The notes beneath the pieces are model-generated. The model was not told where the DNA came from, made no database searches, and saw nothing but the letters and a program-made list of their open reading frames with translations. Below are positions 1 to 32,583 of a stretch of 32,583 nt of DNA, in pieces. The stretch comes from Catajapyx aquilonaris (lineage: Eukaryota), in contig JYFJ02004369.1 of assembly GCA_000934665.2 (NCBI GenBank), forward strand, positions 1 to 32,583, given 5' to 3'. The position numbers and the translations under genes are program-made. Position 1 is the first letter of the stretch; each line of letters starts with the position of its first letter.

Positions 1-302
1 TCGCCCAAATCACCTGCACCTGGCACACTGATTGGCGGGAGAAAAAGTCGCGGACGATTCCATAACAGTCCGACAATCTTTTTGACCGTGATAGTACATA
101 CAGTATACACCAACTGATGGGGACTAATGGGCGTATGAAAAGGAGACGAATAAACCGGGAGATGATAATTATGGCAGTGTGCCCTTGGTATTTCTTATCT
201 ATACATTTTCGACTTGTCTTTCCTAGGAATATGCCAGAAATAAATAGGCCTACTTGTAATATTGCAGTACAGTACCATATGGTTTCTTTGTTGGCAGTGA
301 TA

Positions 303-428
303 TTCAGACTCCGATGTAACCTAACACTCTCCTTTCATAGGTGTCACGGACTTATTATACCTTGTTATGTACTGTAAGTCCCCATACTTTACGCTGCAAT
401 TTTGTGCAAAATATTGCATGAAGTACTG
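303..428 (+). other. Conserved upstream block shared by both IR paralogs (second copy about 3141-3269)
   Basis: TTCAGACTC...GACTTATTATACC...CCCCATAC.TTACGCTGCAATTTTGTG.AAAATATTGCATGAA.TACT occurs about 150-300 bp upstream of both IR coding regions, while the neighbouring DNA aligns poorly. Confidence 0.6.
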
Positions 429-574
429 CGCAACCGTCTGGACACTGCCTTCTATACGCTATTATGGGAAAGGCGATAGGAACACTTGTTGACTAAGGTG
501 TAATAAATTCAGCTTGTCATTCGCGAGTGAGGGCAATTCATCACCTTATCTAAATCTTCTAATAATGCCAGTGC

Positions 575-2536
575 ATGTATACCGAAACGATGGCAGAAGG
601 TTGGGGAAGTATGTCTACTTTGGTGCTACGTGTCCTTATCTTGTGCAGTTTTCTTCGGGTTGGACATTTCGTGCCCCCAATTCTGAAAAGTGACACTGAA
701 GACGACATTTTAATGGCACAATTTGTTGAGCAGTTGGCGCAAGTAGAAGACAAATGCGCCTTGGTGTTCGCCACAAACAGAAACCGCATGTCTAACTCCT
801 TGCAAAATGTGTTGCAGTCGCAGTCTAGGAGTACAAGACAAGCTGTGGTCGTTTCGAAGTTGGAAAAATTGCCTCGTGCTGAGAAGGAGCTCTATTCCTT
901 CACGACGATGCCACCGCCAATCAAGTCGAGATTGTGGACTGGAGGATTTTGCACGTTGCATCTCATCTTGCCAACCGACGCGGATCAAATGGATCACATG
1001 GTGGTGGATCTGGCTACGAAAGTGTTAATGGACAACTTACATGACAAGTTCCTCTTTTGGCTGCCTTCGACTAGTGACGAGGGTGTCCTTATGGGAGAGC
1101 CATTCAAAGGGATTAGGTTCAAATTGGCGGCATCATCAAATGGATCAGATGTCAATCTGTCCACCATCTGCTTTTTCTGCAACCAAGGTGAGCCTGCTGT
1201 AATGACCATAGGACTGCTCCAACAGCAGGATGACTTAAAGAAACTCGAACTGTATCCTGATACTAGCGGAAACTTGCATGGTCTCGAGATAAAAGCTTGC
1301 AACCTGTATGAGACTAACCCGGAGAAAACGCGTAAGATGATGGAGATCCAGGGATCATATGACGTCGAACTGACACATATGGCGCCACTGTTTTTGGAGG
1401 ATATGATAAAAGGCAAAGTGACTGTATACCTCCACGACTTTACTTCCATCGGCTTTGAATCCATGTACCCCAATGGAACTTGGAGCGGAAGTGTTGCTGA
1501 AATCCTCAAAGGAAGAGCGAATATGTCATTGACATCCTTCATAACTGAACAGTCGCTGCCATATGGAAAGAACATGTATCCAACTTACAAGTTGTTTCTA
1601 ACCTTCGTCACAAGGAAGTCTGCATCGTGCATGAAGTGGGAAGTCTTCTTCTACCCTTTTACCATGTCATCGTGGATGTTTATCATCGCCTGTACCTTAA
1701 TGTCGGCCTGTTCCATCCATTTTGCTATGAGCAAAGCATATGGTTTGAAGTCTTCATTTGTAGGCGCCATCAAAATTGTGATGCGCATAATTCTGGAGCA
1801 ATCAAGCTACAACCCTGATCAAATGGTTCTGCGCATTTTGATAATTACATTTCATATGTTTGCTCTGGTTGTGTTCTGTGGATACAGATCAAAATTGGTT
1901 GCCTTTCTGACGTTCCCTTCGCAGGAATCCCTTCCCACCACGTTCTCCGAGGTTGTGACAAGTGGTTGGGAAATTGGGATGCCACCTACGGACCACATCC
2001 TATTTGGCATAATGGCTCGAGAAACCAACCAACCGGCAATGAAATTCATACAAAGTAGAGCACAAGTGATGGACAGCGAAAAGAGTTGCTTTGAAGCATC
2101 TCTCGAGAGGAACTTCGTGTGCGTTGCTTATGACTACACAATTAAAAAGACGATGAGTTTATTCAATACTATTTATGGCCAAAGCAGAATTCGCTGGCCC
2201 AAAGCAGTAGCCCTAGATATCTTCATATCTTCTATGTATGGGCATGCCGACGTTTATTTCCCACGCTTGCAGAGATCCTCTTTGGCTTTTTTCGCGGGGA
2301 ATATGTGGGAGAAGGTGCAAGAAAATTATGTGTGGAAACTTACACTTAAGAAAATATTGGAAGAAATTCGATCCGGCGGTTCTGCCCATCTGGGCCACGA
2401 ATTTGTGTTGTCTATTCATAAAATTACGGTTGTAATTTGTTTTTGGTTGTTCGGCCTATTGCTTGCATTCATGTCATTTATATTTGAAGCTACACCCAGA
2501 CGTAAACAGCGGCATATGCATGTAATAATATGGTAA
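575..2536 (+). CDS. Divergent ionotropic receptor (IR, iGluR-derived chemoreceptor), single exon, tandem copy 1
   Basis: 653-aa intronless ORF with a signal-like segment (MSTLVLRVLILCSFL), an S1-lobe motif (YPNGTWSGSVAEILKGRANM), pre-M1/M1 (FFYPFTMSSWMFI), pore segment (ILEQS), M3 (GYRSKLVAFLTFP..LPTTFSEV) and a C-terminal M4 (FWLFGLLLAFMSFIFE). The true start may be 590 or 611. Confidence 0.88.
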   Translation: MYTETMAEGWGSMSTLVLRVLILCSFLRVGHFVPPILKSDTEDDILMAQFVEQLAQVEDKCALVFATNRNRMSNSLQNVLQSQSRSTRQAVVVSKLEKLPRAEKELYSFTTMPPPIKSRLWTGGFCTLHLILPTDADQMDHMVVDLATKVLMDNLHDKFLFWLPSTSDEGVLMGEPFKGIRFKLAASSNGSDVNLSTICFFCNQGEPAVMTIGLLQQQDDLKKLELYPDTSGNLHGLEIKACNLYETNPEKTRKMMEIQGSYDVELTHMAPLFLEDMIKGKVTVYLHDFTSIGFESMYPNGTWSGSVAEILKGRANMSLTSFITEQSLPYGKNMYPTYKLFLTFVTRKSASCMKWEVFFYPFTMSSWMFIIACTLMSACSIHFAMSKAYGLKSSFVGAIKIVMRIILEQSSYNPDQMVLRILIITFHMFALVVFCGYRSKLVAFLTFPSQESLPTTFSEVVTSGWEIGMPPTDHILFGIMARETNQPAMKFIQSRAQVMDSEKSCFEASLERNFVCVAYDYTIKKTMSLFNTIYGQSRIRWPKAVALDIFISSMYGHADVYFPRLQRSSLAFFAGNMWEKVQENYVWKLTLKKILEEIRSGGSAHLGHEFVLSIHKITVVICFWLFGLLLAFMSFIFEATPRRKQRHMHVIIW

Positions 2537-3338
2537 ATATGCTGATATTGTCGTAATATAAGTTACTTTTAGGAAAATGGGCATTAATAGGGTATATTAC
2601 ATGAGAACTAACAACTTTAAGTATTAGTGTTAATTTTTCCTAATTTGTCATGTGTGATTCTAACGGTATTTTTGACAAATAATAACACCATTTGAATCGC
2701 AATCTTAGAACGGTTTTCTCGTAGCTTATCATACCCTGCGCACTCTCTGCTTAGCCCTTCTGGGGTCTGCTTCATTTTCTCTTTGTGACAGCCAGTGTTT
2801 AAAATAAGAGGGAATGTATTTAAAAGATAATAGGTATTTATCGATGGTTGAAATGATATAAGAAATGTATCAAGTTCTCGTAATATTGTGGAGGCATATT
2901 GTCAATGTCCGCTTTCCAGACGCAAAGAACTGATGGTATAGCACAGAAGTTAGAAAATACAGCGCAATCGATGGAAGTGACATTTCTAACTCTTACATTT
3001 TCGACATGTTTTGGGCCAAGAAACACGCTGCCGACCGGACACCGGCCTATAATAATGTTGCCATTCGAGTAACAGTAATAAATAACGTGATTCCGCAGAC
3101 TTGCTATGTGGTCTGTTTGTAGGCGGTGATGAACTACAACTTCAGACTCAATAATAATTACCTAGCACTCTGATTCTATAGGCTACGTACATGACTTATT
3201 ATACCGTGTTACTGACATATGCCCCATACATTACGCTGCAATTTTGTGTAAAATATTGCATGAACTACTCCCCTCTGCACACATTGCAACACCTGTAATG
3301 CTGAGGGTGACAGGAATGAGGGGTAATATTAATGTAGC

Positions 3339-5342
3339 ATGCCAGTCTCGGGTGAGGGTCATCTTCAAATAATGGCCAATTTTTGTACCGAAACGATGGC
3401 TGCAGGTTGGGGAAGTATGTCTACTTTGGTGCTACGTGTCCTTATCTTGTGCAGTTTTCTTCGGGTTGGACATTTCGTGCCCCCAATTCTGAAAACAGAC
3501 ACTGAAGATGACATTTTAATGGCACAATTTGTTGAGCAGCTGGGGCAAGTAGAAGACAAATGCGCCTTGGTGTTCGCCACAAACAAAAACCGCATGTCTA
3601 ACTCCTTGCAAAATGTGTTGCAGTCGCAGTCTAGGAGTACAAGACAAGCTGTGGTCGTTACGAAGTTGGAAAAATTGCCTCCTGCTGAGAAAGAGCTCTA
3701 TTCCTTCACGACGATGCCACCGCCAATCAAGTCGAGATTGTGGACTGGAGGATTTTGCACGTTGCATCTCATCTTGCCAACCGACGCGGATCAAATGGAT
3801 CACATGGTGGTGGATCTGGCCACGAAAGTGTTAATGGACAACTTACATCACAAGTTTCTCTTTTGGCTGCCTTCGACTAGTGACGAGGGTGTCCTTATGG
3901 GAGAGCCCTTCAAAGGGATTAGGTTCAAATTGGCGGCATCATCAAATGGATCAGATGTCAATCTGTCCACCATATGCTTTTTCTGCAACCAAGGTGAGCC
4001 TGCTGTAATGACTATAGGACTTCTCCAACAGCAGGACGACTTAAAGAAACTCAAACTGTATCCTGATACTAGCGGAAACTTGCATGGACTCGAGGTAAAA
4101 GCTTGCAACCTCTATGAGACTAACGCAGAAGAAACCCGTAAGATGATGGAAGTCCAGGGGTTATATGACATCGAACTGAGCCATTTGTGGCCAGTGTTTT
4201 TGGAGGATATGATAAAAGGCAAAGTGACTGTATACCTCCACGACTTTACTTCCATCGGCTTTGAATCCATGTACCCCAATGGAACTTGGAGCGGAAGTGT
4301 TGCTGAAATCCTCAAAGGAAGAGCGAATATGTCAATGACATCTTTCATAACCGAACAGTCGCTGCCATACGGAAAGAACATGTATCCAACTTACAAGTTG
4401 TTTCTAACCTTCGTCACAAGGAAGTCTGCATCGTGCATGAAGTGGGAAGTCTTCTTCTACCCTTTTACCATGTCATCGTGGATGTTTATTATCGCCTGCA
4501 CCTTAATGTCGGCCTGTTCCATCCATTTTGCTATGAGCAAAGGGTATGGTTTGAAGTCTTCATTTAAAGGCGCCATCAAAATTGCGATGCGTATCATCCT
4601 GGAGCAATCAAGTTACGACCCTGATGAAATGGCTCTGCGCATTTTGATAATCTCATTTCACATTTTTGCTCTGGTTGTGCTCTGTGGATACAGATCAAAA
4701 TTGGTTGCCTTTCTGACGTTCCCTTCGCAAGAGTCTCTTCCCAGCACGTTCTCCGAGCTAGTGAAAAGTGGTTGGGAAATTGGGATGCCACCTACGGACA
4801 ACATCCTATTTGGCATAATGTCTCGAGAAACCAACCAACCAGCAATGAAATTCATAGAAAGCAATGCACAAGTCATGGACAGTGAAAATGCTTGCTTTGA
4901 AGCATGTCTCGAGAGGAACTTCGCCTGCGTTGCTTATGACTACACAATTGGAAAGACGATGAGTTTCTTCACGACTACCTCTGGAGAAACCAGAATTCGC
5001 TGGCCCCAAGCGATAGCGCTTGATCTCTTTGTGTCTTGTATGTTTGGGCATTCGGAAGTTTACTTCCCACACATGCAGAGATCTACTTTCGCTCTGTTCG
5101 AGGGGAATATGTGGAGGATGCTTCAAGATAATTATGTTTGGAAACTGACACTTAAGAAAATATTGGAAGATATGCGGTCCGGCGGTTCTGCCCACTTGGA
5201 CAATGCATTTGTTCTGTCTCTTTATAAAATTACTGTTGTGATCTATTTTTGGCTATTAGGCCTATTGCTAGCGTTGATGTCATTTATATTTGAATTTATA
5301 CGCAGGCCTAAGCAGCGGCATATGCATGTAATAATATGGTAA
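3339..5342 (+). CDS. Divergent ionotropic receptor (IR), single exon, tandem copy 2
   Basis: 667-aa ORF colinear with copy 1 at an offset of 2806 bp, with the same IR motifs. The true start is probably the shared ATG at 3396 or 3417. Confidence 0.88.
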   Translation: MPVSGEGHLQIMANFCTETMAAGWGSMSTLVLRVLILCSFLRVGHFVPPILKTDTEDDILMAQFVEQLGQVEDKCALVFATNKNRMSNSLQNVLQSQSRSTRQAVVVTKLEKLPPAEKELYSFTTMPPPIKSRLWTGGFCTLHLILPTDADQMDHMVVDLATKVLMDNLHHKFLFWLPSTSDEGVLMGEPFKGIRFKLAASSNGSDVNLSTICFFCNQGEPAVMTIGLLQQQDDLKKLKLYPDTSGNLHGLEVKACNLYETNAEETRKMMEVQGLYDIELSHLWPVFLEDMIKGKVTVYLHDFTSIGFESMYPNGTWSGSVAEILKGRANMSMTSFITEQSLPYGKNMYPTYKLFLTFVTRKSASCMKWEVFFYPFTMSSWMFIIACTLMSACSIHFAMSKGYGLKSSFKGAIKIAMRIILEQSSYDPDEMALRILIISFHIFALVVLCGYRSKLVAFLTFPSQESLPSTFSELVKSGWEIGMPPTDNILFGIMSRETNQPAMKFIESNAQVMDSENACFEACLERNFACVAYDYTIGKTMSFFTTTSGETRIRWPQAIALDLFVSCMFGHSEVYFPHMQRSTFALFEGNMWRMLQDNYVWKLTLKKILEDMRSGGSAHLDNAFVLSLYKITVVIYFWLLGLLLALMSFIFEFIRRPKQRHMHVIIW

Positions 5343-6693
5343 AGTTGCTTATACGTATGTTGTCATAACCTACTTCGGGGAAACTGGGCACCATTGGGTA
5401 TTAGGCGGCCAGTCACCAGATGTGTCATTGGCAGGTAATACCTGGTCACCTCTGGCTGCCCCTTTATGGGAACTAATGCTGTGAAGAAATGTATGTAAGA
5501 AAATTGTATTATTATTGCTAATACTGTAGTTAAATCTGTTGCATTGTAATAAATTGTGTGATAAAGCATGTATCTATATTAATGAGATAGAAACAGATGG
5601 CATGCCTTTCAAATGTAACCGTTGTTTCAATATTATTATTTTACATGTAATAAAATGGATATTATGAAACAAAATGTCAATTAATGGGGTCCTTCTTCTT
5701 TTCTTTTTCTTTTCAGGAACATGTTAAAATTAGATACACTCTGCAATATTGTTAAAGTGGTTAAATTTTACCGTACATAACACCGCCTTCAACCCTGCGA
5801 TTGAGAGCCTGGCAATGTTACTAAGGACACTGCTTCTTGTCAATCACTCGACTGTCTAAGACGTGACAAGACGTCTATCACAAAATTTTATTTCTCATTC
5901 AGTTCTATATTTGTGAACGACAGTGTTGGCTGAAGTACAGCTTATTGCCATTATTATTGTCCTCTTGCTCTTGGCAGATATTTTAAAATGTTCTTGGCTT
6001 CAAAGAAGCTCAACATAACGTATGCCCAGTTAGATTATTATTTGTCCATGACATTATCTATTCATCTGGTCAATACTTTTTGACAGATAGTCCAGTATAT
6101 CTACAACAAGAGCGGTTGTTTGCCATGGAAGACAAACCTGTTAATTTGTGCAATTCTGTACGAATGTGTACTTATATTTCTTGGAGGCTACAAGTTCATG
6201 GATTATTTCTTCAGTCAATAATAAATGAGGTTTGGACAATAACAAGGTGTTCACACCATCATCAGCACAGATAACAATAAATCACTTGTCCTGCCTACTT
6301 GAGACCCTCAATTATTGGCCATAACTCCAATCACATTATTTTATCATAGGTCTGGGAAGACAACCTTGAAATAATAATCCTATAGAAGCATCAGGAACGA
6401 ATGACTAGGCCAAGGAAAAAGTATAGGGAAATGGTGAGAAAAGTCTGTAAGACACGTACGAGTACGTAAGCTGAATAATGCTTCAAAAAATAAATTGATG
6501 TGATGACAATATTACAATAAAAATATTTTATCGACACACTTTTCCCTTTCGAAAAAATCCGACTAACTGGTGAATATTTGAGCAATTATAGCTTTATATC
6601 AACTTTATTGAGCACATCTTTGCTACCACATAAATTAGAATCGCTTTGTTGCAATGAAAATAAGTGCAGTTACAACAGTGTTTTAACACAATA

Positions 6694-7950
6694 TTAATTC
6701 ATGTTTACGTAACATTTTTTTGACAGTGGCTTAGCCTTGATTTCCAGCAATTCAACCAAAACTTCAGGCGGCAAGTGTTTCGCATCCTTCCAGGCTGGAC
6801 TCGCAGTCAACTGCTCCATTTTTCCAGACACAAACTGCAAGCACACCTTCTTCAGCTGCTCCGCATTGTGGTTGGATGCCAGTTCCAAAACAGTCAGCAC
6901 GTTGTCCAGACAGAGGACACCGGACAGATGTCTCTCGCACATCTCTTTCAGACGCGCCAGATCATACATATTCGCCACCACCAACAACTCCTGCGCCATG
7001 TCCGACATCTTTTCCGGCTCCTTGTCGGTGTAAATGTACCGAACCACCTCTCTCATCACGTCGGGACGCACATCGTGAACCCTGATGTCCCTCGAATGCT
7101 TTTCTAACATGTCGTGTCGAAACATGGCCTCAAACACAGGGCTTCTAGCACTCAAGATGAATTTGTGAGCAGGTATGGAGTCGCTCCCGGTCACTAACAT
7201 CACGTCCGAGTCCATCTCGGACACTAGCAGCTTCTCCAGATCGGACACCAACTCGGAGGATCTCACGCAAACCTGAAGAATACATAACCATTTGTTCATC
7301 TATGTCTAAATACTTTTTGTCCAAACCATACTCAATCGAAAATGTAGATATGTTTTTGGATGGAAATGGTGCGATACCAACCTGAGATGTGGGCGACGTC
7401 ACAGTGACGTCCAGCACTTGAGCTTCGAATAATATCTGGACAGTGTTGTTAGGACACAGGTCGTCCATTCTGCTTCGAAGCAGCTCATGAGATATGAACT
7501 TGACCCAGCCCCAGGCAGGCACTGCAGTTGAGAAGTATCGCTTGGTGTCATATCTGCTGTAGTCATTGTTGGATTTGCTCTTCAGCGTGACTTTAAACGA
7601 GTGGACGGTTTGGACATGGTCAGGTGGACAGGGCGTGTATTCTATATACACTGAGACGTGTCCTGGTTCGCACTTGAGGTCGGCCACGGGGTCTAGTCGG
7701 ATCTTCCACTTCCCTGGGACACCTTGGTTGTGGAAGGAGGATGACCGAAGCACTGAATTTTCATCTTCAAGAAAAGAGGTGAACTCCTCAATGGTCCATA
7801 GAAAGGAGAATGATTTGTTTTTCCTCCTTGTTGTGCATGATCTGATATCTTGAAATAAAGTTTGGATTTTTTTAGAGCGCATCTGATTCTGGCTTAACTC
7901 TAGTAGTTTTACTTACTGTGATTTGCACCTGAGGAATTGCGAGAAGCCAT
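6694..7950 (-). CDS. MATH-BTB (SPOP/roadkill-like) Cullin-3 substrate adaptor, paralog A
   Basis: MATH exon (FSFLWTIEEF...WKIRLDP...HVSVYI...AWGWVKFI) ends at 7382 with CAG|GTTGGT. A phase-0 intron (7381-7273) leads to acceptor TTCTTCAG| and the BTB/BACK exon 7272-6694 (AHKFILSARSPVFEAMF, RYIYTD, LKEMCE..L). The 5' end is either the ATG at 7882 or a small exon 7950-7929 spliced in phase 1 to 7848, giving about 355-359 aa. Confidence 0.85.
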
Positions 7951-8702
7951 GTCAATTCCTGACCGACAACAACAGCCCAGTGAATTGTATTATAGTCGAG
8001 TAATGCGTATTTTTAAAAACTGCGAACATGCAGAGATAAGAGTTCTGCGTGTTTGTATCAATCGACTTTGTACACTAGATTAGGTTATGCTGTATGTTCC
8101 AAGACTTATCAGAAGAAAATGACGCAGCCGTTTGAGCAACCGATGAGACACTCGACACTGTCAATTTTGATTCAAAACTTTTTGAACAATGTCATAGTCT
8201 CATACTATGCAGCCCATTCTCAAAATATAATTATTAACTTCAAATAAATGTTTCAGGTCGGAAGACACCTACATTTTTGTAAAATGAAAATAGATTACAA
8301 AAGGCATTAGTAAATTAATATTGGTTGCGTGTATAGGAACATTATATTCACACCCAAATAACAATGGTATTATCTGCAATGGAATCTGTTATGGCATGCC
8401 ATGATTCAATTTTTAAAATATCTATTTTAAAAAGTCTATAACATCAAGATTTCATTTCACATAATTCAAGATTGCATGTGCCAAACTTTCTAACGTGCAA
8501 TGTGTGACACATGTATGGCGTGAACGGTACCATGTCCAGGAAATGCTGATACAGGGTTGCACAATAAACTATTAATATCAACACAGTGCTAATACGTTTA
8601 CAGAGATAAGAATGTGACCTTTCCTCAATGTAGATAGCACTTGGTTTGTATTGACAGGAACCAGCAGTGAACTACGAAAATAAACAATGACACATTCATT
8701 GT

Positions 8703-9722
8703 TCATTTTTTTGGAACATTTGAATTCACTTCAACCACGATGTCAACCAGCACTTCAGTTGGAAGGATCTTGACCTCTGTCCATGCTGCATGAGTACTCA
8801 ACTGCTCCACCCTTGTAGACGCAAACCGTACGCAAGCACTCCTCAGCTGGTGTGCATTGTTCTTATGCGAAAAGCTCAAAAGCGACACGACATTGTCTAA
8901 ATTCAGCGTACTTGCCAGGTGACGCTCGCACATTTCACGCAACCGAGGCAAATCATATGTGTTTGCAACTGCCAATAAATCCTGAGCAAACTCTGCCATA
9001 TGAGTTGGCTCTTCATCTGTGTAGATGTAATGGATCATCTCTGATATGACAGCCGGGTGCACATTCTGAATTTTAATCACTCGAGTACGCTTCTCCAAAG
9101 TGTCGTGTCGAAACATCGAGGCGAACACTGAACTTCGAGCACTCAAGATGTTTCTATGGGCCATGACAGCCCCACCATCGCTCGTTGCTAGAGACACATC
9201 AGCATCAACTTTGGAGTTCAACATGGTTTTAAAATCAGATGTCAGATGAGATGGACTGACTTCAATATGTTCGGTGTCGACTTTGGCGGTGACAACGTCG
9301 CCGCCAATCTTTCCTTCGAATATTATCTCCAAAATGTTGTTTGGGTACAGGTCTTCTCGTCGGCTCTTCAGGTGGTCAATACCTATGTATTTGGACCATC
9401 CCCAAGAGGACACTTTGGACAGGTTTTCGCCAAACATTGAGTAATCCTTCTTGAACTTGCTCTTCAGAGTGATTTTGTACGAAGTGAGGTACTGCGGCTT
9501 TGTGTACACTGCAAACACGGACATGTGGTCAGGTTGCCCTTTCGAATCCCCCTGTGGGTACAGCTGCAGCTTCCACTCTCCTGAATCACATCCTTCGACG
9601 AGAAATGGCGTCGACTGCAGCTCCTTGTGTCTTGTGTCTCCAAGGAAGCTGCTGAAGTTCTCAATGGACCATCGCATAGAGAATGGTCGCTCTTCCATCC
9701 TCGTGAAGCAAGAGTGTGTGCT
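8703..9722 (-). CDS. MATH-BTB (SPOP/roadkill-like) Cullin-3 substrate adaptor, paralog B
   Basis: The 331-aa ORF 9698-8703 has MATH (FSMRWSIENF, WKLQLYPQG, SWGWSKYI) and BTB (AHRNILSARSSVFASMF, HYIYTD, LREMCERHL) in one exon. An in-frame acceptor CTCTAG| at 9722 adds STHSCFTR. A small upstream exon (possibly 9868-9830) is uncertain. Confidence 0.85.
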   Translation of the reverse strand, partial: STHSCFTRMEERPFSMRWSIENFSSFLGDTRHKELQSTPFLVEGCDSGEWKLQLYPQGDSKGQPDHMSVFAVYTKPQYLTSYKITLKSKFKKDYSMFGENLSKVSSWGWSKYIGIDHLKSRREDLYPNNILEIIFEGKIGGDVVTAKVDTEHIEVSPSHLTSDFKTMLNSKVDADVSLATSDGGAVMAHRNILSARSSVFASMFRHDTLEKRTRVIKIQNVHPAVISEMIHYIYTDEEPTHMAEFAQDLLAVANTYDLPRLREMCERHLASTLNLDNVVSLLSFSHKNNAHQLRSACVRFASTRVEQLSTHAAWTEVKILPTEVLVDIVVEVNSNVPKK

Positions 9723-11727
9723 CTAGAGTATAAAGAGAAGTTTTCACTCCATGTACAATAATGAATAAAATTATTAGGAAATATCTAGTTTGTTGGCCAC
9801 TACCAATTAATATGAGCAGAATTACGTACGGTATTCTCCGAGTGGATGCCTGCTAACAAGCAGAACATAATGTACAAGGGAAGAGTAAAATGAGCCATTG
9901 CTGCTGCAAGTGGTTCCACAACCTTCGCCAAAAGCCTTCGGTACACTTGTGACAAATCACATGCCTGCCAGGCAAAGGTTACAGATAATAATGTGCAGCA
10001 CTATTTCCACGTGCATGAACTTGGCCCACTGGGATCGTTGGTTGACCATAGGATAACGAGATGACCCAAGGAAAATGACTACTTCAGCTGACTCATTTAT
10101 CTGACCTCTGACAGTCCCAGAATAATTCGGTGTCAAAGAAGGCATCCATGCAAATAATAAAGGGTCAGTTAGTGGGCAGCAATGTGTGTGTACTGTGTAT
10201 TGATAACGCCACAGGTATTTACAGATCAAGATTCCAACCAAGGTGCAGGAAGCGTGCAGTGATAAACAAGTGTTGTTCTCCTTGTATCACTTTGACATAA
10301 TTATATCTTGGTCATTTCTGTTTGTAATGATTCCTGCACATGAATACGACTTCACTGTTCTCATAAAACAAAAGCACAACTAAAATATGGGTGTAGATCA
10401 AGCAAGCAATACATGAAATAATGACCAGGAGTAACCTAGCCTGATTCTTAGCATGGCCAACACAACTCTTCCGGTTTTATCCAAACCCTCCAGCCACCAG
10501 CATGGTTCTATTGTTCACAGATTAAGTATAATTTCCCGGATGGCAAAAAACAAACAAACTCCAAAGCACTTGTAATACAATATAACCACAATATTACAGT
10601 CAGAATGTCTCACAAAATTGAAATTGTATGACTGCTCACTTTACAAGTCACTTATATCGCTTGCAGTACACCAAGTCTAGGATATTATTAGCCTTTGAGA
10701 CACAATGTGGTCAAAAAGCAGGCTGAAAATATGGTAAAGGTAAAATGAAAATAACCATTCATCTATGTGCAGGGTAACTCCATACTGTATTCTGTAGCCA
10801 TCACATTTCCCTCACAATTCGAAGCTACAAACATTGGTCACATAATTGATGATATTTTACATGTACTGCTTAATGCATAGGTTACACATCAAAGTGATCA
10901 CTCTTTCAAGGGTCAAGAGACCACATTAATTAGGTTTCTACTGGTGGTATTAAGTTGGTCCTAAAAAAGGATGCAGAAAATGTATGTCCCTTGTTATATC
11001 AGATTTGGCAGTTAGCATTTCTGTGTACATTATAGGCATTTACATCATGTAAGACTTGTCTTATTACACAATAGCTGGGATCAGACAACTTTCAGGCCAT
11101 CATAGCATTGCATGACCTGACAACATAGTCTACGGTGGGCAGGACCCATTCAGTTTGCTCTTTCTTTACGTAGGTGGCAATATGGTGCTCTCATGTCACA
11201 GGATAAACTGATAGTCTTCAATGCAAATTTCCAAATGCTATTTCCAAACAATGCCACATGAGTGTGATAGAAGCTCGCAGAGAAAACCTTCACTTCAAAG
11301 TCACAAGCACAAATATTTCTCTCTACCCCATCTACAATATGCTTAGTATGTCGTCCTATCACAACAGATCTGATGTAAAAGTAAAATCCACGTGTAACAG
11401 ACTCAGCAGATGTTCTTCCCTTTTCGAAAAGTATTGAGATTTGATCAGTTTCTTTCCGAGAATGCACACCATGTCAGTTCACTCACTCAACATCACTTGC
11501 AATCATGACAATTAGCTTCAACTACTTTCATACTTTGCTATTGATAAATTAAACATTTAAGTAGCAACATTTTTACGTCTGTGAGAAACACTGACACAAT
11601 GATCTTCTTCAGTAACACCATAACACACTACCTGCTACATGTATCAGTCCTTCAGTCTTAATTTAATGTGTAGCTTTGAATAATGGTGGTGGCAAAAAAA
11701 AAAAAAAAAGGGTTTCCTTCTCCTGTA

Positions 11728-12013
11728 CAGTGTTGGACATTAATCGCGTCATACTGCTTGTGACATTTTCTGATGTGGCAGAAGTGCAAATCGAAGTGAT
11801 AGAGTGTGAGCCGTGTGAATATGAAGAAGTAGGCCCTGAGTGACGTCACCGTCTGGGGGGCAATGGAGAAAAGGCTTGTCCCCAGCCAGTGACATCACCC
11901 AACGGCTACCATTTCTTTCTCGCATGGCTCGCACTCTATCACTTCGATTGGCACGTTTTCCACATAGGAAAAATGTTGCTAGCAGTATGACGGAATATTA
12001 ATGTCCAGCACTG
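11728..12013. mobile_element. Palindromic MITE (Tc1/mariner-type ends), 286 bp
   Basis: TA|CAGTGTTGGACATTAAT...ATTAATGTCCAGCACTG|TA. The imperfect inverted arms are over 100 bp each (AATCGAAGTGATAGAGTG / CACTCTATCACTTCGATT), with a TA target-site duplication. Confidence 0.85.
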
Positions 12014-12101
12014 TACAGTGTGATTCACCTATAATCCTATATCAATTCAAGTATTCACTTTGTGTTGCTTGGTTGTGTAGTACGGCTCTATTCAATAGTT
12101 A

Positions 12102-12250
12102 CAGTCGACTCTGGATATAAGAACCTTGGCTATAAGCAACCCTTAGTTATAGCCAACTCAGAAGTCTGGTCAGGCCATATTTCCACATATCAAATATTAA
12201 AATTGTTTGCACTACAGAATTTCATCTGGTGTGCAAATTACAAAAGGACT
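12102..12250. mobile_element. Possible pogo/Tigger-like terminal fragment
   Basis: TA|CAGTCGACTCTGGATATAAGAACC resembles pogo/Tigger-type termini. No matching second end was found, so the right boundary is approximate. Confidence 0.35.
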
Positions 12251-12618
12251 TTCATATCGGCTGACCGAATTTGGCAGGGGTAGGGGTATGCTGTGCCAAC
12301 ACAACCCATGACCTATCTTCCCTTCCCAGCAGATACACACCTATCCTTCAGAGGATACATACCTATCTTTCAGCAGATACAAGCCTAAGAAAGTAAGTAA
12401 AAGTGTGGCGTCCAAGTGAAAGAGTAGCCCAAATTACTTCTTTGGAGGTTTTGACTTCTGGGTTTAGCCTTATAACAAAGCCGGACCAACGAGAGTGAAA
12501 AACTTGCACTCCAAGGCTCAGTTTGGAGTGCAAATTGTACTTTTGCACCTGAATAGTTTTCAACCCCTGGAGTTTTTTGTAGATATTTAATAGTGGTTAA
12601 AATGAAAATGTCTCATTA

Positions 12619-12830
12619 CAGGGTTATTCAAAATGATTCACCTGATTTCAAATGGGCATCATTCCGTACCTATCAGCTATGTATTAACCAGGCATACACC
12701 AAATGAAAAAAGAAATCTCATAGTTTTGTCAATGCAACAGAACGGATCCACCTTTTGCAGCACCTTTCAGAGCATCCATCAGTGGTATCAGCAGTTCAAG
12801 GAAACAGGATGTTTGTGTAAATCAACAGCC
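12619..12830 (+). mobile_element. Internally deleted Tc1/mariner-superfamily transposon remnant
   Basis: A TA|CAGGGTTATTCAAAATGATTCACC terminus is followed by SIHQWYQQFKETGCLCK, which resembles the N-terminal HTH segment of mariner-like transposases. Confidence 0.6.
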
Positions 12831-13432
12831 CTGGACAAGTTGAAGCAACTAAACTCTTGTCAAGTCATGAAGGCTATAGAGGGGCCTGTATGGTTGTCTG
12901 AAGCTCTTGCCTCTACCATCAATGGATGCTCTGAACATCTGGTGAATCAATTCAGTCACATAAGCAAAATGAACAACCCCTATATTTTCAGGGGAAGGAG
13001 ATCATCAGTAAAGTTACCCTGATTCACAGTGGCAGGCCAGTTCCCCTGGGATATACAGCCTGCTGGCTTACTGGAGATATCTGCTGAGACACATTGCATG
13101 ACACTACTAGGTTATGGAATTCCTCCCCCTTTCTATTATCTGTTAAAGAATTGCTCTTTATCATTAGTCATAATAACTATAAAAGTAACTGCTACATGTA
13201 TAAAAATGACAGGGCAATGATATAAACCGTGCTGATGTGGAAGACCAGTCATATTATGCTATTGATCTGCATGAGGGCGACTCGAACAATACAAAACCAA
13301 TGTGTGTATGGCCAATGAAGTCATGTCAAAATAATATTGCAATGGTCAAATTGACTACCATCTGACATGAGTCTGTTGCAACTGGGATTCACCTTACAAA
13401 TTAAAATATGTCCGCCCACCGTTCCCTTCCTC

Positions 13433-16400
13433 TCACTTTCCACATGCAATCCTTCTGTCTGCCACATGTGTTGCCAGGTGCCTCTTCAGGTGGTCCTTCC
13501 TTGCAAACGTCTTGCTGCATTGGTCACAACTGAAGACCCCAGCTTCCATATGTAGCCTACTGACATGCTCCCTCAACGCTGATGCACTAGACAAATACTC
13601 ATCACAAAATTCACACACATGGGACTTGGACCTCCCTGAGCTGGCAGCCCCTCCTCCCCTACTACCACTTCCTCCGTGGGTCAGCCTGTGCTTCTGAAGG
13701 TGACTCTTCGTCCGGAATGCCTTCCCACAGTGCTCACATGGGAATGGCTTTTCCGCTGTGTGAGTCATTAGGTGCCTTTTGCAGTGATCCTTCCGCCCAA
13801 AAGCCTTCCCACACAGCTCACATCGATACATGCGTCCCTCCACATGTGTCCTCATGTGGTCTTTCAGGCTTGCTGCATCTCTGAACCTCTTGTCACAGAA
13901 GCCACATTCATGGGGACGCTCCTCACTATGAGTCAACCGATGCTTCTTCACATGGCTCTTGGTGCGAAATGGCTTCAGGCACAGGTCACAGCGGAATGGG
14001 CGCTCAGATGTGTGAGTAGCCAGGTGTGTCTTCAGATGATCGTTTCGTTTGAAAGCCTTTCAAGAATAGGAATGAATTAGCTTCATGTACTCATGAAAGA
14101 AGGCCATGCAAATATACTGCAATTGTGCATGTGGTAAATCACCACACACACATCTTCTTTCCAGTATATATCTGGGAGCCTCGAGCAGGGGTGACATGAA
14201 TTGGGTGCAGGGAGGTTGGCAGATATGGTACTGACAACAGGTCAGATTCCTTTCTCAGGAAATTACTGTCCTAATGTCTATACAGTATAACACACCTTGA
14301 GACAGAAATGGCAGCAAAACCGACGGTCCTCAGAGTGTTTGGTGAGATGGGTGCGAAGGTCTGCCTCTGTGAGGAAGGTTTCAGAGCAGTAGCCGCAGCA
14401 GAAAAGCATTCCGCCAAGATGGAGAACTTGGCTAGCACCACCTACAGCAGCCGACTCAGAAGGGGGAACGTTAGAAGCAGGAGTCAAGGCCTTCGTGTGA
14501 CCTGAAGGCGTTCCTGTGTTGTTGGTGCTGCTCTCAGGCTGGGGGCAGTGCTGTTGCTTCTGCGGATCCTGCCAATCAATTAGACCAGATTTAAAAGAAA
14601 AGTATTTTAATGTCCCGAACACAACAAGAAAAAGCCTATTCCAATCCCTTCTGCTCTGCTTGTAATAAAAGGCTGTACCTCTGCAAGTGAGTCTAAATGG
14701 AGCGCCACGTAGTTCTGTGGTATGATCTCCATGTCTAGCTTCTCTTGTGAAGAATCCTGGTATACATCCATATTAAAATGCCCCTGATGTTGGGGAGCCA
14801 TTTGTGGCCACATGTCAAACTTTCTGGCTGCATCCAAGTTGTGAGTTGCCACGTGAGCTTCCCACATGTTCCTCTTAGTAAAGTATTTTCCACAGGCACC
14901 ACACACGTGCTTTCTGCCCCCACCTCTCCTGGCACACTCCCCACCAGCATGCCTGCTGTGATGCTTCTGTAGCTGCCCCTTTCGCCGAAAGCGTCTCCCA
15001 CACAGGGCACAGTCAAAGGGCTTGTGCACTGTGTGGGTCATGAGGTGAATTTGAAGGTGGGGCTTCTGGCGGAAACTTTGCTGGCATAGGTGACATTGAT
15101 GGGGCTTCGCTCCTGTGTGGGTCATTTGGTGGATCTTCAAGTGGTCATTGCGCTTGAAGCTTTTCCCACAATAGCTACATGGAAAGCGGCGGTCTTCTGG
15201 AGCCAAGAGAGCAGATGGGCGGAGGACCAAGAGCGAACGCTTATCCTCAGTCTAGAATGTGGTTATGTCAATTGTACATTATTCTCTCTAAAGCAAACCT
15301 GATCAAAAGCCATTGGCTATAATTTCAGAAACTTACCTCTCCAATACTTTCTAACTGCATTGGATACTGTACCCCATCCCGCCCTTCTTGACCACCAACC
15401 TCGTGTGACTTAATTGCATGCTCTTGGAGCGCACTCTTCCTCATGAAGCACTTCCCACACACTCCACAGGCGTATTTCCCTCCAATATCTCCACCTGTGT
15501 TCCCATGCTTAGCACAGTGTCGCCTGTAGTGATCCCTCCTATTGAAGGTCCGAGAGCAAAGATCACATCGATACACCTTCCACTCCATGTGAACTCGCAT
15601 GTGATCTCGAAGTGTTGGGGCATCACGGAAGTGTTTGTAACAGAAGCGGCACATATGCTTGTGTGTTGACATGTGCTTCTGGACCTGGAGAAAAAGCCAA
15701 ATGAATGTTTAAGAGTGGAACCATCTAATTGAAGGCATACTTCATCATACAAATTAGGAATATCTGAGTGCACCTCCATGGGCTGCCATTGAGGGGCCAA
15801 CAAAATTACGGCAAACAATCGAGCATGCAATTAGGTCTGGAGAAGTTGACCCACTTTATAGCCACCATCACAGCTAAAGACAGTTGGAGAGCTGGTTTTG
15901 TTTTCCACCACCAAAAGTGGAAGGATGCAAGTTTAGAAGGAAACCTTACTGTCCTCAGGTTTGACGGTGACTATACCTGACTTTTCCGTCTGAACCTTCT
16001 TCCACATGCCTGGCACTCAAAGGGCTTCTCCACAGTGTGGGTCATGAGATGGATCTGCAGGTGAGGCTTCTGTCGGAAGGCCCGATGACAGTGTGGGCAC
16101 TGATGAGGCTTCGCCCCAGTATGAGTCATCTGATGAATCTTCAAATGGTCATTACGCTTGAAGCTCTTTGTGCACTGGTCACAAGAAAAGCGACGATTCT
16201 CCTGGGAAGCCTTCTGGTCTTCAGACTTCTCTAAGTTTGGATTGGTAGAGCTGCATTCCACTGGATCCCGATGTGGCTCCTACAAAGAGAGAGAATGACT
16301 AGCAGTTGGCACTGTGAATTCAGTTCACATCTTGCGCAGTAACACTAACCCTATTCTGATCTACAGTGGGTCCAGAAGTCACTCCGCCTTGAACTCCAGC

Positions 16401-16712
16401 AGGGCCAGTGCTCATCCTCTGATCCACAGTGTGCATGGGTACCAAACCATGAGCCAGTGTGAAGGCTCTTTTGGCTTCTTCTACAGCAGCTGTCATTACA
16501 CCAACTCCACCATTGCTATGTTGCTGTTGTTGCTGCTGCTGCTGTTGTTGTTGCCCAGATGGCAATTGCAAGAGGTCGTCAAGACCCCAGGCAGTCAAGT
16601 GGTTACCCACCTCCCTGGTCTCCCTTGCCCAATATTTAGATGTTGTAGACACCAGCATGTCCTCTGTATCTGCCTGGATTACCACCTTCACCTTCTCCTC
16701 ACGAGACATCAT
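13433..16712 (-). CDS. Poly-C2H2 zinc-finger protein (18 fingers, N-terminal polyQ), about 827 aa
   Basis: Coding exons 16712-16350, 16279-15977, 15684-15337, 15251-14679, 14568-14296 and 14056-13433, all GT-AG and all phase 0. Splicing completes two split fingers (FRRKSQ|VQKHMSTH and CHFCLK|AFKRNDHLKTH). TGAKP, TAEKP and TSERP linkers are present, and there is an in-frame stop just upstream of the ATG at 16712. Confidence 0.85.
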
Positions 16713-17774
16713 GGCCCCTCACACATAGTCAAACTGGAATGTGAAATTTCATTTTATTTCCTAAGCAATTAAGGTCACAACCATGTAAAACTACAAATGA
16801 TACTGAGTAGTAGTATTTTGTTGTATGTAATCTACTGTTTCAGGTGTAACTCGAGCAATTACACTGGACAATAATTATTCTAGGGCTATCACAACCATTC
16901 AACCTGAGCTTTTACATTTATCACAAGGTAACAATTTTTCCCACCTCTCATATTACGACAACAGAGGGACAGCTAAGACAACTGCATGGTTTTGTTTACT
17001 GGGGTGGAAGGTGAGAAGGACTAAAGAAGTGTTCCAACTGTGAGGTTGTCTACCTGGGGTTGGAGGACAAAATTTTAAAGCCACTAACAACCAACTTCAC
17101 AAGGTGAAGGGCATGAACAAGGTAAGGTCTTGCATAGGTGGTCTGCTTGCCTGAAGGCCATTCCTGATATTTAAAACCTACTTCATACCCATTTTCTAGA
17201 ATTCATCTGCTTCATTACCTATCGGCAGGGTGGTTGGAGTACAGTATGTGGTGTGCTGTTTTGACAAAGGGGGAAGTGAGTCAGGGAAGAAGGACGTTGT
17301 GTCAAGTGTGAGAGAAAGAGGGGGTTTATTAGACCTAGGGAAAAATCTGCTGTTGAATATTTAGAATAGTGCACATACATATTAATGGGAGTAAGGGTGA
17401 ACAGATAAGGGGTGTGGCACATTGGGCATTCAAGAAAGGGGAGCAAAGGCTGAATTATGGCAATGAATAACCAGGGTTGATTCATGCACCATGTAAATTT
17501 TCCTTTCTATTTCACAGTAATGTCAACATGCTCAATTCCTGACTAGGGCTTGACACATATGGAGTAGGCCTACTGATTTTTCATAATTCACCCCATTCAT
17601 GCTGTTGTTGATTACTCTCACTCCCAGCCACTTCCTACTTCCATACATGGCAAGAATCATGAGCAAGGATGTTGTTTCACTAGTTTGGGCAACCAACCTG
17701 CCACCTATAAAGACCAGTGTTTGATCTCAAAATGGGAACAGTATTTTCTCACAGAGGAAGTGTCAGAGTAGGTT

Positions 17775-17778
<4 letters not shown>

Positions 17779-17850
<72 letters not shown>

Positions 17851-18139
17851 TTGTACCCTGTGCTAGGGCCATGGGCCCTTTAGGGGGGTGGAATACCACC
17901 ATATTTTTTATTATCTGGAACTCTTGCTTTCATATTTACTTTGCGTATATGGGGATGGGATAGGGACGGAAGGAGGCGGCTGTGGCCTATAATTACGGAC
18001 ACGACCCCGGAATTTTCCTGGTGAGACCATGGGGAACCACAGAAAACCACGGTCAGGGTCGGCGGCCACCGGGATTCGAACCCAGGACCTCCTGATTAGC
18101 AGTCGGATACCATATCCCCTCCACTACCACTGCTTCGGT
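17779..18139 (-). mobile_element. tRNA-derived SINE, family 1, copy 1
   Basis: Minus-strand tRNA-like head with B-box GGTTCGAATCC, a (TTA)n tail at about 17779-17850, and a 16-bp TSD TCAGAGTAGGTTAGTT (17763-17778 and 18140-18155). A near-identical copy lies at 27067-27363. Confidence 0.9.
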
Positions 18140-18217
18140 TCAGAGTAGGTTAGTTTTCTCAGGTGTCAATTGTTTCTTCCCATATTCATTACCGTACAAA
18201 ATTAATGCTGTAATAAA

Positions 18218-18630
18218 GGGGCGCATGGTGGTCTAGTGGCTAAGCTACTGGCCAGCCAAGCAGGAGGTCCGGGGTTCAAATCCCATCCCCCTCACCTCTG
18301 CTTGGTCGGGTCTTTTCTGCTTTTCACCTGCCATGTCCGGGCACACTTGTCCTCCCTTCTCTGCCCAGGACCAAGAGAAAAGGTATGGTATTTAAGAAGG
18401 TCAGAAATGACTAGAAACTACTTAAGTGCGTCCTACCTCTGTGATATGATTTACAGTACCTACCCATCATTACCATCATCACTGTCGACTCCGGATAAAA
18501 GAGCCTTGGCTAGAAGCAGCCTCGAATGGCTGGTTCCACCATATTTTGTATATATTGTCAACTGTATTGTTGTTGTTGTTGTTGTTGTTGTTATTATTAT
18601 TATTATTTTAATTATCATTATAATTATTAT
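18218..18630 (+). mobile_element. tRNA-derived SINE, family 2
   Basis: GGGGCGCATGGTGGTCTAGTGGCTAAG (A-box) ... GGTTCAAATCCC (B-box) head, followed by about 280 bp of body ending in (GTT)n/(ATT)n repeats. No TSD identified. Confidence 0.65.
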
Positions 18631-18790
18631 TAGCGTGCACCTGGCCAGCCACCATAGGTTTGCCATGTTGGGTCAATCGAGATGACATGGTGCTGTATAC
18701 ACAAGGTTATCGCTGGCTACCCCACCTTTGGGAAGCCGCCGTGAAGAAATGAATGAATGAATGGATGACGGTGATGATGATTATTATTAT
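18631..18790 (+). repeat. Possible retroelement 3' end with (GAAT)n tail
   Basis: Ends in GAAGAAATGAATGAATGAATG plus GAT/TAT repeats, similar to simple-repeat tails of non-LTR elements. There is no coding remnant to confirm this. Confidence 0.3.
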
Positions 18791-19299
18791 CAAGTAATTT
18801 TCAGGGCAGCATCAGCTTGTATCTTACCCACAATCACCTAGTAACCACAGAGTTTAAGAACACTGATTGGTCCAAGAAATGTACTGTGCCTCCAGAGATG
18901 TGCAGCCCAGAACTAAACGCATCAGTAAGTCTTCCCAAAATACTCCTCTGGTTCCATTCACCCTTCCTTCCCTCCCTCCCTCCCTTCCCCTGGGAGTGCA
19001 GTCCACTGACCCAGATTCAAGTGAAAAGGTGTCCGGGTCAGTGAGGGAGGAGAAGGGAGGAGGAAAAAGGAGGTCGTCCCACAAAAACGTGGCCAAGACC
19101 CTTTCCATCCCTTCCCTTCCCTCTTGTGGCCCCACCTCCTCTCACCTTCTCCTCGAAGGGCAGGGCAGGGCAGGATACGGGTGTGTTCCGGGCGCGGCAG
19201 ACTCCCCTCCTTCTCCTCTCCTCCTCCTCCGGGCCTCCTCCTCACCCCCGACCGGAGCACACAAGTCGATTCCAAACCCGGAAAGAATAAAAAGTCTAC

Positions 19300-19578
19300 C
19301 AAGACGTCGACGCCATCTTGCTGCTCGATTCCACCTTCCAAGGTTGACAGCTGCAGAATCACCACAGAGTTGATTGAACTTTATTTATAAAATAATTGTT
19401 GTACTTTACTACTACATTGTGTTGTTACAGCACGTTTAAAAGGAAGTAGCTCAACTGTGCAGTTTAGGTGGCGCTGTTGCCAGACGGATAATATTTCAGC
19501 TGGGCCTTCGTTCGTGTGGTGCTCCGGAGTTTCTGGTGGTCCGTGTTCCTCCTGAGCGTTCGTTGCCTTTTGGTGAGG
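19300..19578. promoter_or_regulatory. Probable bidirectional promoter region (zinc-finger gene 5' exon on -, NDUFB10 on +)
   Basis: Minus-strand YY1-type motif CAAGATGGCG (19320-19311) followed by a candidate donor TG|GTAGAC at 19299. The region is CpG-rich, and the NDUFB10 ATG is at 19579. Confidence 0.55.
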
Positions 19579-22298
19579 ATGGGCGAGGAGAATCCGGAGA
19601 GATGTCCGCCAGACCCGAACGGACGAAGCCCGTTTCTGCGGTTCATGTTCGGAATGTGGAAGGTGTTGGATGGACCGGTCACTTGGTTCAGGGGTAATGC
19701 ACACTCGCTCACTCAGGGACGAGGGGTACGGCCTGATCAGTTTTCTTGCAGCGTCTGTCGTGCTCGAAACTGTTGAAGGAGGTGCCGTTGGAGCCGGTAC
19801 TGTCACTAGAAACCTCACAGTTTGGCTGTACGTAACTGTGTGTGATGAAGACATTGCATTGTGATGGGTCACCTCACACATTTTGTCATGTCAGGTCAAC
19901 GCTTAGTGTGGAGAGTTTATTATGTACAGTCACAAGCATAAAGATGGTCTACCACCCACATCTTTATGTTCGTGACTGTACATAACGGAACAGTAATAAC
20001 TAGGCAGATATGATACAGTAGAACCCCGATTAACCATCACCCAGGGGACCGGGGCATGGTCAGAAAGCAAAAAAAGTCGGATAAGCTGAGGAGCAAAAGA
20101 AACTTGAAGGATACACAATAAAACATAAACAAATGAAATAAATGTACAATAGTGCTTTCTAACGTAAGAAATAATAAAGTATTTATCTTTTACATACACG
20201 ACTGTATGTGCTGTATTTACAATTTAACTAAGGCAATACAAAACGAATGGGTAGTGTACCAGTACAGTACAGCATTTGCTGAGAATAAAAGATTTCTTGC
20301 TGGAGCAGGATGGTCGTATAAACTGAGGAGTCACATAATAATTCGAGATTAGATAAACAGGGTTCTGCTGTATTGCAATTTTTATTTCATACAGACTGTA
20401 CAGTGGACCTATTGTAATTAGTGGAGGCAGCATGTGTGTGTATGTTGTAATAGCTATAAGGCTAATGTTTCATCAAAATGTGTATCAGTTTTCATTGCAT
20501 TTAATTCATTCTCTGCAGGAAGTGTGGTTGAGCCCAATCGTCCCACTTACCCTTGGTACCACCAGAAGTTCCGCCGGGTGCCAACCATAGACGAGTGCTA
20601 CGAGGATGACCCCATCTGCGTCTTTGAGGCCAACGCGCAGTTTAAGAGGGACAGGTTGCTGTTTTTTTAAAATTCTTCAGCTGGTGTCACATATTAGTGG
20701 CTAACGATATTTTGATGGATATTTTGATGCATGTGTCTTTATTTTTAAAATGGTTGCACATGGGGGACAGTTGTTTTCCAGGATAAAGTGATAAATGACT
20801 ACAAAATAAAAATTTTTGGGCCACTGTGAAAGTTGTTACTGGCTAGCAGCACCAAAATTTTTCATTGTGTTTAACTGAGGCAACAAGAATGCACCAATTA
20901 GGTTAATTAACCATGCATTTTCTTAGAGGGACAGTGGAATACACTGCACCATGGATTTTCTGATAAACTGTACTTGCAGCTACTACGAGGGGCATTAGGA
21001 AAGTCTGCACTTTATTTTTTTGCCACAAATACATGCATGTCAGCAGATTGACTCACATTATCGAGAGAACCCTCCTGGAGCCGAATGCACTGGCGTCATA
21101 GGTATGTCAACCTCTCCTGTCCCTCCTGGTACCACTTTTTGGTTGTACTATGCCCCCACTCCCGGACAACTGCTTCTTGTTCAACAATGTCCTTGAAATG
21201 GCGTCGGTGAAGGTTTTTTTTTCATGGACTTGAACAGGTGAAAGTTACTGGGTGCCATATCATACGACAGGAGTACGATGGGTGTAGAAAGACCCAAACC
21301 CAGATACACGAAAAAATTCCTTCTCCAATGCCATTTTGAGGACATATGTTGACAGTTGTTTACAGTGAGCAGTTGTCAAGGTGCGTCGCACCACCAAAAA
21401 GTGGTTCCTGGAGAGCCTAGAGAGGTTGCCACACCCGTGATGCCAGCGCATTTGGCTCCAGGAGGGTTCTAGCAATAATGTGTGCCTATCTGCAGACCTG
21501 CATGGGCCCTGTATTTGTGGCAAAACAACAATAACAATAACAATAACAAAAAAAAGTGTACAGACTTTCCTACTACGCCCCTCATATAACAAAAGCTGAT
21601 ATAAAACATGTGCCTGTGATTTAGGCTGGCCAATCAGGTGGTCCTGAAGTCATTTGTTCATTGGGAAGGTATAAAAGTATTACATATAACTGATTTTATC
21701 CACTAGGCAAGTGGACACAGAGATCCTAAACATCCTGCGCATGAGAATGGAAGATTGCATGGTGTATGAGGCCCCTGACCATGTGGCCAAGTGCAAGCAC
21801 CTTCTGGACATCTACGAGAAGGGAGCTGAGAACTGGTTTACCAAATGTGAGTTTTTCCATATTTTAAAATACTTTCTGCACTTATTATCATTATTTAATT
21901 ATTTTGCAATCATTTAGTTTGTGCAAGCACAACAGGTCGTCTCAAATGCACTTGATGTAGGCTGAAGTGAGAGCTTTTAATTTTGATACAAAGAAAGACA
22001 TCTTGTATGTAGAACTGGCCTGGTTCTATGAATGCAAGTCAAGGGAAAGTCTCCCAAGTATGCATAAACATTCGTATTGTCCATTTAAAAAAGAGTGTTT
22101 GATCAATATCAGCATGCAGTTATTGTAATTAGTTGATACAAGAACACTTCCTAATTGACAGATGGTGATTTGGGAGTGTATGGAGATGTCAAGACAGCAT
22201 ACATGAAGCAAAAGCACCGCATGATTTGGGAGAGGAGGCATGGTCCTGTTGGTAGTGGGATGAAAGGTGCAGGATGTGCACCAACAGAAGCTGCATGA
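19579..22298 (+). CDS. NDUFB10: NADH dehydrogenase (ubiquinone) 1 beta subcomplex subunit 10 (PDSW), 175 aa
   Basis: Exons 19579-19693, 20519-20654, 21707-21846 and 22162-22298 (GT-AG, phases 1, 2, 1) give LDGPVTWFR...YPWYHQKFRRVPTIDECY..D..C..EA..QFKRDR.VD.EIL.ILR.R..DC...W..KYGDLG......AYMKQKHRM, the characteristic NDUFB10 sequence. Confidence 0.95.
20016..20370. mobile_element. pogo/Tigger-like MITE in NDUFB10 intron 1
   Basis: TA|CAGTAGAACCCCGATTAACC ... AGATAAACAGGGTTCTGCTG|TA: imperfect TIRs with TA TSD. Confidence 0.65.
20986..21584. mobile_element. Mariner-derived foldback MITE in NDUFB10 intron 2
   Basis: TA|CGAGGGGCATTAGGAAAGTCTG ... CAGACTTTCCTACTACGCCCCTCA|TA, with inverted arms of about 230-250 bp. 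The minus strand near 21285-21150 translates, with one frameshift, as HPSYS/DMAPSNFHLFKSMKKNL, matching the mariner HPPYSPDLAPSDFHLF motif. Confidence 0.85.
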
Positions 22299-22610
22299 GG
22301 AGCAACATTTAAGGGAAGTCAGAGGTGGCAAAATTTTCCAAGAGTGGTCAATAGTCAAGGAATCAAATTTTTGCTTTTCCTGTTACCTGTTCCTGGGGTT
22401 TGACACTCGATAGTGTAAATTGCGGGATTAAAATAATAGTGATTCAATAGTACATTAGCATTTTCATTCCACCTGTGATAACTGATAAGATGTCATTGAA
22501 AACTATTGTCAGCTATAAATTTGTGGCTAGTGTGATTAAAATTAATACATCATGTGAAAAGTTCAGTCATTTGTGTTGGGAAGGATCTCTCAGTAACATG
22601 CAAAATGGAC

Positions 22611-22616
22611 TTTATT
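22611..22616 (-). other. Candidate polyadenylation signal (AATAAA) of the DNAI2-like gene
   Basis: TTTATT on + lies about 105 bp past the stop codon at 22722, within the 423-bp convergent gap to NDUFB10. Confidence 0.4.
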
Positions 22617-22721
22617 TGTTCTGCTTCTTTGCCAGTGAAACGGAGTATCCAATTTGGAAGTGTATCCTTTAATTTCTTGTGGGACAAATGTTTGGCTGCA
22701 TGTCTAAGTCTCTGATTCCCC

Positions 22722-25700
22722 TTATTCTTTGGGCTCGGCTGCGTCAGCTTCCGGGGGAACCACAGTGACACTTGCCCTTGACTGGCTTCTCTTCGAGGTA
22801 GCCATTCCGGTGTAGGATGGAGAGGCAGACCCTGCACCCAAGGTTAGGGAGGAGGAAGCAATTTCTGTTGCAGCAGTACTATCCTCCTCAACCTCAACTT
22901 CACTGATGTCATGCAGGCCCATGTCCAAGGAGTATGTGCGCATCTTCACATTGGCCAGTATCGAGTCCGAAACTTCTTGTGGTAGCAGTTCATAATGCTA
23001 AAATATTGAGTAGTTGTGAGTATAGTGTGAAAAATAATGTGTGTTTGGAACAAGCACCTTATGCCCTTCTCTTAAAGATGACAATTCATTTAATCTCGAA
23101 CCCATGAGGAAGTTACTATGTGCCCTCAGTGGCTCCTATAGGCTGCTATAATTGCATTCCTGTGTGATCAACTTACCTCCATGACAGTCTCCAAGAACTC
23201 CTTTTCTGCTTCTGCAACCAACTCTGTCTCCAGCTCCTCCTGAGGTTCTAGAGCATCATAAAAATCCAGGTCCTGCAATCAAGTACCAATCAGCCACATT
23301 CAAACAAGATGTTAATATAGTGAAAGTTATCTAGATAATGTATTGGTGGCAATCATGAAATTCTCACTGACTGTCACTTTTAGATTGGAAAAAAAAAGGT
23401 ACTGATAGTGACGTAGGAGGGTGTTAGCTATAATTCACTTTCATTCCCTTTGTTATGTCACATTTTGAGTCCTTCCCTGACAGCAGAGGTACCTTTCCTT
23501 GGAACCAAAGCTAGTTCAGGCTAGTACTTTTCATGTCATAAATGTGCCCACATAATGCACAATTACTGAATGAAAAATTGGATTGGGAATTTTAGCAAGT
23601 TTTCCGTCAAGAGGCACTTGTTTCTTTTGGTTGTTCAAACCAAGACTGTTGTACCTGGAAGTATTCATGGTCCTTCTCTCCACCATCTTCTGGCCCAGCC
23701 ATTTGTTGGCCACCTCGAGCCCCAACATCCTCATCCGGCTCATCCTCGCCCATCACTCCTTCTACATCGTCCTCATCATCCAGATTCTGCAAACCCAGGA
23801 GCTTGCTCCTCTTCTTTTTCTTCCTGGCAGCTTCAATCTCCTTCTTTCCTGGCCCTAATTCCATGTCCGGCTTTGGTTGTTCTTCATCTTCGTCCTCTAT
23901 CAAGTCTGAGTCTTCGGAACTTTCACTGGAAGTTTCTGGTACGGTGTACGCTTCTTCTGCTGCAGGCTCTGCTAGAAGTCCATCTCCCTCTTGACCTGGT
24001 ACTGATGAAGTCGACCCTGCCATGTTGACCTGGCTTGTTCCCATACCCATGTAGGGGTCAGCTTGCTCTAAGGCTCGGAAAATGTCTGATTCCGCAGATA
24101 GGGTATCAACGTCAACACCAGCCAGTTCTTCATCTAGGTATTCCAGGCCTGAAGAACAAAAGGCAATCAATCAGTCATTCATCATCAACACATTTAGGTG
24201 CATATTGTATTGTAATGCCTGTTCACTGTAAGTAGCAATAATATTAGTTGTAGTTTTCATGACGTGGACCTATTACCATGGGATGTAGTGAAAACACTTT
24301 TAATTTTCTCTCGTTAGTAAGTGGTACGGTACCGTACTGGTTTTTAGTGACTGATCAGACATTTTGCCCGATCCTTTTCCTTATGTGCCAATAATAAAAA
24401 GAGCTTAAATTAAGGTGGGCTCACATGACATACGATGGTGATGTTCATTCTTCAGTCATCATTTTCTGCATTGTTGACATTATTTTATTTCCAACATCAA
24501 CAATGTAGGGAACACTAGGGAATGAAACCATTTGGAACAAAATGAACATCACCTTTTGTAATCTGTGCATGGGTGTGAAGAGAAACTCACGCCCAATCAC
24601 CAGGTAGACTGATAGTACTTGCGAAACTAATATAGGGATGTGCAATTAGTTTTGGCCGCCGTGCCGTAGCGCAGTTAACCCCTTGAGCCCCAACTACACC
24701 CGCCAGTGCCTAGTTTTCCGCTTATGAGTACTCTGAAGATACGGACAAGATATTTTACACAAAATAACAGCTGTACTTACCCATTTAGGGAAAACACTAT
24801 GAATGTGTCTGGAACAATTTTCCTCATCTAGAAGTCTCTAAATTAATTTCCTAAAATATCGCTGTAAAACTCGAAATCGAGTACTTCCGGCCAACTACTT
24901 GGCTGATTTAATTATGAAATACATTAAAATACACGGAATAACAATATTGAGAGTAGCGCCAGACGAATTTGCTGAAATCGTCCTACTTTGCGAGAAATAA
25001 ATGATTTCTTATCTGTGACTTTCCTGTTACTTCGGAAATCTCCCAAATTAATTTATTTCTCGTGAAGTACGACGATTTCAGCAACTTCGTCTGACAAGGT
25101 TCTCAAGGTTAATAATCTGTATATTTTCATGTATTTCATAATTTAATCAGCCTAATAGTTGGCTGGCAGTTCTCGAATATCGAGTGTTTTTACAGCAATC
25201 TTTTTGGAAATTAATTTAGGAACTTCTAGTGGAGGAAAATTGTTCCAAACACATTCATAGCATTTTCAATGAACATGTATGTATAGCTGTAATTATTTTG
25301 TAAAATATATTGTCCTTATCTTCAGAGTGCATGTAAGGGCAAATCTAGGCGAAGGCCTAACAGTTGGCCAATAGTCATTGAATTTCAAGTTATTACTTTT
25401 GAAAATTAATTTAGGGACTTCTAGACGAGTGAAAATGGTTTCAAATGCATTCATAGAGTAGGGCATGAACATGTAAGTGTATCTGTTATTATTTGTGAAA
25501 TATCTTGTCCTTATCTTCAGAGTAAGTGCAAGCAAAAATCTTTCCAATGGAATTTACAGTGATCATTTTGGAAATTAATTTAGGGAATTCTAGACAAGGA
25601 AAATAGTTTCCAAGTTATACCTTATGTTTTCCCCGAACGTGTAAGTATAGCTGTTATTATTTGTAAAATTATGATATAGTTATCTTCAGAGTACGTACAA

Positions 25701-28700
25701 GCCAAAAACTAGGCGCTCACAGTATAGCTATACTCTGCAGTGATCCTCTTGGAAATTAATTTAGGGACTTCTAGACGATGAAACTGGTTCCAAACACATA
25801 CGTAGCGTAGAGCATGAACGTGTAAGTATAGCTGTTATTATTGGTGAAATATCTTATTTGTTATCTTCAGAGTACATGTAAATTTAACAGAAACGAAAAT
25901 CTAGGCAATGCAATGGCTGTATGGCTGGGGCCCAAGGTGTTAATACATACGGCGCCTGGAAAGTTTTGTGACATCACATCCGTTCCGCCAGCTATAAAAA
26001 AATCAAAAGCCAGCTCGAGGGCCTCCAAACAATCCAGCCTTGGGTCGGTAACATATCGCCCATGTGCAATAGGTGATCAAAAATCCCGTCAAAGTCAGAA
26101 TGTGGGTATGACACCCATGCACTTGTCATTTTCACCTAATATTTTACCATCTGGCCCTCTATACTTTAAAGGCACCATACACATTAACTATGCAATGGAG
26201 CCAAAAACTAATTGCACACTAATATAGGTCTATATTAGTTTTGCGAGTACTATCAGTCTACCTGGCGATTTGGCACGAGTTTCACTTCACCCTGTATAAG
26301 AAAAGCAGCTGATTCAATTAAAATTGTTTCTGAAGCAGACAACAAGCAGTCACTTCAGCCTCACCGAGTATCGCAGCATCAAACTTCTCGAGGGCTCGTG
26401 AATCCTGCATAGCATCCACATAGTCAATGGCCCTTAGCAAGGAGGAGGTGTCCGCCCCCTCAAAAAGGTTGGGTATGCCAAAGAGATCTGGGTCATCTTC
26501 TGGTCCAAGTAGGTCTTCCTCCCTTTCCAGGTCCATCATGAGCACAGCGTTGTTTATCTTGTCGTGACCCCCATCCAACTTGGCCTCTCCTGATGCCAGC
26601 ATTTCCAGTATGCAGTCCAAGCTCATACTCTCATCTTCCTCTGGGAATTCCACTTCTAGCGTTTCACTTAACTTTCTGCTTGCCTCCTGCAGGAGCGTCT
26701 CTGCAGACTTGGCAGGTGTTGCACCTGAAGACGCTTCCCTCGACATCTCCTGCGTTAGGGAGGAAAAAGCAGGGTTAATTAGAGGGACTTTGCTCTTCCC
26801 GCAGGAAGATCAAATTTGGCTGTGTTGCGTGCATTGTACTGGATGTGTCTGGGGTCAGGTTTTTCAGACTATGACAATGTATCAGAGGGTGCCATGTGTG
26901 CCAAATGCTTTACTGGATATGCGCTTATTACAGTCTAAGCCTGCTACTTGATTGATATAACTGATTTGATTGTCATGGAGCTTGATACAGTAAAGTCAAT
27001 CTTGCGATCTATGGTAGTCTCACTGTCAGATGTTATATTTCAGAGCAGTTCATAGTGGCACTTAATAATAATTTGTACCCCGTGCTAGAGCCATGGGCCC
27101 TCTTAGGGGGGTGGGATACCACCATATTTTTAAAATCTGGAACTCTTGCTTTCGTCTTTACTTCTCGTATATGGGGATGGGATAGGGACGAAAGGAAGCG
27201 GCTGTGGCCTATAATTACAGACACGACCCCGGAATTTTCCTGGTGAGACCATGGGAAACCACAGAAAACCACGGTCAGGGTCGGCGGCCACTGGGATTCG
27301 AACCCAGGACCTCCCGATTAGCAGTCGGATACCATATCCCCTCCGCTACCACTGCTTCGGCCCTAGTGGCACTTAATTTAACAGTAATTTTCTTGTGCGA
27401 CTTTTTTATGAGAGTATGTACTGATTGACTAATGAAACTGTAATATTTACAAGAGTCAAATTTTGAAAGTCACTGGAAATTTTTTCCATGGCCAAAAGTG
27501 CATGTTGCTTATGTATATTGCCAACATCTAATTCACCCAAAGGATCTTGTTTCTGGGCAACAACACATTCTTTGGAAATATGCCCAACACAGTGAAAATA
27601 TTATTGTTAGCCTTCATGCTGCAATTTTGTGGCTGTGGATTTGATTCATAGTAAAGGTACTTTATTTGTGCCTTTCGATAAAAATCAATTTCAAGAACCT
27701 TATCATTAACGAATGAGTTAATTATCTCATTTCCATCATGAATCCCTTCAGAGAATGTACAGTATGTATTGGGATATTTGGAAACTTGGGCAGTGCTCTT
27801 CTCTGCATCAGATGCCTCTGCGAAAGTCAGTTAAATGCTTTTTTACAAACATGATTAGAAGATGTTGAATTAACTGTACTCTGCAGTTTCGAAATGCATT
27901 TGTAGTGTTGAGAGTAACTTGCACGGCCACCAATATTTATTTCAAACTGTATTAATTGGGTGTTTAGGCCAATTCTGGAACATCTCCAATATTATGCACA
28001 GGGATTCACAATTATTCGTAACAAGATATTTCCATTCAATTTGTTATTAATACAGGCCCTTGATCCCATTGAAGATGATGTGGCATCAGGGGCCTACTGC
28101 AGGCCAAAATGAAGAAGTAGGACATTCCTTTCCTCCCCCCCTCCTCCTCCTCCTCCTCTTTACCTTAATGATGTCGAGCTTTTTCTTGTAGATACCTTCC
28201 CTCTTCTTGAACTTCTTCATAGAGGGGGCCTCATTTGGCCCTACGGCTGTCTCCATAAGCTCCTGGGAGAGTTCATGGGCTATGGCTTCATACATTTCTG
28301 CCTGGGTTTCATCATCTGGAGGCTCTTCTTCGTCTGAAACGATGATCTCTTCGGGATTCAGTCCCGCTCCAGGTAGGCTATTTCGGCCTGGAGAGCATGA
28401 AATTTGAGGGAATGGTTCTTATTACTGTCAACAGAAAGGCTTATGGACATTATCATGCTACAAAGTGCACCTCTGTAGTGTCTTGAAGGGGTTTCAGCAA
28501 GGGTCTTTCCTCTTTGACCTTTCTTAGTAATATGGGGTAAAGCAAGTGAAAACTCACGCATGATTGAGCCCTGTTATTAGATGTGCTCAACTTGCATCAT
28601 GCTGAGTTAGAGGGATATTTTATGAAAATAGTGGAAGTAGGCCTTCCTTGACTTATTATTTGTAATGCTTACTAAGTTATATTATGTACCTTCCCCAGGG

Positions 28701-31436
28701 CCTTGCTGTTGTGATAATTCAGACTGAAGCGATTCTGTTTCTGTTGATCCTGAGGTACCCGACGAGTGCTCCGCTGACGGCTCCTTTGGGGGCGATTCTG
28801 TGTCTTCAAACTGCCTGAGAAATGTCATAAAGTCAGGTACTGACATTTCTGCCATGGATGGGACGCCCCTTGGGAGGATCTCTGCAATTTGCCCCAAGCC
28901 TGAGTCCTGCCGCTCCCTCTCTTTCAGCTTCAGTTCTTTGTTTCGCCCTTCCAACATGCGCTCCCTTCGCGTTTCTCTTTCAAATGCAGCACTCACAGCA
29001 TTCTTGTCATTCTTAGGGGTGAGTTGGGCCTCCCTGCTGAGCCCCACAACATAGATGCTGCCATTGACTGTGCCTGCTGCCAGGAAGCGGCCTCCCTCCT
29101 GGACACGGAAGGACTGCAGACGGGCGTCACACAGCTGGTACGTTGACAAGGGGTAGGATTGGCTGAAGAGCATATCCCACACGTCGATGGCCCCATCCTA
29201 ATGCGGGTTGAATAACAGGGTTTGAGGCAAAGTCAGCTGCTTTGTCAGTGAGTGTGTATATGTGAGTATAAATGGGGAGGCAATGGATTATTATCTTGCA
29301 CACAAGATGTGATTGTAATTATTTAGCAGTTTTCAAATTAAAAGTTTTAACCTCCCACTACCCATACACCTTTGTACCTGTCTGGCACCAAAGAATTGCG
29401 ATGGCCTAGTCCAGCTCCACCCTGCTCCCACAAGGGGCACGCAATGGTCTGGCCTGAAGGTGAGGATTGCCCCCTCCCTGGCTTCTTCTGAAAAGACCCT
29501 GGCAGTGCAATCCCCAACGGTGAGGAAGTTTCGTGGGTAGACGGGATGCCTGGTTATGGTGTATACAGGGCCGGTGTGGGCACTGTACACTGCTCCAAGC
29601 TTATCCGAAGGGGACTTCCCTTTGCGGGAGCAGACAGCCACTACTCCCAGCTCTGTCCCTGCGATAAATTTGGCTGGAATTGTTGACTCATACTCAATGA
29701 CAGAACAGCCCTGAGCATGGTTTACATCTGAGGAGTAATGAAAAAGTATTTTAAAATGTGTAAGACAATTTCTATCAATAAAATGTGTAAATCTGAAAAA
29801 GAAAGGTACAGTATACTTGCAGTATTCTTTTATTGTGAATCCTGCATCATACATAATTATACAGTATTTGAATACTGAATGAAAACAGGACATTCATATA
29901 TAATACTGACTATTTCTTTCATTATTATAAATGTTAAAGATAATTTAATAACATTACTGGATTTAGATTCTCGCTTTACTAATATTTTGCATTTTTTAAA
30001 TATTAATTGAAAAGTCATGACCTAGCTCCTTGATCCCCTTTCGTACATCCATGATGAATGAATCAGTGATGTCACTCATCTTGCGTGTGTCCCACCACTT
30101 CACCATGCCATCACTGGAGGCAGTGAAGAACTCAGTGGAAGCCTTGGTGTTAATCCAGTGGATACCAGTGACTGGATCAGTGTGGGACATCTGAACGGTG
30201 CACAGCTCCACTGGATCTGAGGATTGCCTGGTGTCCCACCAGGTCACAAACCCAGAGTAGAGACCTCCAAAGAGGATGTTGGGGTTGCGTGCGTGGTACG
30301 CTAGAGACACGATGCCTGATGGGGAGCGAAGCTCCGTGTCCACCTGATGAGGGTTGTCTAAGAGTGAGGGCAGGCATAATAACATTGTAATCAATTTAAT
30401 AAGGTACTGGAAACGTGTAAATGCTTTAAGGAGCATGTGCTGCAGCAAAGGATGAGAAAATGACTAACTCATCTGCCATATGTATGAGTTGGTGCAGGCG
30501 TCTGGTATCCCTCCTGTGTACTTGAGCGAGCAAAAGGTGCAAGCTATGTGGGTCCCCTCAGGTGAGAACACCAGAGAGGAGACAGGCCTCTTGTATCCAC
30601 TTGGATCACGGAAGACGGTAACACTCCGGGCCAACTTCTCCTTGGTCGGTGAAAACACTGCCTCATCATCCGTGAAGAATGACTCATACACGTCAATTGC
30701 ACTGTTCTGGCGCAGGATGGGCTCGAGAGACTGTCATAAGATATAGAGTTGAATTATGTTATTGGGATATATATGATCGAATTAAAATTCTCCTTCCCTG
30801 ACTGTAGTTTTGTCGTTATACACTTGGTACCAACATGTATAGAATATACCAGATGATTCAGACAAACTTCTAGGGTGAACTCTTGTGAACCCATCTCTGT
30901 GCAGACAAAGTGACACTTCTGCTTCAGCACTCAAAAGTTCGCGCCCAAAGTGTGTCTAAATCATTAACACCCTGTGCAGATATGCAAAATCGCTTACACT
31001 GAAGAGTCCCATGACAGTCTGAGAGTAGCTCTCCTCCTTCTCCGTCTTCTTCCTGTACCTGGCCACCACCTCCGGGTCCTGCGGATGAATGTCTTTAGGC
31101 CATCCTCCTTCTGCATGGTTCATGCCAGAAACAGTCAGGGACACCCTCTCTGTATTGACCTGTGGAGATCATGCAGTGTACTCAATACCATACAGCACAT
31201 TCTCATTCATCTGGGATATAGTTAGTCAAATGCTTGAAATGACATACCGCGGCCTCATCCCTCTCTACGAGATGCCCGACCCCCACGTCGACTGGGTTCT
31301 TGTCCACATAGTCCTGGAGGAGATTCGGATCTTCCAGTATGTCGACTATAAGCTCGGTGGGTCCATCGCCGACTCGATCCAAGTGCCGTCCGAAATCAGA
31401 CCTGACCTTGCGGTACTTGTACACGTCCGAGTCCAT
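22722..31436 (-). CDS. DNAI2: Axonemal outer-arm dynein intermediate chain 2-like (WD40) with a long acidic C-terminal insertion, about 1093 aa
   Basis: Exons 31436-31248, 31159-30998, 30730-30469, 30357-30022, 29727-29378, 29197-28690, 28387-28164, 26749-26365, 24148-23655, 23272-23177 and 22997-22722; all GT-AG, phase-consistent, 3282 nt in total. DNAI2 motifs: YKYRKVRSDFGR, GMNHAEGGWPKD, SHTDPV...WIN.K..TEFFTASSDG.VKWWDTRK, IEYESTIPAKF, HTGPVY...P..FLTVGD, ERETRRERMLE and LVAEAEKEFLE. Exons 7-11 are less certain than exons 1-6. Confidence 0.85.
24568..26294. mobile_element. Tc1/mariner-type MITE (outer element) interrupted by a nested insertion, DNAI2 intron 8
   Basis: Inverted repeats GTGAAGAGAAACTC..CCAGGTAGACTGATAGTACTTGCGAAACTAATATA (about 24575-24633) and TATATTAGTTTTGCGAGTACTATCAGTCTACCTGG..GAGTTTCACTTCACCCTG|TA (26231-26296). 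The left terminus is degenerate. Confidence 0.75.
24679..25939. mobile_element. TTAA-flanked (piggyBac-like) non-autonomous element with subterminal repeat array
   Basis: TTAA|CCCCTTGAGCCCCA ... TGGGGCCCAAGGTG|TTAA. An internal unit of about 170-195 bp (GAAATTAATTTAGGGACTTCTAG...TTATCTTCAGAGT) occurs once inverted on the left and four times on the right. Confidence 0.75.
27067..27363 (-). mobile_element. tRNA-derived SINE, family 1, copy 2 (DNAI2 intron 7)
   Basis: Colinear with 17850-18139, with B-box GGTTCGAATCC, a short TTA tail and a 14-bp TSD TAGTGGCACTTAAT (27053-27066 and 27364-27377). Confidence 0.9.
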
Positions 31437-32053
31437 TTGCTCTGGCCGAGTGTCCCCTGCTTGGTAAAACCGACTTCAGGTAAAAAAAAAGAAGTCAAAG
31501 GAGCAGGTGAACGAGTCGATCTGCTGCCTGGCACCACGATCAATTCGGGGGGTGGTGCAACAAAGAGGGGCGACAGAGAAGTAAACAAACTGGGAAGACA
31601 GGGTGGCAACCATATAGAAGCAGCAACCGATTCAAACAGACCGCGCAATGCCATTGGGAAGATATAATTTAGCTTGATCAGGCTTGGTGTTCATTAACAG
31701 TAGAAGCAGAATTAAATGATTATAGCTTGTGTTCCATAATAGCAAGGTAAAATAACTTCTATGGGCAAGAACTTTATGTAGAGGAACATTTTGTTCTTCG
31801 GCGCAGACTTCTTGTGCTATTTATTACGTAAGTTAACATTATGGACCATGTAATTATTATGTTTTGGTCTACCGCTTCCACCTTATTTGAAATGCTTCTG
31901 TGAGACCCTCCTTTCACACCACCCGTTTTTCCCAATACCCCACAATTTTTTTAAAAAATGTGTCCAATCCTGCTTGAATCCGATTCCAGGTAGCAGCACT
32001 CTATAGAGCTGCGCGGTATTTGGTTCGATAGGCCTACACCCCGCCTTGTTATT

Positions 32054-32418
32054 ATGAACCGAAGGCCTCCCCCCGCACTGCCAGTTTCGGCGTCGGTGCC
32101 ATGCACTCGGGCCGGTCCAGAGACGCTCTGGCCAATGAAGACCCGTTTTTACGGCATTTTCTGGTCACTCATCGCCTCCTCCACTTTGACCCTCACCTTC
32201 CTCACGTACCAATTGTACAGCAAGTACGACACAATCTCCCGAGTGTACAAGCACCTCACCACACCTGTCGACTATGCTTTGGTGCATTCTCCACATATCA
32301 AGAAGATCCTCTTCTGGAACACCTTCTATGGAGACCCTTACTTCGGATTCGGGCATGGTCAAGAACCGTTTCTCAAGGCAGGGTGTCCAGAAACGCGCTG
32401 CTTTGCGTCGGACGACAG
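32054..32418 (+). CDS. First coding exon of an alpha-(1,3)-fucosyltransferase (GT10 family); the gene continues beyond the window
   Basis: A type II membrane anchor (FYGIFWSLIASSTLTLTFLTY) precedes KKILFWNTFYG..FGFG.G.EPF..AGCP.TRC..SDDR, typical of the arthropod FucT N-terminal catalytic region. Donor AG|GTGCGT at 32419. Start at 32054 or 32135. Confidence 0.75.
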
Positions 32419-32583
32419 GTGCGTTGATTTCAATGTATTGTGCATGGTATATCTAATTAACATGGATTAAGATGGGGAGAAGTTATGGACTGTTTACTCC
32501 AGCAAATCGTTTGAAAAGGAATGACAATCAGAACCACTATTGGTACTTCTCATTTAACTTATTGCTGGAGAAAACAAATAATT

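Follow-up and report, generated by a model that had tools for sequence, protein, structure and literature searches.

The window, 32,583 nt in length, is a whole contig of the Catajapyx aquilonaris assembly, which comprises 286 Mb in 20,583 contigs, is fragmented and may be incomplete. Its minus strand carries a predicted 11-exon gene (31436-22722) with 1,093 stop-free codons, ten GT-AG introns and a TAA stop codon at 22724-22722. Exon 6, which as a whole spans 29197-28690, is given in two parts (6a and 6b) in the following list of features.

31248..31436, minus strand: exon 1, start codon and N-terminal extension, residues 1-63
30998..31159, minus strand: exon 2, EGGWP motif, residues 64-117
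30469..30730, minus strand: exon 3, residues 118-205
30022..30357, minus strand: exon 4, WD40 propeller, residues 205-317; weak donor, boundary placed from frame and homology
29378..29727, minus strand: exon 5, WD40 propeller, residues 317-433
28913..29197, minus strand: exon 6a, last propeller blade and tail helix 1 (ERET coiled coil), residues 434-528, matching bovine and human DNAI2 residues 429-522
28690..28912, minus strand: exon 6b, start of the insertion, residues 529-602
28164..28387, minus strand: exon 7, acidic insertion with the first basic patch (residue 660)
27283..27355, minus strand: tRNA-Ser-like head of a repeated element in intron 7, probable SINE
26365..26749, minus strand: exon 8, acidic insertion, possible short helices without a confident fold
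24575..26290, no strand assigned: MITE-like element in intron 8, 61-nt terminal inverted repeats (89% complementary) and nested repeats, non-coding
23655..24148, minus strand: exon 9, most acidic part of the insertion, second basic patch (residue 914)
23177..23272, minus strand: exon 10, conserved DNAI2 tail helix 2 (residues ~983-1002); weak in-frame cryptic acceptor at 23247
22722..22997, minus strand: exon 11, Ser/Glu/Ala-rich C-terminal tail and stop codon
22611..22616, minus strand: AATAAA poly(A) signal about 105 nt past the stop codon; ATTAAA also present at 22673

The MITE-like element in intron 8 is interrupted by a second element with repeats of about 180 bp and a 131-nt hairpin. A search of the assembly with the left end of the intron 8 element returned 1,653 candidates, of which 40 were scored, and at least 60 matches were listed. 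A second tRNA-Ser-like head, also a probable SINE, is located at 18061-18133, and a similar sequence occurs in L003.

The window also carries other genes. Two tandem, intronless and nearly alike frames on the plus strand (566-2536 and 3333-5342) resemble ionotropic receptors, with Lig_chan matches below the cut-off. They are followed on the minus strand by tandem MATH-BTB (SPOP-like) genes at 6694-7912 and 8703-9722 and by a multi-exon C2H2 zinc-finger gene with nearly repeated finger blocks (~13400-16700). An exon of an NDUFB10-like gene lies at 20422-20670 on the plus strand. Near the contig end, an open frame (31994-32470, plus strand) stands head-to-head with the 11-exon gene; it has no Pfam match, but looks like the N-terminal part of an alpha-1,3-fucosyltransferase.

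Identity of the DNAI2 core

Residues 1-528 represent a divergent yet intact DNAI2 core, with exons 1-6a aligning in order along the named homologs. The N-terminal extension is present with its NPV and EGGWP motifs and was aligned without notable gaps. The WD40 propeller was recognized through Pfam WD40-type matches on single exons, all below the curated cut-offs, and the ERET coiled-coil helix is found in exon 6a, with the ERET...KLKERE motif at residues 506-528. Exon 6a matched residues 429-522 of bovine and human DNAI2 with E values of 1e-19 and 4e-19, respectively, and also aligns to Chlamydomonas IC2. The PDB sequences matched by this exon part were IC2-type chains or their protist counterparts in eight of eight cases.

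In order to assess the integrity of the core, we considered columns that were at least 90% conserved in a 72-row alignment as near-invariant. The window protein keeps 69 of these 82 columns, compared with a homolog median of 81 and with 63-71 in divergent arthropod copies. Its identity to any homolog sampled does not exceed 44-45%. A quick 40-row tree separates it from the insect clade (SH-aLRT 99); its branch is long, at 1.2 changes per column, and no sister is supported. Gene content and tree together suggest an arthropod source that lies outside the insects proper. In exon 1 (residues 47-54, ~31280-31300), the N-terminal NPV...G.Q motif has Gly in place of its Gln, a residue found in 97 of 104 matched homologs; this motif resembles a light-chain (LC8) binding motif.

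Protein searches of the assembly found no second DNAI2, but only this locus and other intermediate-chain-like loci. The latter were considered as second DNAI2 copies and rejected, since they are cytoplasmic IC, WDR63-like, WDR34-like, DNAI4-like, DNAI1-like and RBBP4-like. Four of these labels, the DNAI1-like label not among them, are putative and were assigned by reading the translations. Besides the DNAI1-like gene, the assembly carries two beta-type outer-arm heavy chains, one gamma-type heavy chain and an ODAD1-type gene. For the heavy chains, five of the nine DHC_N1 contigs were checked, and the other two of the five were cytoplasmic dynein and DNAH10. A search for RFX X-boxes upstream gave 19 matches versus 16 expected, which is no more than chance would produce, and none of them was at the DNAI2 promoter.

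The long branch, the low identity and the Gly in place of a conserved Gln might indicate that the gene is decaying in the course of outer-arm loss, and that the extra sequence described below is junk from splice-site drift. We regard decay as extremely unlikely, however, as the 1,093 codons are free of stops and frameshifts, most of the conserved columns are kept and the partner genes are present. Judged by its conserved sequence features, the protein is a DNAI2/IC2 member that presumably works like one, and the other intermediate-chain genes of the assembly are separate loci.

The second tail helix and its spacing

The original prediction assumed that an L..AE.EF segment follows the ERET coiled coil within a few tens of residues in DNAI2 proteins, and that this segment occurs only in exon 10 of the window gene. 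The segment is real, with the consensus L..AE.[ED]F and a median spacing of 53 residues. We derived a family profile from 150 of 301 hits; 122 of these had at least 55 residues past the ERET anchor, and 117 yielded an 18-residue segment. On exon 10, where the motif ELVAEAEKEFLETV is located at residue 987, the profile scored 17.7 bits, compared with a leave-one-out family median of 15.2 bits, although the match spans just 18 residues, in sequence of acidic helical character. Within residues 525-1093, the runner-up site reached 6.5 bits, and exon 10 is indeed the sole good match in residues 529-1093. Among 5,000 global shuffles, one reached 17.7 bits, and among 5,000 local shuffles five did. 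We also considered that a degenerate helix 2 might occupy the normal position (residues 546-563), but rejected this, as the best score there was -4.5.

Alignment of the exon 10 motif with the DNAI2 C-terminal helix had been suggested as a check. In addition to the profile, hhalign aligned exon 10 with the family alignment at an E value of 9e-4, albeit with a probability of just 22.6%, while the E values for exons 6b, 8 and 9 were 0.31-0.51. MAFFT also placed exon 10 on the family helix 2.

We measured the spacing between the helices from the Phe of the ERET helix to the Phe of helix 2. It is 491 residues in the window protein. In a first set (150 of 301 hits), the 92 of 150 proteins with a helix score of at least 10 bits had spacings of 46-107 residues. 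In a second set, the spacing was 49-66 residues in 115 of 116 proteins, among the matches listed (120 of 1,083 hits). Two dipteran copies scored below 10 bits and were left out of the count. The exception in the second set, Physeter P0169 (1,287 residues, apparent spacing 239), was rejected as a precedent, because it carries a tandem duplication of the last blades and the tail; it also has an unrelated extension and is a likely annotation artefact. As the homolog sets are samples of the hits, a similar insert may exist elsewhere.

The excess over the median spacing is about 438 residues. It lies entirely between the end of helix 1 and the acceptor of exon 10, because removal of residues 531-970 would give a spacing of 51. 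The predicted insertion of about 450 residues that splits the conserved tail is thus borne out at the DNA level, with 458 residues between KLKERE and ELVAEAE and a spacing about 440 residues above that of the family. The expectation that the protein is nearly doubled in length also agrees with the data (1,093 residues versus a median of 606 in 156 full-length homologs, among which only P0169 and Diachasma P0117 exceed 900 residues). The short inter-helix linker, which is typical of DNAI2 but does not define it, is absent. Disordered linkers often grow, but the length predicted for this one is outside everything sampled.

One gene or two

According to the original prediction, the frame stays open and phase-consistent past the ERET helix, and an acidic insertion runs through five more exons. 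All five proposed junctions (28690|28387, 28164|26749, 26365|24148, 23655|23272 and 23177|22997) are GT-AG, maintain one open frame and are in phase, for which the chance is about 1/243 by arithmetic. The acidic insertion was confirmed at the DNA level, but its extent had to be refined. It begins in exon 6b and reaches to the start of exon 10, while exon 11 encodes a 91-residue tail behind helix 2.

Splice sites were compared using a phase-blind weight-matrix score, in windows with the proposed site at their centre. Between donor 6 and acceptor 11, both included, ten of ten sites ranked first among all GT or AG dinucleotides within 80 nt, compared with seven of ten for the conserved core. When the same bases were shuffled, the given frame stayed open in 3.6% of cases for exon 6b, 2.1% for exon 7, 0.16% for exon 8 and 0 of 5,000 for exon 9. 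The GC content of the insert exons 6b-9 (49-53%) also differs from that of the ten introns (24-41%). Against the model, synonymous codon bias in the insert exons was weak, at -0.05 to +0.11 bits per codon, and showed no preference for the proposed frame, as another frame scored higher in exons 6b, 8 and 9. No hidden extra exons in introns 6-10 passed the thresholds.

Alternatively, the locus might contain two units, a DNAI2 of 604 residues that ends in intron 6 and lacks helix 2, and a separate gene for an acidic protein (exons 7-11) that matches helix 2 by chance. Read-through at donor 6 meets a stop after two codons, which would give a protein near the normal length of the family. Exon 7 contains in-frame ATG codons, and the two divergent dipteran copies mentioned above score below 10 bits for helix 2. 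However, no local site scores better than donor 6 or acceptor 7, and the two are in phase; intron 6 has 302 nt and contains neither AATAAA nor ATTAAA. The few shuffles that equalled the exon 10 score argue against a chance match, as does the retention of helix 2 in 116 of 116 homologs of the second set, among the matches listed. Since the ten splice sites of the insert rank first and its five joins keep phase, a single gene is much more probable than a pair, and the arrangement in two units appears very improbable. Taking splice ranks, frame and the helix-2 match of exon 10 together, the DNA sequence provides good support for the view that this is an internal insertion rather than a separate gene, and we consider one gene with an internal insertion highly probable.

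The insertion and its possible role

The 458 residues between KLKERE and ELVAEAE contain 25% Asp+Glu and have a net charge of -79. The two basic patches noticed earlier correspond to 15-mers with a charge of +7 at residues 659-673 and 914-928. Disorder prediction, which had been proposed as a check, classified 82% of the insert windows as unfolded, compared with 1% of the propeller windows; residues ~740-840 are a borderline, less disordered stretch. AlphaFold on exon 8 alone gave short helices with a pLDDT of 41.6, which is weak evidence as it was obtained with a single sequence.

An internal duplication as origin of the insert was rejected, since self-BLAST detected no repeat and the gene contains no tandem repeat. 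A transposon origin was also rejected, since exons 6b-7, 8 and 9 are single-copy in the assembly. The best explanation is that the insert was built from unique sequence over several exons and is neither a repeat nor a captured domain, as far as its sequence can tell. One may speculate that an old donor was lost after helix 1, followed by exon gain. Searches for homologs of the insert were blank, which counts as weak evidence. Neither the 794 candidates for exon 6 nor the 2,400 for exon 9 included one that scored, 427 metagenome stretches contained none, and Pfam had no family for exons 7-11. In the Atlas, exon 8 had no usable match and exon 9 a single lead at 0.77. No orthologous insert, in which purifying selection could show, came up in the searches run. 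Full-text searching, with most subscription papers outside its reach, found no account of an enlarged DNAI2 tail.

We modelled the normal homolog P0244 with AlphaFold, using the 72-row alignment. The model has a helix at residues 493-532 (pLDDT ~90), a 13-residue low-confidence linker (~59) and a second helix at residues 546-571 (~88), and its best structural matches are IC2 chains. Helix 2 also appears to be ordered in the Tetrahymena cryo-EM chain 7k58_E, because 555 of its 557 residues are modelled and the profile matches through the motif. The IC2 tail is reported to be needed for outer-arm assembly. In Chlamydomonas, IC2 with its coiled coil deleted did not rescue assembly, according to PMC4814214, where this is cited as unpublished data. 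The same paper describes a tag of 88 residues, placed between Thr549 and Thr550, with which swimming and ODA occupancy remained normal; the tag was localized to the outer surface of the arm, which the coiled coil reaches. Residue 549 is located directly behind the helix-2 motif. IC2 is further reported to contact both heavy-chain tails and the beta motor of the next arm (PMC7817835; PMC8500839; PMC10267688; PMC11496786). For Tetrahymena DIC3, a preprint describes a C-terminal part that gains order on the doublet, where it follows the beta heavy-chain tail (bioRxiv 10.1101/2020.11.30.404319). General background is found in PMC12700831, PMC8789290 and PMC7140630.

From the P0244 model and the reports on contacts, tag and deletion, we infer that both helices probably still dock and that the insert loops outward. 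By analogy with the family, the N-terminal extension and the WD40 propeller would make up the intermediate/light-chain block that sits on the heavy-chain tails. Helix 1 (ending at residue ~528) would follow the beta heavy-chain tail outward, and helix 2 would dock farther on, where the arm has its outer surface. As the insert is confined to one flexible linker between the helices, it should loop out without breaking assembly, as an acidic tether present four times per 96 nm of doublet. It would then most probably be a tolerated expansion in a fast-evolving copy and at most a charged spacer. In other arthropod copies, the linker and the tail behind it vary in length, and tolerated expansion therefore accounts for the data no less well than a special role in the axoneme. 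We favour, with moderate confidence, the view that the long form predominates and that the insert is largely a tolerated spacer. The lineage-specific sperm or sensory axoneme architecture suggested by the original prediction is possible, but speculative.

The charge pattern could also be read as an adaptation, with the basic patches binding tubulin tails of a neighbouring or accessory microtubule, or the short helices (residues ~690-830) binding a partner, which would result in a modified outer arm. Two strongly basic 15-mers within so acidic a region would fit this reading, as would the less disordered stretch, the position of the IC2 tail on the outer face of the arm (PMC4814214) and the fact that four exons are still open although introns 7 and 8 have gained mobile elements. 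On the other hand, exon 8 gave no confident fold and the searches run returned no Pfam family, homolog or usable Atlas match, which is weak evidence, and inspection by eye revealed no matching giant insert in the DNAI1 or ODAD1 reading frames. Moreover, basic patches are common in disordered regions. An adaptive linker therefore seems rather improbable to us.

Another possibility, which we consider unlikely but not negligible, is that alternative splicing of the single gene provides shorter working forms, and that the full insert is made in one cell type only, e.g. in sperm. Flies achieve such a division with three DNAI2 paralogs, in Drosophila one copy in chordotonal neurons and two in testis, according to PMC6367277 and PMC4660584. 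Here, a single DNAI2 was found beside two beta-type outer-arm heavy chains. Skipping of exons 7 and 8 (890 residues) or 8 and 9 (800 residues) would preserve the frame, and the cryptic acceptor in exon 10, with a score of 2.7 compared with 2.9 for the regular acceptor, could be joined in frame to donor 6 and would yield a protein of ~717 residues. Against this, no single insert exon is frame-neutral, and joint skipping of exons 7-9 shifts the frame. Exon 6 has no usable in-frame donor past helix 1 (best score -1.0), and therefore no isoform restores the normal spacing. A second copy could also be missing from so fragmented an assembly.

The two ideas may be combined. A single DNAI2 might serve both sperm and sensory outer arms, with an acidic arm of 200-440 residues and two putative tubulin-binding patches spliced in or out by cell type, although we think this improbable. 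If true, the spliced long form would tether every outer arm to accessory microtubules or membrane, an axonemal link not described before. Splicing of the insert by tissue would in itself offer sperm and sensory dyneins a new route to specialisation that needs no gene duplication. Should the insert be no more than tolerated, it would represent linker growth that is extreme in extent but of an ordinary kind for a protein that evolves fast. The helix spacing of ~50 residues is kept from algae to humans and is nine times as long here. A natural copy with such a spacing would establish helix 2 as an independent docking motif, held on a free tether, and would demonstrate that there is room for a large charged polymer on the outer face of the arm.

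The order of EGGWP extension, WD40 propeller, ERET helix and second helix is the same as in human (8j07_m2), bovine (9fqr_I6), Chlamydomonas (7kzm_E) and Tetrahymena (7k58_E) DNAI2/IC2/ODA6. The window protein differs from these in its length, its helix spacing (491 versus 46-107) and a core that is at most 45% identical. The Chlamydomonas tag is only a partial parallel, as it adds 88 residues behind helix 2, whereas the insert adds ~440 in front of it. The best match of exon 6, and among 292 fetched proteins also of exon 10, is barnacle DNAI2 (Pollicipes P0001, Amphibalanus P0277), which has a spacing of 64-66 and an extension of 173-222 residues behind helix 2.

A long branch and an enlarged charged tail are also found in divergent insect copies, namely Drosophila CG10859 and CG1571 (as described in PMC6367277 and PMC4660584), Diachasma P0117 and Condylostylus P0125. 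The partial P0117 sequence has 944 residues, a spacing of 95 and 341 residues past helix 2, so that, unlike here, most of its extra length lies behind helix 2. P0125 (658 residues) has a 43% acidic linker and a weak helix-2 match at a spacing of 115. Both may be sperm copies. These species or their kin retain a slow-evolving second copy, whereas one copy was found here. Dynein-2 offers a further case in its intermediate chain WDR60/DYNC2I1, whose extra sequence of ~450 residues is likewise charged and disordered (PMC10886578). This protein is not orthologous, however, and its extension is N-terminal and conserved, so that it serves as an analogy only. Compared with all these proteins, the ~440 extra acidic and predicted disordered residues between the two conserved tail helices are very probably far more than any relative examined has at this position.
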